Positions 1-64,000 of a stretch of DNA of 64,000 nucleotides are shown here, piece after piece (position 1 is the first letter of the stretch; the number at the start of each line of letters is the position of its first letter). Made by a program: the position numbers and the translations under genes. The stretch comes from Candidatus Bathyarchaeota archaeon. GTDB taxonomy: Archaea; Thermoproteota; Bathyarchaeia; TCS64. The notes under the pieces were generated by a model. That model ran no database searches, was not told the origin of the DNA, and saw nothing but the letters and a program-made list of their open reading frames with translations. The stretch spans positions 30,462-94,461 of the forward strand of contig JBDRQD010000057.1 in the NCBI GenBank assembly GCA_043826455.1. Reading direction: 5' to 3'.

Positions 1-88
1 CAAGCTGACGGCGAGCCCCAGCCTCCCCGAGGGGGAGGTACCCATGAGGATAACAGAGAGAGGGATCGAGAGTGACGAAGAGTTCTAA
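1..88 (+). CDS. radA: 3' end of RadA/Rad51-type recombinase (partial)
   Basis: Frame from position 2 reads KLTASPSLPEGEVPMRITERGIESDEEF*, resembling the RadA C-terminal 'SPxLPEGExxFxITExGI' motif. Not in the ORF track. Could be a paralog. Confidence 0.7.
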   Translation, partial: KLTASPSLPEGEVPMRITERGIESDEEF

Positions 89-464
89 CCCCACAAAAGG
101 ATTCACCGTGACCGGCAAGACCAAGGAGGCCGTGTCCACCTTCATAACCAACGTCCTGGAGCGCAAGTTCACCGACGCGGAGCGCACCCTGGAGGACGTG
201 AAGACCAAGAGCTTCAGCGACGACGAGTACAGGGCGGGCTACATCAACGCCCTGGAGGGGATACTGCTGTCCGTCCGGTCAGGGGACGAGAGGGACTTCT
301 TCAACAAGGTGGAGTTCAACAAGAGCAACATGAAGAAGTACACAGAGGACTTCAAGAGCTTCAACAGCAGCCCCATAAGGACCAACTGGGACTTGGGATA
401 CTTCTCGGCGTGGACCGACCTGCTGAACTACCGGATAAACACCGAGAACCACTCTAAACCATAG
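72..464 (+). CDS. Hypothetical protein (true start may be GTG 108)
   Basis: 130-aa ORF with host-like GC3 codon usage; two similar 'YxxGY/LGY' helical segments. Confidence 0.7.
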   Translation: MTKSSNPTKGFTVTGKTKEAVSTFITNVLERKFTDAERTLEDVKTKSFSDDEYRAGYINALEGILLSVRSGDERDFFNKVEFNKSNMKKYTEDFKSFNSSPIRTNWDLGYFSAWTDLLNYRINTENHSKP

Positions 465-723
465 TAATATTCAGGGTGTGCAGAAGGGTCCAGGCGAAGA
501 GCCACAGGAACAGGAAGGCCCCGATACCTATCTTGATGGTCCTGTTCCTGTCGATGCCCGTCAACACGGCCAGGCTCTCAGACAGGGCCACGTAGACGCT
601 GACACCCGCCATGAGCGTCAGGTGCTCCTGTAGACCCAGGATAGAGTTAAGGTACATACACAGGGCGCCTGTTACCAGGGCGCCCCCGGCCTTGATCCAG
701 TAGACCTTCTCAGACGGCTTCAA
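454..723 (-). CDS. Small 3-TM membrane protein, possibly archaeal EMC6-like
   Basis: Three hydrophobic segments; VYWIK near the N-terminus and GIGAFLFLWLFAWTLLHT at the C-terminus. Confidence 0.55.
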   Translation of the reverse strand: MKPSEKVYWIKAGGALVTGALCMYLNSILGLQEHLTLMAGVSVYVALSESLAVLTGIDRNRTIKIGIGAFLFLWLFAWTLLHTLNITMV

Positions 724-776
724 GCGTTGTAGCTCCGGTGGGTTTCAACTCTATTTCCCTACACCCTATATATAGG

Positions 777-1517
777 TTAGCTGATGTACCCCAGCTTCTT
801 CTCCTCGGGGAGGAAGCCCTCTTCCTCCTCCTCGTAGATGTCCAGCCGCTTCTTGATGGAAGCGTCTATCCTCTGGGCCCTGATCCTCAGCTGCTCGGTG
901 TCTATGTCCAGGCTCAGGAGGTCAGCCAGCTTCTCCACCACCGCCTTGCTAGCCAGATGCTGGGGCACGTTGGCGTAGGTGATGTCCCCCATGAGGCAGA
1001 CGCCCTCAATGCCCTTCATCTTGGCCACCCCAATGAGGACCCCGTTGAGCCCGTTCACGGCCCCCTCAGTCTCCAGTATCTTGACGCCCGCGGCCTCCAG
1101 CTCAGGCCTCATGGCCTCATCCGTGTAGATTCCGTACACTTCAGGCGTCTCATAGACATCGTTGGGGTAGGCCGCCATGGTGTACAGGCGCTTCACCCCG
1201 AGGTCGAGGGCGAGCTCACTGATCTTCTCCGCCAGCCTTAGGCTCTCCTCGGGTATGCTGGGCTGGGCGTCCCCTACGCAGATGACCAGGTTGTGCTCCT
1301 TGGACGCGTAGAGCTTGTGGCGTATGGGGGCCAGGTCCACCTTACCGTTGTTGTAGACTAGGACATTGTGGTAGTACTTTATCTCGGCGAAGAGGGTGGC
1401 CCTGAGGCGTCTCCTCAGGTAGTCGGCGGATATCTTGGCCAGGTAGCCCATCCCGGGCCAAGCCGCTATCATGTTGGGCTGCTGCAGCTCGGGTCTGTGC
1501 ATGTATTGGATGTCCAT
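777..1517 (-). CDS. PAC2 family proteasome assembly chaperone
   Basis: AAWPGMG, GDAQP, GLNGVLIG and GVCLMG motifs; likely start MDIQY (1517) or 1529. Confidence 0.85.
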   Translation of the reverse strand: MDIQYMHRPELQQPNMIAAWPGMGYLAKISADYLRRRLRATLFAEIKYYHNVLVYNNGKVDLAPIRHKLYASKEHNLVICVGDAQPSIPEESLRLAEKISELALDLGVKRLYTMAAYPNDVYETPEVYGIYTDEAMRPELEAAGVKILETEGAVNGLNGVLIGVAKMKGIEGVCLMGDITYANVPQHLASKAVVEKLADLLSLDIDTEQLRIRAQRIDASIKKRLDIYEEEEEGFLPEEKKLGYIS

Positions 1518-1787
1518 GAGACTCAGCATATGGTGAAATGTATTCGCATTAAACGTTTCGTTTTCCTGGGCCACACATGGATTCACTGTCGACATGTATG
1601 GGTTGACAACGAGCTTTTGTAGTTCGTGTTAAGCGTTTTAAAGGCGTCTCCCCGTGTTTTTCTATCCCCGGGTAAATACACCGGTTGTCACATAAAGGTG
1701 TAACATTCTTTACACGTGTGAGGCAAAACCTCTATAAGGGTGCATGCGGCTAACCGCCCGTTATGCCTTCTCCGTGAAACAGAACCA

Positions 1788-1797
1788 TATTATAATA
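1788..1797 (+). promoter_or_regulatory. TATA box for the putative ncRNA
   Basis: TATTATAATA preceded by purine-rich GAAACAGAA, about 25-30 nt upstream of the GC-rich stem starting at ~1818. Confidence 0.55.
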
Positions 1798-1816
1798 AAC
1801 GAGTCCAATGTGTTGC

Positions 1817-2013
1817 TGTAGCGGGGGGCACCCGGGGGAGAAGGGGTCCGAGCCCAGCTGACTAGCCCACTAGCGGCGGTTGAGCAGCGACCTTGTTCGG
1901 GTTTGCCTGGACAAGCCCCTGCGCGCGGCCCCCGAAGCCACTGGACTGGGTCCGCACGGATAAGGTCCGGCCGAGGGGACGGGGTTAAGCCCCCGGAACT
2001 GAGCCCCGCTACA
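1817..2013 (+). ncRNA. Unassigned structured ncRNA (~195 nt)
   Basis: Terminal 10-bp stem TGTAGCGGGG/CCCCGCTACA, second stem CCGGGGG/CCCCCGG, internal hairpins, upstream TATA, downstream CCTTTT, no ORF. Confidence 0.7.
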
Positions 2014-2046
2014 CCTTTTCAGGTTCAAGGATAGTGGATACTGGGT

Positions 2047-2397
2047 ATGGCTAGAGTGAGAGAGTGGTCAGACGAGGAGGTTAGGAGACTCACCAAATTG
2101 TATACGTCGAACAAGGCCTTCGATGAGATTGTGCTGGAGTTCCCCTCCCGGACCTCAAACGCCATAAGACTCAAGGCCTCCAGGATGGGTTTAAAGAGAC
2201 CGACCTTTCCTGTGAACCTGATCCAAGCCGAGAGAGTGAGGTATCACTCCCTGGACGGGGACGGCGCCACAGGATACCTCATCAAGTGCAGTGAGTGCGG
2301 CTCATGGATCCAGGCCGAGAGGACGGGTGGCGGCATATGCCAGACCATCTCCTGCAGCGAGTGCGGCGCCCTCCACGAGGTGCTTACAGATTCCTAA
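2047..2397 (+). CDS. Myb/SANT-like HTH plus C-terminal zinc ribbon protein
   Basis: WSDEEVRRL...RTSNAIRLKA; two CSECG motifs. Confidence 0.7.
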   Translation: MARVREWSDEEVRRLTKLYTSNKAFDEIVLEFPSRTSNAIRLKASRMGLKRPTFPVNLIQAERVRYHSLDGDGATGYLIKCSECGSWIQAERTGGGICQTISCSECGALHEVLTDS

Positions 2398-2466
2398 GTG
2401 AACTCGGGTGCGCCGGGTTCATGATGTTTTTATACCCTTTAACCTAAGTTGATATGAGGGTGCCTG

Positions 2467-3020
2467 ATGGTACTAGAGATCACTTCCAGGATGCTGGTGA
2501 GGGAAGCAATGTCCAGCCCCGTTATATCCATCCACGAGGACGCCAGCGTGGTGGAGCTGGCTGACACCATGAAGACCCAGAGAGTGGGCGCCATCATCGT
2601 CGTTAACAAGCAGAGCAAGCCTGTGGGCATCGTCACCGAGAGGGACATCGTGACCCGGGTGGTGGCGGGAGGAAGAACCCCTAAGGCGGTGATAGCTAAG
2701 GAGATCATGTCCTCGCCCCTCAGGATGGTGGAGCCGGACATGAAGCTCATGGACGTCATGAGCCTCATGGATAAGCTCAACGTGAGGCGCCTGGGTGTTA
2801 TATACAAGGGGGACCTGGTCGGCATCGTGTCAGACAGGGACATCATACGGCTGGTGCCCACCATCGTGGAGATCATGAGGAGCAGAGGGAGATCAACAAC
2901 CTGGCCAACGTGTCAGGTCCATCAGTGGCCGGGTACTGCGACCGCTGCGAGATCTACAGCAACAACCTGCGGACCGTGGACGGAGAGTTCCTCTGCGAGG
3001 ACTGTAGGGTAGAGGAGTAA
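2467..3020 (+). CDS. CBS-domain protein with C-terminal Zn ribbon, frameshifted near 2879
   Basis: Tandem CBS (GIVTERDI, GIVSDRDI). An alternate frame from ~2880 reads EQREINN...GYCDRCEIYSNNLRTVDGEFLCEDCRVEE* (stop 3018-3020). Confidence 0.8.
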
Positions 3021-3051
3021 ACCCTTAACCCGTCCAACCATACTTCTACTC

Positions 3052-3528
3052 ATGAGGCCCCGTTTCCTTGTGGACAGCATGCTGGGCTCCCTGTCCCGGT
3101 GGCTGAGGATAACGGGGTTCGACGCGGAGTATCGGAGGGACGCCGCCGACGAGGACCTCATAGATGAGGCCATCGCCACGGGGCGGGTGCTATTGACCCG
3201 GGACAAGGTGTTGGCGGCTAGAGCAGCCAAGAGGGGTGTCCAGGTGGTGCTGGTGGAGGGCGAGCATGACGTGGAGCAGCTGGGTATGGTGGCGTCGGCC
3301 CTTAGCCTGGAACTGGAGGTCTCCGAGTCCAGGTGCCCGAAATGTAACGGATGCCTCGAGAGGGCCGAGAAGAGTATGCTAACGGACCAGGTTCCAGAAG
3401 CGTCCCTCAACGCCTTCGACGAGTTCTGGGTCTGTCGGGAGTGTGGCTCCGTATTCTGGAGGGGGAGCCACTGGGACCAGATAAGATCCACCCTCGAGAA
3501 GGCCGAAAGGATGGGGAGCACGGGCTAA
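3052..3528 (+). CDS. Mut7-C RNase (PIN) domain protein
   Basis: FLVDSMLGSLSRWLR, LLTRD, RCPKCNG, CRECGSVFWRGSHW. Confidence 0.9.
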   Translation: MRPRFLVDSMLGSLSRWLRITGFDAEYRRDAADEDLIDEAIATGRVLLTRDKVLAARAAKRGVQVVLVEGEHDVEQLGMVASALSLELEVSESRCPKCNGCLERAEKSMLTDQVPEASLNAFDEFWVCRECGSVFWRGSHWDQIRSTLEKAERMGSTG

Positions 3529-3577
3529 GTCTTTATAAGATGATGTAGGTGAGCTTGTCTTAAAGGGGGCCATACAT

Positions 3578-4192
3578 CTGTTCAGTTTAACTGATAAGGA
3601 GGGGGAGTACCTGGTGCGGTTAGCCCGGGCCACCATAGAGGCAAGGCTGGGGCTGGCTGAAGCCCCCAACGTGACTGACGCCCCGAAGGCCACACATGAG
3701 AAATGCGGGGTCTTCGTCACCCTCAACAAACTGGGGGCGGGCGGTCACAGCCTTAGGGGCTGCATTGGCTATCCTCTTCCCCATAAGCGGCTGATTGAGG
3801 CGCTCACCGAGTCAGCTTTGAACGCCGCCTTCGACGACCCCAGGTTTCCCCCCGTGAAAGCCCCAGAGATGGACAGGATCACGGTGGAGGTGAGCGTCCT
3901 TACGCCCCCCGAAACCGTTAAAGTGGGTTCCCCTAGAGAATACACTGAGCATGTGAGGGTCGGCACGGACGGCCTCATCGTGGGCAGAGGGATGAGGAGG
4001 GGGCTTCTGCTCCCCCAGGTGGCCACGGACTGGAGTTGGGACTCTGAGGAGTTCCTCTCCCAGTGCTGCTTGAAGGCTGGCCTACCCCCGGACGCCTGGC
4101 TCCTGGAAGAGACAGAGGTGGAGAGGTTTCAGGCCATAATCTTCGGGGAGGAGTTGCCCCGAGGCAAGGTGTCGAGACACAAGTTAATCTGA
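3578..4192 (+). CDS. AMMECR1/AmmeMemoRadiSam A family protein
   Basis: GVFVTL, LRGCIG, DPRF, GLLLPQVA, CLKAG. Frame extends upstream of GTG 3614 to CTG 3578 (LFSLTDKEGEYLVRLAR). Confidence 0.9.
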   Translation: MFSLTDKEGEYLVRLARATIEARLGLAEAPNVTDAPKATHEKCGVFVTLNKLGAGGHSLRGCIGYPLPHKRLIEALTESALNAAFDDPRFPPVKAPEMDRITVEVSVLTPPETVKVGSPREYTEHVRVGTDGLIVGRGMRRGLLLPQVATDWSWDSEEFLSQCCLKAGLPPDAWLLEETEVERFQAIIFGEELPRGKVSRHKLI

Positions 4193-4208
4193 GGAGAAGG
4201 TCACCCCG

Positions 4209-5399
4209 TTGGACGGATTCGAAGGGTCACGGATCTACTTCAGCCCATGCGGCATAGGACTGGGTCACGTGAGTAGAAGTGTCCCCCTCGCTCAGGAGGT
4301 CGTTAAGCGGGGTGGCAGTGTACTGTTCTCCACGTACCTGGAGGCCGTGGACTATGTGCAGAAGTATGGGCTGCCCGTGGTGGCTGCGCCACCCATACAG
4401 ATGGAGAACGACCCAACGGGGAGCATAGACATCAAGGGCACAACCATTGAAGCGGGGATCACCGCTATACCCACCTTCATGGAGCAGATCAGGTTCGAGA
4501 TACTGTACATGAAGGCCTTCAAGCCCCACGTAGTCTTCTCGGACTCACGCCTGAGCACCATATACGCCGCCAAGCTGCTGAAGCTGCCCATTGTGCTGCT
4601 GCTGAACCAGTTTCTGCCGCGGATACCCAGGGTGGAGGACACCAACTTCTTCAGGATCGTGGACGGCACAATCCTCACCCTCCTAGGCAGGAGTTGGACC
4701 CTCAGCGACGTCCTGGTGATCCCTGACTTCCCGGAACCCTACACCATCAGCCTTGACAGCCTGAGGATGCCGAGGCGGTACGGCGCCCGCGTGAACCTGG
4801 TGGGATGCATACTGCCTGAGAAGCCTGAGGACAACCACAAGAGAGAAGAGATCAGGGAGAGCCTGGGGGTTGAGGAGGGGCAGACCCTGGTGTACGCCGG
4901 GATCAGTGGCCCCCGCTCCGAGAGGATGCCTCTCATCAATATGCTTGTCCCCATATTCAAGAGGTTCCCTGAAAGGTACAAGGTTATCATGTCCATGGGG
5001 GTCCCGGACGGGGGCTCCAAGGCGGTTAACCACTCATCCCTCACCCTGATCCCTTGGATTGAGAACAGGTTCGAGTACCTGAACGCGTGCGACATGGTCA
5101 TCAGCAGAGGCGGCCACGAGACCATCATGCAGAGCATATGCTACGGGAAGCCCAGCATCATCATCCCCGTGCCTAAACACCCTGAGCAGTACGGTAACGC
5201 ACGCCGAGCCATGGAGCTGGGGGTGGCCAAGGCGATCCACCAGAGCAACGTGTCTCAGGAGAGCCTCTTTAAGAAGGTAGACGCAGTGGTAGACAACGAC
5301 CACTATGGGCAGAGGCTGCAGGAAATCAACTCCAAGGAGAAGCTGGACATGGGCCTGGAGCACACCTTGGAGGTCATCCACGAGTTCCTCGTCGGCTAG
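4209..5399 (+). CDS. GT-B glycosyltransferase (GT28/MurG-like)
   Basis: GIGLGHVSR, ISRGGHET, PEQYGNA. Confidence 0.85.
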   Translation: MDGFEGSRIYFSPCGIGLGHVSRSVPLAQEVVKRGGSVLFSTYLEAVDYVQKYGLPVVAAPPIQMENDPTGSIDIKGTTIEAGITAIPTFMEQIRFEILYMKAFKPHVVFSDSRLSTIYAAKLLKLPIVLLLNQFLPRIPRVEDTNFFRIVDGTILTLLGRSWTLSDVLVIPDFPEPYTISLDSLRMPRRYGARVNLVGCILPEKPEDNHKREEIRESLGVEEGQTLVYAGISGPRSERMPLINMLVPIFKRFPERYKVIMSMGVPDGGSKAVNHSSLTLIPWIENRFEYLNACDMVISRGGHETIMQSICYGKPSIIIPVPKHPEQYGNARRAMELGVAKAIHQSNVSQESLFKKVDAVVDNDHYGQRLQEINSKEKLDMGLEHTLEVIHEFLVG

Positions 5400-5438
5400 T
5401 CGAATGTGTTAAATCGGGTACCGCTTGTATTTGGGGGC

Positions 5439-5747
5439 ATGGACTACCACTATGCTAAGAAACGTGACCCGAAGGTCAACGAGTACTTCGACACGGGCGT
5501 CATGGACGCCTGGAGTGAATGGAATAGGAAGGTCATGGAGCCGGGTAAGCTGGACGTGAAGACCAAGGAGCTCATCGCCGTGGCTTGCACCTACATGACG
5601 AGGTGCCCATACTGCATCGAGGGACACGCGAAGGCGGCCATCAAGGCGGGGGCCACCAAGGAGGAGCTGGCCGAGGTCATCCAGATAACCATGGCGCTCA
5701 GCAGCGGAGCAGTAGTCGCCCACAGGAACTTCGCCCTAGACGTCTAG
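5439..5747 (+). CDS. Carboxymuconolactone decarboxylase/AhpD-like protein
   Basis: LDVKTKELIA...CPYCIEGH...AGATKEEL. Confidence 0.85.
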   Translation: MDYHYAKKRDPKVNEYFDTGVMDAWSEWNRKVMEPGKLDVKTKELIAVACTYMTRCPYCIEGHAKAAIKAGATKEELAEVIQITMALSSGAVVAHRNFALDV

Positions 5748-5753
5748 GACCCC

Positions 5754-8597
5754 CTATTTGTTGTCCCAGTACTGTCTTGTCTTCATGTACTGTATCTTCG
5801 CTTTGAGCAGGTCCTTGTAGAACTCCTCGTCGCTGCGGTGCATCTTGCTGAGCACCTGGTATGATGTGACTGGGCCGACGCCATAGACCATGAGGGCCTC
5901 CACGGCCTTCCTGCCGTAGCTGAGGACCATATCGGCGGTCTTCCGCCCGTGGACTAGCTGGTCCTGGTCGTCCCCGAAGAGTTCCTCCCCTTCTTTGAAG
6001 CGTCGGAGGAGTCCTAGGAAGTGGTCCGGGCTCTGGTGTCGTCTCATCATGGCGAGGAGGCCGCTGCTGCAGCTGCCGCACCGGGGGTGGTCCTCCATCT
6101 CTCTGATCCTTATCCTCTGGTGCCACTCTCCGCAGCTGACGCAGGCCAGGTGGACGCTCCGAGACTCTATGTTCTCCTTCATGTACCCTAGCTGGTCCTT
6201 GATGGTGGCGTCCGTCGCCATGAGCTCCTCGGCGTCGGCGTACTTCTCCAGGATGTGGCGGGCCAGGGTGCTAGGCTGAGCCACCAGCCTGGTTGAAACC
6301 GCCACTGAGCCGTCCCTGATGCGGGCTAACACCTCCTTCAAGCCTGGGAGGTCAAGCTTCTCCTGGTATGCTTCACGCAGTGTCTCCTTGTAGATGGGAG
6401 TGTCCTTGAACCTGAAGTACAGGTTCTCCAGCCTGTCGGGGCCCATGATCTTGCCCCGGGGGATGACGCCGAACCTCTCAGCGATGAACTTCATCTTGTA
6501 GCCGAAGGGGAACCTGGCCTCCAGGAACTCTGTGAGAAGCCTGTCAGCGTCCTCCTCGGTGAAGCCTACGAGGATGCTCCTAATCTCATCCAGGTCTTGG
6601 TTCTCCAGTTTGTGGGGGGCCTCCACCAGCACCCTGTAGGGATCGTTCCACCAGTTGTAGATGAGGTCCCGCTGGCTTAGGGCCGCGTCCAGGACGGCTC
6701 CCAGGGTCCTGTTGAGGTTCTCGCCCCGGGTGCTGTGGATGACCAGGTACCTGTCGTATGCCTCCAGCACCAGGTTGTCTGGGCTCGGTAGGGGCACCCC
6801 CGACTTGAGGTGGGCTAGGGACTCGTCCGCGATCTCTTTGAGGCTGCTCTCGTCGGCGTCCATGGCCCTCGCCATCTCCGGGAGGGCCTCACCTTTCACG
6901 GCCTCAGACACTCGTCCACGTAGCCTGCCTCCCTCCTCGGCCACCTCTCTGGTGACGGGTATTAGCTCGCCGTCCCACCCCGGCAGGGCTCCCAGGGGGT
7001 CCGTGCTGGGGAGGGCGTGGAGGACGCCCCTCTCCTCGTCTATCTGGAGGATTCGCCAGACGCGGCCGCGGAGTATGACGTTGAGGCCGACGCGGGCTCG
7101 GAGGCTCCAGAACTCGTCGCCCACTGTGCCCACCACCTCGTCAGTGACGGCGTTGATGAAGGGGTACCGTCGCTCGTCGTTGATCATCCCCAGGTTCTCG
7201 TAGTAGTACTTTCTCCCTTTCCCGGTCTTCCTCAGTTTGTCATCCATCTTTACTATCACCCCTATCTTATGCATGAAGGTGGTGAGCTCGTCCAGCTCAG
7301 CCTCTGAAAGCCCCCGGAACGGGTAGGCCCTCATCACCAGCTTAAGGGCCTCAGCCTGATCCAAACCCTCCTCGTGGCTGAGGGTGAGGCCCACCAGCTG
7401 GTGGGTGAGGACGTCCAGGGGCTTCATGTGGATCATGGTGGGCTCCAGCTGCTTACGACGCGCCATATCCGAGGCCACCAGGCTCTCAAGAGCATCCTCC
7501 CCGTAGGCGGGTATGGTGACTCCCTCGCTGAGCATGCTGATCCTGTGGCCTGCCCGTCCTACCCGCTGGATGAGGGCGGAGACCTGGCGGGGGCTCTGGT
7601 ACTGGATGCAGAGGTCCACATCGCCAACATCGATGCCCAGCTGGAGGGTGCTGGTACAGACTATAGCCTTGAGCTCGCCCGCCTTGAACTCGTCCTCCAC
7701 CCTGTGCCTCTGCTCCCTGCTGAGGCTGCCGTGGTGGACCTCGACGCCTTTGTCCAGTTGCTTGAGCTTGAAGCCAAGGCTCTCAGCCTGGCCCCGGCCC
7801 TGGACGAAGATGAGGGTGCTATTGTGGTCCCGGACCAGCTGCCTGATCCTGCTGAGCCTGGAGGCCGCCTTGGGGCTGGTGTCCAGCTCGTCGGCCAGGT
7901 CGTAGTCTGCCTCCGTGGGCTGGGGGTACTCCACGTTGTACAGGTATCTCTTGTCCACTTCCACCTCCACGGCGGTCACCGGGTGGACGCCGCCCAGGAA
8001 CCGGGCCACCTCCCCGGGGCTGCCCACCGTGGCGCTGAGACCGATCCTCTGGAACCGGGCTATCTCCTCAAGCCTCTCCATACCGACGGTGAGCTGGGTA
8101 CCCCTCTTGCTTCCAGCTAGGTCGTGTATCTCGTCCACTATGAGCCAGCGCACAGCCTCCAGGTGCTGCCTCATGGACTTGGTGGGCAGGATGGCCTGGA
8201 GGGTCTCAGGGGTGGTTATCAGCATCTGGGGCGGCCTCCGGCTTTGCTGCCTCCGTTCCCTCTGGGTGGTATCTCCGTGGCGCACCTGCACGGTGATGCC
8301 CAGGTGGTCGGCCCAGAACATCATGCGCCTGTGGATGTCCCGGTTCAGGGCCCGCAGCGGCGTGATGTAGATGATACTGATCCCCTTGGCCGGGGGGGCG
8401 CTCAGGTAGCTGTGGAACACTGGTAGGAGCGCCGCCTCCGTCTTGCCGCTGGCCGTGGGCGCTATGAGGAGGACGTTCTCGCCCCGGGTTATGGGTTCTA
8501 TGACCTTCTCCTGGGGCGGCGTCGGCTCATCTATGCCCAGCGCCTGCAGCCCTGACCTGATCCTGGGGTGGAGGCTGTCGAAGACGCTGGGGCTCAT
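5754..8597 (-). CDS. lhr: Lhr-family DEAD/DEAH helicase with C-terminal Zn finger
   Basis: APTASGKT, TTPETL, DEIH, LSAT, HHGSLS, QRVGRAGH; C-terminal CxxC...CxxC. Confidence 0.92.
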   Translation of the reverse strand: MSPSVFDSLHPRIRSGLQALGIDEPTPPQEKVIEPITRGENVLLIAPTASGKTEAALLPVFHSYLSAPPAKGISIIYITPLRALNRDIHRRMMFWADHLGITVQVRHGDTTQRERRQQSRRPPQMLITTPETLQAILPTKSMRQHLEAVRWLIVDEIHDLAGSKRGTQLTVGMERLEEIARFQRIGLSATVGSPGEVARFLGGVHPVTAVEVEVDKRYLYNVEYPQPTEADYDLADELDTSPKAASRLSRIRQLVRDHNSTLIFVQGRGQAESLGFKLKQLDKGVEVHHGSLSREQRHRVEDEFKAGELKAIVCTSTLQLGIDVGDVDLCIQYQSPRQVSALIQRVGRAGHRISMLSEGVTIPAYGEDALESLVASDMARRKQLEPTMIHMKPLDVLTHQLVGLTLSHEEGLDQAEALKLVMRAYPFRGLSEAELDELTTFMHKIGVIVKMDDKLRKTGKGRKYYYENLGMINDERRYPFINAVTDEVVGTVGDEFWSLRARVGLNVILRGRVWRILQIDEERGVLHALPSTDPLGALPGWDGELIPVTREVAEEGGRLRGRVSEAVKGEALPEMARAMDADESSLKEIADESLAHLKSGVPLPSPDNLVLEAYDRYLVIHSTRGENLNRTLGAVLDAALSQRDLIYNWWNDPYRVLVEAPHKLENQDLDEIRSILVGFTEEDADRLLTEFLEARFPFGYKMKFIAERFGVIPRGKIMGPDRLENLYFRFKDTPIYKETLREAYQEKLDLPGLKEVLARIRDGSVAVSTRLVAQPSTLARHILEKYADAEELMATDATIKDQLGYMKENIESRSVHLACVSCGEWHQRIRIREMEDHPRCGSCSSGLLAMMRRHQSPDHFLGLLRRFKEGEELFGDDQDQLVHGRKTADMVLSYGRKAVEALMVYGVGPVTSYQVLSKMHRSDEEFYKDLLKAKIQYMKTRQYWDNK

Positions 8598-8678
8598 GGG
8601 TATGGTGGGGCTTGTGGTGGAAATAAAGGCTACTCACTAGAGGTTTTTGATTAACTGTGTGGGCCCTGGAGCCAAGGA

Positions 8679-9028
8679 GAAGTCATCTCACTGAAGAAAA
8701 AGCATGAACCAAAAGATGAAATTTTATCCGCCTTATCCCGGCTGGCACAGGATAAGCCACCTGGCGGAACGATACGTGTACCACACCAGCACCGGACACC
8801 CAGTGAGGGGGAGGGGGGTAGAGCAAGATAGACCGGAAACGGACGCCCCACACCAAAAGGAGCCACAGAACAGGTCCGACGCCGCATGAATCTATGCAAA
8901 AACGCTGTCCATACCATACAAAAACACGGCACATTCATCACATCAAGCACAGGGCAACGATGGTTGATGTGCAATAAACGTGGGGGTATCACCTATTGGC
9001 GAATATTTCTATTATTATAAAAATAAGT
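8679..9028 (-). repeat. Non-coding dispersed repeat, copy A (inverted relative to copy B)
   Basis: Reverse complement aligns by eye with 17069-17403, e.g. CCGTTTCCGGT(C/T)TATCTTGCTCTACCCCC, TGATACCCCC, TTGCACATCAA and GGTGGCTTATCCTG...CGGGATAAGGCGGA. Confidence 0.85.
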
Positions 9029-9091
9029 GTGCCCGCCCTGACGAAGCCGACGCCCACGGCACCTAAAAAAAGAAGATAATCAAAACCCTCA

Positions 9092-10054
9092 CTAATATTT
9101 TCGGCCGGTGAGGACAGCCACAAAGCTGCTCATCTTGGGGGTGGCTTTGGTCTTGGCGTACTCTGCGAGGGCTGCGAGGCTGGCCGCCGACGCGGGGAGC
9201 ACTGATAGGCCCTCCTCTTTCTCTAGGAACCTGCTGAATGTGACCATCACCTCGTCGCTGATGAGGGCTCCGTAGCCGTTGCTGTTCCAGAGGGCGTCCA
9301 GGGCGCGCTGCCCGTCCAGGCTCCTCCAGTTGACTATTGGCTCGTTGTGCTCCGTCTCCACGATGCTGGCTGGGTCCAGGTCCCTGATCTTCTTCCGGCC
9401 GTCGTTGAAGCTGGTTACCACGGGGCTCCCCCCCTCGGTGCTGGCCGCCACCATCACCGGCACCTTGTCCGTCTCCCCCCGCCTCCGGAGCACCTTGAAG
9501 CCCTGGTGTACGCCGGAGAAGCAGGTGCCGTTGCTCACGGACACAGATACGGCGTCCGGTGCGTACTCCAGGCGGTCGAATATCTCGTAGGCTATGGTCT
9601 CGTAGGCGCGGAGGCTTACCTCGGTGTTCTCCTCGGTGCCAGGGTTGCCGTTGTACCAGCCGTTCTCCTGGGCCTCCCTGCCGCTCTGCTCCACCAGCTC
9701 CTCGTAAGTGCCGGGGGCCCTGTGGATGATTCCGCCCTGGCGCTCCATCTCCTGGATGCGGGGTGTGTGGTAGCTCTCAGGGATGTAGACGTGGGGTGTT
9801 ATCTCGAAGATGCGGCTCAGGTGGACTATGCTTGCGCCGAAGTTGCCGCAGCTGGCCACAGCTATGGTGGTGAAGCCCTTCTCCTGGGCGTGTTTGAGGG
9901 TGGCGTAGCTGGCCCTGTCCTTCATCGTGCCCGTGGGATTTCCGCCCTCGAATTTTAGGTAGAGTTTACTAAAATCTAGCAATTTCTCAAGGTTTCGTGA
10001 ACGCGTAAATATGGTATCCCCTATCCCGTGTTCTTTAAACTCTTTTGTGAACAA
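9092..10054 (-). CDS. PLP-dependent fold type II enzyme (threonine synthase-like)
   Basis: LKFEGGNPTGTMKDR, ASCGNFG, SNGT, LTG. Confidence 0.85.
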   Translation of the reverse strand: MFTKEFKEHGIGDTIFTRSRNLEKLLDFSKLYLKFEGGNPTGTMKDRASYATLKHAQEKGFTTIAVASCGNFGASIVHLSRIFEITPHVYIPESYHTPRIQEMERQGGIIHRAPGTYEELVEQSGREAQENGWYNGNPGTEENTEVSLRAYETIAYEIFDRLEYAPDAVSVSVSNGTCFSGVHQGFKVLRRRGETDKVPVMVAASTEGGSPVVTSFNDGRKKIRDLDPASIVETEHNEPIVNWRSLDGQRALDALWNSNGYGALISDEVMVTFSRFLEKEEGLSVLPASAASLAALAEYAKTKATPKMSSFVAVLTGRKY

Positions 10055-10143
10055 GGTGGCTTATCTATCCTGAATCGAAATAGTAAAAAATATGTTTCAC
10101 CATATAACGATTTGGAAATCGTAATCATAGCAGGTAGTACCGC

Positions 10144-11502
10144 GTGTCAAATATCATAATAAACGCGAGGCAGACGGCCACCGGCTTTGAGATGTTCTTC
10201 CGGGGCTCCAAGTATGTGGTGAACTACCCTGACGAGATATGGCAGGGCTACCCACAGGAAGCCAAGGACATCCTCTTCGAGAACCTTGTGTACGCCGAGA
10301 CCGTCCACCTTCCCCTAACTTTCAGGAAGGGAGAGATAAGGTACAATATATCTCCGCCCTTCTTCCAGACCCAGTTCTTCCAGAACATGGTCATGGACCT
10401 TCCCAGCTGCGCCGATGTGGACGGCACATACACCTCGGAGCTGCTGAAGGAGTTCATGAACCTTAAGATCAGGTTCAAGGACAACGACATCAGGTTCCCC
10501 ACCTATAGGGAGGAGACCAGGGAGGACAGCTCCGTCGTAAGCCTCAGCTTCGGTAAGGACAGCCTTCTCACCTGGGCCGTGTGCAGGGAGCTGGGACTGC
10601 ACCCCCAGGCCAGCTATATAGTTGAGCCTGTGCTCCTCTACGAGGAGAAGCACAAGGACGTGTTGGCTAAGGAGTTCCAGAAGGAGTTCGGCGTGGAGCT
10701 TCAGAAGATTGAGCACACTGTAGGCCACCTACGCGACGGGCCTAGGCTGGGCGTCGGCAAGACGGAGATAGGGTGGGGCCTTCAGAGCACCCAGTACGCC
10801 ATGATGTTGCTGCCTATAGCCCATAAGTTCGGGGCTAGGTACGTCCTGTTCGGGAACGAGCAGAGCTGTGGCGAGCACTACTATGACCGTGAGGGCTACG
10901 TGTGTTACCCAGCCTACGACCAGTGTCACGTCTGGACCACCCAGATCGACAGCATAACCAGGCAGATGACGGGCGGAGGCGTGCGTACCATGAGCGTCAT
11001 AGAGCCGCTTAACGACATCGCCGTTGTGTACATCCTCTACAAGCGTTACCCCGAGGTAGCTAAGTACCACATGAGCTGCTTCGTGGAGACGGAGGCCGGC
11101 AGGAACACCAGGTGGTGTATGGACTGCAGCGTCTGCACCAAGATGTATCTCCTCATCAAGGCGTCGGGCTACGACCCCAAGATGGTGGGCCTGACCCGGA
11201 ACATGCTCACCATGGACATGAGGAACTACTTCAGCCTCTTCGGCGGCAGCGAGGTCCAGACCTACGCGTTGACGGGCAGGGGCCGCGACGAGCAGCTCTT
11301 CGGCTTCTACCTAGCGTGGAGAAACGGTGACAAAAGCCCCCTAGTGGAGGAGTTCGAGAAGCGGTTCCTGGACGAGGCCCAGGGCCGGGAGGACGAGCTC
11401 TACAAAACCTTCTTCGGCATCAATGAGGCCATCACCATGCCCAAGCACATCAACGACCAGGCTGTGAGCATCTACAAGGAGGCCCTCAGTGATGTCCCGT
11501 AA
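10144..11502 (+). CDS. PP-loop adenine nucleotide alpha-hydrolase-like protein, MurL (peptide epimerase)-like
   Basis: SFGKDS PP-loop, FGNEQS, MSC...RWCMDCSVC cysteine cluster. Confidence 0.6.
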   Translation: MSNIIINARQTATGFEMFFRGSKYVVNYPDEIWQGYPQEAKDILFENLVYAETVHLPLTFRKGEIRYNISPPFFQTQFFQNMVMDLPSCADVDGTYTSELLKEFMNLKIRFKDNDIRFPTYREETREDSSVVSLSFGKDSLLTWAVCRELGLHPQASYIVEPVLLYEEKHKDVLAKEFQKEFGVELQKIEHTVGHLRDGPRLGVGKTEIGWGLQSTQYAMMLLPIAHKFGARYVLFGNEQSCGEHYYDREGYVCYPAYDQCHVWTTQIDSITRQMTGGGVRTMSVIEPLNDIAVVYILYKRYPEVAKYHMSCFVETEAGRNTRWCMDCSVCTKMYLLIKASGYDPKMVGLTRNMLTMDMRNYFSLFGGSEVQTYALTGRGRDEQLFGFYLAWRNGDKSPLVEEFEKRFLDEAQGREDELYKTFFGINEAITMPKHINDQAVSIYKEALSDVP

Positions 11503-12502
11503 GCTGCGGGTCGCCTTCTGCTGCAATACCAGGCATGCAGACGACGAGTTCAACGTGGAGTTCGAGCCCGAGGAGACTATCCACCACGTCAAGAACGGCA
11601 TAGAGAAGGCGGGCTGGGAGTACCTCCAGATAGAGGCGGATGAGGGCTGCTACGAGAACCTGAAGAAGCTGAGGCCCGACTTGGTCTTCAACAGGGCCGA
11701 GGGCATCCGAGGTGAGAGCCGGGAGAGCCAGATACCCGCCTTCTGCGAGATGCTGGGCATCCCATACGTGGGCAGCGGCATCATGGCCAACGCCATCGGC
11801 TTGGACAAGCCCACCACCAAGATGATCCTGGAGTACCATGGCCTGAAGACGGCTCCCTTCCAGGTGCTCAGCAGGGCCGACGAGAAGCTTCGCAGGGGCC
11901 TCAAGTATCCTCTGATACTGAAGCCGAGCCACGAGGGTAGCAGCATAGGCATCAACTGGGATAACGTAGTCCACGACGAGAAGGCCCTTAGGAAGAAGCT
12001 GGCTGAGATGCTGGACACCTACAAACAGCCCATACTCGTGGAGAAGTTCCTTGACGGCCGCGAGTTCAGCGTGGGCCTGGTGGGCAACTACCTGGACGGA
12101 GAGGAGCCCACGGTGCTGCCCATCCTAGAGGTGGACTTCAGCGGTTTCCCCCCTGAGCTGGGCCGCGTCCTGGGCCAGAAGGCTAAGAGCGTCTTCGACG
12201 ACAGCAGTAACTACAAGTGCCCGACAAAAATCGATGAGGCGCTGAGGAAGAGGATAGAGGCCCACGCCAAGGCCAGCTTCAGGGCCCTCAACTGCATGGA
12301 CTGGGCCAGGATGGACTACAGGCTGGACACCGACGGGGAGCTCTACTTCCTGGAGGTGAACACGTTGCCCGGCATCGACTATGATGTCGTGCGGGACGAG
12401 CTCAGCTTCTACCCCATGATGTGGTACGCCCTGGGCAAGAAGTACCCTGACATGGTCAGGGGAGTCATATCCGCGGCCATGAGGCGTCACGGCCTCAACT
12501 AG
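11492..12502 (+). CDS. D-Ala-D-Ala ligase-like ATP-grasp protein
   Basis: VFNRAEG, LDK, KPSHEGSSIG, EKFLDGREF, ARMDYR, LEVNTLPG. Confidence 0.88.
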   Translation: MSRKLRVAFCCNTRHADDEFNVEFEPEETIHHVKNGIEKAGWEYLQIEADEGCYENLKKLRPDLVFNRAEGIRGESRESQIPAFCEMLGIPYVGSGIMANAIGLDKPTTKMILEYHGLKTAPFQVLSRADEKLRRGLKYPLILKPSHEGSSIGINWDNVVHDEKALRKKLAEMLDTYKQPILVEKFLDGREFSVGLVGNYLDGEEPTVLPILEVDFSGFPPELGRVLGQKAKSVFDDSSNYKCPTKIDEALRKRIEAHAKASFRALNCMDWARMDYRLDTDGELYFLEVNTLPGIDYDVVRDELSFYPMMWYALGKKYPDMVRGVISAAMRRHGLN

Positions 12503-12514
12503 GATGAATCATGT

Positions 12515-13117
12515 TTGGACGATGAAACGCTCCCGTTTTTCGAGGACGCACTGAGGCGGGCGGTGGAGAGGGCTGAGGAGAAGCTGGAGAGGCATGTCAG
12601 CATCACCGTCTTCACACACCTGAACGAGAGGATGATGGCCAAGCTGGAGGCCATCGACCAAGAAAAGTTCAGGCGCGAGCTGTGGTACACCCACGACGAG
12701 TTCACGGAGAAGGCCGGGAAGAAGGACTTCATGTGCATAACCCTCTCAGTGGAGGGGGACCCCGCGGCCTTCATCTTCGGGTACGACTACGAGGGAGACC
12801 CGGCAGCCTACTTCCTGGACGAGCTGGCCACCAAGATAGAGGGCAAGGGCCTGGGCAAGATACTGATAACGCTGGCGCTCATCTACTGCTATGAGCTGGA
12901 CTACGGCTCAGTGATCCTGTACACCGAGGAAACCGACCAGGTTGGAAGGCGCCTCCAGGAGTTCTACGAGCACGTAGGCTTCAAGTACGTCACAACGGAC
13001 CCCGCCCTGGGCGTCGTCATGAGGTACGACCTAGAGGAGAATGCCTTGGCGGCCCTCTACAGGCGGGTGATGCACGCCGAGGGAGGCCCCTTCCCGCCCT
13101 ACCTCAGCAAGATCTGA
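12515..13117 (+). CDS. GNAT-family N-acetyltransferase
   Basis: EGKGLGKILI motif A; FYEHVGF. Confidence 0.75.
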   Translation: MDDETLPFFEDALRRAVERAEEKLERHVSITVFTHLNERMMAKLEAIDQEKFRRELWYTHDEFTEKAGKKDFMCITLSVEGDPAAFIFGYDYEGDPAAYFLDELATKIEGKGLGKILITLALIYCYELDYGSVILYTEETDQVGRRLQEFYEHVGFKYVTTDPALGVVMRYDLEENALAALYRRVMHAEGGPFPPYLSKI

Positions 13118-13605
13118 ATCTTCTCGGCTGTCACCTCGGCGGCCACGGCGCAGACCTTGGGACACCCATGGTCTCCGTGGCCCCCGGCGTCTAGGAACGC
13201 CTTGTAGTCCTCGGGCTTGTTGAGGTCGAAGCCTCTGCCGTATATGTGTTGCTGGATGTCGCGGCAGATGGTGGACTCCAGGGGCTTCCTGAACCCGAAC
13301 TCCTTTTGCAGTCGGGCCTTGAACCCGTCCACTACCTGGTTGGCGGGCGCCATGGCGTCCCTGTAAGCCTGGGTGTCGGTTATGTCATCCCGGCCCTTGA
13401 CTAGGCCGAGGGCGAGGAGGCCGCCCAGGAGGGCGCCGCAGGTCTCGCCGCGTCTGGCCACCCCGCCGCTGAGGGTGGTGGCAGCCTTGAAGCTCATGTG
13501 GTCGCCGATGTTGTATGCTTCCTGGAGGGCGAGGAGCACCGACTGGCTGCAGCCGCTGTACTTGTCGTACTCCAGAGCCCGCTTTCCTATCTCCTTGGGG
13601 TTCAT
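13099..13605 (-). CDS. C-GCAxxG-C-C family putative redox protein
   Basis: GCSQSVL, TCGALLGG, ICRDI, GCPKV. Confidence 0.85.
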   Translation of the reverse strand: MNPKEIGKRALEYDKYSGCSQSVLLALQEAYNIGDHMSFKAATTLSGGVARRGETCGALLGGLLALGLVKGRDDITDTQAYRDAMAPANQVVDGFKARLQKEFGFRKPLESTICRDIQQHIYGRGFDLNKPEDYKAFLDAGGHGDHGCPKVCAVAAEVTAEKIQILLR

Positions 13606-13606
13606 A

Positions 13607-14893
13607 TCAGCTCACCAGGTGTAGTTTCTTCTGGCGCCCCGCCATGAAGACCAGCTTCTCGCCGGTCCACCATGCGTCCTGCTCCAGGCTCATCCTCACC
13701 TCCTGGCCGCCCCACTCAGGGACCTGCCTCTTGGCGTTGAGCTCTATGGCGTAGCAGGTGTCAGGGTATAGGGGGTGGTCGCCGCGGCCGGGGACCCCGT
13801 CCTGCTGGTCCCAGAGGCCCACCGGGGGCCCGGCGGCGTGGCCGTGTACGCCGATGGGGTGGGTGTAGACGCTTGGCTTGATTCCCTCCTTCTTGGCGTT
13901 CTCCAGGGTCAGCCTCAGGGTCTCGTTGCCCGTACGGCCTGTCCTCATGGCCTCCGCGTGGTGGTCCTGGAGTCTGTTGGCGTCTGCCAGGGCGTCCTTG
14001 AGGCCCTGGGGGGCATCGGTCTCACCTGGCTTTAGCACATAGGCGTTCTGCTGTATGTCCGTGGCTAGGCCCAGGTAGTAGAACCCTATGTCGCAGTGGA
14101 GGAGGTCCCCCCGCTTGATGAGGGTGCGCTTCTCCTTGGCGTCGTAGGCATCCCCGTGGCCCTGGAGGTCCGCGGTGGCTGGGAACCACATCTCTACGCC
14201 CAGGTCCAGCATCCGTTGACGCATCCACCACTGGACATCTTCGGTGGTGGTGACACCGGGTGTGATGATTTTGCTACTGAAGGCCTCCTGGACTATGGCG
14301 TGGGTGAGCTCGACTAGGGTGGGGTAGGTCTCCAGCTCCTCGGGTATGCGTGTCTCCAGCCACCTGACGCACAGGGTCTCAGCCGGTGTGAGCCTTTGGC
14401 TGAGGTCGCCCAGGGCATCCACCAGCTGGGTGTGCTCGCCGTGGGTGAGGCCGTCGCCGAAGGCCCAGGTCTCTGAGACGTTGATGCCTATGGTCTTGGG
14501 GTTCCTCTCCCTGATTATCCTGGCCAGGCACTCGTGCTGGTCCTCCTTCTCCGGGTCCCAGACGCCCTCGTAGAAGTCTCCGAACCCGTACCTGTAGACG
14601 GCGAGCCTGTCCACCTTGTCCGGTTTTCTGTGGAGGAGCAGGATGGTGCGTCTGCGGGCGTAGAGGTTGGGCTCCGGCAGGAGGCTCATGATGACGGGGT
14701 CCTCGTTGTACTCCCGGGCTATGATGAGCCACATCTCTATGCCGCACTCGTCCATGAGGCGGGGTAGCAGCGTCTCCAGCCGCTTCCTGAGCCAGCCGTT
14801 GTATGCTTCCATCCGCTGCCTGAGGGGCAGTATCCTCTGCCTGTAGCTCTCTGAGCCGGGGTTGGTGTAGGGGGGGTAAAGCTGATCGTCCAT
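13607..14893 (-). CDS. M24 family metallopeptidase (Xaa-Pro aminopeptidase-like)
   Basis: HCDIG...TDIQ, HPIGVHGH, IELN, EQD metal ligands; start MDDQL. Confidence 0.88.
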   Translation of the reverse strand: MDDQLYPPYTNPGSESYRQRILPLRQRMEAYNGWLRKRLETLLPRLMDECGIEMWLIIAREYNEDPVIMSLLPEPNLYARRRTILLLHRKPDKVDRLAVYRYGFGDFYEGVWDPEKEDQHECLARIIRERNPKTIGINVSETWAFGDGLTHGEHTQLVDALGDLSQRLTPAETLCVRWLETRIPEELETYPTLVELTHAIVQEAFSSKIITPGVTTTEDVQWWMRQRMLDLGVEMWFPATADLQGHGDAYDAKEKRTLIKRGDLLHCDIGFYYLGLATDIQQNAYVLKPGETDAPQGLKDALADANRLQDHHAEAMRTGRTGNETLRLTLENAKKEGIKPSVYTHPIGVHGHAAGPPVGLWDQQDGVPGRGDHPLYPDTCYAIELNAKRQVPEWGGQEVRMSLEQDAWWTGEKLVFMAGRQKKLHLVS

Positions 14894-15003
14894 GATGGAT
14901 ATGCTGTGTATGAGTAGAAAAAATTTCACAGGAGATGTCTACTTGCAGGGAGTTCACTTGTTGAAGTGATCAGGTTTAAACGGCGTCATCAGGTGTTCCT
15001 GGT

Positions 15004-15792
15004 GTGAAGGTCACCAAGGTTAAGCTGGTCTATTTTTCGCCCACCGGCACATCTAGGAGGGTGGCTGAGGCTGTTACAGAAGGAATCAGCGTCCACGTGG
15101 AGCACGTTGACTTGACTCGTCCAGACGCTGAGGGTAAAATGCCCCGCGTCAAGAAAGACGAGCTGGCGGTGATTGCGGCCCCCGTGTACAGCGGCCGCAT
15201 CCCTGTTGCGGCGGCCGGACGGATCATGAACCTGAATGGCTGTGGCGGCCCCGCGGTTCTACTCGCTGTTTACGGTAACAGGGCCTATGAGGACGCCCTC
15301 CTGGAGCTCAGGGACATCGCTACCGAGCGAGGCTTCAAGCCTCTAGCTGCGGCTGCCTTCATCGGCGAGCACAGTTACAGCACCGAGAAGAAGCCAGTGG
15401 CTGACGGGCGACCGGACGAGGCGGACCTGGAGAAGGCTAGGGCCTTCGGTGAGAAAGTGAGGAAGAAGCTGGGCTCCATTGAAGATGTACCTGATCTGGC
15501 TGTCCCGGGCAACAAACCCTACAGGGAGAGGAGCGCCTCTGATCCCATTTCCCCGGAGACGGACGCCGGAACCTGTATCCTCTGCGGCATGTGCGCAGAT
15601 GTGTGCCCCACCGGAGCCGTGACGGTGACCGACGCCGTGGAGACAGTAAAGGAAGACTGCATCAGGTGCACGGCGTGCGTCAAGGCTTGCCCCACTAGGG
15701 CCAGGGCCTGGGCTCACAAGGGCATCGAGAGGGCCGCCACGTGGCTGCACACCAACTTCAGCGAAAGAAAAGAGCCTGAGACCTTCCTGTAA
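15004..15792 (+). CDS. EFR1-type flavodoxin plus 2x[4Fe-4S] ferredoxin protein
   Basis: YFSPTGT, YGNRAYEDALLEL, CILCGMCADVCP, CIRCTACVKACP. Confidence 0.9.
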   Translation: MKVTKVKLVYFSPTGTSRRVAEAVTEGISVHVEHVDLTRPDAEGKMPRVKKDELAVIAAPVYSGRIPVAAAGRIMNLNGCGGPAVLLAVYGNRAYEDALLELRDIATERGFKPLAAAAFIGEHSYSTEKKPVADGRPDEADLEKARAFGEKVRKKLGSIEDVPDLAVPGNKPYRERSASDPISPETDAGTCILCGMCADVCPTGAVTVTDAVETVKEDCIRCTACVKACPTRARAWAHKGIERAATWLHTNFSERKEPETFL

Positions 15793-15797
15793 GGGGG

Positions 15798-16895
15798 TTA
15801 GCCGCCCCACACCTTCTTGAACAGCCTGACCCAGTTGCTGCCCAGGATGCCCTTTATCTCCTGGTCGCTGTAGCCGCGGGCCACTAGGCCCATGGTGAAG
15901 TTGGGCATGTGCTCCAGCCAACCGTAACCCCACGTCTTGTCCATGGGGGTGAAGTAGTCCACGTCGATCCTGTCAGGGTTCTTCCAGATGAAGGCAGCCC
16001 GGGTGATGCTGTTGGGGAACTCCAGGTCTGATCCGAAGCCCGTGTGGTCTACGCCAACTATGTCCACTGTCTCGTCCAACTGGTCCAGGGTGTCGTCGGT
16101 GATAGTGGATTTACCAGCCTTCTTGGCGAAGAAAGGCGTGACGCCTATCACGCCGCCCTTCTCGGCGCATGCCTGCATCATGTCGTCTGGCTTGCCCCTC
16201 TGCTTGCTGTACTCGACGAAGCTGCCCCAGAGGCTGGTAGATCGGGTGGCCCACTCGGCGTAGCCGCCCGGCTTCATGGGGGCGCTGCGCCTGGGGATTA
16301 TGTGTGTGAAGCTGACGGGGTCCCTGCTCTGCTCTATGGCGTCCCAGCAGGTCTGGTCCCCGGTGTGGCTCAGATCGATGAGAACGCCTAGCTCGTTCAT
16401 CCTCTGGACCACCTTCTCGCCGAAGGCTGTGAGGCCGGCGTCCTTCTTCTCACGGCACCCGGCGCCCACCTCGTTCTGCCAGTTGTAGGTGATCTGCATG
16501 GCTCTCAGCCCGTGCTGGTAGGCGACGTTCAGGAGGTCTATGCTGCGCTCCAGGAACATGCTGTCCTGGGGCCCGTACATGATGCCGTGCTTGCCCTCCT
16601 TCTTGGCCCGCTCTATGTCCGCTGCCTTCCGGACCACGATGACCCGGTCCTTATTCTTCTCGGCCCAGTGGTTGTGCTCGATGAGCTCCTTGAGGGCCTC
16701 GGTGAAGCTGCGCTGCATGCAGACGGTGAGGTTTGTGGCCGTCAGCCCGCCTCTGAGGACGTCGTCCAGCCACATGTTCTCGGCCACGTAGTCGATGACG
16801 GCGACTACGCTGCTGTCGATGACTATGCTCTCCTTGTGGAGGGCCAGGGCGTGGCTTCGCTCGTCCTTATTAAGGTCAGCATAACTTCTAGCCAT
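15798..16895 (-). CDS. M19 membrane dipeptidase family
   Basis: QITYN, GLTAFG, MNELGVLIDLSH, GFGSD, ILGSNW. Confidence 0.88.
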   Translation of the reverse strand: MARSYADLNKDERSHALALHKESIVIDSSVVAVIDYVAENMWLDDVLRGGLTATNLTVCMQRSFTEALKELIEHNHWAEKNKDRVIVVRKAADIERAKKEGKHGIMYGPQDSMFLERSIDLLNVAYQHGLRAMQITYNWQNEVGAGCREKKDAGLTAFGEKVVQRMNELGVLIDLSHTGDQTCWDAIEQSRDPVSFTHIIPRRSAPMKPGGYAEWATRSTSLWGSFVEYSKQRGKPDDMMQACAEKGGVIGVTPFFAKKAGKSTITDDTLDQLDETVDIVGVDHTGFGSDLEFPNSITRAAFIWKNPDRIDVDYFTPMDKTWGYGWLEHMPNFTMGLVARGYSDQEIKGILGSNWVRLFKKVWGG

Positions 16896-17068
16896 AACAA
16901 TCCCTCATAGCAGAGGCAGATGAGTATAAAAAATGGTCATCCAGTCATAGCGGGTAAATCCCTTCAATCGTTAGAGGTCGAGCGCTCTTTCCATTGAAAG
17001 AAAAAATCAGCATTATATGAACCCCCTATCTTTTTCACGTGCGCTCTTCCCCCAGGCTCTGAGGATCA

Positions 17069-17403
17069 TTTATTCTTGTATTGATGAAAATATTCTCCAT
17101 TATATGATACCCCCCCCTTTTTTTGCACATCAATACCGTGCCTGATGCGCTGAAATGACCGTGTCTCTGTGTGGAATGGACGGCGTTTCTGCATAGAATG
17201 GGAACGTGAAGGCGTGTTTCCCGGGCTCCTTTCTGCGTGGGGAGGCCGTTTCCGGTTTATCTTGCTCTACCCCCTCCCCCCTCTGCCTGGGCTCGGTGGC
17301 AGGCGCAGGCGTTTACGTTGGGTGGCTTATCCTGGCCGGCACGGGATAAGGCGGAAAAAAATTCCATCTTCTTCTTCATGCTTTTCCTTCGGTGAAATGT
17401 CTC
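17069..17403 (+). repeat. Non-coding dispersed repeat, copy B
   Basis: Homologous to the reverse complement of 8679-9028, with indels; conserved CTTATCC-N11-GGATAAG at 17326-17350. Confidence 0.85.
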
Positions 17404-17552
17404 ACCAATTTTCGGCGATTAATCTTCACTGATATTCGAGTCCTGTTAGCTGAGGTGGGCTTTTTTATGGTTGAGGTCCCTTGAGGACACCCTCATCCTT
17501 TTTATCAAGTGCCCAGAATATAGAAGGATAACATCACAGGGCTGAGAACCAG

Positions 17553-17999
17553 TTGAACTTCGTAAAGACACCCAAACAGAGAGACTACACGGTGGAGCTC
17601 GAGGAAAAAGCCATCGAGTTCCACGGCCACGGAGGCCCATTCATGATCATCGGCCTCAGGATGGGGCTGGCGGCCCTGGATAAGCTGGACTCCAGGGGCT
17701 GGTTCGGAATCCGGTGCAAGGCTTACCTGAGGTGGGCGCCCCCAGACTCCTGCGTCATAGACGGCGTCCAGAGCAGCACGGGCTGCACTATGGGGAAACA
17801 CAACATAGAGGTGGAGGAGGCCGGGGGCATAGCCGTGGAGTTCAGCGTTGGCGAGAAAAGGGTCAGGGTCACCCTGAGAGAGGACACGCTATCCTTTGTG
17901 AGGGGCAGCTTCGACGCCGGGGATGAAGCCGTGGAGACCTGTATGGCGAGGCTGAGAGAGGTCGGGGTAGATGAACTATTCCACGTGGAGTGGGTGTAG
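17553..17999 (+). CDS. FmdE/FwdE family protein
   Basis: FHGHGGP...GLRMG, SCVIDGVQ...GCTMGK. Confidence 0.85.
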   Translation: MNFVKTPKQRDYTVELEEKAIEFHGHGGPFMIIGLRMGLAALDKLDSRGWFGIRCKAYLRWAPPDSCVIDGVQSSTGCTMGKHNIEVEEAGGIAVEFSVGEKRVRVTLREDTLSFVRGSFDAGDEAVETCMARLREVGVDELFHVEWV

Positions 18000-18001
18000 G
18001 G

Positions 18002-19183
18002 CTAGCCCTGCTCCCTGAGCCTCCTCTGATGCTCATCCTTGGCCTTCCTCAACAGCTCAGGCCGCGTTATAAGGTCGACGGCCGTGTAGGCCAGGCCCTT
18101 GGCCGCGTTGATCATGGCCTCATGGGCCTGGTGGGTGGCCGTCATGGTAGTCCCCTCCGGGCTGTGGAGCACCACGGGCCCGATGTTGATGTAAGCGCTG
18201 AGGGCCGGGATGACCTGGCTCACGTTACCGAAGTCGGTGCTTCCTCCGCTCTGCCTCACCTCCGTCTCCTCAGGGTAGTCCACGCCGGCCAAGCCCATGT
18301 TCTCCCTGAAGGCGTCCGTGAGCGTCTTACTCGGTATGGTGTTGGCGTAGGTGTTGGCCACCTGGGTGACCTTGCTCCTGGCCCCAGTGGCCAGCTCGGC
18401 CCCCTTCACAATGTTCTCCACCTTGGCGTAGTACTCCCTCATCATGGGCAGGGTCGGAGCCCTCACGTAGAGGTGGGCCGAGGCGTAGTCCGGCACCGTG
18501 TTGGGGCTGTCCCCGCCGTGCTTGATGATGCCGTGGATGCGCACGTCCCTGCTGATGTGCTGACGCAGCGCGTTGATGCCCTGGAACGTGAGCAGAACCC
18601 CCTCAAGGGCGTTGACCCCCTTCTCCGGGGCGGCCCCAGCGTGGCTACTCTTACCGTAGAACTCCACCATGAAGCTCTCCCTGGCGTTGCTGGTCCCGTA
18701 GCTGCCCCATAGGCTACTGGGATGGATCATGATAGCGGCGTCCGCCTTCCTGATCTCGTCCAGCATCACCACCTTGCCCCCTGCGTTTTGCACCACCCCC
18801 TCCTCCGCCGGCGCTCCGTAGATGACCACGTTCCCCGGCAGATCATCAGCGACGGCCGCTAACCCTACGGCGGCTCCCAGAGCCGAGGTGGCTATCAGGT
18901 TGTGGCCGCAGGCGTGCCCGATGCCCGGTAACGCGTCGTACTCGGCCAAGACTCCCACTGTCGGCCCCTTCTTCTTCCTTCTGGAGGCGATGAAGGCGGT
19001 TTCCATGCCCGAGACCCCCAGCTTAACCTCATACCCGTGCCTCTTCAGCTCCTCCGCGAGCAGCTTGGAGGCCTTGTACTCCTTGTGGCCTAGCTCAGGC
19101 TCCTCATGGATCCTTCTGCTGACGCCTACAATCTCATCCCTGTGCTCGTCGATCCTGTGACCGACTTGACCCTTAAACTCCAT
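18002..19183 (-). CDS. M20 amidohydrolase (PM20D2/AbgB-like)
   Basis: EYDALP, GHACGHN, PAEE, GSTDFGNVS. Confidence 0.9.
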   Translation of the reverse strand: MEFKGQVGHRIDEHRDEIVGVSRRIHEEPELGHKEYKASKLLAEELKRHGYEVKLGVSGMETAFIASRRKKKGPTVGVLAEYDALPGIGHACGHNLIATSALGAAVGLAAVADDLPGNVVIYGAPAEEGVVQNAGGKVVMLDEIRKADAAIMIHPSSLWGSYGTSNARESFMVEFYGKSSHAGAAPEKGVNALEGVLLTFQGINALRQHISRDVRIHGIIKHGGDSPNTVPDYASAHLYVRAPTLPMMREYYAKVENIVKGAELATGARSKVTQVANTYANTIPSKTLTDAFRENMGLAGVDYPEETEVRQSGGSTDFGNVSQVIPALSAYINIGPVVLHSPEGTTMTATHQAHEAMINAAKGLAYTAVDLITRPELLRKAKDEHQRRLREQG

Positions 19184-19244
19184 AAATGAACATGTTCAGA
19201 GTGAATAGAAAATTTTTCCGCTATTCTAGGCGGCGGAGTCGCGT

Positions 19245-19466
19245 TTATTTATCTTGCTGACGGTTCTGAAGGAGCGCCCTCAAGGCGTTTCTCTTATCTT
19301 CCAATATTTTACTGGGATCACGCGCTGCGGCCACGTCTTTACCCGGGCCTGTCTCGCCCTCTAAATCGTACACGTAGAGGTCCATCATCCTGACGCTGCT
19401 CTTGTCCATGTCTATGGCTATAGGTTCACTTGATCCCGTGACAAATGACTTGGTGTACTTTTTCAT
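19245..19466 (-). CDS. Small hypothetical protein (73 aa)
   Basis: ORF with a CCCTTATAT TATA-like box ~25-30 nt upstream. Confidence 0.5.
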   Translation of the reverse strand: MKKYTKSFVTGSSEPIAIDMDKSSVRMMDLYVYDLEGETGPGKDVAAARDPSKILEDKRNALRALLQNRQQDK

Positions 19467-19667
19467 GAACCGATGAGACTGTGTTTTACTGATATAAGGG
19501 AAGCGGACACTGAAACTAGACTAGTAAAATAGAGTAGCTGCCTCAATGGTCGCCCGGATGTCAAGATACTAAAATGTGTATTTGAATATTAATAAAATTT
19601 TAAATGATCAATATTTGAGATGAAAAAATGATGAAACTACCAATAGCCCTGTGCCCACACTGGCTGG

Positions 19668-19829
19668 CTAGATCATCTTCTGGAGTATGGAAACGAACCT
19701 GTCGTCGGTGCGTGGATCCTGGTCGTCCCGGGCTTTCACGTCGACGCTCTTGACGATCCTGAGAACCCTGAACATCTCCTCAGCTGACGTGGAGGGTTCC
19801 AAGATCAATATTCCTTCTTTACGTTCCAC
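19668..19829 (-). CDS. Small hypothetical protein (53 aa), not in ORF track
   Basis: GTG-MERKEGILILEPSTSAEEMFRVLRIVKSVDVKARDDQDPRTDDRFVSILQKMI*; CCCTTATAT box upstream; host-like codons. Confidence 0.5.
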   Translation of the reverse strand: MERKEGILILEPSTSAEEMFRVLRIVKSVDVKARDDQDPRTDDRFVSILQKMI

Positions 19830-20030
19830 GAAATCTCAAGCCAGGATTTTCGTATATAAGGGTCGTGTAGTCTCCGTCTCTACCCGGAATATAGAGCCGT
19901 GTCACTGTTTTCCTTGAATCTCAAGAGTTCAACGAGCATGAAGACGCTCCCAGTCGCACATCATTGAAGTAGATAGATATAGATGCTGGTACAAAGAGAC
20001 CCCTGTTAGAAGAAATGGAGGAAGATCATT

Positions 20031-20513
20031 CTGCCTGATATGCTCGTCTCGCTTCTCGATCTGCCGCCTTTGGATCCGTTGATAGGTGAGTTGAGAAGAC
20101 ACAAGATAGTGATACGCCGGGCTTACGCCTTCGAGATTACTCAGGTACGGTCCTTTGTTAAAGAAAACTTCGGAGAGGGTTGGGCCGACGAGATCAGCGT
20201 GGGGTTTGCGAACAAGCCCCGCTCAGTCTACATCGCCATTGACCAGTCCCAGGAAAAGGCTATAATCGTGGGGTTCGCTGCCTATGAGTGTACGTGCCGT
20301 AGCTTCTTTGGTCCAGAGGGAGTGGCTGAGACTCATCGGAGACGGGGCATCGGGAGGGCGCTGCTTATCGCTTGTCTGCACGGGCTCAGGGAGATGGGCT
20401 ACGCGTATGGGATAATCGGAGGAGTAGGCCCACACATGTTCTATGAGAAAGCCTGTGGAGCCACCCTTATTGAGGGTAGCAGCCCAGGAATATATCGGGA
20501 CATGTTGAGATAG
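20031..20513 (+). CDS. GNAT-family acetyltransferase
   Basis: FFGPEGV...RRRGIGRALL; likely CTG start giving MPDMLV. Confidence 0.85.
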   Translation: MPDMLVSLLDLPPLDPLIGELRRHKIVIRRAYAFEITQVRSFVKENFGEGWADEISVGFANKPRSVYIAIDQSQEKAIIVGFAAYECTCRSFFGPEGVAETHRRRGIGRALLIACLHGLREMGYAYGIIGGVGPHMFYEKACGATLIEGSSPGIYRDMLR

Positions 20514-20653
20514 TCTTTAACATAGCGTGTGTGACCGATTTACTTTTCACTTATTTTGTGTCTATCAACTCCCCTAACAGAAAACCATTTGAAAAAGTTT
20601 ATCGTCTTGCGTAAGACAATGCGTTAGAAATTAAAAAAGGGGTTTTGTGGACT

Positions 20654-22315
20654 TTAGATGTCCATGTCTTCGTCCATGCCACCGGGCGGCCCACCCCCTG
20701 GGCCTCCGGCTCCTGGGCCGGCTCCAGACTTGGCGGCCAACACGTCGTCGATCCTGAGGATCATGGACGCGACCTCGATGCCGCTCTTGATGGCCTGCTC
20801 CTTCACCACAGTGGGCTCCACTACGCCCTCGGTCATCATGTCGATGACGCCCTCATCAAAGACGTTAACGCCCATGTAGGCGCCATCCTTCTTGGCGTGG
20901 GCGGTCTTCATGGCCACCATGGTGTCCAGGATGTCCAGGCCGGCGTTCTCCGCCAGGGTCCTGGGGATTATCTCCATGGCGTCGGCGAAGGCCTCTATGG
21001 CCAGCTGCTCGCGGCCTCCTATCTGGGACGCGTAACCGCGGACGGCCTTGGACATCTCCATCTCCACGCTGCCGCCTCCGGCCACCATCTTGGGCGACTC
21101 GGCCACGTCGCTGATGACGTAGAGGGCGTCGTTCAGGGCCCTCTCGGCTTCGTCGAGCATGCGCTCGAGGCCGGCCCTTACGAAGATGGCTACGGCCTGG
21201 GGGTCCTTGCACTCCTCGACGAAGATCATCTTGTCGTTTCCGACCTTCCTCTCCTCGACGAGCCCGCATAAGCCCAGGTCATCCTTATTCAGGTCGGCTA
21301 GGTTGTTAACCACCTTGCCACCCGTGGCCTTGGCCAGCTTGTCCATGTCGCTCTTCTTGACGCGCCTGGCAGCCATGACGCCCGCCTTGGCCATGTAGTG
21401 CTGAGCCATGTCGTCTATGCCCTTCTGGCAGAAGACCACGTTGGCGCCCGTCGCCACGACCTGGTCCACCTTTCTTTTCAGCATCTCGCTTTCCTGATCC
21501 AGGAAGGCTTTGATGTTTCCGGGGCTGGTGATCCTGATCTCGGCGTCGAACTCGGTTTTCTTGACCTCCAGCTGGGTGTCAAGCAACGCGATCTTGGCCT
21601 TCTTGATCTTCTTGGGCATGCCGTCGTGGACGACTTCCTTGTCCACTATGATGCCCTTGACCAGTTCGGTGGCTTCCAGGCTCTGGCCCTCCTTCTTGAC
21701 GATCTGGACGTTGTCCACGTCGGCGATGACGGTGCCGTCCCGCTTCTCCACGATCAGCCTGATGGCGTCGATGACGATCCGGCTCAAGTGCTCGCGCTCA
21801 TTGGAGACGGCCTTGCTCCTCATGCTGGTGTTGCTCAGCTTCATGAGGGTCTCGTCGTCGTTCATGTCCACGGGGATGCTGACCTTGTTCAGGGTCTCCA
21901 GGGCCTTCTCCGAGGCCTTCTGGTAGCCGCTGATGATGATGCTGGGGTGGATGTTGTCCTCCAGCAGCTCGCCTGCCTTTTTCAGGAGCTCAGCCGCCAG
22001 CATGACCGCGGTGGTGGTTCCATCGCCCACCTCCTTGTCCTGGGTCTTGGCCACCTCGATCATCATCTTGGCCGCGGGGTGCTGTACGTCTATCTCCTCC
22101 AGCACGGTGGCGCCGTCGCTGGTGATGGTGATGTCCCCCAAGCTATCGATGAGCATCTTGTCCATGCCCCTCGGCCCAAGGGTGGTCTTCAGCACCTCGG
22201 CTATGATCTGGGCCGCCATCATGTTGGATTTACGTGCGTCCCTGCCGCGGGTCCTCTCGGTGTCTTCTTTCAGCACTATCACGGGCTGTCCGCCCGCTGT
22301 CGTATAGTATGCCAT
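20654..22315 (-). CDS. ths: Thermosome (group II chaperonin) subunit
   Basis: TLGPRGMDKM, GDGTTT, ILRIDD, Gly/Pro/Met tail. Confidence 0.97.
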   Translation of the reverse strand: MAYYTTAGGQPVIVLKEDTERTRGRDARKSNMMAAQIIAEVLKTTLGPRGMDKMLIDSLGDITITSDGATVLEEIDVQHPAAKMMIEVAKTQDKEVGDGTTTAVMLAAELLKKAGELLEDNIHPSIIISGYQKASEKALETLNKVSIPVDMNDDETLMKLSNTSMRSKAVSNEREHLSRIVIDAIRLIVEKRDGTVIADVDNVQIVKKEGQSLEATELVKGIIVDKEVVHDGMPKKIKKAKIALLDTQLEVKKTEFDAEIRITSPGNIKAFLDQESEMLKRKVDQVVATGANVVFCQKGIDDMAQHYMAKAGVMAARRVKKSDMDKLAKATGGKVVNNLADLNKDDLGLCGLVEERKVGNDKMIFVEECKDPQAVAIFVRAGLERMLDEAERALNDALYVISDVAESPKMVAGGGSVEMEMSKAVRGYASQIGGREQLAIEAFADAMEIIPRTLAENAGLDILDTMVAMKTAHAKKDGAYMGVNVFDEGVIDMMTEGVVEPTVVKEQAIKSGIEVASMILRIDDVLAAKSGAGPGAGGPGGGPPGGMDEDMDI

Positions 22316-22328
22316 TCTCATTCTCCTC

Positions 22329-23981
22329 CTACATCATGGGGGGCATGCCGCCGGGCATCCCGCCAGGCATGCCGCCTCCTCCGGGTGGTCCGGCCGGGCC
22401 CCTCATCTTGGACACGGCTATGATGTCGTCGATCTTCAGCAGCATGGTGGCAGCCTCTGTGGCGCTCTTTATGGCCTGGGCCTTCACCACCATGGGCTCG
22501 TAGATGTTTAGCTTGGTCATGTCGTCCACCTTGTTCTCTAAGCCGTTGATGCCCGTCCACTTCTTACCTTTGGCGTGGGCGCTCTGCATCTCGCTGATGG
22601 CATCTATGGGGTCCATGCCGCTGTTCTCGGCCAGGGTGATGGGTATCACCTCTAGGGCGTCAGCGAAGGCGACCACAGCTAGGCGCTCGCGTCCCACGAG
22701 CTTCTCGGCGTAGTTGCGTAGCAGCCTGGCCACCTCGATCTCGGGGGCGCCTCCGCCCGCCACGATCTTGGGGGTCTCCACCACGTCCTTGACTACGCAT
22801 AGGGCGTCGTGGATGCTGCGCTCGGCCTCATCGACGATGCGCTCGGTGCCTCCTCTTATGAGGATGCTGACGGCCTTGGGGTTCTTGCAGCCCTCTACGA
22901 AGATCATCTTGTCCTCGCTGACCTTCCTCTCCTCCACTAGGGCGGCGTAGCCGGCGTCCTCGACGCTCAGCTGCTCCACGGCGTTGGCGACCTTTGCGCC
23001 CGTGGCCTTGGCCAGGGCCTCCATGTCGCTCTTCTTGAGCCTCCTGGCGGCCAGGATGCCCTCGCGACTGAGGAAGTGCTGCACCATGTCGTCGATGCCC
23101 TTCTGGCAGAAGAGGACGTTGATCTTGGCTTCCTTCACTTTCTTGACCATGTCCCGGAGCATCTGCTCCTCCTGGTCCAGGTAGGCCTGCATCTGATCGG
23201 GGGTCTCGATGGCGATCTTGCTGTCGAACTCGGTCTTCTCTATCTCCATGGCGGCGTTGAGCAGCCCGATCCTGGCGTCCTTCACCAGCTTGGGCATGCC
23301 GTCGTGGACTACCTCCTTGTCGATGATGAGGCCCTTCACGAGCCTGGTGTCGGTCATGGATGCGCCGGGCTTCTTCTCCACCTTGACCATGTCCAAGTCC
23401 ACCTTGTAGCCGCCGTTGCTCTCCTCCGCGATCTGGAGTATGGCGTCCACAGCGATGTCGCTCAGGTGGTCGCTGTGGCTGCTGACGAGCTTGCTGGCCA
23501 TGGTGGTTATGCTGACCTTCTTGAGGATCTTCTTGTCCCGGGGGTCCACCTTCTCGGCGATCTGGTCCAGTATCTTAAGGGCCTGGTCCTCTGCCTGCCT
23601 GTAGCCGTCGATGATAACGATGGGGTGAACCTTCTTCTCCATGAGCTCAGAGGCTTTGCCCAGAAGCTCGCCGGTGAGGATGACCACGGTGGTGGTTCCG
23701 TCGCCGACCTCGTCGTCCTGGGTCTTGCTGACCTCCACCATCATCTTGGCGGCGGGGTGCTGCACATCCATCTCCTTGAGCATGGTGGCGCCGTCGTTGG
23801 TGATGGTGACGTCGCCGAAGCTGTCCACCAGCATCTTGTCCATTCCCTTGGGGCCAAGGCTGGTCTTCACCGCTTCCGAGACGATCCTGGCGGCCATGAT
23901 GTTGTTGCCGCGGGCGTCCCTTCCGGTGCTGCGCTCGGTGCCCTCCCTGAGGATTAGGACCGGCTGTCCTTGTGTACTCAT
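22329..23981 (-). CDS. ths: Thermosome (group II chaperonin) subunit
   Basis: SLGPKGMDKM, GDGTTT, LLKIDD, GGMP repeats. Confidence 0.97.
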   Translation of the reverse strand: MSTQGQPVLILREGTERSTGRDARGNNIMAARIVSEAVKTSLGPKGMDKMLVDSFGDVTITNDGATMLKEMDVQHPAAKMMVEVSKTQDDEVGDGTTTVVILTGELLGKASELMEKKVHPIVIIDGYRQAEDQALKILDQIAEKVDPRDKKILKKVSITTMASKLVSSHSDHLSDIAVDAILQIAEESNGGYKVDLDMVKVEKKPGASMTDTRLVKGLIIDKEVVHDGMPKLVKDARIGLLNAAMEIEKTEFDSKIAIETPDQMQAYLDQEEQMLRDMVKKVKEAKINVLFCQKGIDDMVQHFLSREGILAARRLKKSDMEALAKATGAKVANAVEQLSVEDAGYAALVEERKVSEDKMIFVEGCKNPKAVSILIRGGTERIVDEAERSIHDALCVVKDVVETPKIVAGGGAPEIEVARLLRNYAEKLVGRERLAVVAFADALEVIPITLAENSGMDPIDAISEMQSAHAKGKKWTGINGLENKVDDMTKLNIYEPMVVKAQAIKSATEAATMLLKIDDIIAVSKMRGPAGPPGGGGMPGGMPGGMPPMM

Positions 23982-24088
23982 ATTTTTTTCTCCTTAACGT
24001 TTACTATAGGTGGCCCTGCGCTGGTGAATGCAGGAAAATCGGCTGTATGGTCTGAAATTGTAAGCGCTAGCACAGTGTACCACCTTTA

Positions 24089-24112
24089 GTTGTAAACCAT
24101 TGGTTGTATACC
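24089..24112 (-). promoter_or_regulatory. Putative heat-shock repressor operator at the thermosome promoter
   Basis: GTTGTAAACC-ATT-GGTTGTATACC just downstream of a minus-strand TTTTTAAA TATA (~24121-24128); near-identical copy at 24904-24928. Confidence 0.7.
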
Positions 24113-24145
24113 ATCGGGGGTTTAAAAAACGTTACGATCGTGACC

Positions 24146-24886
24146 CTAGATGAGCTCCACCAGGTACACGTTGTTGCCTATCCGCTTCACCAGGTCCTCC
24201 TTCTCCAGGTCGCCCACTATGTTGCGGATGGTCTCCTCCCTCAGCTGCAGTTGCCTGGAGAGGGTCTCGACGCTGGCCTGGCCTTTGTCCAGGATGTAGT
24301 GGAGGACCTGCCGTTTTCCGCGGTCCAGTTCGTCCATGGCTTGGCCGCTGGCGTTCATTGCCAGGTTTCTTATGTATAGGAGGCGGGCGCGGCGTTTCTC
24401 CATGCTCTCCAGTTCTTCGTCTATGTCCTGGATGACCTGGCTGAGGGGGTTGATCTTGTCGACGCCGCTCTCCTCCTCCGTGAGGTCCTGGACCTGGTTC
24501 TCCAGGTGCTCCATGTAGTTGTCGGCCAGAATCCACCTGTCGGGGTTGTTGAAGCTGATGAGGCGCTCGTTGTATAGGCTGGGGCTGAAGTCTATCTGAA
24601 GGCTGTAGAACTTGTTGAGGCTGAAGAGCTTCTGGTCTGCGCCTCTGTCGCTCTTCTGGCGCACCATGTCCACCAGGTCGGCGTTCCTGATGACCTTCAG
24701 GTGTTTGGCGGCCAGCTGCTGGTGGATGTTAAGCTCGTTGCTGAGCCTGAGGGCGTAGTCTGGGCCCTCGCTGAGCTTGCGGATTATCTGACGGCGTATG
24801 GGGTTGCCTAGGACCTCGACCACGGTCTCGAAGTCGCCGCGGGTAACCCGCCTCACGTTAAGTGTCGCCTCAGATTCCTCGCCCAT
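24146..24886 (-). CDS. ArsR-like wHTH regulator, Phr/HSR1 heat-shock repressor family
   Basis: LGNPIRRQIIRKLSEGP...KHLKVI...RG, coiled coil, second HTH; directly upstream of the thermosome genes. Confidence 0.8.
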   Translation of the reverse strand: MGEESEATLNVRRVTRGDFETVVEVLGNPIRRQIIRKLSEGPDYALRLSNELNIHQQLAAKHLKVIRNADLVDMVRQKSDRGADQKLFSLNKFYSLQIDFSPSLYNERLISFNNPDRWILADNYMEHLENQVQDLTEEESGVDKINPLSQVIQDIDEELESMEKRRARLLYIRNLAMNASGQAMDELDRGKRQVLHYILDKGQASVETLSRQLQLREETIRNIVGDLEKEDLVKRIGNNVYLVELI

Positions 24887-24903
24887 TTGTGGCTCAGCGT
24901 CCC

Positions 24904-24937
24904 GGTTGTAAACCTAGGGTTGTATACCTGAGGGTTG
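24904..24937 (-). promoter_or_regulatory. Putative autoregulatory operator of the regulator
   Basis: GGTTGTAAACC-TAG-GGTTGTATACC-TGAG-GGTTG between the TATA (TTTATTAG) and the ATG. Confidence 0.7.
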
Positions 24938-24967
24938 CTAATAAATTTAGTGAACGGGCGGCGTGGG

Positions 24968-25966
24968 TCAGAGGGCGGCGGCGACGGCCTCCGCAACCTC
25001 CATGGTCCGGTTTTTTCCGCCCAGGTCGGGGGTCCTAACCCTGCCCTCCTTTAGGACCTTGAGGACCGCTGCCTCAAGCATCTCGGCTGCACCGGTTTCG
25101 CCCAGCCACTCCAGCATCATGGCGGCGCTGAGGATGGTGGCCACCGGGTTGGCGACGCCCTTTCCGGCGATGTCCGGGGCCGAGCCGTGGACTGGCTCGA
25201 AGATGGCCATCTCGTCCCCCACGTTTCCGCTGGGGGCTAGACCCAGGCCGCCTACGAGGCCGGCGGTCTCGTCGCTGAGGATGTCGCCGAACATGTTGGT
25301 GGTGACTATGACGTCGAACTGCTCTGGGGCCAGGACCAGCTTCATGGCGCAGGCGTCCACTATCTGCTCATCGTACCTGACGCGGGGGTACTCCTTGGCT
25401 ACGGCTCTGGCGGCCTCCAGGAACACGTCGTCTGTGTAGTCCAGGACGTTGGCCTTGTGGACGGCGGTCACCTTCTTCCTGCCGTTCTTTACGGCGTACT
25501 CGAAGGCGTACCGGGTGATGCGCTCCGAGGCCTGGCTGGTGATTATCCTGAGGTTGACGCCGAAGTCGGGGCCCCTGTACCCCACCATCTTGTAGAGGCA
25601 CTCGGTGTTCTCGCGGACGATCATGATGTCCACATTGGGTTTGAGGGCCGGGACTCCGGGGTACGCCTTGGCTGGCCGCAGGTTGGCGTAGAGGCCCAGG
25701 CTCTGTCGGAGGGGTAGTATGACTTCCTTGGCGGTGTTGCCGACGGCGGCGAAGAGGCACGCGTCCGCTGCCTTGACTCCCTTCACGGTTTCAGGGGGTA
25801 GGGCCACGCCGGTCCTCGCCTTGTACTCGTCCCCCGCCCACAGGGTGCTGAACTCGAATTTGAGGCCCGTCTTCTCGGCCAGGGCCTCCAGGACCTTGAC
25901 GGTGGCCGCCATGACCTCGGTGCCTATGCCGTCCCCGGGTATGGTCGCTATCTTGTAGTTTGCCAA
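24968..25966 (-). CDS. leuB: 3-isopropylmalate/isocitrate dehydrogenase family
   Basis: [38 protein letters not shown]; in an operon with leuCD. Confidence 0.9.
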
Positions 25967-25967
25967 T

Positions 25968-26462
25968 TCACCAATCCTCCGCTTTGCTGAGGTAAGGTGC
26001 TAGCCCGCCCGCATTTAATACTTCCACCATGAAGGGGGGCAGCGGGTTGAAACGGAGAGATGCACCGGTGGTGTGGTTTCTCACGACTCCCCCGGTCACG
26101 TCCACCTCCAGCGTGTGCCCCTTCTCCACGGCAGCGTGGATGCCCGGGCACTCCAGGGCGGGCAGCCCTATGTTGATGCAGTTCCTGTAGAATATGCGGG
26201 CGAAGCTCTCGGCGAGGACGCTGCCCACCCCAGAGTGTTTGAGGGCGAGGGGCGCGTGCTCCCGGCTTGAGCCGCACCCGAAGTTGGCCCGGCCCACAAC
26301 TACGTCTCCGTGCTGGACTCCTTTCCTGAACCCTGGGTCGTGGTCCTCGAAGGCGTGGAGCGCCATCTCCTCCGGGTCTGTGAGCTCCATGTAGCGGCCG
26401 GGGATAATGTAGTCGGTGTTGACGTCGTCTCCGTACCTCCACGCTTTTCCTTTGATCCTCAT
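25968..26462 (-). CDS. leuD: 3-isopropylmalate dehydratase small subunit
   Basis: NTDYIIP, NFGCGSSREHA, SFARIFYRN. Confidence 0.93.
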   Translation of the reverse strand: MRIKGKAWRYGDDVNTDYIIPGRYMELTDPEEMALHAFEDHDPGFRKGVQHGDVVVGRANFGCGSSREHAPLALKHSGVGSVLAESFARIFYRNCINIGLPALECPGIHAAVEKGHTLEVDVTGGVVRNHTTGASLRFNPLPPFMVEVLNAGGLAPYLSKAEDW

Positions 26463-27721
26463 CAGGTCACCTCCCTGGGGTCCATGATGCGGCCTGTGAG
26501 AGCTGAGGCGGCGGCCACGGCTGCGCTGCTGAGGTAGACCTCAGCCTCGGGGCTGCCCTGGCGGCCCTTGAAGTTTCGGTTGCTGGTGGTTATGCCTCGC
26601 TCCCCCGGGGCGAGGATGCCTATGTGGCCTCCGAAGCAGGCGGCGCAGCTGGGGTTGCTGACGGTGGCGCCGGCGTCCACCAGGTCTGCTATGATTCCTT
26701 TCTCGAGGGCGTCTCTGTAGACGCCTCTGGAGGCTGGGACCACCAGCAGCCGGACGCCGGGGTGTACCTGGCGTCCCTTGAGGATGCTGTGGGCGGCCTC
26801 CAGGTCTTCCAGCCTACCGTTGGTGCAGCTCCCTATGAAGCTCTGGTTGATCTTGATGTCTCCTAGTTCGGTGACGGGTTTGACGTTGTCCACGTTGTGG
26901 GGGCAGGCCACCTGGGGCTCCAAGCTGTTCACGTTTAGGTTTAACACGCTCCTGTAGTTGGCGCCTGGGTCAGCGTATATTGGGTTGAGCTCATCCTCTG
27001 TGCGTTCCTTCAGCCATCTGAGGGTTTTTTGGTCGGGCTCGCAGAGGCCCGTCTTTCCGCCCATCTCGATGGCCATGTTGCAGAGGGTCATGCGGCTGGA
27101 GACACTCATGTCTGCGACTGTCTCCCCGTGGAACTCCAGGGCCATGTAGGTTGCCCCGCTGACGCCGATCTCCTTGGCCACCCTGAGGATAACGTCCTTG
27201 CTGGTGACGTGCTCAGGCAGCCTTCCGCTGACCTCCACCTTGATGGTCTCGGGGACCTTGAGCCAGGTCTTGCCCTTGGCCAGGACGGCGCCCATGTCCG
27301 TGCTGCCCACGCCGGTGGCGAAGGCCCCGAAGGCGCCGTGGGTGCAGGTGTGGCTGTCGGCGCCGATGACCACCTGGCCGGGCTTTACGTGACCGTGCTC
27401 GGGGAGTACCTGGTGGCAGACGCCGCTGTTAACGTCGTAGAGGTGGGGGATGCCCTGCTCCTGGGCGAACTCTCGGATGGCTTTGTGGACGCGGGCGGAG
27501 TTGACGCTGCTGGGGGGCGCCACGTGGTCCAGGATGAGGACGACCTTCTCGGGGTCCCACACCTTTTGTGTTCCTATGGCTTTCATGGCCTCGAAGGCGA
27601 GGACCGCAGTGATGTCTGGCATCATGGCCACATCGATCCGGGCCTTGACGAATTGGCCAGCCTTGGCTGTCGTCTGGCCTGAAGCCTTGGTGAGTATCTT
27701 CTCTGACAGTGTCTCTCCCAT
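26462..27721 (-). CDS. leuC: 3-isopropylmalate dehydratase large subunit
   Basis: DSHTCTHGA, IGSCTNGR, CAACFG, NRNFKGR. Confidence 0.93.
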   Translation of the reverse strand: MGETLSEKILTKASGQTTAKAGQFVKARIDVAMMPDITAVLAFEAMKAIGTQKVWDPEKVVLILDHVAPPSSVNSARVHKAIREFAQEQGIPHLYDVNSGVCHQVLPEHGHVKPGQVVIGADSHTCTHGAFGAFATGVGSTDMGAVLAKGKTWLKVPETIKVEVSGRLPEHVTSKDVILRVAKEIGVSGATYMALEFHGETVADMSVSSRMTLCNMAIEMGGKTGLCEPDQKTLRWLKERTEDELNPIYADPGANYRSVLNLNVNSLEPQVACPHNVDNVKPVTELGDIKINQSFIGSCTNGRLEDLEAAHSILKGRQVHPGVRLLVVPASRGVYRDALEKGIIADLVDAGATVSNPSCAACFGGHIGILAPGERGITTSNRNFKGRQGSPEAEVYLSSAAVAAASALTGRIMDPREVT

Positions 27722-27722
27722 C

Positions 27723-29225
27723 TCAGTTTCTCCTGTTCATGCTGTGGTAGAGGTTGACTCCCTTCAGGTAGGCGTCCACGCTGGCCATGACTATGTCCGT
27801 GTCTTCGCCCCTGCTGGTGACCACCTTGTCTCCCTGCCTGAGCCTGACCTCCACGTTGACGGCGGCGTCTGTGCCGCCGGTGATGGCCTCCACCTGGTAC
27901 AGCTCCAGGGTCACCTCCTCCTCGGGCTTGACTGCCTTGATGACGGCGTTGAGGGTGGCGTCCACGGGGCCGTTGCCTGTGGCTGCCTCCATGTAGGTTT
28001 CGCCGTTGCGGGTGAGCTTGACCGAGGCGGTGGGGGTTATCCTGTTGCCTGTGGTTACTATAAACTCGTCGAGGACCAGGGGTCTGTGCTGTTGGACGGC
28101 CATCACCTCTGTAGCGATGGCGTAGAGGTCGGTGTCGCTGAGGGTGAAGCCCCTGTCGCCAAGCTCCTTGACGCGCTGGTACACGGCCTCAAACTGGTCT
28201 CTGGTGGAGTCTAGGCCCATCTCGCCTAGGCTCTTGCTGAGGCCTGCGCTTCCGGCGTGTTTGCCTGAGACTATGCGTCTGGCTGCGCCGACGATGGCGG
28301 GGTCTATGCGCTCGTAGGTCGCTGGGTCCTTGAGGATGGCGTGGGTGTGGATGCCTGACTCGTGGGCGAAGGCGTTCTTGCCCACGATGGCCTTGTTGGG
28401 CTGGACGTGGACGCCTGTGACGCGGCTGACGGTCATGCTGGCCTGGGTGATGTGTCTGAGGTTGATGCCCGGCTCCACATCGTATAGGAGTTTTAAGGCT
28501 ACGGCGAGCTCCTCGAGGCTGGCGTTTCCGGCACGTTCTCCTAGGCCGTTGACTGTTGCGTGGATGTGGATGGCTCCTGCGGCAATAGCGGAGAGGGTGT
28601 TTGCTACGGCGAGGCCGAAGTCGTTGTGGCAGTGGACGCCCAGGGTCATGTCTGGGTAGGCGTCGTGGATCTCCTTGTAGAAGGCGTGGCTTTTTTCTGG
28701 TGTTAGGGTGCCCACGGTGTCGCAGGGTGTGACTCTGTCGGCTCCGGCGTCGAGGGCGCGGCCGATGACCTGTTTGATGTAGCTCATCTCGGTGCGGGTT
28801 CCGTCCTCCAGGCAGACTTCGGCGGTGACGCCCCGGTCTTTGGCGTGCTGGACGACGTTGGTGGTTACTTCCAGCATCTCTGGCTGGGTTTTGCCCAGCT
28901 TCTTGTGGATGTGGAGCTCGCTTGTAGGGATTATTATGTTGACGCTGTCGGCTCCGGCGTCTATGGCTACGTCGATGTCCTGAATGACGCTGCGGGTGGC
29001 GCTGCAGATCTCTGCGTCGAGGCCTGCTTTGCTTATGAGTTTGACTGCTTCTTTTTCTCCGGGGCTGACGGCGGCGAAGCCTGCCTCGATGACGGTTACG
29101 CCTAGCTGGTCTAGGCTTCTGGCTATCTGGAGCTTCTTGGTTGGTGTCAGGCTTATGCCGGGGGTTTGTTCTCCGTCGCGGAGGGTGGTGTCTAGGAACT
29201 GTACCTTTTGTGGGTACTCAGCTAA
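27723..29225 (-). CDS. leuA: 2-isopropylmalate/citramalate synthase (LeuA/CimA family)
   Basis: Frame continues upstream of the ORF-track start (28877) to FLDTTLRDGEQTPG. Also HCHNDFG, GERAGN, HESGIH and a GNGPVDA regulatory domain. No canonical start codon in frame. Confidence 0.88.
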   Translation of the reverse strand, partial: LAEYPQKVQFLDTTLRDGEQTPGISLTPTKKLQIARSLDQLGVTVIEAGFAAVSPGEKEAVKLISKAGLDAEICSATRSVIQDIDVAIDAGADSVNIIIPTSELHIHKKLGKTQPEMLEVTTNVVQHAKDRGVTAEVCLEDGTRTEMSYIKQVIGRALDAGADRVTPCDTVGTLTPEKSHAFYKEIHDAYPDMTLGVHCHNDFGLAVANTLSAIAAGAIHIHATVNGLGERAGNASLEELAVALKLLYDVEPGINLRHITQASMTVSRVTGVHVQPNKAIVGKNAFAHESGIHTHAILKDPATYERIDPAIVGAARRIVSGKHAGSAGLSKSLGEMGLDSTRDQFEAVYQRVKELGDRGFTLSDTDLYAIATEVMAVQQHRPLVLDEFIVTTGNRITPTASVKLTRNGETYMEAATGNGPVDATLNAVIKAVKPEEEVTLELYQVEAITGGTDAAVNVEVRLRQGDKVVTSRGEDTDIVMASVDAYLKGVNLYHSMNRRN

Positions 29226-29289
29226 TAAAACGATACCCCATGTTCCTCACGTACCCTGTATCCGTCTGTTAAGCGGATTTAAGTTTAGC

Positions 29290-29503
29290 GTCTCATGGGT
29301 GGGTGGGTTGTTCTGTGGGTGGGGTTGTGTGTTTGTTGTTGTGTGTGGGGTGGGGGGGGGGAGGGGGGTGTCGCCGCCGCCGTCATTTTTCCCCTGTTTT
29401 CGGGTTTTTTTAGGGTTTGGAGGCTTTTCCGGGGTTGTTTGGCGGCGGCGGAGGGTGGCGGTGTCCGCCGCGGTTTTGTGGGTTGGGTGTTTTGGGGTTG
29501 TTT
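29290..29503. repeat. G/T-rich strand-skewed low-complexity tract with a 10-bp inverted repeat
   Basis: Many G-runs and almost no A on the + strand; CGCCGCCGCC (29372-29381) / GGCGGCGGCG (29441-29450). Confidence 0.7.
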
Positions 29504-30715
29504 TTATTCTGCTCCTAGGAGGTGGATCATGCTGAGGGCGTAGGCCTTGGTGGTGGCTACTATGTCATCGACCTTGATGCGCTCGTTGGGGGAGTGGACG
29601 CCCTCTCCGCCGATGCCGTAGCTGGCGAAGGGTTTGCCGTGGCGGCGGACGAACCAGCCGTGGTCGCTGCTGTGGCTGCCGCCCACGGGTTTGGCGTTGT
29701 GTCCTAGGGTTTTGGCTGCCCGCTGTATGGCTTTGACGAGGGGGGTGTCGGCGGGGGCCACGGAGACTAGGTTTCCCTGCTCAACCCTGTAATCGATATC
29801 TAGTGCTGGGTTGCTCTTCTTGGCTCGTTTGATAGCGTCCGCATACTCCTTGTCTATCTGTTTCTCGGTCTCGCCTGGGGTGTACCTGCGGTCCACGTAT
29901 ATCTCGCAGTGATCCGGGACGTTGTTGTTGGCCACGTAGCCGTGGACGCGGTTTATGCTGAACCTTGACTTCATCACGGAGTCTGTGCCGGGCAGGTGGT
30001 AGGCCCTGGCGTTGACTTGGTCGGCCAGCCTCTGGAGCTCAGTGATGAGGGCGGCTCCGTGGACGACTGCGTTGACGCCTTCCTCCAGCTGGGCCGTGTG
30101 GGCGCTGCGGCCCTTCACTGTCAGGGTTAGGCCCCGTGAGCCGTTGGCGGCTATGCCTATCTGGTCGGGTTTTCCTCCGTGGGCGTAGTAGAGGTAGTCT
30201 ACGCCTTCGCCGTAGCCCCTGTTGAGGACCTCCTGGAACCCGTATCGGCCTCCCTTCTCCTCGTCGCCCACGTGGGTGAACACGATGTCGCCTTTGAGTT
30301 GAACTCCTAGCTCCTTGAGGGTCCTGTACGCCATTGTGAGGCCGCATGTGGCCACCTTGTTGTCCTGGGCGCCCCTGCCCCAGAGGTAGCCTTCGGCGAT
30401 CTCTCCACTGAAGGGTGGGTGCTTCCAGGTGGATAGGTCGCCAGCGGGCACGACGTCGATGTGGCTGTACATCATTACCTTGGGTCCTCCGCCGGTACCC
30501 GTGTGCTTGGCCACGACATTGACTCGGCCCTGTGAGGGCTCTACGAGTTCTACTTCCAGGCCATCTCTGGTGAGTTCCTTCTCCATCAACGCACAGATCT
30601 CGGCCTCTTCACCTGTGACGCTTCTGGTCTGGATGAGCCTCTGCATGAAGGAGATGATCTCATCACGCTCTGATTCAATATAACTCATTACTCTCTGTTC
30701 TGCTGACAATGACAA
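29504..30715 (-). CDS. M20 peptidase, ArgE/DapE family
   Basis: SHIDVV, GRGAQDNK, DEE, VHSPNE. Confidence 0.9.
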   Translation of the reverse strand: MSLSAEQRVMSYIESERDEIISFMQRLIQTRSVTGEEAEICALMEKELTRDGLEVELVEPSQGRVNVVAKHTGTGGGPKVMMYSHIDVVPAGDLSTWKHPPFSGEIAEGYLWGRGAQDNKVATCGLTMAYRTLKELGVQLKGDIVFTHVGDEEKGGRYGFQEVLNRGYGEGVDYLYYAHGGKPDQIGIAANGSRGLTLTVKGRSAHTAQLEEGVNAVVHGAALITELQRLADQVNARAYHLPGTDSVMKSRFSINRVHGYVANNNVPDHCEIYVDRRYTPGETEKQIDKEYADAIKRAKKSNPALDIDYRVEQGNLVSVAPADTPLVKAIQRAAKTLGHNAKPVGGSHSSDHGWFVRRHGKPFASYGIGGEGVHSPNERIKVDDIVATTKAYALSMIHLLGAE

Positions 30716-30955
30716 TCAGTAGTTTTCATGATTCGATGTAATTTAAAACAGATGCTATTATGGTTCAGTGCAGATGCTAGTGGAAACTGGAAGGCATCCG
30801 TCTAACCTCATTAAATTAAATGAGACAAAAAAGGAGAAAAGACACCTTTATTTATTATTTTATATTAAAGCATATTATAATTCTAAACAATTAAATAAGT
30901 ATAAAACAAGTATAATGAGGAACCTGCGATATCATCCATTTTTACAGGGAGCACC

Positions 30956-32155
30956 ATTAAGATATTACATGTTGACGATGAGAACGATCATCTATTATTT
31001 ACCAAGAGGTTCTTGGAAAGTCTTGATAAAGAAATTAAGGTTGTATCTATTAATTCGTCCTCAGAGGCATTAAAAGCAGTAAAGGATGATGACTTTGATT
31101 GTGTTGTATCAGATTACGTTATGCCGTCAATGAATGGAATTGATCTGGCTCGAAAAATAAGGGAGTTTAACTCCATCCCTTTCATTCTGTACACAGGGCA
31201 GGGAAGCGAGGAAGTGGCTGAGAGCGCCTACAAGGTCGGAGTGGACGACTATATCCGCAAAGAGGTGGAGCCCAGCCACTTTCAAGTGCTCCTACACAGA
31301 ATAAGGAACATTATGGAGAAAAAGTGGTTAGAGGAACTATACAGGTGTGTAACCGAGGACACCTCTAACCCTATTACAATTACCTACAACACAACACGCG
31401 TTTATGCCAATGAAGCCTTTGCCGAGTTAGTGGGCGTCAAAGACGTATCAACTCTATTGGGTAAAGACGCCTTGAATAGGATACACCCTGATGATAGAGA
31501 GATGGTGAAAATGGCGCTGCTAGGAGACCAGAGCTCCTTTAGACTAAGGTACAGGGTTTTAAGGGAAGACGGCAGTAATAGAGTCGTAGAGAACTCTTCA
31601 AGCAGAATAGACATAAGGGATAAGCAGGTTACTGTAAACTTCCTACGAGATATTACCGAGCGTCAAATATATCTTGAGAGACTGATGGCCCTCCACAGGC
31701 ACGCAACAGAGCTTAACTTGGCTGATTCTGAGGACGACGTCGCCAGAATCACATTCAACATAGTTCAGAGTGTGTTAGGTTTTGATAGAGGAAGCTTTTC
31801 AGTGGTAGTCGTTAACAAACTCGTCCACATACTAGTTGAAGGCGTTGAACTCGGCTACGTTTTCAAGCAGCCCTTAGACGGCCCTGGGATAACGGTGAGG
31901 GCCCTTAAGACAGGTAAGACTCAGTTGGTGCCATACACTTCAAAGGACCCTGACTTCGTCCAACCTAATGAAGGCGAGGTCTCACTGTCCGAGTTGGCGG
32001 TCCCAATTTTGTTTAGAGGCGAGCCACTCGGAGTCATCAACCTGGAAAGCCTGAGAGCAGACGACTTTGATCAACAAGATGCTATTCTCGTTGAAACCCT
32101 TGCTCTCCACGTGGGCTCAACCCTGCACCGCCTTAGGACACACCCAGTAAAGTAA
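30956..32155 (+). CDS. REC-PAS-GAF signalling protein
   Basis: In-frame extension IKILHVDDE upstream of 31013; SDYVMPSMNG; PAS IHPDD; GAF SELAVPI...F...D. Confidence 0.85.
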   Translation: MKILHVDDENDHLLFTKRFLESLDKEIKVVSINSSSEALKAVKDDDFDCVVSDYVMPSMNGIDLARKIREFNSIPFILYTGQGSEEVAESAYKVGVDDYIRKEVEPSHFQVLLHRIRNIMEKKWLEELYRCVTEDTSNPITITYNTTRVYANEAFAELVGVKDVSTLLGKDALNRIHPDDREMVKMALLGDQSSFRLRYRVLREDGSNRVVENSSSRIDIRDKQVTVNFLRDITERQIYLERLMALHRHATELNLADSEDDVARITFNIVQSVLGFDRGSFSVVVVNKLVHILVEGVELGYVFKQPLDGPGITVRALKTGKTQLVPYTSKDPDFVQPNEGEVSLSELAVPILFRGEPLGVINLESLRADDFDQQDAILVETLALHVGSTLHRLRTHPVK

Positions 32156-32220
32156 CTCGGATATCAACTATTATCTTTGCAGACGCTTAGCTGTGTTTAT
32201 TTTAACTCCTTCAAATGGTT

Positions 32221-33114
32221 TCAGGCCAGGCCCAGCAACAATGCAATATTAAGCCCAGCAAGTAGAACGAAGAGAGACGAGACATTAACTCTTGTGAACA
32301 GTCTAGCGTGCGAATGACTGGCATTTAGCAACAAGACGCAAGCAAGACTGGACGCAACCGGAACAAGAGAGATGGATGGCAGCAACCAGGATACCCCTGT
32401 GACATCGGGAACGAGATAGAAAAATGAGACTGAGGCAGCGACCGAGGAAACCAGCACCAGCATGTACGAGTACCGTCTCCCAATCAACCCCACCAGGGTC
32501 CTCTTACCCAGAGCCTGATCGCTTTCAAGGTCAGGCATCTGCAGACAGAGACTCAGAACGAACCCGTAGAGCACTAGGGGAGCCGAGAACAGCAGAAAGG
32601 CGCCGTCAACCGCCCCACTAGCCACGATGTAGCCAACGGCGGGCACGCAGAACCCGGTGCCAACAGCTATGGTTACCTCTCCGAGCCTCCGGGAGTGAAG
32701 TCTGACGGGGGGAGCCGAGTACAGCCACCCCAAGACGTTGAACAATAAGACTACCACAAGCAGATGCCACATTGAACCCATCAAAACCATGGCCGAAGCG
32801 CACAGCAAAGATAATACTGAGAACCCGACTGCAACGAGAAACGCTGAATCCCTCAGCTCAGGGTGCTCTATGAACAGGTTGACGCTGCCGAAAGGCTTGA
32901 AAGGGGCACGCCTATCGATCTCCACGTCATAGTAGTCGTTGTTGTAGTGAGTCGAGAGGTCCATAAAGAGCACAACAAGGTAACCCAGGGCGAACCCAGT
33001 CCAAGAGACTCTGCCACCCAGGTTCAAGGAAAACAACACACCCACTAGGTACCCGAGGAAGCCCCCAGCCACAATGTGGGGGCGGACAACCTTCAAAAGC
33101 CTCAGGTCAACCAA
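32221..33114 (-). CDS. UbiA-family prenyltransferase (MenA-like)
   Basis: NNDYYD, YSAPP, PDLESDQALGKRTL. Confidence 0.85.
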   Translation of the reverse strand: MVDLRLLKVVRPHIVAGGFLGYLVGVLFSLNLGGRVSWTGFALGYLVVLFMDLSTHYNNDYYDVEIDRRAPFKPFGSVNLFIEHPELRDSAFLVAVGFSVLSLLCASAMVLMGSMWHLLVVVLLFNVLGWLYSAPPVRLHSRRLGEVTIAVGTGFCVPAVGYIVASGAVDGAFLLFSAPLVLYGFVLSLCLQMPDLESDQALGKRTLVGLIGRRYSYMLVLVSSVAASVSFFYLVPDVTGVSWLLPSISLVPVASSLACVLLLNASHSHARLFTRVNVSSLFVLLAGLNIALLLGLA

Positions 33115-33167
33115 GGAGCGCCACCATCCTCAAACTACTTTAATACTGATACCCGTTTGCCTGTATT

Positions 33168-34064
33168 ATGCCCTTTGACTCCGTTAAAGCCTACCTGGAC
33201 TTAACCAGGCTCCACTTCTTCATAGTCTGGCCCCTCCTCTTCTGCTCGGGCGTCTTCCTCAGCTTTATCCTGTATGGCGGGTTCTCTTGGCTACTTGTCG
33301 CGAAAGCCGCCTTGATCGCGTTGTTCGGCTTTGAGGCCGGTTTCGTCCTCAATGACATCGTTGACGCCGATCTGGACCGGCTGGACGTCGACCATAAGCT
33401 CACCCGGTACTGGAGGCCCTTCGGCTCCAGGCCCATATCTTCGGGTAGCGTCACGCCAAGACAAGCACATGTCCTGTTTCTGGTCCTCTTCGCGGCGGCC
33501 TCCGCCCTAATATTCACTCTCCCTTACCCTAACTCGGTCTACGTGTTCACCATAATGGTGTACAGCTACGCCATGGAGTACTTCTACCAAGTGAAGAAGA
33601 GGGACCAGGGCTTCCCAATCGCCCAGCTGCTGGGCAGAACCGACTTCTCCCTGTTCCCTGTCGCCGGGTACCTCGTCAACGGGAGACCCGACGCCACAGC
33701 CCTGGCCTACTTCCTGTTCTTCTACCCCTTCGCCCAGACCCACCTGGGAGTGAACGACATCATCGACCACATCAACGACGAGGCCCGGGGCCTGAAAACC
33801 ATCCCGGTCCTCTACGGCGTGGAGAGCACCAAGCGCTGGATACAGCTCTTCACCGCGCTGCACATCGTTGCAGCGTACCTGTTCTTCAGAGGCTTGGGCG
33901 GAATAATGATGTACAGCTTCGTGGCAGGACTCGTCTTGCTCCTGGCGGCCAACGTATTGATACTGAGGGGAAGGGACTCTACTGGATGGCTGAAGGCTCT
34001 GCCCCTGTTCCACGTGACGATGCTCATATACGTCGCCTCCATGATAGCCGACTACTTCATCTAA
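33168..34064 (+). CDS. UbiA-family prenyltransferase
   Basis: NDIVDADLD, RP..SG, NDIIDHINDEARGLKTIPV. Confidence 0.85.
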   Translation: MPFDSVKAYLDLTRLHFFIVWPLLFCSGVFLSFILYGGFSWLLVAKAALIALFGFEAGFVLNDIVDADLDRLDVDHKLTRYWRPFGSRPISSGSVTPRQAHVLFLVLFAAASALIFTLPYPNSVYVFTIMVYSYAMEYFYQVKKRDQGFPIAQLLGRTDFSLFPVAGYLVNGRPDATALAYFLFFYPFAQTHLGVNDIIDHINDEARGLKTIPVLYGVESTKRWIQLFTALHIVAAYLFFRGLGGIMMYSFVAGLVLLLAANVLILRGRDSTGWLKALPLFHVTMLIYVASMIADYFI

Positions 34065-34117
34065 ACGTCGGCTAGGTCAAGCATAAGTATGCCCGCGGCC
34101 CATGTACCCTGATTACC

Positions 34118-35416
34118 TTGGCCCAGCCGACCCCCCAACAGGTTGAAGACATAATCGAAGGGAACATAGCCCGCTACGTGGAGCACCTCAGAATCCTTGT
34201 TCAGGCGTACCCCGGGGGAGAGGAACAGCTTCAGAGGCTGATGTCGGAGAGTCTGAAGGAGATCGGGTGCACCGTTCAGACCCTCAGGCTAATGCCCACC
34301 AATGTGCAGCTCAACAGAGAGTTCGCCCTACCTGAGGCCATAGACCTGACGGAGCGCATACATGTCATAGGCAAACTAGCTGGGAAAGGGGGCGGGCGCA
34401 GCATAATGCTGATAGTGCACCCGGACGCGGACCCCGTCAACACCGTGGGCTGGTCCAAGCCTCCCCACGCGGGCCACGTGGAGGGTGGCAGGATGTACGG
34501 ATGGGCAGTGGCCGACGACCTCGCCGGCGCAGCCATAATGGTGGCGGCGGCTCAGGCCCTCAACAGAGCCGGGTTCACCCCCAGGGGCGACATCTACCTC
34601 ATGAGCGCCTCATCCAAACGGAATGCCTGGGGCATAGCCGCCCTCCTCAGGGAAGGTTACAGGGCAGACGCGGCTCTGTACGTCCACCCAGCAGAGTCGG
34701 AACTGGGCCTCAAGGAGATAAAGACCCTCACCAGCGGCCTCCTCAAGTTCAGGATAAGGGTCAGGGGTAGGAAGCCGGACAGAACCGAGTTTGTCCAAGT
34801 AACCTTCCACCACCTCGGGGTAAACCCCATCGACAAGGCCATCTACCTCATCGAGAGCCTCAAGCTGCTGGACGAGGAGCGGCGGGCGACCACGAACTAC
34901 GGCCCCCTGGCGGACAGCGTAGGCAGAGGCACGAACCTCCTCGTGACCCACGTGGAAGCCGGGAGAAGGGACAACCTCACGGATGTCCCAGCGGAGTGCA
35001 CAGTCGGCTTCGGCCTCACCTTCCCTCCCACCGAGGACATAGATGACGTGGTCGGGCAGGTTGAGCGCGCCATCAGGGAGGCATCTGAGTCAGACACCCA
35101 CCTCCGGGAGTATCCCCCTGAGGTCACATGGGTTCAGGGAACCCAGGGAGTCGAGGTGCCCATGGACCACCCCATAGTCCAGACGACGATGAGGGCAGTC
35201 GAGGCTGTGACAGGGGAGCGACCCTTCAGCAACCCCCTGTACTCTAAGAGCGACGTGCGGACCCCCGTCCTCATAGCCGGCATACCCAACGTGGGCCTCG
35301 GCCCCCTGGCGGGCGGCCTGGCGACCACGGGCGGTGTAGACGAGTGGGTGGACATCAGGGAGTACGTGGACACCATAAAGGTATGCGCCAGGATCATCAT
35401 GGACTGGTGCGGCTAG
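34118..35416 (+). CDS. M20/ArgE-like protein with degenerate active site
   Basis: HPD and ADD retained; EE motif replaced by SK; no C-terminal His before DEWV. Confidence 0.75.
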   Translation: MAQPTPQQVEDIIEGNIARYVEHLRILVQAYPGGEEQLQRLMSESLKEIGCTVQTLRLMPTNVQLNREFALPEAIDLTERIHVIGKLAGKGGGRSIMLIVHPDADPVNTVGWSKPPHAGHVEGGRMYGWAVADDLAGAAIMVAAAQALNRAGFTPRGDIYLMSASSKRNAWGIAALLREGYRADAALYVHPAESELGLKEIKTLTSGLLKFRIRVRGRKPDRTEFVQVTFHHLGVNPIDKAIYLIESLKLLDEERRATTNYGPLADSVGRGTNLLVTHVEAGRRDNLTDVPAECTVGFGLTFPPTEDIDDVVGQVERAIREASESDTHLREYPPEVTWVQGTQGVEVPMDHPIVQTTMRAVEAVTGERPFSNPLYSKSDVRTPVLIAGIPNVGLGPLAGGLATTGGVDEWVDIREYVDTIKVCARIIMDWCG

Positions 35417-35461
35417 GCCGCCCAGGAAACGTTTTTCCGGCCGCGCAGACAACTCTGCACC

Positions 35462-35908
35462 ATGCTGTACTTCACCTACGGCTCCTTCATGGACGCCAAC
35501 AACCTCAAGAGGCACACACCCTCAGCCAAGTTCGTCTGTAAGGCGTTGATCCCCAACTGGGAGGTCCAGTTCAACTACTACTCCAAGAACTACAGGGGCG
35601 GCGTAACCGGCATCGAGCCCGCCCTCAACAGACTCGTCCGCGGAGCCGTCTACGAGATACCGCCCGACGAGATGGAGCACCTAGACACCGTGGAAGGCGT
35701 CCCCGGAGGCACCTACTACAGGCACCCCATAATGGTCGTAAGCGAGGCGGGGGAGCCTATGATCGCCCACGTGTACCGCACCACCAACCCCCGAGGCCCC
35801 TTCAAGCCGACCAAGAAGTACCTCCGCTACATGGTGGACGGAGCCAAGGCCCTGGGCCTACCAGCCGAGTACATAGCAGAGCTGGAGGCCTCGGAGACCG
35901 TCGACTAA
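35462..35908 (+). CDS. Gamma-glutamylcyclotransferase family
   Basis: YFTYGS, VRGAVY, LDTVEG. Confidence 0.88.
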   Translation: MLYFTYGSFMDANNLKRHTPSAKFVCKALIPNWEVQFNYYSKNYRGGVTGIEPALNRLVRGAVYEIPPDEMEHLDTVEGVPGGTYYRHPIMVVSEAGEPMIAHVYRTTNPRGPFKPTKKYLRYMVDGAKALGLPAEYIAELEASETVD

Positions 35909-35944
35909 ACCCCTTTATTCCACTGCCCCACCTATTCGACTGAG

Positions 35945-37138
35945 TTGAAGCTAGACGACGTCATCATCAGCGCCACCAGCAGCCTCAGGGAGCAGCGGTT
36001 CAGGCTCGCCCTCAACGTCCTGGGCATCCTCATAGGCTGCGCCGCCGTCACGGGCCTCATAAGCATCACCCAGGGCCTGACGGTGGAGGTGGGCACCCAG
36101 CTTGAGCTCTTCGGCCCCAACAACCTCATGGTGGTCCCCTACGAGATCAGGGCGGGCAGAGGCCTGGTGGGCCAGGGCATGACTTGGAGGGAGGTCCAGC
36201 TCATCGAGAGGGTCCCCCACGTCAGGTACGTGGCCCCCATCATCGGCACCAAGCAGGCCACCCACACCTACCGGGGCCAGACCTACCGGTCCAGCGTCTT
36301 CGGCGTGGACCCCGTCTACTTCCAGATATTCAAGGCTTACGAGATAGAGGACGGTAGAAGCATGATTTCAGCTGACTCGGGCGCCGCCGTCATAGGCCAC
36401 CTGGTCAGCCAGCCACGGGACAGGGACGAGCCCATATACCAGGCCGGCGACCGGATAAAGCTCACCTTCAACGTGAAGGGAGAGGAGCGGGTGCTCACCT
36501 TCAGGGTGGTGGGCGTCATGAAGGAGGTGGGTGGCACCTTCGGCTCTGAGGACGACAACAGCATAATGATCAGCTTCCGGGAGGCCCAGCAGATCTTCGA
36601 GACCGGCAGCAAGGTGGACTACGTGGCCCTCAGCGTGGACGACGCCCAGTACATCAAGGCTGTCATAGAGGACATCAAGGAAAAGTTCAGCGACAACGTC
36701 ATGATCATGGACTACGAGATGGTGCAGCAGCAGGTGGACCAGATCCTGGGCTCCGTGGAGGCTGTGCTGGGGGGCATCGCGGCCATCAGCCTCCTGGTGG
36801 CGGGCGTGGGCATCATCAACACCATGACCATCAGCGTCATGGAGCGCACCAAGGAGATAGGAGTCCTCAAGGCCATAGGGGGCAAGAACCGTGACATAAT
36901 GTCCCTGTTCCTCACGGAGGTCACCATCACGGGGATGCTGGGCGGCATCACGGGCAGCGCCTTCGGCTTCGTCCTAGGCAAGGCCGTGGGCGGCTACGTG
37001 GGCCTGCCTGTGTCCACCTCACCCGTCCTGGGCGCCATGGTGGTAGGCTTCGCCATAGTCACAGCGGTCCTCGCCGGCCTTTACCCGGCGTGGAGGGCGG
37101 CCAACCTCCACCCCGTGGAGGCCCTCCGCTACGAGTAG
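35945..37138 (+). CDS. MacB/FtsX-type ABC transporter permease
   Basis: SVMERTKEIGVLKAIG, YPAWRAANLHPVEALRYE. Confidence 0.92.
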   Translation: MKLDDVIISATSSLREQRFRLALNVLGILIGCAAVTGLISITQGLTVEVGTQLELFGPNNLMVVPYEIRAGRGLVGQGMTWREVQLIERVPHVRYVAPIIGTKQATHTYRGQTYRSSVFGVDPVYFQIFKAYEIEDGRSMISADSGAAVIGHLVSQPRDRDEPIYQAGDRIKLTFNVKGEERVLTFRVVGVMKEVGGTFGSEDDNSIMISFREAQQIFETGSKVDYVALSVDDAQYIKAVIEDIKEKFSDNVMIMDYEMVQQQVDQILGSVEAVLGGIAAISLLVAGVGIINTMTISVMERTKEIGVLKAIGGKNRDIMSLFLTEVTITGMLGGITGSAFGFVLGKAVGGYVGLPVSTSPVLGAMVVGFAIVTAVLAGLYPAWRAANLHPVEALRYE

Positions 37139-37180
37139 GTATCGATCCACCATCCTGGCTCACGCTCATGGTGCACCAGC

Positions 37181-37909
37181 CTACTCGGTGGACCTGTAGA
37201 GCTTCACCAGGGCGTCCACCAGCTCCTCCTCCGTCTTCAGCCCCGAAACCGCCAGAGGTATGCCCTCGTGCCTCGCCAGCTGGACCGCCAGGGGGTCAAC
37301 TTCTCCCCTGACCCCGTGGAGCACTATGATCCTGGGCTTGAAGGGGCTTATCTTGACGGCTATCATGGGAGACCTGCCCCTGCTGACGTTGCTGAACACC
37401 AGGGCCCGCTCGCTGGTGGTGCCGAATATCCTGTAAAAGTCCAGGCCGCTCAGCATCTGGATAGCCTTGATGCTGTCCACTATGGTGTACCCGAACACGT
37501 CCTGCTGGAGCCTGTCCTCGCCGGCATACACCTTCCCCTTGACGGCCTCAACGATCTCGGTGATCTGGACGGGGGCCATGAACTCCCGGATGTCTATGAA
37601 TACGTCGCTGGGGTCCAGGGTGATCCTGCTCAGCTGCCTTATGTACTGGCCGCCCTTGCCCTCGTCCAGCTCCAGGAGGGCCTCAACGTAGCGCTTTACG
37701 AAGCCGCTTCCCGGGCTCTTCCTGCGCCCCGTCTCGTAGTCGCTTATGACGCTGGGGCTGAGCTCCAGGGCGTTGGCTATCTCTATCTGGCTGACGTTAA
37801 GGAGCCCCCTCCACTTGCGCATGGTCTGCCCGGGGACGTTGGATAGCACTATCTCGCCGGCTATCCGTTTGGCCAATGTGTCCCGGGTGGGGCTGTAGTT
37901 GGACATCAA
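37181..37909 (-). CDS. XRE-HTH transcriptional regulator (COG1709-like)
   Basis: IAGEIVLS, ISDYETGRRKSPG, GRSPMIA. Confidence 0.88.
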   Translation of the reverse strand: MMSNYSPTRDTLAKRIAGEIVLSNVPGQTMRKWRGLLNVSQIEIANALELSPSVISDYETGRRKSPGSGFVKRYVEALLELDEGKGGQYIRQLSRITLDPSDVFIDIREFMAPVQITEIVEAVKGKVYAGEDRLQQDVFGYTIVDSIKAIQMLSGLDFYRIFGTTSERALVFSNVSRGRSPMIAVKISPFKPRIIVLHGVRGEVDPLAVQLARHEGIPLAVSGLKTEEELVDALVKLYRSTE

Positions 37910-37943
37910 CCATGATCAGTGTGCCTCGGCTTTAAGTGGATCG

Positions 37944-37967
37944 AAAAAAAATTGGGGTTGCGCCCAA
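37944..37967 (-). terminator. Hairpin plus T-tract after the small Zn-finger gene
   Basis: Minus strand TTGGG-CGCAAC-CCCAA followed by a T run. Confidence 0.5.
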
Positions 37968-38072
37968 TCACTTGGCGGGCTTGAGCTTGACGCCGCAGAC
38001 GCTGCACTTGCCCTCCGCCGTGATCTTGGGCTGCTCCTTAACCTCTTTACCGCATACTCCGCATTTCGGCAT
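37968..38072 (-). CDS. 34-aa zinc-finger micro-protein (not in ORF track)
   Basis: MPKCGVCGKEVKEQPKITAEGKCSVCGVKLKPAK*; two CxxCG motifs; AT-rich promoter upstream, terminator downstream. Confidence 0.8.
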   Translation of the reverse strand: MPKCGVCGKEVKEQPKITAEGKCSVCGVKLKPAK

Positions 38073-38317
38073 GGTTTACGCCTTGAGTTTTATGTGCATC
38101 CGTAAATAAAAATGCTGGGTTAATTTAAAAAAAAATATAATTAACCCTTTTTTCATCGATAAACACACACAAAATCGGTTTAACTTAATGTATTTAGATA
38201 AACAATGGGAAAAATGGTTAAAATGTATGCACCCCCATTTTTCGCACAAAAGTACCAGAAACGGGGACGGTTCTCCACTGCTCCCTTTTATTCCGCTGCT
38301 CCCCATGGAAACATGGT

Positions 38318-38779
38318 GTGGTTAACTTAAAGGCGGGTGACGAGGCCCCCGACTTCACCCTCCCCGACCAGGATGGCGGGCAGGTGACTCTGAGCAGCTT
38401 CAGGGGCAGGAACCACGTGGTCCTCTACTTTTACCCTAAGGATTTTTCGCCGGGGTGCACGGCCCAGGCCTGCGGCTTCAGGGACGCCTACGAGGACTTC
38501 ACGGACCTGGATGCCGTGGTCATCGGCATCAGCGGCGACACCGTGGAGTCCCATAAAAAGTTCGTTGAAGACTACCTGCTCCCCTTCACTCTCCTCAGCG
38601 ACAGGGACGGCGTGGTGAGGAAACTGTACGGAGCCACCAAGGGGTTCGGGCTGCTGCCGGGGAGGTACACCCTAATCATCGATAAGAGGGGCGTCGTGCG
38701 CCACGTGTTCACCTCTGAGACCAACATGGGTAAGCATGTGGAGGAGGCGACCCGCATCCTCAGGGAGCTGGAAGGCTAG
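38318..38779 (+). CDS. bcp: Peroxiredoxin Bcp/PrxQ
   Basis: YFYPKDFSPGCTAQAC. Confidence 0.92.
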   Translation: MVNLKAGDEAPDFTLPDQDGGQVTLSSFRGRNHVVLYFYPKDFSPGCTAQACGFRDAYEDFTDLDAVVIGISGDTVESHKKFVEDYLLPFTLLSDRDGVVRKLYGATKGFGLLPGRYTLIIDKRGVVRHVFTSETNMGKHVEEATRILRELEG

Positions 38780-39633
38780 CTCCAGGGCGTCACGGCCGCC
38801 TTCATCAGGAACAGGAGGCCACCAAGCCCCACGTTGATGATGGGGTAGAACCAGTACACGGACGCCACGGGCCTGTTGAGGGCCAGCACCCCAGCAACAA
38901 GTAAAGGGTAGACCAGAGGCAGAAACGATAGTGGGCTGCCCTGGCCCAGGCTGAGGGCTATGAACGCTAACGCGGACCACGAGGCCAGGCAGAGCATGAG
39001 GGCCGCCCTCTCACCTATGAACACCGCGGTGGTTCTCACGCCCGTCGAGGCGTCGAAGACAACGTCGGGTACAGCGGAGAAGAGGTGCATGGCGAAGGTG
39101 TGGGCGAAGGCGGCCGCCAAGATCGGAGTCGGCGGCAGCGCCCCCGCCACCTGGTAGTATGCGAAGACCCCGGGCAGAACGTACAGGTAGTTGGAAGCGG
39201 AGTCCAGCAATGGCCTGGCCTTGAACCTGAGGGGCGGGGCGCTGTAGAACACGCTTAGGAACAGGAAGCCGAGGAATATGAGGCGCTCACCGTTGCTCCC
39301 CTGGAGAGGGATCAAGGCCAGGCTGAGGGCGAGGACGACCATAAGTAGCCTACGCAGCATGTCGCGCTCGCTCTGCTTGACCCTGTACTCCCTCTCATCC
39401 TTCTTAGGGTTCAGCAGGTCCGTCTCGTAGTCGTAGAGGTCGTTGACTCCGTACAGGAGGAGGTTGGCGGGGAACAGGAAGTAGAGGAAGTAGACGAAGA
39501 AGGCCGGGTTCAGGAGATCCAGGTATCTGTCGGCGCCCCATATGCAGCCCACCGTGAAGGGGCCCAGCAGGTAGAACCAGAACCGGGGCCTGCTCACCCT
39601 GTACGCTAGGCTGAGGTGCTCCCTTAGGCTCAA
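38776..39633 (-). CDS. lyeJ: Lycopene elongase/hydratase-like prenyltransferase
   Basis: SRPRFWFY, YGVNDLYDYETD..NPKK, YSAPPLRFK, MHLFSAVPD; follows crtB. Confidence 0.8.
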   Translation of the reverse strand: MSLREHLSLAYRVSRPRFWFYLLGPFTVGCIWGADRYLDLLNPAFFVYFLYFLFPANLLLYGVNDLYDYETDLLNPKKDEREYRVKQSERDMLRRLLMVVLALSLALIPLQGSNGERLIFLGFLFLSVFYSAPPLRFKARPLLDSASNYLYVLPGVFAYYQVAGALPPTPILAAAFAHTFAMHLFSAVPDVVFDASTGVRTTAVFIGERAALMLCLASWSALAFIALSLGQGSPLSFLPLVYPLLVAGVLALNRPVASVYWFYPIINVGLGGLLFLMKAAVTPWS

Positions 39634-39639
39634 CGCGGG

Positions 39640-40461
39640 TCACAGGAATATGGCGTTGTAGCCGATGACGGACACTATCCGGGGGATACTGGGCTTGACC
39701 TTCTTGGCGTACACTATGAAGGGCCTCCTCTCAATCACATTGGCTGTCCACTTGTACATCTCGCTGGCCGTCTTGATGGGTATCAGGTACCGCTTGGGTA
39801 TGTAGCGGAACCCCTCCTCTGCGGCCGTCTGCCACTCGCGGTACCTCTGGATCTGGCGACGCATGAACCGGGTGAACCCCTCAGGTTTCAGGATCGTCTC
39901 CCCGGGGTCCAGGCTCTCCAGGCCGTTGATTCTGTACTCGTAGCGGGGGAAGTAGTTGCGGTCCAGCCACAGGTCCTCGTTTATGTCCCGTATGAAGTTG
40001 ACGTACTGCATGGCGCGGCCCAGGAGCCTGGCCGAGGTGTGGCTGTCGTCGTGGAGGCCCAGTATCCGGGCCATCATGAGGCCCACCACCTCCGCTGAGC
40101 CGTACAGGTATGTCTCCAGCTTTTCCAGGGTCTCGTAGCTGCGGATGTATAGGTCTGACTCCATGCTGTTCAGGAAGGATTCCACCCAGGCGGGGTCAAA
40201 ATCCCTCTTCACCATGAGCCCCCGGAAGCCGTCTATGACCAGGTCCCCGGTCTTCTCGTCGTTCAGCGACCTCTCGTAGAACTCCCTGAACCCGTAGAAC
40301 TCCTGCTTCATCTGGGGCAACGTGTCCACGTAGTCGTCGGCCTTCCTCACGAAGCTGTAGAGCCTGTAGACGTCCTCCTTGACCCCTGGGGGGAAGAAGA
40401 GGCTGCTGTAGAAGTAGGTCTTGCTGCCCTGCTTGAATATTCGGCTCAGTACAGGGTTCAA
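39640..40461 (-). CDS. crtB: Phytoene synthase
   Basis: GSKTY, RKADDYVD, YGSAEVVG, NFIRDINED. Confidence 0.88.
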   Translation of the reverse strand: MNPVLSRIFKQGSKTYFYSSLFFPPGVKEDVYRLYSFVRKADDYVDTLPQMKQEFYGFREFYERSLNDEKTGDLVIDGFRGLMVKRDFDPAWVESFLNSMESDLYIRSYETLEKLETYLYGSAEVVGLMMARILGLHDDSHTSARLLGRAMQYVNFIRDINEDLWLDRNYFPRYEYRINGLESLDPGETILKPEGFTRFMRRQIQRYREWQTAAEEGFRYIPKRYLIPIKTASEMYKWTANVIERRPFIVYAKKVKPSIPRIVSVIGYNAIFL

Positions 40462-41948
40462 CCGCCACGATCAACTCCCTGCTGCTTCTCTATGGATTTG
40501 GCGAGGACCTGGCTGCTGATGAGGCACATGGGCATCCCTATGCCGGGGTGGGTGTAGTGGCCCGTGTAGTAGAGGTTCCTCACCTTCCTGCTCCTGTGGC
40601 TGGGCCTGAAGATGGCCGTCTGTAGCAGCGTGTGGGTGAGGCCCAGGGCGGTGCCCTTGTAGGCGTTGTAGTCCTTCTTGAAGTCGTTGACCGCGTATAT
40701 TCGCTTCACGACCTCGTGGCCCCTGATCTTCTCCCCGGCAAGGGCCTCCAGGTGGGCCATCAGCTTGTTGTAGTATCTTTCCCTGATCTCGGGGGTGTCC
40801 TCCAGGTCCGGGGCCAGGGGCACCAGAATGAACAGGGTCTCACCGGTCTCAGGCGAGACGGTGGGGTCGGTCTTGCTCGTTATGTTGATGTAGTAGCTTG
40901 GGGTCTCGGGCCACCTGGCCTTCTCCGGGTCGAACACGGACTCAAAGCCCTGGTCCCAGTCCTTGGTTAGGAACAGGTTGTGGTGGAGCAGCCGGGGGAG
41001 CTTCTTGTCTATGCCGACGTATAGGACCAGGGCGCTGGGCGCCATGATGCGGCTCTCCCAGTACCCCTCGTCGTAGCTCCGGTACCGTTCCTCTAGGAGC
41101 TCCAGCTCGGCGTGGGGGTAGTCGGCGTTCACCACCACCAGGTCGGTCTCGTAGGTCTGGTTCCCTGTGACGACTCTCTTGGCCCTGTTCCTGAGGACGT
41201 GGATGCGCTTGACCTCCTGGTTGTACCTGATATCGACGCCGTGCTCCTCGCAGAGGCTGACCAGGGCGTCCACAACCCTGCCGATGCCTCCCTCGGCCGG
41301 GTACCAGACACCCAGCTTGAAGTCCACGTGGTTCATGATGTAGTAGAGGGCGGGGGTGTTGTGGGGGCTGCCGCCGATGAAGCCTATGCTGTACTCAAGT
41401 ATCTTCCTGGACCGGGGGTCCTTGAACCACTTGCTCACGTATGTGTCGATGTCGCTGAAGAGGGGCAGCTTGAAGCCCTCCAGCGCCAGTTTACCGCTGA
41501 AGAGGTCCCAGACCCTGTCGTACTCCCGGTAGAGCATCTCGTCCATGGAGAGCCTGTAGTGGCGCTCGGCCTGCTCCAGGTACTCCCTGAGCTTCTCTCC
41601 GCCCCTCTCCTCGAAGCCGTCGAAGAGCCTGAAGTTGTCTTCCAGGCTCGCGGACACGTCTGTCGTGGACTCGCCGTCGAAGAAGATGCGGTAGCTTGGG
41701 TCGATGCGTATCAGATCGTAATAGTCGCTGGGCTTCTTGCCGAACTCTTTGAAGAAGTTCTCGAACACGTCTGGCATCAGGTACCAGCTGGGCCCCATGT
41801 CGAAGGAGTAGCCTTTCTCCCTTAGGACCCTGGCCCTGCCCCCGGGCTGACTGTTCTTCTCCAGGACAGTGACCTTGTGGCCTTGCTTGGCCAGGAGGGC
41901 TGCGGCGGCCAATCCGCCGAATCCGGCCCCCACAACTGTTACAATCAT
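40458..41948 (-). CDS. crtI: Phytoene desaturase family (CrtI/CrtD)
   Basis: GAGFGG, FDMGPSWYLMP, THPGIGMP. Confidence 0.85.
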   Translation of the reverse strand: MIVTVVGAGFGGLAAAALLAKQGHKVTVLEKNSQPGGRARVLREKGYSFDMGPSWYLMPDVFENFFKEFGKKPSDYYDLIRIDPSYRIFFDGESTTDVSASLEDNFRLFDGFEERGGEKLREYLEQAERHYRLSMDEMLYREYDRVWDLFSGKLALEGFKLPLFSDIDTYVSKWFKDPRSRKILEYSIGFIGGSPHNTPALYYIMNHVDFKLGVWYPAEGGIGRVVDALVSLCEEHGVDIRYNQEVKRIHVLRNRAKRVVTGNQTYETDLVVVNADYPHAELELLEERYRSYDEGYWESRIMAPSALVLYVGIDKKLPRLLHHNLFLTKDWDQGFESVFDPEKARWPETPSYYINITSKTDPTVSPETGETLFILVPLAPDLEDTPEIRERYYNKLMAHLEALAGEKIRGHEVVKRIYAVNDFKKDYNAYKGTALGLTHTLLQTAIFRPSHRSRKVRNLYYTGHYTHPGIGMPMCLISSQVLAKSIEKQQGVDRGG

Positions 41949-42011
41949 GTTGCTCTTCAGTGAGCCGCCATTAAAATACCTTTATAATATATACCATATA
42001 GGGGCTTTGCC

Positions 42012-42746
42012 TTGAAACACCTGCGGGATGCCTTTTACAGCCGAAGAACCATGGCCGCTCTGGGCATCGCCTTCCTGGGCTCCAGCTACTTCATGACAAG
42101 GTTCTCAGATGTCCCCATCTTCAGCCAGGCCTCAGGCGTCTTCATAGTCGCCATGGCGGCGCCCTCCTACGCGGCGCTGGTCTTGTGGAGGGGAGCGAGG
42201 AGGGGTTCAGCGGCTCTCGTTGTCTTGAGCGTCCTTCCCGTGCTGGTGGAGGCGGCAGCCATATTCACCGGTTTCCCCTACGGCGAGTTCACCTACTCTG
42301 GTAGGCTCGGCTACATGGTTCTGGGCGTTGTGCCATGGCCGGTGGCCTTCGCTTACCCTCCCATGCTGCTGGGGTCCATGGCCTACGCCAGTAGGCTCAG
42401 GGGGGACAGGCTGGGCTTCTCGGCTCTCTCAGCAATCTTCAACGTGGCGGTGGATCTGGTTGTGGATCCGGGGACCGTCCACAGCGGTTTCTGGAGCTGG
42501 TCGCAGCCTGGAGCCTATTTCGGTGTGCCCGTCGTGAACTTCCTGGGCTGGCTGCTCACCGGGTTCCTGTACGCCAACGTATTCTACTCGTTGACGGGTG
42601 GCGAGACCCCGATGGATGCAAGGGTCTCAAGCAGCCTGTTCCTCATCCTGTGCTTCTGGGCCGGGTACCTGTTCTTTAATGGGCTGCATCTCCCGGCGGC
42701 GCTGGGCCTAGCCGAGGCTTGGCTGCTTCTGAGAGAATACGGTTAA
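42012..42746 (+). CDS. cruF: Carotenoid hydratase CruF-like membrane protein
   Basis: TGFPYGEFTY, DLVVDPG, FW.W...YFGVP..NFLGW. Confidence 0.8.
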   Translation: MKHLRDAFYSRRTMAALGIAFLGSSYFMTRFSDVPIFSQASGVFIVAMAAPSYAALVLWRGARRGSAALVVLSVLPVLVEAAAIFTGFPYGEFTYSGRLGYMVLGVVPWPVAFAYPPMLLGSMAYASRLRGDRLGFSALSAIFNVAVDLVVDPGTVHSGFWSWSQPGAYFGVPVVNFLGWLLTGFLYANVFYSLTGGETPMDARVSSSLFLILCFWAGYLFFNGLHLPAALGLAEAWLLLREYG

Positions 42747-42764
42747 AGAAAAGTAGAGGTGCGG

Positions 42765-43751
42765 CTACCCGCACTTGTTTAAGAGCTGCTGCCACCTCTG
42801 GTCCACGCCGTCCTGGATGGCCTTCAGTATCTCCTCGTTGCGCTTGGGCCTGAACAGGTGCCTGAACCTGCCCTGGGCCTCTAGGTACTGCTCCACCGGC
42901 TTCTTGGTCTCCGGCCTCCTGGCTATGGCGGCGCTTGGTCCGCTGAGCTTCCAGACCGGCTTGCCGTTCACCCTCTCCACATCGAAGAGGGGGAAGATGC
43001 AGGTCTGGGTGGCCAGCCGGGCGACGCTTATGGTGTCGCTGGTCTCGTACCTCCAGCCCCTGGTGCAGGGGATGATGGCGTGGAGGAACTTGGGGCCCAC
43101 GGTGTCGAAGGCCTTCCTGCTCTTGTCCAGTACGTCCTGGGGCCAGGCCGGGTTCAGCGACGCCGCGTAGGGTATGTCGTGAGCCACCACTATGTCCATT
43201 ATGGGCTTCTTCCACTCCATCTTGCCGGGGATGACGCGGCCCGCCGGGCTGGTGGTGGTGCTGGCGGCGAGGGGGGTGCCCCCGCTGCGCTGGATTCCCG
43301 TGTTCATGTAGGCCTCGTTGTCGATGAGCACGTATGTGAAGTGGTGGCCCCTCTCCAGGGCGCCGCTCAGCGCCTGGAACCCTATGTCGTAGGTGCCTCC
43401 GTCTCCCGCGTAGGCTATGACGTTGATGTTCTCGTACTTTGCCAGGGGCCCCTTACCCTTGCGTCTGTGGGCCTTCCACGCCGCCTCTATTCCGCTGGCG
43501 TTGGCCGCCGCGTTCTCGAAGGCGTTGTGGAGCCAGGGCACGTGCCAGCTGGTGTAGGGGAAGATGGTGGTGGCCACCTCCAGGCAGCCCGTGGCGTTGG
43601 TGACTATGGTGGGCCTGTCCGCGGCTGCCTTCATTATCATGCGCACCACTATGGGGTGGGCGCAGCCGGCGCACAGCCTGTGGCCGCTCACCAGGGAGTC
43701 GGGTATCCTGGCTGCTTCCTTCATGGTTAGTCTGGCGCTCATCCTACTCAC
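42765..43751 (-). CDS. porB: Pyruvate/2-oxoacid:ferredoxin oxidoreductase beta subunit
   Basis: CAGC, GDGGTYDIG, NEAYMNTG. Confidence 0.92.
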   Translation of the reverse strand: MSRMSARLTMKEAARIPDSLVSGHRLCAGCAHPIVVRMIMKAAADRPTIVTNATGCLEVATTIFPYTSWHVPWLHNAFENAAANASGIEAAWKAHRRKGKGPLAKYENINVIAYAGDGGTYDIGFQALSGALERGHHFTYVLIDNEAYMNTGIQRSGGTPLAASTTTSPAGRVIPGKMEWKKPIMDIVVAHDIPYAASLNPAWPQDVLDKSRKAFDTVGPKFLHAIIPCTRGWRYETSDTISVARLATQTCIFPLFDVERVNGKPVWKLSGPSAAIARRPETKKPVEQYLEAQGRFRHLFRPKRNEEILKAIQDGVDQRWQQLLNKCG

Positions 43752-44961
43752 CTCTCACTCCTATGTAGTTCATCAGCTTGGTCACCTTGCCCGCCTTCCC
43801 TGCCTTCAGGAGGCTGCCGTATATCTCCCTGATCATGGTGGGGCTCACGTCGCGGCCGCCCAGGCCGACAACGTAGTTGGCCATCATGGGCTTCTCCTGG
43901 TCGTGGTAGTAGGCTGTCATCATCTCCTCCATGAGGGGGCTGGCGGGGGCGCCGAAGCTTATGCACTTCTCCATGACGCCCAGCGCAGGCACCTTGCCCA
44001 TGGCCTTCTTCAGCTCCGCCACGGGGAAGGGCCTGAACAGTCTGAGCTTTATCATGCCGGCCTTGACGCCCTCGGCCCTCAGCTCGTCCACCACGTGGCG
44101 GACGGTACCCATGGCTGACCCCATTCCTATGACTGCGACCTCGGCGTCGTCCATCAGGTAGGGCTCCACGTACTCGTAGTTGCGGCCGCTAATCTTGGCC
44201 CACTCCTTCTCCACCTCCTTGATGAACTTGAGGGAGTCCTTGAGGGCCTCCACCTGGTGCATCTTGTGCTCGAAGTAGAAGTCTTGGAGGTCTAGGGGCC
44301 CCATGGTGAGGGGCGCGTCGGGGTTAAGCCTCAGCTCGGCCTCGCCCAAGTGGCCCTCCACCTTGACGAAGGGGCGCTCGCCCACGAACTTCTGGACCAC
44401 CTCATCGGGCAGGGTCATGACGTTCTCCATGGTGTGGCTGAGGGTGAACCCGTCCAGGCACACCATGACGGGGAGCTGAACCTTCAGGTGCTCGCCGATC
44501 CTCCAGGCCGTGATGCTGGCGTCGTAGACCTCCTGGGCGTTCTCGCAGTAGATCTGTATCCAGCCGCTGTCCCTGGCGCCCATAGAGTCGCTGTGATCGT
44601 TGTGGATGTTGATGGGACCGCTCAGCGCTCTGTTAGCCACGGCCATCACAATGGGCAGCCGTAGACTCGAAGCTATGTAGAGTATCTCCCACATGAGGGC
44701 CAGGCCGTTGGCCGCCGTGGCGGTGAAGGCCCTGGCGCCTGCGGCCGCCGCCCCTACGCTGCAGCTCATGGCGCTGTGCTCGCTCTCAACGGCCACGAAC
44801 TCCGTGTCCACGAGCCCGTCGGCCACGTACTCGCTGTACCGCTCCACTATGATGGTCTGGGGGGTGATGGGGTACGCGGCCACCACGTCGGGGTTGACCT
44901 GCTTGGTGGCGTAGGCTACCGCCTCGTCCCCGTTGAGTCCCATAAGTATCTGCTTAGCCAT
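43744..44961 (-). CDS. porA: Pyruvate/2-oxoacid:ferredoxin oxidoreductase alpha subunit
   Basis: YPITPQT, ESEHSA, GLGGRD. Confidence 0.92.
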   Translation of the reverse strand: MAKQILMGLNGDEAVAYATKQVNPDVVAAYPITPQTIIVERYSEYVADGLVDTEFVAVESEHSAMSCSVGAAAAGARAFTATAANGLALMWEILYIASSLRLPIVMAVANRALSGPINIHNDHSDSMGARDSGWIQIYCENAQEVYDASITAWRIGEHLKVQLPVMVCLDGFTLSHTMENVMTLPDEVVQKFVGERPFVKVEGHLGEAELRLNPDAPLTMGPLDLQDFYFEHKMHQVEALKDSLKFIKEVEKEWAKISGRNYEYVEPYLMDDAEVAVIGMGSAMGTVRHVVDELRAEGVKAGMIKLRLFRPFPVAELKKAMGKVPALGVMEKCISFGAPASPLMEEMMTAYYHDQEKPMMANYVVGLGGRDVSPTMIREIYGSLLKAGKAGKVTKLMNYIGVRGE

Positions 44962-45233
44962 TACTTCCTCACCATCTCAATCGCCTTGACGGGGCACTCA
45001 GTGGCGCATATGCCGCACCCCTTGCAGTATTCCAGGTCGGGCTCGGGGCTGCCGTCCTCCTTGACCGCTATGCAGCCCTCGGGGCAGAACATGTGGCACA
45101 TGTTGCACTTGGTGCACTTGCCGTGGTCGATCCTGGGGGCGTCCACGCCCCAGTCCCCGGTCTTGTACTCCAGGGACGACCTGTAGCTCACGGCCCCCTT
45201 GGGCAGCTCCTTCCACGTCCGCTCCTTGCTCAA
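44961..45233 (-). CDS. porD: Oxidoreductase delta subunit (2x[4Fe-4S])
   Basis: KTGDW, CTKCNMCHMFCP, CKGCGICATECP. Confidence 0.92.
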   Translation of the reverse strand: MSKERTWKELPKGAVSYRSSLEYKTGDWGVDAPRIDHGKCTKCNMCHMFCPEGCIAVKEDGSPEPDLEYCKGCGICATECPVKAIEMVRK

Positions 45234-45790
45234 CCCTTCCTCGCCTCCTCGTACGCCTTCTTGACCAGATCGGCGTTAAGCTCGCTGATCTTGCCCTCGA
45301 ACCGCTCCTTGACCACCGCCAGGAGGCTCTCCAACTTCACGACGCCCGTGGCCTTGACTACGGTGCCCAGCATGGCCGTATTGGTTATAGGCCTGCCCAG
45401 CACCTTTATGGCCAGCTCCGTGGCGTCCACAGTCCAAGTCTCCACGTTCTTCAATCCAAGCTTCTTCCTGACGGCGTCAGCGGAATCACCCGTATTCACT
45501 ATCAGCTTAGTGCCCTTCTGGATGCCCTCAGCCACAGCCGGTCCCAGGAGGGTAGGGTCCAGAACGACCACAACGTCTGGCTCGTAGACGCTGCTGTGGA
45601 GCTGGATCTTCTCGTCGCTGATCCGTGTGAACGCCGTGATGGGTGCGCCCGCGCGCTCAGGTCCGAAGGCGGGAAAACTCTGAATGTTCTTCTCCTCCTT
45701 CAACCCGGCCTGGGCCAGGAGGAGCGAGGCCGTCCAGGCTCCCTGGCCTCCCCGGCCGTGGAACCTGACCTCGTAAATCTTACTGGTCAA
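45230..45790 (-). CDS. porG: Oxidoreductase gamma subunit
   Basis: HGRGGQG, FGPERAGAP. Confidence 0.92.
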   Translation of the reverse strand: MTSKIYEVRFHGRGGQGAWTASLLLAQAGLKEEKNIQSFPAFGPERAGAPITAFTRISDEKIQLHSSVYEPDVVVVLDPTLLGPAVAEGIQKGTKLIVNTGDSADAVRKKLGLKNVETWTVDATELAIKVLGRPITNTAMLGTVVKATGVVKLESLLAVVKERFEGKISELNADLVKKAYEEARKG

Positions 45791-45843
45791 CCGCTTGAAC
45801 CTCCAAGATAGTTGGAGGGGATGATATTAAACCGTGCCGGTGG

Positions 45844-46716
45844 TCATTTCCCTAGTCTTACACGAATCTCGTTGAGCTCATCCCGCTTCCGCTCAGCCAT
45901 CTCTGCGGCGGCCTCCGGGTATCTACCCCAGTCCATGCCCAGGGCCTCATAGGCGAAGATGATCTCCCTGGACGAGGACACTATGAGGCCCTCGCCACTG
46001 CTGTTGGCCCCCAGCCTCAGCGCGGTGATAGGGTCGCCTCCCTGGGCCCCCAGGCCGGGCGCCAGTATGAGGCTCTCCTCTCCTACGATGGCCCGGATGT
46101 CGCCCAGCTCCTCGGTGGCGGTGCACCCCACCACGTACCCGTTGCTGCCGTGGCTGAAGGCGTCCCTGGCCAGGCGGATGTAGAACTTCTCCCCGTCCAT
46201 GAGCCTGGACTGGTAGTCGTGGGTGCCCGGGTTGCTCATCCTGCACAGGGCGAAGATGCCCTTGTCCCTCTCCTCGGCCCACCTGTAAACCGCGTCCACC
46301 CCGTTCTCGTAGCCGGGGAAGGGGCTGAAGGTGACGGCGTCGAAGCCCAGCTGGTCGATCCAGTAGAGGCCCGCGTCCATGGTGGTGCCTATGTCGCTGA
46401 GCTTGGCGTCCAGGAGAGCCAGGGACCCGCCCTCATGGATCTTGTCCACTATGTCCCGCATGTCCTGGAACCCCATGAGGTAGACCAGGAACTGGGCGTT
46501 GGGCTTGATGACGGGAGCGTAGGGCGTGGAGGCCTCTATCACGTTGAGGCAGAACTCCTTGACCGCGTCCTTCACTCCCCTCGCCTTCACCAGCTGCGGC
46601 GGCACGACCCACTTCTTCCTGATGTGCTCTGTGACGGGGTCCACCCCTACACATAGAAAACTCTCTTTTCCCCTGCTCACCCTGAGGTACCTGTCCACGA
46701 AGCCTTTTCCCAACAT
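45844..46716 (-). CDS. pyrF: Orotidine-5'-phosphate decarboxylase
   Basis: CVGVDP, LDAKLSDIGTT, PGLGAQGG, SSSR. Confidence 0.92.
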   Translation of the reverse strand: MLGKGFVDRYLRVSRGKESFLCVGVDPVTEHIRKKWVVPPQLVKARGVKDAVKEFCLNVIEASTPYAPVIKPNAQFLVYLMGFQDMRDIVDKIHEGGSLALLDAKLSDIGTTMDAGLYWIDQLGFDAVTFSPFPGYENGVDAVYRWAEERDKGIFALCRMSNPGTHDYQSRLMDGEKFYIRLARDAFSHGSNGYVVGCTATEELGDIRAIVGEESLILAPGLGAQGGDPITALRLGANSSGEGLIVSSSREIIFAYEALGMDWGRYPEAAAEMAERKRDELNEIRVRLGK

Positions 46717-46794
46717 GTCTGATGCTATATATCGCGTTATGTCTTTAAATCCCCTAGCTCCTATTCACCTTGTAGAGCGTCTGGGGGCCCCGTT

Positions 46795-47376
46795 TTGAGC
46801 ACAGAGTCCGACACCAAGAAGCTTCTGGAGTACAGGGAGACCATGGAGGCCAAGCTGGCTGAGCTGGAGCAGGAGATCATCGACGTCAGGAGGGCCATGG
46901 CCATCATAGACAAATTGATAGTGGCGGAGGGGTTCAGGACCCCCGCGGCTCCAACGAAGAAGGCGGCTGCAGCCAAGTCCCCCGAGGTTAACCCCCCGGA
47001 TGAGCCCACCCCCAAGGAGGGGGAGACCACCTCCATCACCAGCAAGGACGGCGCCGTCCTGGGCAAGCTCAGGGTGGAGGGCAGGAACCTGGTGTTCAGG
47101 CCCCAGCCTGAGCTCGGCTTCACCGTGGACGTTCCCCCCTTCAAGAGCTTCCTCATGGACAGGGTCCTGGCCAACATGAGCGCCACGGACCAGGAGAGGG
47201 CCGCCAACGGTGAGATGGACGCTGAGGAGGCCCTCGGCTACGAGGTGAAGGAGGAGGAAGGCAGGATACTGGAGATCACCGTCACCAACTACGGCGGGGA
47301 GCGCCGGCTCCGGGAGATCAACAGCAGCCTCCGGTGGAGCTTCGACAAGATGTACGACAAGCTGCGGCAAGGCTGA
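46795..47376 (+). CDS. Conserved hypothetical protein (N-terminal coiled coil)
   Basis: 193-aa ORF with host-like codon usage. Confidence 0.75.
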   Translation: MSTESDTKKLLEYRETMEAKLAELEQEIIDVRRAMAIIDKLIVAEGFRTPAAPTKKAAAAKSPEVNPPDEPTPKEGETTSITSKDGAVLGKLRVEGRNLVFRPQPELGFTVDVPPFKSFLMDRVLANMSATDQERAANGEMDAEEALGYEVKEEEGRILEITVTNYGGERRLREINSSLRWSFDKMYDKLRQG

Positions 47377-47381
47377 CACAG

Positions 47382-47594
47382 ATGGAGGACATGAAGAGGA
47401 ACGCCCTGTGGCTCATCCTGGTGGAGACAGCCCAAAGCCTACCCATGTACATGCATCACAAGGCGTATGTCAGGGACAGCATTCTGCCGGAGGAACCCGA
47501 GGTCTCGGCCGAGGACCTGACCCACCGGCTGGACATAACCCTCGGAGAAGCGGTAGTGATACTGGCCGAGCTTAGAAACGGCGGCGCCGACTAG
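47382..47594 (+). CDS. Small hypothetical protein
   Basis: MEDMKRNALW... starting 5 nt after the previous stop. Confidence 0.65.
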   Translation: MEDMKRNALWLILVETAQSLPMYMHHKAYVRDSILPEEPEVSAEDLTHRLDITLGEAVVILAELRNGGAD

Positions 47595-48139
47595 ACGACG
47601 TACCTGTAGGTGTCGTACTTTCCGGCGGTCTCACTCTTCTGCATGATCCTCACCACGTCCCCGGGCCTCGCCCCCAGAATTATGGCTATGGGGTCAGTGG
47701 CCTTGATCCAGGGGAACTGGTAGGGCTCAGCGTGGTACTTCTTCACCAGAGCAATCTTATCCTCGTCCCCCACGATCTCGTGGCGGGGCACCAGGTTGTG
47801 CTCGAAGATGTCGAAGGCGGGCAGGCTCGGGGGTATAAGCTCGATGCTCATCTCGGGGGCCGTGCTCCGGGCGCTGTACGTGTACTTGCCGTCACCCACG
47901 ATGATGCCGCCCTGTACCTCCTCTGCGTCCACCTGTTCCTTCAGCTCCCTGATGTAGCTGATGCCTATTGTGCTCTGGGACATGAGCACGTGCATTATGT
48001 ACTTCTGGTCGCCCCGGCTCAGACGGTAAACCAGCTTTTCCTCGGCCTTCTCCACGTTGTCCACGTTGAACTTGCGGTACTTGATGATGAGGGCCGCCCT
48101 CTTCTCCTCTAGGGTCTTAGCTTTATCCATCTCGGCCAT
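47591..48139 (-). CDS. rpoH: RNA polymerase subunit Rpo5/H with N-terminal extension
   Basis: HNLVPRHE, PWIKATDP, GDVVRI, YRYV; ~105-aa extra N-terminal domain. Confidence 0.92.
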   Translation of the reverse strand: MAEMDKAKTLEEKRAALIIKYRKFNVDNVEKAEEKLVYRLSRGDQKYIMHVLMSQSTIGISYIRELKEQVDAEEVQGGIIVGDGKYTYSARSTAPEMSIELIPPSLPAFDIFEHNLVPRHEIVGDEDKIALVKKYHAEPYQFPWIKATDPIAIILGARPGDVVRIMQKSETAGKYDTYRYVV

Positions 48140-48331
48140 CTATCTCGCCTTCACCCTTTTCACTATGGGGGCTCTGACCTTGCGGAATATCCTGTAGCCG
48201 CAGAAGGGGCACCTGAAGCTGATGTAGCGCTGAAGGTCATCGTGGGGGACCCGTCTGCCGCAGCGGACGCACTCGTAGACGGGGCCCTCCTGGTTCAGGT
48301 TATCCACATTGGTTTCTTGCTCGTCTGACAT
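48140..48331 (-). CDS. rpoP: RNA polymerase subunit Rpo12/P
   Basis: YECVRCG...RCPFCGYRIFRKVR...VKAR. Confidence 0.92.
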   Translation of the reverse strand: MSDEQETNVDNLNQEGPVYECVRCGRRVPHDDLQRYISFRCPFCGYRIFRKVRAPIVKRVKAR

Positions 48332-48367
48332 GCCGTAACGACCCTAAGATTACTCAAACCCCTCTCT

Positions 48368-49960
48368 TTAAAACATAGCGTCTGTGGGGCGGCCCCTGAC
48401 GGCCCTTTCGGAGGCTATGGAGGTCACAGTCACCTCCATGACCTCTCCGGCGCTGCCCTCCGCGCCCTCCACCAGCACCACTGGCCCGTGCTTCATGGGG
48501 TAAGCCACCGTGAGGCGGGGGTCACGGTCGTAGGGCTCGGCCGTTACCACTCTTAGACGAGTTCCGACCGCGGCCTCCTTCCTGGCCCTGTTGGCTGCCC
48601 GGGCGGCCTCATAGATGCGACCGCTGAGCCGGTCCCTGGCGGCGGGTGGCCCCGAGGGGCAGTCCTGGAAGGCTGACCAGGGAAGGCTCATGAACCTGTA
48701 CAGGATGACACGCTCGGCTCCCTCCCTGGCTGCCTGCGTTATGGCGGCCACAGTCCTGTCCACGGTCTCCTCCGTCTGCCCAGGCAGCCCGTGGATGAAG
48801 TACACGTAAGGCTTGAGCCCGGCGCGCCTCAGCCTCCTGACGGCCCCGTGGCACTCGGCCGGGGTGTCGGGGCGCCCTACTAGGCGGCTGTGGTCGCTGC
48901 AGCCGGTCTCGAAGCCTATGCTGACGGGTGTCCCCTCCAGGTACCTGCCCAGGATGGTGGCGGCCCTCTCAGTCACCAGGGACGCCTTGATGTTCTCTAT
49001 CATGATGGAGACAGAGCCATCGGAGACCTCACCTATGGAGTATAGGGACCCGAACAGGCCCTCCAGGGCCTCGTAGTTGGGCTCCGGGCTGCGGGGGTCC
49101 GTGAGGGGCTCGGGGTCCACCAGACGGTCCCTGCCGTAGTCTAGGAACCCGGGGGCGCTCAGGACCATCCTGTGGACTCCGCGGCGGACCAACCCCTCCA
49201 CCTCCCCTTGGATCAGGTGTTCGGGCTTGCTTCTGGGGGGCCCGTAGAGGCTGGGGACGCTGCAGTACCCGCAACCCGGGGGTATCCCCACGGGGCAGTC
49301 GTACCGCTCCGTGAGCCCGCCGTCGGTGCACCTGTCGCACCCGGTGCACATGCCGCCCAGGGGCCCGGTTCTGGCCCTGTTGTAGTTGCTGCACCCCCGG
49401 ACAACCTCCACGTAGACCCTGGCCGCGTGGTGGAGCGGGTAGTCCTCTATGACCCTTGTGGAGGCAGGGTACTTCTCGAAGACTTCTCTGCCTTGGACCG
49501 GCCTCAGGGGGTTAACACTGACTTCCTCGCCTTGGGCGTAGGCAAGGCCCCTTATCTCCCCCAGTCTCTCAGGGTCGAGCCCCGCTTCAACGAGTTCGGA
49601 GAGGGCGGCCTCGCCCTCCCCCAGAATAGCCGCCAGCGCCCGCGTCCTGCCTAGAACCCGTTCAGGCTCGCTGGCCGCTGGGCCCCCCACGAGTATAGGG
49701 CCATCGTGGTGGGCGTGCCACAGCTTGGCGGCTCTCTGGATGGCCTTGAGGTCGCTGGTCATGCCGCTGATGAGGAGGAGGTCGTAGCCGTCCGGGTAGC
49801 TGCCGCTTTTCAGGAGCTCCTCCACGGGCAGGACCCTAGGCCTTAGGCCGTGGGCCTCCAGGACACCAGCCACGGCCCTGGGCCCGGCCCCTATCACGTC
49901 TCGAGTGGCTATCCGTTCTCCCTTCCCTGAGGCTAGGGCGTCCACGATGAGGGGCTTCAC
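48368..49960 (-). CDS. B12-binding/radical SAM/TRAM protein
   Basis: VGGP, EVVRGC...PPGCGYC, GFETG, GLPGQT, C-terminal TRAM-like strands. Confidence 0.82.
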   Translation of the reverse strand: MKPLIVDALASGKGERIATRDVIGAGPRAVAGVLEAHGLRPRVLPVEELLKSGSYPDGYDLLLISGMTSDLKAIQRAAKLWHAHHDGPILVGGPAASEPERVLGRTRALAAILGEGEAALSELVEAGLDPERLGEIRGLAYAQGEEVSVNPLRPVQGREVFEKYPASTRVIEDYPLHHAARVYVEVVRGCSNYNRARTGPLGGMCTGCDRCTDGGLTERYDCPVGIPPGCGYCSVPSLYGPPRSKPEHLIQGEVEGLVRRGVHRMVLSAPGFLDYGRDRLVDPEPLTDPRSPEPNYEALEGLFGSLYSIGEVSDGSVSIMIENIKASLVTERAATILGRYLEGTPVSIGFETGCSDHSRLVGRPDTPAECHGAVRRLRRAGLKPYVYFIHGLPGQTEETVDRTVAAITQAAREGAERVILYRFMSLPWSAFQDCPSGPPAARDRLSGRIYEAARAANRARKEAAVGTRLRVVTAEPYDRDPRLTVAYPMKHGPVVLVEGAEGSAGEVMEVTVTSIASERAVRGRPTDAMF

Positions 49961-50043
49961 GGTTCATCTGCTGGGCCGGGGCGACATAAAGGCTGCGGGG
50001 CAAGTGTGATTAATGGGGTGGCGATAATCTACCTGATCAAACC

Positions 50044-51075
50044 TTGGAGACGGTGACTGCGGCCATCATCGGTGCCGCATTCTTCAGCTTCGCCCTCAGC
50101 TACCTGCTGATACCCTACTTCATCAGGTACATGCACGCCGCGGGCATCGTGGGCAGGGACATCATGAAGCCGGGTAAGCCCAAGGTGGCGGACATGGGGG
50201 GCCCCGGCGTGGTGTCGGGTTTCCTCATGGGCGTCTTCTTCTACGTGGGGCTCAGCGTTCTTTACCCGCCCAGGACCAGCGGCATCATATACATCCTGGC
50301 GAGCCTGTGCACCATCCTCATAATCACCCTCATAGGCATCTTCGACACCCTGACGGCCCTCATGAAGAAGCGGGAGGGCGCAGAGGGATTCGAGCAGTAC
50401 AAGAAGATCGGGATACCCCGGTGGCTCTACTTCTTACTGCCGTTGCCGGCCGCGGTGCCCCTGATGGCTGTGAACGCTGGCGTTAGCCGCGTCACCTTTC
50501 CCTTCTTGGGGCGGGTGGAGCTGGGCCTCCTGTACCCGCTGGTGCTGGTGCCCCTGGCCGTGCTGTGCTGCAGCAACGCCACCAACTTCCTGGCCGGGTT
50601 CAACGGCCTGGAGGCCGGGATGGGCGCCGTGCTCCACCTGAGCCTGGGCGCCTACGCCTACGTGACTGGGCACCACAACGCGGCAATGCTGGCCTTCTGC
50701 TTCGCCGGCAGCCTCCTGGCTTTCCTCAGGTATAACTGGTACCCGGCAAGGGTGTTCCCCGGGGACCTGAACTACACCATAGGGGCTGTGGTGGCCTGCG
50801 TAACGGTCGTCGGCAACATGGAGAAGTTCGCCATCCTCTGCTTCACGCCGTACATCGCTGAGGCCCTGCTGAAGGCCTGGTCCAGGTTCGAGGCTGAGAG
50901 CTATGGGGTGCTCCAGCCGGATGGGACTGTGAAGCCCAGGGACGGTAAGGTGAGGGGGCTGACCCACCTGGTCATGAGTCTGGGCGAGTTCAATGAGAGG
51001 CAGGTGACGCTCATCCTGGTGGGGCTTGAGGCCGTGGTCTGCCTGGCGTCGTTCCTGGTGATCCAGTTCGTCTAG
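50044..51075 (+). CDS. Polyprenyl-phosphate GlcNAc-1-P transferase (AglH/GPT, GT4 MraY-like)
   Basis: GRDIMK, NATNFLAGFNGLE, YNWYPARVFPGD. Confidence 0.88.
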   Translation: METVTAAIIGAAFFSFALSYLLIPYFIRYMHAAGIVGRDIMKPGKPKVADMGGPGVVSGFLMGVFFYVGLSVLYPPRTSGIIYILASLCTILIITLIGIFDTLTALMKKREGAEGFEQYKKIGIPRWLYFLLPLPAAVPLMAVNAGVSRVTFPFLGRVELGLLYPLVLVPLAVLCCSNATNFLAGFNGLEAGMGAVLHLSLGAYAYVTGHHNAAMLAFCFAGSLLAFLRYNWYPARVFPGDLNYTIGAVVACVTVVGNMEKFAILCFTPYIAEALLKAWSRFEAESYGVLQPDGTVKPRDGKVRGLTHLVMSLGEFNERQVTLILVGLEAVVCLASFLVIQFV

Positions 51076-51119
51076 GTGAGCGTTTCCTTTATTTAGCTGG
51101 TGTCGGGTTGATACGTTGT

Positions 51120-51422
51120 ATGAGCTTCAGCGGTATGGACAGCAGGGAGCGGTCGGTGCTCCTGGTGGCCTTGGGCCTGGTGGCTGTGGTGTTCTTGGTC
51201 TCGGCCTACAGCTACCTGAACCCCCCTGAAAGGGTCTGGGAGGCTAAGGTGTTCGAGGTGTTCCATGAGGGCGGTAACACCATTGTTTACAGCTACGGAG
51301 CCGGGAAGCTGAAGCTAGAGGGCAATTACGAGTTTGAGGTGGGGGAGACCTACAGGGTCTACTACCGCTCCAGGACTCGTAACGCTGCCGAGTTCGACAT
51401 CAGGGTCGAGAAGATCAGCTAG
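51120..51422 (+). CDS. Hypothetical membrane-anchored protein
   Basis: N-terminal TM helix plus a small beta-rich domain. Confidence 0.65.
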   Translation: MSFSGMDSRERSVLLVALGLVAVVFLVSAYSYLNPPERVWEAKVFEVFHEGGNTIVYSYGAGKLKLEGNYEFEVGETYRVYYRSRTRNAAEFDIRVEKIS

Positions 51423-51438
51423 GCGCCTGGGTGGTTTT

Positions 51439-52203
51439 TTGAGGCGGCTCATGGATTCTCATGTTCACCTGGATGGCCTCGGGGACGCTGGGGCCGCCTT
51501 AGGTAAGGCCCGTATGGCGGGGGTGGACGGCGTCGTCGCCGTTGGTGGGAACCTGGAGTCCAGCGCCCGGGCCCTGGAGTTTGCTGATCTGCACCCCGGC
51601 TACGTTTTCCCGGCGATAGGCGTCCACCCAGCTGACGTTCTCAAGGTTGACCTGGCTGAGGCCCTGGCCTACGTGGAGGAGAACGCGTCGAGAGCGGTGG
51701 CCGTCGGCGAGATAGGGCTGGACTACGCCTACGGGTTCGCGAAGCCCCCGGAGGTCAGGGAGAGGATGAGGTCTCTGTACGATGAGCTGTTGGGGGTGGC
51801 CGAGGCTCATGGTCTGCCTGTGGCTGTTCACAGCCGGTCGGCCTACGGTGACGCGTTGGCCGGGCTCAGGGCCAGGGATGTGCCGGGGGCCGTTTTCCAC
51901 TGGTACGACGGGCCGGTCCATGTGCTGAGGGAGATTCTTGACACGGGGTACTACGTCTCGGCTACTCCGGCGGCCCGGTACAGCAGGGGCCACATGGAGG
52001 TGGTCATGGAGACGCCCCTGGAGAGGCTTCTGGTGGAGACGGACAGCCCGGTCTACATGCGGGACCTGGGGAGGATGAGTGAGCCGGCTGACGTGTTGCT
52101 CACCGTGGAGGCTGTCGCCGGGCTAAAGGGCGTGGAGTCGGGGGAGGTGGCCCGGGTATCTACCCGTAACGCGGAAACCTTATTTCGGTTGCCTGCGACC
52201 TAA
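51439..52203 (+). CDS. tatD: TatD family nuclease
   Basis: DSHVH, GVHP, GEIGLD, VHSR, ETDSP. Confidence 0.92.
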   Translation: MRRLMDSHVHLDGLGDAGAALGKARMAGVDGVVAVGGNLESSARALEFADLHPGYVFPAIGVHPADVLKVDLAEALAYVEENASRAVAVGEIGLDYAYGFAKPPEVRERMRSLYDELLGVAEAHGLPVAVHSRSAYGDALAGLRARDVPGAVFHWYDGPVHVLREILDTGYYVSATPAARYSRGHMEVVMETPLERLLVETDSPVYMRDLGRMSEPADVLLTVEAVAGLKGVESGEVARVSTRNAETLFRLPAT

Positions 52204-52209
52204 CCCCGG

Positions 52210-52959
52210 GTGAGGGTGTTGGAGTCCCGCAGGTACGTTTTCAGGCCTCTGAGTGGGCTGTACTTGGGGTTCCTCTTCCTTCTGCTGCTCATCGTGTGGC
52301 CGCTTCTGACGGTTTATTTCCGGGAGCTGTTAGTGGTTGAGCTTGGTCTGCCTCCGTGGGCCTTCGGGGTTGTGCTGTTCCTGAGCCTGGTGGGGAGCTA
52401 CATCAACGTCCCCGTGACGACGGTGGAGGCCGAGGTGCCCATCTACACTTACCGGGAGGTGCGGTTCTTTTTCGTTACTTGGAGGGTGCCCCAGGTGGAG
52501 ATGGGGGTGCGGAGGACGGTGATAACCCTGAATGTGGGGGGCGCCGTGGTGCCCATGTTGATCTCGGCTTACCTGGTGCTGTTCAGTATACCCGCGTGCT
52601 CGGTTGACGTGGTGTCCAGCTACGTGAAACTGCTTGCGGTGATGGCTGTGGTGGCCGTGACGACGCACAGGAGCAGCCGGATCGTGAAGGGTCTGGGGAT
52701 CGCTACGCCCATGCTGGGGCCGCCGGTCACTACGGCGTTGGTGACGCTGCTCATCGACCTGGTGAGCCCCATGAGCTGCCCTACCCAGATCGCTTACGTG
52801 GGGGGCACCATGGGGGCGCTGATTGGGGCGGACCTCATGAACCTGGGGAGGCTGCCTGAGGTGGGGGCGCCCATGGCCAGCATCGGGGGCGCGGGGACCT
52901 TCGACGGCATCTACCTGACGGGTATCATGTCTGTCCTCCTGGTGCTGCTGCTCATGTAA
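52210..52959 (+). CDS. DUF1614 family membrane protein
   Basis: GSYINVP, NVGGAVVP, GADLMNL, SIGGAGTFDGIYL. Confidence 0.88.
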   Translation: MRVLESRRYVFRPLSGLYLGFLFLLLLIVWPLLTVYFRELLVVELGLPPWAFGVVLFLSLVGSYINVPVTTVEAEVPIYTYREVRFFFVTWRVPQVEMGVRRTVITLNVGGAVVPMLISAYLVLFSIPACSVDVVSSYVKLLAVMAVVAVTTHRSSRIVKGLGIATPMLGPPVTTALVTLLIDLVSPMSCPTQIAYVGGTMGALIGADLMNLGRLPEVGAPMASIGGAGTFDGIYLTGIMSVLLVLLLM

Positions 52960-52996
52960 GGTAAGCCTCTTTAGCGCCGCACGTGCTCTGTCCCCT

Positions 52997-53425
52997 ATGC
53001 AGCGCGTCAGCTTCGAGGTGGTGGGTGACCCCGTGCCCAAGGCCAGAGCCAGGACCGTGCGTAAGGGGGGGCGTACCTGGAGCTTCACCCCAAAGAAGGT
53101 GGCCGAGTGGGAGAAGCTGGTGAAGGCCGAGGCCGAGAAGCACTTCACCGAACCCTTCACCGGCCCCGTGGCGTTGACCATAGGCTTCCACATGAGGCGG
53201 CCTAAGAGCAGGCGGAAGGAGAACTACGTGGAGACGACGCCTGATCTGGACAATCTGGAGAAGGCGGTGCTGGACGGATTGAACGGGGTGGCCTACGAGG
53301 ATGATAGGCTGGTGGTGGTGAAGAGCGCCGCGAAGCTGTATGTGAGGGTGGGGGAGCCTCGGGTGAGCGTGGTGGTGACGAGTCTGTTGAACCAGGCGTC
53401 CATGGACGGGTTTCTGGGGCGATAA
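52997..53425 (+). CDS. rusA: RusA family Holliday junction resolvase
   Basis: PVPKARAR, PDLDNLEKAVLDGL, YEDD. Confidence 0.88.
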   Translation: MQRVSFEVVGDPVPKARARTVRKGGRTWSFTPKKVAEWEKLVKAEAEKHFTEPFTGPVALTIGFHMRRPKSRRKENYVETTPDLDNLEKAVLDGLNGVAYEDDRLVVVKSAAKLYVRVGEPRVSVVVTSLLNQASMDGFLGR

Positions 53426-53460
53426 GGTTTTACTTGTGCCACGCTTTTTGTTGGGCGTGT

Positions 53461-53544
53461 GCAGGGGTAGCCAAGCGGACTACGGCGCCAGTCTTGAAAA
53501 CTGGTTCCCTCACGGGACCGTGGGTTCGAATCCCACTCCCTGCG
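53461..53544 (+). tRNA. tRNA-Ser(TGA)
   Basis: Cloverleaf: GCAGGGG/TCCCTGC acceptor, CCAGT-CTTGAAA-ACTGG anticodon arm, long variable arm, GTGGG-TTCGAAT-CCCAC, G73. Confidence 0.95.
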
Positions 53545-53605
53545 CCTAAACTTTTATTCCAAACCTATTTATTATAGTGGCTAAAAGTCTATAATTGAAG
53601 TAATT

Positions 53606-54919
53606 TTGCCCCGAAAAACGCGTTGGAAGCACCTCATAGAGACAGATGATGACTTTAGGAGATGGTATCAGAACCTCTCGCGCGGGAGCGTCAACACAGC
53701 GAAGCTGAACGCGCGAACCCTGTACCGTTTCTGCAGCATCACAGGCATGGTCCCAGCCCAGGTGGTTGAGAGGGCCAAGGACGATAGGCGTGGATTCGAG
53801 GACGTACTCCTCGACCTCGTCACCAGGCTCAGGGAGGAGGGAAAGGCACCAAGTTACATAGAGAATTATATTACGTGTGTGAAGAGTTGGCTTCAGTTCA
53901 ACGACGTGACCCTGGTGAGAAAGATCAAGATAGGGAACACAAACCACACACCCACCATCGAGAATGAGAGAGTCCCCATGAAGGAAGAGCTACGGCAAAT
54001 CCTGAATTACACAGGGGAACGCGGAAGATGCTCAATCTCCCTGATGGCTTTCAGCGGCCTCAGGCCCCAAGTCCTGGGAAACGGCACAGGCACCAACGGC
54101 CTGGAGATAAGAGACCTACCTGAGCTAGAGATCAATGGAAAAGAAGCCAACTTCAGCACCATACCCGCCATGGTCGTTGTTAGGCCTGAGCTTAGCAAGG
54201 CCAAGCACAAGTACTTCACCTTCCTCGGCCCTGAAGGATGCGAATATCTGAAGGCTTATTTAGAGAAGCGGCTGGCCTCCGGGGAGATGCTGGATCAAGA
54301 CTCAGCCATCATCACCTGCAAGGAAGGTTACCAGGAAACTGGTTACAGAGCTGCTCAGCGGGATAATCAGCATATAACAGTGAAGACTTTGACCAAGGAG
54401 ATCAGGGATGCCTTGCGTCCAAAGTACAGGTGGAGACCATACGGTCTCCGGGCCTACTTCGACACCCAGCTGCTGGTGGCCGAGAACAACGGCAAGATAG
54501 CCCACGCCTACCGCCAGTTCTTCATGGGCCACAAGGGCGACATTGAGGCAAGGTATACCACCAACAAGGGCAGGCTCCCCGAGAACGTCATAGAGGACAT
54601 GAGGGAAGCCTACCGGAAAAGCCTGGAGTACCTTGAGACAGGGAAGCAGGGCGTCTCGGAGGACAAGCTGAGGGACGCGCTGCGTCGCCAGCTGCTGCTG
54701 GTGGCTGGGTTCAGCGGCGAGGAGATCGATGATTTGGACCTGTCGATGGATGACACTGAGTTCCAGGAGACAGTGCGAAAAAAGCTTCTTGGTTCGATGG
54801 TTAATAACGGGAACAACCAGCGGGTCGTCAGCCTCGATGACGTTGAAGAGTACCTGTCCCGTGGCTGGAACTTCGTGGCCAGGCTGAATGACGAGAAAGC
54901 AATACTAAGACTACCTTAA
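53606..54919 (+). CDS. Tyrosine recombinase/integrase
   Basis: SGLRP (R), SKAK (K), YGLRAYF, MGHKG, RYT (Y). Confidence 0.9.
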   Translation: MPRKTRWKHLIETDDDFRRWYQNLSRGSVNTAKLNARTLYRFCSITGMVPAQVVERAKDDRRGFEDVLLDLVTRLREEGKAPSYIENYITCVKSWLQFNDVTLVRKIKIGNTNHTPTIENERVPMKEELRQILNYTGERGRCSISLMAFSGLRPQVLGNGTGTNGLEIRDLPELEINGKEANFSTIPAMVVVRPELSKAKHKYFTFLGPEGCEYLKAYLEKRLASGEMLDQDSAIITCKEGYQETGYRAAQRDNQHITVKTLTKEIRDALRPKYRWRPYGLRAYFDTQLLVAENNGKIAHAYRQFFMGHKGDIEARYTTNKGRLPENVIEDMREAYRKSLEYLETGKQGVSEDKLRDALRRQLLLVAGFSGEEIDDLDLSMDDTEFQETVRKKLLGSMVNNGNNQRVVSLDDVEEYLSRGWNFVARLNDEKAILRLP

Positions 54920-55221
54920 ACATATGATTAACAACCTAGTACTCGCAAAAAACAAGATATTAAATTATTTTAAAGGTAGCGGGGGATAGATCTATACAAG
55001 CGTTTAGACTGGCGAGTTCAGGATTGTAATAATTATAAAAAACTAAGATGGATTTCCTTTGAGAGAGTCAACCGCACAATAATATGAGCAAAGTGATTTA
55101 ACTTAACATACTCTTTTTTAGTTGATATACAATTTCTTCTTCGCGCGCGGGTTCTTATAGAAAGAACCTGACAAGGCCAAGGAACAAATTGAGGCCTTGG
55201 CTGTGCAGAATATAAAGTTGT

Positions 55222-55587
55222 TTGAGTTTGAAAAGACGCTGGAAGGAACTGATGATGAAAAGAAATTGCCAAAAATCGAGGCATATATTTTATAATCGAG
55301 AAGTCGAGGAATGGAGCCAACAAAAATTTACTATTAATACGGTAACTTTTAACAACGATAGGTATTCAATAAAAGAGAATATACATATTTTAGATGAAGA
55401 CAATAAGATTCTCTACCACAGCATACAGATTCAAAGATCTTATAAGACGCAAAAAGGAAAATGGCGATATTCAAACGAAAAGTTGAATATACCTGTAGAA
55501 TTTTTCAAAAAGTTTGTCTCGTCGCTTGGTCAAATCGATGTGGACAAGTTAATTGAGGAAATGAGCCAAAAGAAAGATGAAGGCTAA
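55222..55587 (+). CDS. Hypothetical protein, possibly PC4-like nucleic-acid binding
   Basis: IQIQRSYKTQKGKWRY...LNIP; start uncertain. Confidence 0.5.
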   Translation: MSLKRRWKELMMKRNCQKSRHIFYNREVEEWSQQKFTINTVTFNNDRYSIKENIHILDEDNKILYHSIQIQRSYKTQKGKWRYSNEKLNIPVEFFKKFVSSLGQIDVDKLIEEMSQKKDEG

Positions 55588-55744
55588 CCTAATCTGAATC
55601 AGATAATTCGGAGAAGTGACAATTATAGATTATGAATACAAGTAAACCTGTTTGATGTTACGCTCCGCGCGCCAGCGTGTTGCTCTTATGTTGAGGTTTC
55701 TCCTTCCTCGTCTTCTTCTCCTTCATTCCTGTTCTTAACGTTTC

Positions 55745-55885
55745 CCTTGACCCCGCCGGGGCCTCCCAGACGGCATTCTCTTATCCGCGGTCAAACCGTG
55801 TAGCCGCATTATGGCGTTCCGCCTGACGACACCACAATCTAAATTACGCGGTCCAGCCCGCAAGCAACAAGGTCGGGGTCACACA
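55745..55885 (-). ncRNA. Putative bridge/seekRNA of the IS1111-type element
   Basis: Closing stem TGACCCCG/CGGGGTCA; two loops with guides TGTTGCT/AATTTAG (target) and GCCAT/ATAAGAG (donor). Confidence 0.8.
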
Positions 55886-55897
55886 CACGTTCCAGAG

Positions 55898-56905
55898 TCA
55901 GATCACCCGGCACCGATGCACCGGATCCACCACACCCGGCCCGGGATGATGCGGCTCATTATTCCACAGCATCCAGTACACCGTCTTAAGCATCTTCCGG
56001 GCCGTCGCCATCACGGCCACCTGCTTGGGCTTCTTAGCAGCCAGACGCCCGTAGAACCGTGTCAGGTTCGTCTCGTGCCGCAGGTGAGCGTGCACCGCCT
56101 GGGTCAGCCCCCACCTGAGCCACCTGGAACCCTCCCGTGTGATGCCGCCATGGTGGGTGCTGCCTCCACTCCGCCTCACCGTGGGCACCAGGCCAGCGTA
56201 GCTGCACAGCTTCTGAGTCAGGGAACCGGCGCACATCGCCTATCTCGGAGACCAGCAGCAGCGCAATGTAGTAGCCGACGCTTGGGATGGTTGTGAGAAG
56301 CCTCGCACGGGGATTCTCGCCGCACATCCGCCTCAGGTCCAAAGACATCTTCGCGATCTGCCTGTCCAGGGTAGCCATTACTGGCATGACCTGGTCCACA
56401 GCCTCCAGCCCCAGGCCCCGCAGCAGCTCCCGCCCCTCCCTGCTCCAAAGGGGCCTCCCAGGCCTTATGGCGCGCTTGGCGAACTCCGCGTGGATCCTGT
56501 TCTTGAGCATGGTCCGCATACCCACCAGAAACGCCCTACGCCTCACCCGATCTCTGAGTTCACGAATATCTCGGGATGGCACGTATGACTCGGGTATAAG
56601 GTCAGCCCGCAGCAGGTGGGCCAGGGTCTCCGAGTCTAGTCGGTTTTCGCCCGAGCCTTGGCGATGGCCTTCACCTCCTTCGGGGGGGCGAGCTTCACGT
56701 GGTATCCCAAGCTCTCTAGCTGGTCGTATATGGGCTGCCAGCAGTAGCCTGCCTCCATGACCACCAAGGCCTCATCGAGGCCTTGCATGAACTCCTCAAG
56801 GCCTTGGTGGTCGTTTGTGAACTTGGCCTGTTTAGCCACTTTTCCCTTCTCGTCCATCACGGTTCCATAGCATACTTTCTTGTGGACGTCCAGTCCAACA
56901 TACAT
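55898..56905 (-). pseudogene. IS110 DEDD recombinase, two frameshifts (~56638, ~56215)
   Basis: GLDVHK, MEA, KTD..DS, TIPSVG, YAGLVP..RSG, ARK spread over three frames. Confidence 0.9.
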
Positions 56906-57041
56906 CAATCTGCTTCTCCTCCTATCCTATGGTATGGTTTAACCCATTTGAAAGAAGGAGAAACCCAACATGCCATCTAAATTCTCTGGGTTAACTCCTA
57001 CATGCAACAAATATCCGAGTATGGTTTAGACTCAGCTGAAG

Positions 57042-58026
57042 ATGGAGAAACATGAGGATGTAACATCCATCCTCTCCAAGCTCAACCTCCAAGACATAGA
57101 ACAGACCATCTCCCAACCATACCATGAGACAGGTCCAGGCAGGCCGCCCCAAAACCCGCTTGGCATCTTCAAGGCGTTGATTGTGAAGCAGCTTAGGCGT
57201 ATCCCCAGCGACAGGGAGCTCTACCGCCGGCTATGGAACGACGAGGCCCTCAGAGAGGACTGCGACATCGAGGAACGTGAGAACCCCTACCACCCATCCC
57301 AGCTCACCAGGTTCAGAAACAGGGTAGGAACAGAGAGGCTCGAGTGCATCATGGCCAGCCTCCTAGAGGAACTCGTTGAAGAAGGCGTCGTTAAAGGTGA
57401 GACCCTGGCCCTGGACGCCACCTTCATCAAGGCCTGGAGCAGGCGGGACCCAGCGGACGACAGCCGCGGCCTCTCTGACCCTGAGAGCCGCGTGGGAAGA
57501 GATGGCAAGATATATGATCTGGGCTACAAGGCTCACGTGGCTGTGGACGTCGAATCTGATATGTCGGTGGCCGCCGTCGTGGCTTCGGCTAACGAGAACG
57601 AGAAGAAGCACGCCGAGGAGCTCATAGAGAAGGCTTCGTTGGTGGTTGAGGAGGTTAAGAACGTTGTTGCGGACAGCCAGTACAGCAGCGAGAAGGTTAG
57701 AGGCTTCGTCGAGGAGCTTGGGGCTGAGCCTGTGATTCCTTACATGTCTAACCAGAAGCGTGGTGAAGAGGTGCTTAGGGTTGACAGGTTCTTCAGGGTC
57801 AGTGGGCCGGAGGAGGAGAGGAGGATCTACGGGTTGGGGAGGGCGTCTGTTGAGAGAGTGAACTCCAGGCTAGATCTGGTGGGCTTGGGTGGCCTTAAGC
57901 TAAGAGGTTTGAAGAATGTCGCGGTTCACGTGTTGCTGTTTAATCGTGATGCTGATTGTGGCTGTGACTGCTGTTCGGCTTGGTAGGTCCTGGAAGGCTA
58001 GATCATTGTCTTCGTTCTGGTGGTGA
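57042..58026 (+). pseudogene. IS5/IS1182-like DDE transposase, frameshift near the C-terminus (~57938)
   Basis: GPGRP, LDAT, GYKAH, ADSQY, RASVER; tail LIVMLIVAV...FWW* in another frame. Confidence 0.8.
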
Positions 58027-58152
58027 GGAGGTTGATTTAAACATGTAATTTGGCAACACGCTGGCGCGCATCCTTGCGCCTATGTACTCGCTAGCCCCTG
58101 TAATCAAGATCTTCAATGCGATTACCTACTTTTCACATGTAGTCAACATGCA

Positions 58153-59016
58153 TTATGGTGCATCGAGGTCAATGATGACCGGAGCGTGGTCACTGGGTTT
58201 TCCCATCCTACCTACAGGCCGACGTTCCTCTCGATCGACCCACACCCGCTCCACCATATCCACCACTCTATCGTCGCCGAGAGCGAGGTCGAAGCGGAGC
58301 CCCTCATTACGATTGAAGGCATCCTTTTTGTATGGCCACCATGTATAGATGCCCGGCTTTTCGGTAGTCACCCGCAGGAGATCCCGTAGCCGATTTCCCT
58401 GCATTTCTTTAAGCCACGACCGCTCTTCCTCCGTGCAGTGAATGCGATCCCGAAGCCCCTCAGGATCCCAAACGTCGCGGTCGTCCGGAGCTACATTGAA
58501 ATCACCCACAACAAGGAGAGACGGCGTCTTCGACAGGCTCTGTAGCCATTTCCCCATTGCCGCCATCCAGTACTGCTTGAGTTTGAACTGATCGCTTTCT
58601 CTCGCCTTGCCATTGACCACATATACGTTAACCAGCCGCAGTTTCCCCACGCATGTAGATACGACCCGTGCTTCATTGGGCACAGGGTCACCAGGGAAAC
58701 CTCGCTGCACATCTGTAGGTAAACCGGGTCCGCTCGCCACGCCAATGACTTCACGATGTGGGTCGTCCGCGTCAAATGCCCAAAGATTACACCGCCGGGT
58801 GTGGTCGCGAACGAGTATCGCAACACCGTTATAACTGGGCTGACCGTGTAGTACAATATTGTACCCGGCAGCACTTAATTGCATAACGGGGAAGCCGCCG
58901 TTGGAGGCCTTCGTCTCTTGTATGCACACAACATCCGGTTTGTGACGACGCAGGACTGTTAACAATCGGGGCAAGCGGGCGCGTACTGAGTTTATATTCC
59001 ACGATATGACGCGCAT
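58153..59016 (-). CDS. xth: Exodeoxyribonuclease III
   Basis: SWNINS, QETK, YNGVAI, GDFNVAP, YTWW, SDHAP. Confidence 0.92.
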   Translation of the reverse strand: MRVISWNINSVRARLPRLLTVLRRHKPDVVCIQETKASNGGFPVMQLSAAGYNIVLHGQPSYNGVAILVRDHTRRCNLWAFDADDPHREVIGVASGPGLPTDVQRGFPGDPVPNEARVVSTCVGKLRLVNVYVVNGKARESDQFKLKQYWMAAMGKWLQSLSKTPSLLVVGDFNVAPDDRDVWDPEGLRDRIHCTEEERSWLKEMQGNRLRDLLRVTTEKPGIYTWWPYKKDAFNRNEGLRFDLALGDDRVVDMVERVWVDREERRPVGRMGKPSDHAPVIIDLDAP

Positions 59017-59203
59017 AATAGTAGATAGGGCTCATTCTTATTGAATATGATGGTGGCATGGTTGACCAATTCAAAAATCCTGAATAAAATTCAGTAGGCG
59101 CTCTGTCATGACTGATAGTAGAGTGGAGAGGGATATTAAAAACAAGAGATGGTTAATCCCTGCGAGTGCTACACAAATTTATCGTTGTATATTCATCTGC
59201 TAT

Positions 59204-60778
59204 CTACGGGAAAGACAACCCCTCATAAACCCTTTTTCCGGCTAATATCCACTTATCCAGTATCCTCTCAACCTCTTCGATAGCACCTATTTCCTCTTCG
59301 CTAAATGTATAGAGATCATACCAGCCATTAACAATTCGCTCAAGCAACAGGCGCCACTTATCTACGGTCCTCTCACTAATGACCGGATTCGACTCAAAGA
59401 AGTTAAGTATTGTTTCGGGATCCCTCTCTCGGATATACTGTTTCACGCATCGAATAAATTCGTCAAAAAGATGATCGCTTTCAACAAATTGCTGTACTAT
59501 GTCGTATCCGGCATCTCGATACAAAGCCTGTAATTCATCTTTAGTCATGCTTACTAGGTGTCGTACTTCACTGGGCCAGCTTTCAATTTCATTCTCCTCA
59601 ATACGGGATTGTGCAATGAAATCCTGAAGGACCCGGATACTGTAATAGAGCTTGATCTTATCTTCTTCTAACAGCACTAGGCTAGAATAGTCGCGGATAT
59701 TTACAGCCTTGGATCTGATGACCGCTTTGGGACACACTTCTTGTATGATGCCAAAACGGTACGCCAGGCCGTTTTCAATTGTGCCAAGGACGCCGGGGTC
59801 AGACAAAGTCTTTTGCATGATGCTCTGGAAATCATCAAAATCAAGGTTAATTGGAACGTCTGGCATTTCAGACTGCCAACCGCCCGCTACTCTCCCATTG
59901 TAAACAACCAACATATTTGGCCCGATTCTGCCATCAGCATTATATTTGACTGCGGGCTTTCCTTGTTCGTTTCGGAAGGCGTCCTCCTCAAACACCTCGA
60001 TTCTCTTCTTCAGAGTTTCTTTGTCACGTAAGTTAGCTGCCAAATCCGATAAGAGAAGCTTAGCAAACGTGACCTCAAACTCATAACCGGATTCTAACTT
60101 GACAGTGAAGGCGTATTCGGTAAGCTTTACCTTGTCATGCAATGGATCGTAACGGGTTAGCTTCTCCCCTGAAATCGCCTTACATAGGTCGTCCACCAGA
60201 GCTTCTTCACCTTCTAGCGAGTGAAACATCAGAAGAAAACCATCCTCATTTGCGTATTCGGTTTCAAATATTCTAATGAGATCAATAACATACTGCAGTG
60301 GGTTCTGATTAGGCAGAGCAATTTTTTCTACATGATGGGTGTCGAGGCTTACCCTGACATAGATTTTTCTGCCATATTCTTTGTGTTTACCTCTTTGGAA
60401 TGCATCATACATCTTACGGACTATTTCCCTTGCTGATTCCTTATCCCTTGCCCAATGAGCACCAGTAACCATCCATGTAATATCGGCGTTCGTCTCCTCT
60501 ATGATCCGGTACATTAATTCCGGTTCAAGAAAACCCTCTCCGCCTCCGGACACCAAAAAATAGCCGGTATTGGAGTCACGAACGAGCTTCATCAAGCTAG
60601 AAAGCCTAGACTCGGTCATCGTGTTAGTCGAGTTCCTGCCCTCGGACATGTTCGAAAAGAACATACAATGTTTGCAGCCTACAGGGCAACGAGAGTTGAT
60701 GAGCACACAAATGAATCCATTACCGTCGAACCTAATTTTTGGCTTGAGCTTTACATTGTCAATTATCTTTTTTCGCAA
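59204..60778 (-). CDS. Radical SAM-domain protein of unknown function
   Basis: CPVGCKHC, SGGGEGF, TGAHWA, SLDTHH; long helical C-terminus. Confidence 0.78.
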   Translation of the reverse strand: MRKKIIDNVKLKPKIRFDGNGFICVLINSRCPVGCKHCMFFSNMSEGRNSTNTMTESRLSSLMKLVRDSNTGYFLVSGGGEGFLEPELMYRIIEETNADITWMVTGAHWARDKESAREIVRKMYDAFQRGKHKEYGRKIYVRVSLDTHHVEKIALPNQNPLQYVIDLIRIFETEYANEDGFLLMFHSLEGEEALVDDLCKAISGEKLTRYDPLHDKVKLTEYAFTVKLESGYEFEVTFAKLLLSDLAANLRDKETLKKRIEVFEEDAFRNEQGKPAVKYNADGRIGPNMLVVYNGRVAGGWQSEMPDVPINLDFDDFQSIMQKTLSDPGVLGTIENGLAYRFGIIQEVCPKAVIRSKAVNIRDYSSLVLLEEDKIKLYYSIRVLQDFIAQSRIEENEIESWPSEVRHLVSMTKDELQALYRDAGYDIVQQFVESDHLFDEFIRCVKQYIRERDPETILNFFESNPVISERTVDKWRLLLERIVNGWYDLYTFSEEEIGAIEEVERILDKWILAGKRVYEGLSFP

Positions 60779-61172
60779 AGCCCGGGGGTTTTCAAAGGGA
60801 TTAAAGGCTAGAGCGCTTGATATGTTCCTTTACCTCATCATCAAAAACAAATAGGATAATATATTCTTTAATGAAATACGATTATTGTCTTTGCCCTTTT
60901 ACGGTAAAGATACGATCGGGTAATGATAAATCAAGCATCTTCTCAGCGAAGCATATCGCGTGCCGTGCAGCTAAGGACTAAAGGAAAATTAGAACTGTGT
61001 TGGAAGCTTTGTGGGAGGACTCCGTAAAAACTGAGTAACTATTGTTTCGAATTGCTACAAAAATATGAAGCTTTTCAAGTTCGAGAAGATGCTGAAAGAG
61101 AATTTTTTTTCATGATAATGATTCATATATTTCAGAAAATTTAAAAAATAGTAAGTCATCTTTTAGTCCAAG

Positions 61173-63110
61173 ATGAAAATCGAAAAGATCGCAATAAAAA
61201 ATTACCGTTCATTAAAAGATATTGAGATTTTTTTTAATCATATAGTGATATTTATAGGAAGAAACAATAGTGGGAAATCGTCTATACTTCAGGCAATAAA
61301 TAATTTTTATACACCTAATGCTAATACAACGATCCAAGATTTTTATAACGGAAAGACTGAAGTGCCAATTGAGATTACTATCGAATTTAAAGATTTTACA
61401 CCAAATGAGATCGAAGAATTTGGAACATATATTCAGGAAGAAAAACTAATTGTAAAAAAAATAATAAGATGGAACGAAGATACTTTTAAACCAATTGAGG
61501 AATATTATTCGTATACTAAACAGATTCCTGAGTTCTCGGAGATACGTAATTCTGTTGGAGCGATGGTAAAAAGAGAGGCCTTTACAAAACTTGTAGAGAA
61601 AGGTACGCTACCAGGTCTCTCTGGAAAAGCTTCAAGTGAACGGGTTGTAGAGGAGTTGATGAATGGATATGAGGCCGAACATCCTGAAAAAATGGAAGTA
61701 GTGCCAACAAAAGGAACATTTTTTGGAGCAAGAAACGTCGGAGCCGGGATTCTTGACAAATTCACGAAATTGATATTCCTACCAGCTGTTAAAGAAGCCG
61801 AGGAAGAAACACAGGGTAATAGAAGTGCAATTGACCAGTTACTAGATATAATAGTTCTCGAAAAAATAGAACAAAGAGAAGATCTACAAAAATTCAAAGC
61901 AACTGTTACTCAGCAAATAATAGATAAATATAGCCCGGAAAATTTAGGTGAACTCGATAGTCTTTCACACGATATTTCAACAGTTCTTAACAGATATTCT
62001 CCAGGATCAGAAATACGTCTAAATTGGAATGAACCCATGCCCCCCGAGATCAATCTTCCTTCCGTATCTCGTACGGTATTTGAAGATAACTATGAAGCCG
62101 ATGTTACACATAAAGGACATGGGCTCCAAAGAGCAATCATTCTTACACTTTTAGAGTATTTGACATTGATTAAGGCGAAAATTACGGATAAAAACGCCGA
62201 GGAAGACCATCCCCCGATTCGTATAGATACAATATTAGCCATTGAAGAACCTGAACTCTACTTACATCCAGCACGATGCAGGTATTTTTCGGATATTCTA
62301 CTCAGGTTAGCAAAACAAGAACGAGATGTCGGACAATCTAGTACACAAGTTATCTACACAACACATTCCCCATTCTTTATCGGATTGGAGCGTTTTGACG
62401 ACCTGAGACTTTGTCGGAAAATAAAACAAGAAGAGGGTGCTCCTTTTACAAATATTGATTCATTCACCATAGATCAGGCCGGGAAAAGGTTCAATGAGAT
62501 TTGCGAAGGACGTACGTACCGTGATCCTGTAGCCAATTTCAGAGTTCGTTCAATACCCGTGATGAACACGATTATGAATGAAGGCTTCTTTGCCGATTTC
62601 ATCGTAATCGTCGAGGGACAATCAGATTTCGGAGTCCTTTGGAAGCTACAGGAGTTAACAAAGAAGGACTGGAATAAACACTCGATAGCTATCTTAACTA
62701 CCGGTGGTAAGGGAGGGACGATTAACTCGAAGATTATCTTTGACGGTCTGAATATTCCCAACTATCTTCTTTTTGACAAAGACCGGGGAAGTGAGATGCA
62801 GAACAAGAGGATACTAAATCTATTGAATAGTAAAGAAAAAACTCTCCCTGCTCAGAAGATTTTCGATAACTGGGCATACAACGACTATAATTTAGAGGAA
62901 GAGTTGGAGAACGCTTTGACAAAAGATGTCTATGAGAGCATTTGGGATGAGATAAACAAAGAACTTGACTGCGACGACGAGCGGATAAGGAAAAATCCTG
63001 AGATGTGGGCAAGGTTCACGGAGATTGCGTATGGTAGAGGACTGAAATTTCCTCATTTTGAGGAAATAATCGAAAAGATAGATGCTCTACATAAAAAAAT
63101 AGTAGTTTGA
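61173..63110 (+). CDS. OLD-family ABC-ATPase/TOPRIM nuclease
   Basis: GRNNSGKS, GHGLQR, IEEPELYLHP, TTHSP, VEGQSD, FDKD. Confidence 0.9.
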   Translation: MKIEKIAIKNYRSLKDIEIFFNHIVIFIGRNNSGKSSILQAINNFYTPNANTTIQDFYNGKTEVPIEITIEFKDFTPNEIEEFGTYIQEEKLIVKKIIRWNEDTFKPIEEYYSYTKQIPEFSEIRNSVGAMVKREAFTKLVEKGTLPGLSGKASSERVVEELMNGYEAEHPEKMEVVPTKGTFFGARNVGAGILDKFTKLIFLPAVKEAEEETQGNRSAIDQLLDIIVLEKIEQREDLQKFKATVTQQIIDKYSPENLGELDSLSHDISTVLNRYSPGSEIRLNWNEPMPPEINLPSVSRTVFEDNYEADVTHKGHGLQRAIILTLLEYLTLIKAKITDKNAEEDHPPIRIDTILAIEEPELYLHPARCRYFSDILLRLAKQERDVGQSSTQVIYTTHSPFFIGLERFDDLRLCRKIKQEEGAPFTNIDSFTIDQAGKRFNEICEGRTYRDPVANFRVRSIPVMNTIMNEGFFADFIVIVEGQSDFGVLWKLQELTKKDWNKHSIAILTTGGKGGTINSKIIFDGLNIPNYLLFDKDRGSEMQNKRILNLLNSKEKTLPAQKIFDNWAYNDYNLEEELENALTKDVYESIWDEINKELDCDDERIRKNPEMWARFTEIAYGRGLKFPHFEEIIEKIDALHKKIVV

Positions 63111-63112
63111 TA

Positions 63113-63430
63113 TTACCAGCTTGCTTTGTCGAGTTTTTTCTTTTTATAGATAAGCACTAACTCTCTCCACCTTCCTATGGGATTTGGAGTGAAGAGATTG
63201 CCGGTGTAACCCCATTCAAGAACTGAGTCTTCCTTGAAGCACCTTACATCACCTCGTAGCCTACATAAGCCCCATAGACCGTGATTTTTCCTATTTACAT
63301 CATAGCCATAGTAATCGGGCTCAACTTCACGCATGGTGTACTTGCCTTTTGTGCGTTCAGAATAGTATTTAATCGTCAGAGTCCTGTGCTCGACAGCGGC
63401 TTTTATCCAAGCATCTTGTAGGGATAACAT
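63113..63430 (-). CDS. Stand-alone WYL-domain protein
   Basis: IKYYS...REVEP...GLCRLRGDVRCFK. Confidence 0.7.
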   Translation of the reverse strand: MLSLQDAWIKAAVEHRTLTIKYYSERTKGKYTMREVEPDYYGYDVNRKNHGLWGLCRLRGDVRCFKEDSVLEWGYTGNLFTPNPIGRWRELVLIYKKKKLDKASW

Positions 63431-63564
63431 CTCACATTTTTCACATAATGGTTACTATTAAAAATATTTACAGGGTGAGATCAAATAATATGACTATTGT
63501 AATTCAAGAGCAGTCAAGCTCGATTAAATTAAACAATACTATCATTCAAAGAAATAAAGCGCGC

Positions 63565-64000
63565 GGGCTGATTAAATAATTCAGGTTAATTGGGAGACCA
63601 CTCCTTGACATCATGGGTACAGGATGAAGGAGACTGGTTCTCCCAAACAATTATTCGAGAACCTGGATTTAACCCCTATCCAACCCCCCCTCTGGACTAG
63701 GCTACACCAACACGGCCCAGGGAGACCCGTCCAATACAACCCCGAGTCTGACCTCAAAGCATTGATGTTATGACAACTCCTCCAAATACCCTACATCAAA
63801 GACCTCGTCAAACGCCTACGAAGAGAACAAAGTCTACGAGAAGCCTGCGGCTACAACGACACCGTCCCAACAGAGGCCCACTTCACCCAGATGAAGAAAC
63901 GAGTAGGAGCAGAAGGCTTCCGCATCATCGAAGCCTGGTTGCGCCACGTAGCCCTCAAACGTAGAGCCAGTCAGCCGCTGTCAGCCACAGGTCTGGTCTA
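63565..64000 (+). mobile_element. Second IS5/IS1182-like element (partial); transposase from 63624 with in-frame TGA at 63771
   Basis: GCGCGC (63559-64) then GGGCTGATTAAATAA; ORF ...HGPGRP...LKALML*QLLQIP...LREACG...HFTQMKKRVG is paralogous to the 57042 transposase. Confidence 0.75.

Follow-up and report, generated by a model that had tools for sequence, protein, structure and literature searches.

The window (the whole 64-kb stretch of DNA that was analysed) contains one insertion sequence within the end of another. The inner one is an IS1111-type (IS110 family) insertion sequence of 1294 bp (55685..56978, minus strand, a length that takes in the CT/AG core once, at 56977-78); it carries a DEDD transposase pseudogene (55898..56908, minus strand) and, starting about 10 nt past the transposase stop codon, a predicted bridge RNA or seekRNA gene (55736..55888, minus strand) delimited by a covariance model, R1, and its consensus structure. 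The outer one, here called the host, is represented on one side by the outer part of its left terminal inverted repeat (TIR), which is the left target and ends in the core CT at 55683-84 (55667..55684, plus strand), and on the other side by its remainder (56979..58075, plus strand), comprising the inner left TIR (AAATT...), a transposase orf (57042-57986) with matches to PF01609 and PF05598, and the right TIR, which ends at approximately 58069-58075. The best NCBIfam matches of the host transposase are IS1182 and IS5, every one below its cut-off; judged by sequence, the host is an IS5/IS1182-like insertion sequence and 55685-56978 interrupts its left TIR. The genome is archaeal, as a preliminary description of the locus had proposed: its archaeal SRP RNA scores 126 bits (cut-off 96.5), and the nearest named relatives among the matches listed are Bathyarchaeota MAGs.

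The dinucleotide CT can be read at both junctions of the insert (55683-84 and 56977-78). Joining 55684 to 56979, with 55685-56978 taken out, yields ...CAGCGTGTTG-CT-AAATT; the CC variant of this restored junction has a single match in the window, on the minus strand at 58047-58063 (0.01 expected by chance), and over its outermost 17 nt (55667-55683 and 58053-58069) the TIR of the host is a perfect inverted repeat. The preliminary description had stated that excision restores the host TIR with CT at both junctions, and this is borne out by a gapless alignment of the restored left end to both ends of a 78%-identical copy of the host insertion sequence in the same genome (contig C69), as well as by contigs of three metagenomes (X2, X3 and X4) that pass from 55684 to 56999 without the insert and have 20 different letters in place of 56979-56998; these contigs carry an uninterrupted TIR of a related host insertion sequence. 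An exact search of the same genome for an unoccupied 12-nt target found none, and the right TIR of the host is among the eight sites with one mismatch. It is plausible that the right TIR escapes insertion through CC in place of the CT core; two relatives of the inserted element (L056 and L005) occupy right-type TIRs in which the core is present.

Relatives were taken from the best 80 of 364 matches in metagenomes and the best 80 of 584 in genomes; in those of full length, among the matches listed, the same end motifs are 1279-1300 bp apart. The subterminal inverted repeats lie 3 and 7 nt from the ends, as previously described; one arm is on the RNA (3′) side of the element (55688..55706, perfect core 55695-55706) and the other on its transposase (5′) side (56954..56971, perfect core 56954-56965). 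They consist of a 12-nt perfect core, or of 18-19 nt with one indel, are kept in relatives, and fit the 7-17 bp repeats with short terminal extensions by which the IS1111 group is recognised. The non-coding region is 213 nt long from the stop codon (55898) to the element end, versus 70 nt upstream of the start.

The transposase pseudogene is divided into three frame pieces (56636-56908, approximately 56220-56635, and 55898-56236) that match the Pfam domains PF01548 (N-terminal, DEDD/RuvC-like; E = 1.1e-11) and PF02371 (C-terminal; E = 2.5e-5 and 1.2e-11). Its two frameshifts, already described, are confirmed by tblastn of an intact relative, P0001, which passes through frames -3, -2 and -3 with identities of 87%, 80% and 96% and breaks near 56636-56640 and 56205-56218; contigs of relatives have 4 nt more than the window copy at 56634/56638 and 2 nt more at 56214. 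P0001, the closest intact relative among the matches listed, possesses both Pfam domains and scores 263.9 bits (cut-off 140) against NF033542, "IS110 family RNA-guided transposase"; its 337 aa and its GL-P----S(t)G motif agree with the IS1111 group, for which 330-350 aa and that motif are given. D6, E51, D89, D92 and the motif G-L-x-P-x4-S-G are invariant across 25 homologs, and by their position within the family the four acidic residues would be the catalytic ones; the window copy keeps all four, its first frameshift falling between D89 and D92. Assignment of the element to the IS1111 type is supported by those features that could be tested.

The RNA in relatives was located with a loosened regular expression. 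In the window R1 has a single match (140.5 bits, E = 2.3e-51), a score that speaks for uniqueness in the window and not for independent support, since the window sequence is in the seed alignment; in relatives, too, R1 matches downstream of the transposase gene. RNAalifold predicts from 45 distinct sequences two tandem modules, each consisting of a stem, an internal loop and a stem, and when two pairs are added to this consensus, pairing is seen in 94.6% of 854 cells, versus 31-59% when the partners are slid. Distant matches outside the seed have compensatory stems (UGUAG/CUACG, UGAGG/CCUCG, UGCAC/GUGCG and CCUC/GAGG); because the stems are nearly invariant in the close clade, the bulk of the structural covariation comes from a few distant sequences. 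The fold of the single sequence is no better than that of shuffles (z = 0.19); the structure draws its support only from comparison with relatives. The two modules have identical UGCGG/CCGCG stems, and the 5′ donor strand skips the core.

The preliminary description had correctly recognised two guide loops, but the single closing stem that it drew around them, TGACCCCG/CGGGGTCA, gives way to the two tandem internal-loop modules. That stem pairs in 74.9% of cells across 45 relatives and was rejected as part of the consensus because it competes with a better-conserved, mutually exclusive helix between CCCC (55878-75) and GGGG directly after the right target guide (GUGG in the window copy, 55835-32); it may be an alternative or 3′-terminal hairpin. 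Scanning 55000-58500 against Rfam with E up to 10 gave only chance-level matches to microRNAs and snoRNAs (best E 0.59). Over loci L101-L176, R1 matches only L101 and L102 (Thermoplasmata, Woesearchaeota) and none of the bacterial loci; at a Natrinema plasmid locus, where the transposase is 42% identical, its sole match is weak (9.9 bits, E 0.003) and lies on the upstream side of the gene.

All four 7-mers to which guide functions had been attributed are found on the minus strand at their described positions. The 5′ strand of loop 1, the left target guide in IS621 terms (TGTTGCT at 55869-63, UGUUGCU in the RNA), equals the left target plus core of the plus strand, and the 3′ strand of loop 1, the right target guide (AATTTAG at 55845-39, AAUUUAG in the RNA), equals the reverse complement of the core plus right target; relative to the target in transposase orientation, AATTT-AG-CAACA, the former is complementary and the latter identical. 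The 5′ strand of loop 2, the left donor guide (GCCATAA at 55815-09, GCCAUAA in the RNA), begins with the five nucleotides of one element end, GCCAT, and mismatches the core with its last two. The 3′ strand of loop 2, the right donor guide (ATAAGAG at 55784-78, AUAAGAG in the RNA), is the reverse complement of CT plus the other element end, CTTAT.

Covariation of guides with flanking DNA across homologs, together with a covariance model, had been set beforehand as a check on the RNA-programmed reading. Over the 5 nt beside the core, the 5′ loop-1 strand and the 3′ flank share 140/190 identities in 38 non-redundant loci (a count that leaves out seven loci in which the guide has an end other than CT), compared with a shuffle mean of 67 (sd 7) and with no shuffle out of 10,000 reaching 140, a test that overstates independence inasmuch as the relatives share kinship. 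Contiguous matches number at least three in 27/38 loci, two in 5/38, and one or none in 6/38; the 3′ flank is a misfit to the 5′ target guide in 6/38 relatives (L012, L024, L034, L036, L053 and L055). The 3′ loop-1 strand agrees with the 5′ flank at 48/55 positions in 11 loci (mean 34.1; 4/10,000 shuffles), and matches it over 6-8 nt in 8 further loci. Guides of the TGTTG or CGTTG class adjoin CAACA or CAACG, xGAG adjoins CTC, TGAT adjoins ATC, and AATTT or TTTTT adjoins AAA, while the guides CGCTAGG, CGCTTGG and GCTCACG agree with their flanks at 7/7 positions. The same rule holds in a distant set of relatives that stood outside the framing of the hypothesis, with the 3′ end found in 7/8 loci: four loci with the guide TTTTTACT adjoin AG followed by TAAAAA (8/8 nt in three, 7/8 in one), L078 (CTCCCCCGC) and L099 (TTCCCCCGC) have guides that differ from each other by one base and flanks that also differ by one, and L066 has a 6-nt match between guide and flank. 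An exact-pattern search for the 5′ ends of these distant relatives found no match, and they were read instead from the sequence upstream of the genes.

The donor strands follow the ends of the element in a similar manner. At its A/G position, the 3′ loop-2 strand agrees with the 3′ end of the element in 47/47 loci, and variants of the 5′ end are mirrored in the 5′ loop-2 strand (GCCAT with ATGGC, ACCAT with ATGGT, TCCAT with ATGGA, GTCAT with ATGAC). In none of the relatives does the 5′ donor strand match the core, ending as it does in GG, AA or AG, and in a subfamily typified by L027 its first base mismatches the element end. Comparison across relatives thus supports the view that the loop strands behave as target and donor guides.

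At least ten relatives reside at the same TIR position of a related host insertion sequence, in left- and right-type ends (L001, L005, L007, L012, L018, L019, L023, L056, L069 and L073); after their terminal AG comes sequence resembling CAAC...CTGGCGCG, and the outside flank differs in each of the ten. The expectation that other copies would be found in the same target was realised among relatives but not within the same assembly, which contains no other copy, only two short fragments of 69-72% identity on contig C44. Host-like transposases are encoded beside L005 (62% identity), L037, L036, L042, L048, L071, L083 and L084. The end occupied by L056 has the interior ACATGTAATTT, the same as the right TIR of the host in the window.

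Descent could produce a similar pattern, if a single ancient entry into a TIR gave rise to a composite that then spread with the host insertion sequence and no repeated RNA-guided homing took place. Copies that reside in a TIR share 74-87% identity with the window copy and all occupy the same TIR position, and the host transposase could move the composite if the interrupted end were still used. However, the occupied ends are of both types, left-type in the window copy (interior ...GAGAATTT) and right-type in L056 (interior ACATGTAATTT), and the host transposases beside TIR-resident copies have only 35-62% identity. The guide fits the TIR variant that is occupied (TGTTG with CAACA; CGTTG with CAACG in L018, L019 and L073), a second subfamily with other guides is inserted 9-11 nt into another terminus, one that ends in GCGCGC (L027, L036, L042 and L061), and members of the same clade with other guides are located outside TIRs. 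A single entry followed by descent is very unlikely to explain all of this; homing to the TIR of another insertion sequence is supported as a recurrent event that involves left- and right-type ends and diverged lineages of the host insertion sequence. The covariation of guides with flanks and this recurrence in relatives both uphold the notion, put forward in the preliminary description, of an RNA-programmed insertion sequence that parasitises an insertion sequence.

The window copy itself is no longer autonomous: its transposase gene has two frameshifts, the base helix of loop 1 has a derived G-to-U change (A at 55834 of the plus strand, C in relatives), and it is single in the assembly, a 97.7%-complete MAG from which repeats may consequently be missing. 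Mobility in trans, by means of transposase from another copy, would draw on ends, subterminal repeats and four guide strands that are all intact, and use of a seekRNA extends beyond very closely related transposases according to Siddiquee et al. (PMC11187229); however, with only the two C44 fragments in place of a second copy and the derived mismatch at 55834 in the loop-1 base helix, it is highly improbable that this copy is still mobile.

Contigs of the RNA run X20 cover 55981-56214 and 56677-56857 with approximately 93-95% identity; they belong to transposase genes of relatives and are not proof of transcription, as they may derive from DNA carry-over. The RNA runs X21 and X22 contain next to none of the sampled words, and no circle-junction joint is listed in the runs examined, all of which are contigs, a form of data that drops rare forms. 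It is scarcely conceivable that the 3′ non-coding region contains, in place of a guide RNA, DNA copies of the ends and target that act in protein binding or as recombination sites: the 7-mers that match the donor lie near the end of the element and no transcript was observed here, but the loop strands co-vary with DNA outside the element, sit in internal loops of conserved helices with compensatory changes, and fit the top strand with one and the bottom strand with the other around a core common to both, an arrangement that experiments have demonstrated in other systems (PMC11187229; PMC11208160).

The junctions are exact, the anatomy is that of an insertion sequence, the RNA has a consensus fold, and its guides co-vary with the flanks and with the element ends. 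It is thus very probable that 55685-56978 is a decayed archaeal IS1111-type insertion sequence whose own RNA programs the TIR of an IS5/IS1182-like element as target. By analogy with the family, the RNA would be made, a circle would be the intermediate, and the recombination chemistry would be that of related enzymes. The element is expected to excise as a circle with the junction ...GCCAT-CT-CTTAT... on the plus strand, and the DEDD recombinase to bind an RNA about 130-150 nt long, the gene of which immediately follows that of the transposase. Loop 1 of this RNA would pair with both strands of the target (TGTTG-CT-AAATT) and loop 2 with both strands of the circle junction, and insertion would occur through strand exchange at the shared CT core. 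In this lineage the programmed target would be a 12-nt stretch located 16 nt inside the TIR of the IS5/IS1182-like element; because this target is within the TIR, the element would live in the ends of another insertion sequence.

Two members of the IS1111 group, IS4321 and IS5075, reportedly home to the TIRs of Tn21-family transposons. Like the archaeal element, they have a fixed position and orientation inside the TIR of another transposable element, although the host of IS4321 is a Tn3-family transposon and that of the archaeal element is a small IS5/IS1182-like archaeal insertion sequence. An IS4321-family transposase, the sole named IS1111-group protein compared, has 26.3% identity to that of the archaeal element over 95% of the query (E = 3e-14), and R1, run without filters, still has no match in an IS4321 locus (best E 0.69).

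With the IS1111-group elements that have a 3′ seekRNA or bridge RNA (ISEc11, ISKpn4, ISPst6 and ISPa11; PMC11187229, PMC11208160) the archaeal element shares a DEDD transposase (337 aa, GL-P----SG), a long non-coding stretch downstream of the gene, inverted repeats set in from the ends by short terminal extensions, and a dinucleotide core duplicated at both junctions. In contrast to ISEc11, ISKpn4, ISPst6 and ISPa11, it has an archaeal host, and among the loci searched an R1-type RNA was matched in archaeal ones only. Both of its loops are simple internal loops with identical UGCGG/CCGCG stems, whereas donor binding is multi-loop in many IS1111 orthologues according to PMC11208160, and the pairing of its 5′ donor strand leaves out the core, unlike in the IS1111-group systems compared. 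In IS1111 members the guide that pairs with the top strand comes first, on the 5′ side, and the guide that pairs with the bottom strand comes after it, opposite to the IS110 type (PMC11187229); the archaeal element has the IS1111 order. IS621 (Durrant et al. 2024; PMC11208160) likewise combines a recombinase from this family with a two-loop bispecific RNA, in which four guide strands surround a CT core, but its RNA is upstream of the gene, in the left end, instead of downstream, its guide order is reversed, its core takes part in all four pairings instead of three, and its subterminal repeats are only 2-3 bp.

A more far-reaching interpretation may be offered only tentatively, and is rather doubtful: that this archaeal IS1111-type clade is a specialised parasite of IS5/IS1182-like insertion sequences, with reprogrammable guides that co-diverge with the TIRs of at least two lineages of host insertion sequence (16 nt and approximately 9-11 nt inside the terminus), that TIR variants at the core position are escape alleles in an RNA-mediated arms race, and that the twin-module RNA is a distinct archaeal structural class of bridge RNA. 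The candidate escape alleles are CC at the right end in the window and CG at both ends of the C69 copy and at the free end of L005.

RNA-guided IS110/IS1111 elements and the homing of IS1111 members to TIRs are already known, and the archaeal example leaves the known mechanism unchanged; as far as sequence comparison goes, it is a further, well-supported instance of a mechanism that was described in 2024. Among the papers of the library searched, none pairs IS110 with Bathyarchaeota or Bathyarchaeia, and the supplementary lists of PMC11208160 and PMC11187229 may include archaeal members. RNA-guided IS110/IS1111 recombination would be extended to uncultured archaea, with Bathyarchaeota-like, Hadarchaeota, Thermoplasmata and Woesearchaeota loci, and the locus would be a clean archaeal case of an insertion sequence that uses the ends of another as its niche, parallel to IS4321 and IS5075 in Tn21-type transposons. 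The natural evidence covers all four guide strands, and the targets of re-targeted guides include ends of insertion sequences, AT-rich sites and 3′ ends of tRNA genes. The compact, regular two-module RNA and the natural series of re-targeted guides could inform design rules for bridge recombinases.

On the plus strand, the window reads ...GCGCGCCAGCGTGTTG-CT / CTTATGTTGAGGTTTCTCC ... GGAGAAACCCAACATGCCAT-CT / AAATTCTCTGG... across two junctions, and the segment between them (55685-56978) is an IS110-family insert within a terminal inverted repeat (TIR) of another insertion sequence (IS), the host IS. In their outer 17 nt (55667-55683 and 58053-58069), the two host TIRs form a perfect inverted repeat, and the 17-mer restored by removal of the insert, with CC in place of CT, has one match in the window (58047-58063), where 0.01 would be expected by chance. 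To the right of the insert is the host transposase orf (57042-57986; 314 aa, DDE, PF01609 and PF05598), for which the best NCBIfam models are IS1182 and IS5, every score being under the cut-off. Contig C69 of the same genome carries a second copy of the host IS (about 603-1715, 78.5% identical) with the repeat GCGCGCCAGCGTGTTGCGATATT at each end, and a solo right-end fragment (about 10593-10704) that contains TGTTG-CT-TTATT. Without positions 55685-56978, the left end in the window aligns base for base to the C69 copy, on into the interior; at the core position that copy has CG in both TIRs, and the right half also differs. In three soil metagenomes, contigs follow the window as far as 55684 and resume the match at 56999, with 20 different letters replacing window bases 56979-56998; these contigs represent a related host IS with an intact end. 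The TIR inverted repeat, the C69 copy and the soil contigs agree that the junctions proposed in the preliminary description are exact. An orf of 437 aa (53606-54919, plus strand), located roughly 750 bp upstream of the host element, gives weak tyrosine-recombinase signals (archaeal XerA, E 1.5e-4, 21 bits where the cut-off is 220; Phage_integrase, E 0.015), possibly marking the boundary of an integrated element.

The insert contains a single gene on the minus strand in three frame pieces, one matching PF01548 (DEDD_Tnp_IS110; 56636-56908) and two matching PF02371 (56034-56582 and 55898-56236). Its closest intact relative (P0001, 337 aa) aligns in frames -3, -2 and -3 with 87%, 80% and 96% identity, bearing out the two frameshifts noticed from the sequence alone; contigs of relatives have four additional bases at 56634/56638 and two at 56214. 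The subterminal inverted repeats that had been described were recovered by repeat search. In transposase orientation, all elements read 5' flank-AG-ATGG(C/T)ATG...CATA(A/G)G-AG-3' flank. The element in the window, an archaeal IS of the IS1111 type, is a dead copy. Within the transposase pseudogene, a perfect 14-bp hairpin (56759-56812) in the N-terminal coding portion accounts for chance microRNA-like Rfam matches.

The source genome (2.95 Mb in 81 contigs, 97.7% complete, 7.2% contamination) encodes an archaeal SRP RNA (126 bits against an Rfam cut-off of 96.5), and the element is present in it as a single copy. Short 69-72% matches to the transposase gene on another of its contigs (C44, 169-307 and 2149-2326, opposite strands) are probably left over from a more distantly related IS110-family element. 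A DNA search of 60 related genomes found the element in seven, six of them in the same genus. A protein search found 104 homologs of at least 320 aa, 25 of which were aligned; a search with this alignment gave the loci of relatives, taken as the best 80 of 364 metagenome matches and the best 80 of 584 genome matches. Among these best 80 of 584 genome matches, the transposase, of a family called 'IS110 family RNA-guided transposase' by NCBI, has its nearest named relatives in Bathyarchaeota MAGs (67% identity), followed by Hadarchaeota (48-51%), then Thermoplasmata and Woesearchaeota, and matches under about 41% identity are mostly from Actinomycetota.

The non-coding module was found 49 times in a pattern search of all collected loci, and in the alignment of its 45 distinct sequences RNAalifold predicted two tandem modules: helix CCC(C)/GGG(G), an internal loop and helix UGCGG/CCGCG in module 1, and helix GGCG/UGCC, an internal loop and helix UGCGG/CCGCG in module 2. 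With two pairs added to this consensus, 94.6% of 854 cells pair, compared with 31-59% after sliding of the 3' partners; the stems are nearly invariant in this close set of 45, with changes on both sides in five cells. The covariance model built from the alignment (R1) has 68 matches in the window and loci L002-L100; within L101-L176 the archaeal loci L101 and L102 are the only matches, and the bacterial loci gave none. Distant matches, being outside the seed alignment, have compensatory stems UGUAG/CUACG and UGAGG/CCUCG (L062, L064, L070, L076) and UGCAC/GUGCG (L101), and a compensatory base helix CCUC/GAGG. The closing helix TGACCCCG/CGGGGTCA of the preliminary description pairs in 74.9% of cells and competes with the module-1 base helix; it was rejected as consensus because the CCCC that it needs belongs to that better-paired helix (paired in 42-44 of the 45 sequences). 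The base helix of module 1 in the window copy is CCCC/GUGG, and relatives have C where the window has A at plus-strand position 55834; therefore, the mismatch is a derived defect. Paired same-strand R1 matches at L100 (1209-1349, 2486-2626), L047 (290-424, 2466-2609) and L061 (1-119, 2474-2616) suggest copies in tandem or nested within each other, or RNA modules that stand alone. On a Natrinema plasmid, R1 has a weak match (L178, 1035-1183; 9.9 bits, E 0.003) that is immediately upstream of, rather than downstream of, a gene for an IS110-family transposase with 42% identity.

For comparison of the 5' strand of loop 1 with the 3' flank, seven of the 49 loci in which the strand does not end in CT (L023, L028, L030, L033, L035, L048, L058) and three for which the 3' end or the flank was missing (L037, L054, L065) were set aside, leaving 39, of which 38 are non-redundant. 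Agreement was found at 140 of 190 core-adjacent positions (shuffled mean 67, sd 7), a value reached in none of 10,000 shuffles, with at least three contiguous matches at 27 loci, two at five, and one or fewer at six (L012, L024, L034, L036, L053, L055). L025 is a weak case by artefact: the last 21 nt of its element are tandemly duplicated ahead of the true flank, which fits 7/7. The 3' strand agrees with the 5' flank at 48 of 55 positions in 11 non-redundant loci (shuffled mean 34.1; 4 of 10,000 shuffles) and over 6-8 nt, core included, at eight further loci; in six L027-type elements that are nearly identical, ...TAAAC-AG faces the guide UUAAACAG. Distant relatives, the 3' end of which was located in seven of eight, had no part in framing the guide rule. 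The guide UUUUUACU in L062, L070 and L076 adjoins AG/TAAAAA (8/8; 7/8 in L064), and L066 has a 6-nt match at the 3' flank and 8/8 at the 5' flank. The guides of L078 (CUCCCCCGC) and L099 (UUCCCCCGC) are one base apart, as are their flanks GCGGGGGAG and GCGGGGGAA, with TG as the core in place of AG; the 3' guides of L076 and L064 also differ by one base, and the 5' flank of L076 follows. The reading of loop 1 as target guides is sustained by this covariation with both flanks, distant relatives included. The flanks of L078 and L099 resemble 3' ends of tRNA genes in appearance, and insertions at or a few bases from an apparent tRNA-gene 3' end are located at about 2216-2390 (L078), 2477-2650 (L099) and 1039-1250 (L062); one of these three loci is from a Hadarchaeota MAG.

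Loop 2 had been read as donor guides, and both of its strands track the element ends across relatives. The 3' strand agrees with the element 3' end at a variable A/G position in 47 of 47 cases (31 A type, 16 G type), which reflects few independent switches because the loci are related; one switch is inside a subclade (L045 versus L043 and L097). The 5' strand matches all 5 nt of the element 5' end in 13 of 15 loci where that end was found without the guide, with one mismatch each in L004 and L024. The pairs of strand and end are GCCAT/ATGGC, ACCAT/ATGGT, TCCAT/ATGGA and GTCAT/ATGAC; part of this donor-pair evidence is circular because the guide was used to search for some of the 5' ends. A single mismatch is present in elements of the L027 type, and the last two bases of the strand match the core in no element. 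Comparative evidence for a guide function of the loop strands is strong.

IS4321 and IS5075 home to the TIRs of Tn21. An IS4321-family protein is 26.3% identical to the element's transposase, and R1 gives no match to the RNA at the IS4321 locus. At ten loci (the window, L005, L007, L012, L018, L019, L023, L056, L069 and L073), AG is followed by a 16-17-nt CAAC...CTGGCGCG-like TIR remnant and then by unrelated DNA. The interior side is left-type sequence in the window (...GAGAATTT) and right-type sequence in L056 (ACATGTAATTT, the same as the window's own right end). The proposal of an IS within an IS holds. In L005 the left TIR is still free, a 62%-identical host transposase persists over its first 147 residues, and what is left of the element ends in the opposite TIR. 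A second subfamily, with guides CGCUAGGCU or CGCUUGGCU, is located 9-11 nt inside a different terminus, likewise ending GCGCGC, with a 35-43%-identical host-like transposase directly adjoining (L036, L042, L048, L071). No free exact 12-nt target was found in the window's genome. The right TIR in the window differs from the target at the core alone (CC), and this difference, and the CG and divergent right half of the C69 copy, may protect those ends, in keeping with the report that IS621 tolerates mismatches in the core poorly (PMC11208160). Unoccupied host-type TIRs with a CT core are present in L084 (about 295, minus strand, TGTTG-CT-AAATG) and L017 (188-204, TGTTG-CT-ATATT), on contigs that each carry a related element elsewhere; therefore, a CT core alone does not imply an occupied end.

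By Siddiquee et al. (PMC11187229), the IS1111 type is defined by four features, namely subterminal repeats, a non-coding region downstream of the gene, a transposase of 330-350 aa with GL-P----S(t)G, and a seekRNA top-strand match 5' of the bottom-strand match, and all four hold for the window's element type. Durrant et al. (PMC11208160) state that bridge RNAs are predicted at the right end in 93% of IS1111 elements, that many of these have a donor binding multi-loop, and that in IS621 the core pairs in all four guides; in contrast, the window's element has a simple internal donor loop and one donor strand that skips the core. A 2024 preprint (10.1101/2024.06.21.599552) counts 662 archaeal IS110 recombinase homologs, and no paper in the literature library searched treats IS110 together with Bathyarchaeota or Bathyarchaeia. 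Comparison with relatives indicates that the preliminary description was essentially right in its overall reading of an RNA-guided IS1111-type IS, the guides of which apparently target the TIR of an IS5/IS1182-like element. The twin-module RNA is the sole structural peculiarity of an element type that is otherwise already known. Other guide classes have targets that are AT-rich or adjoin apparent tRNA genes; therefore, homing to TIRs is a property of sub-lineages, set by their guides.
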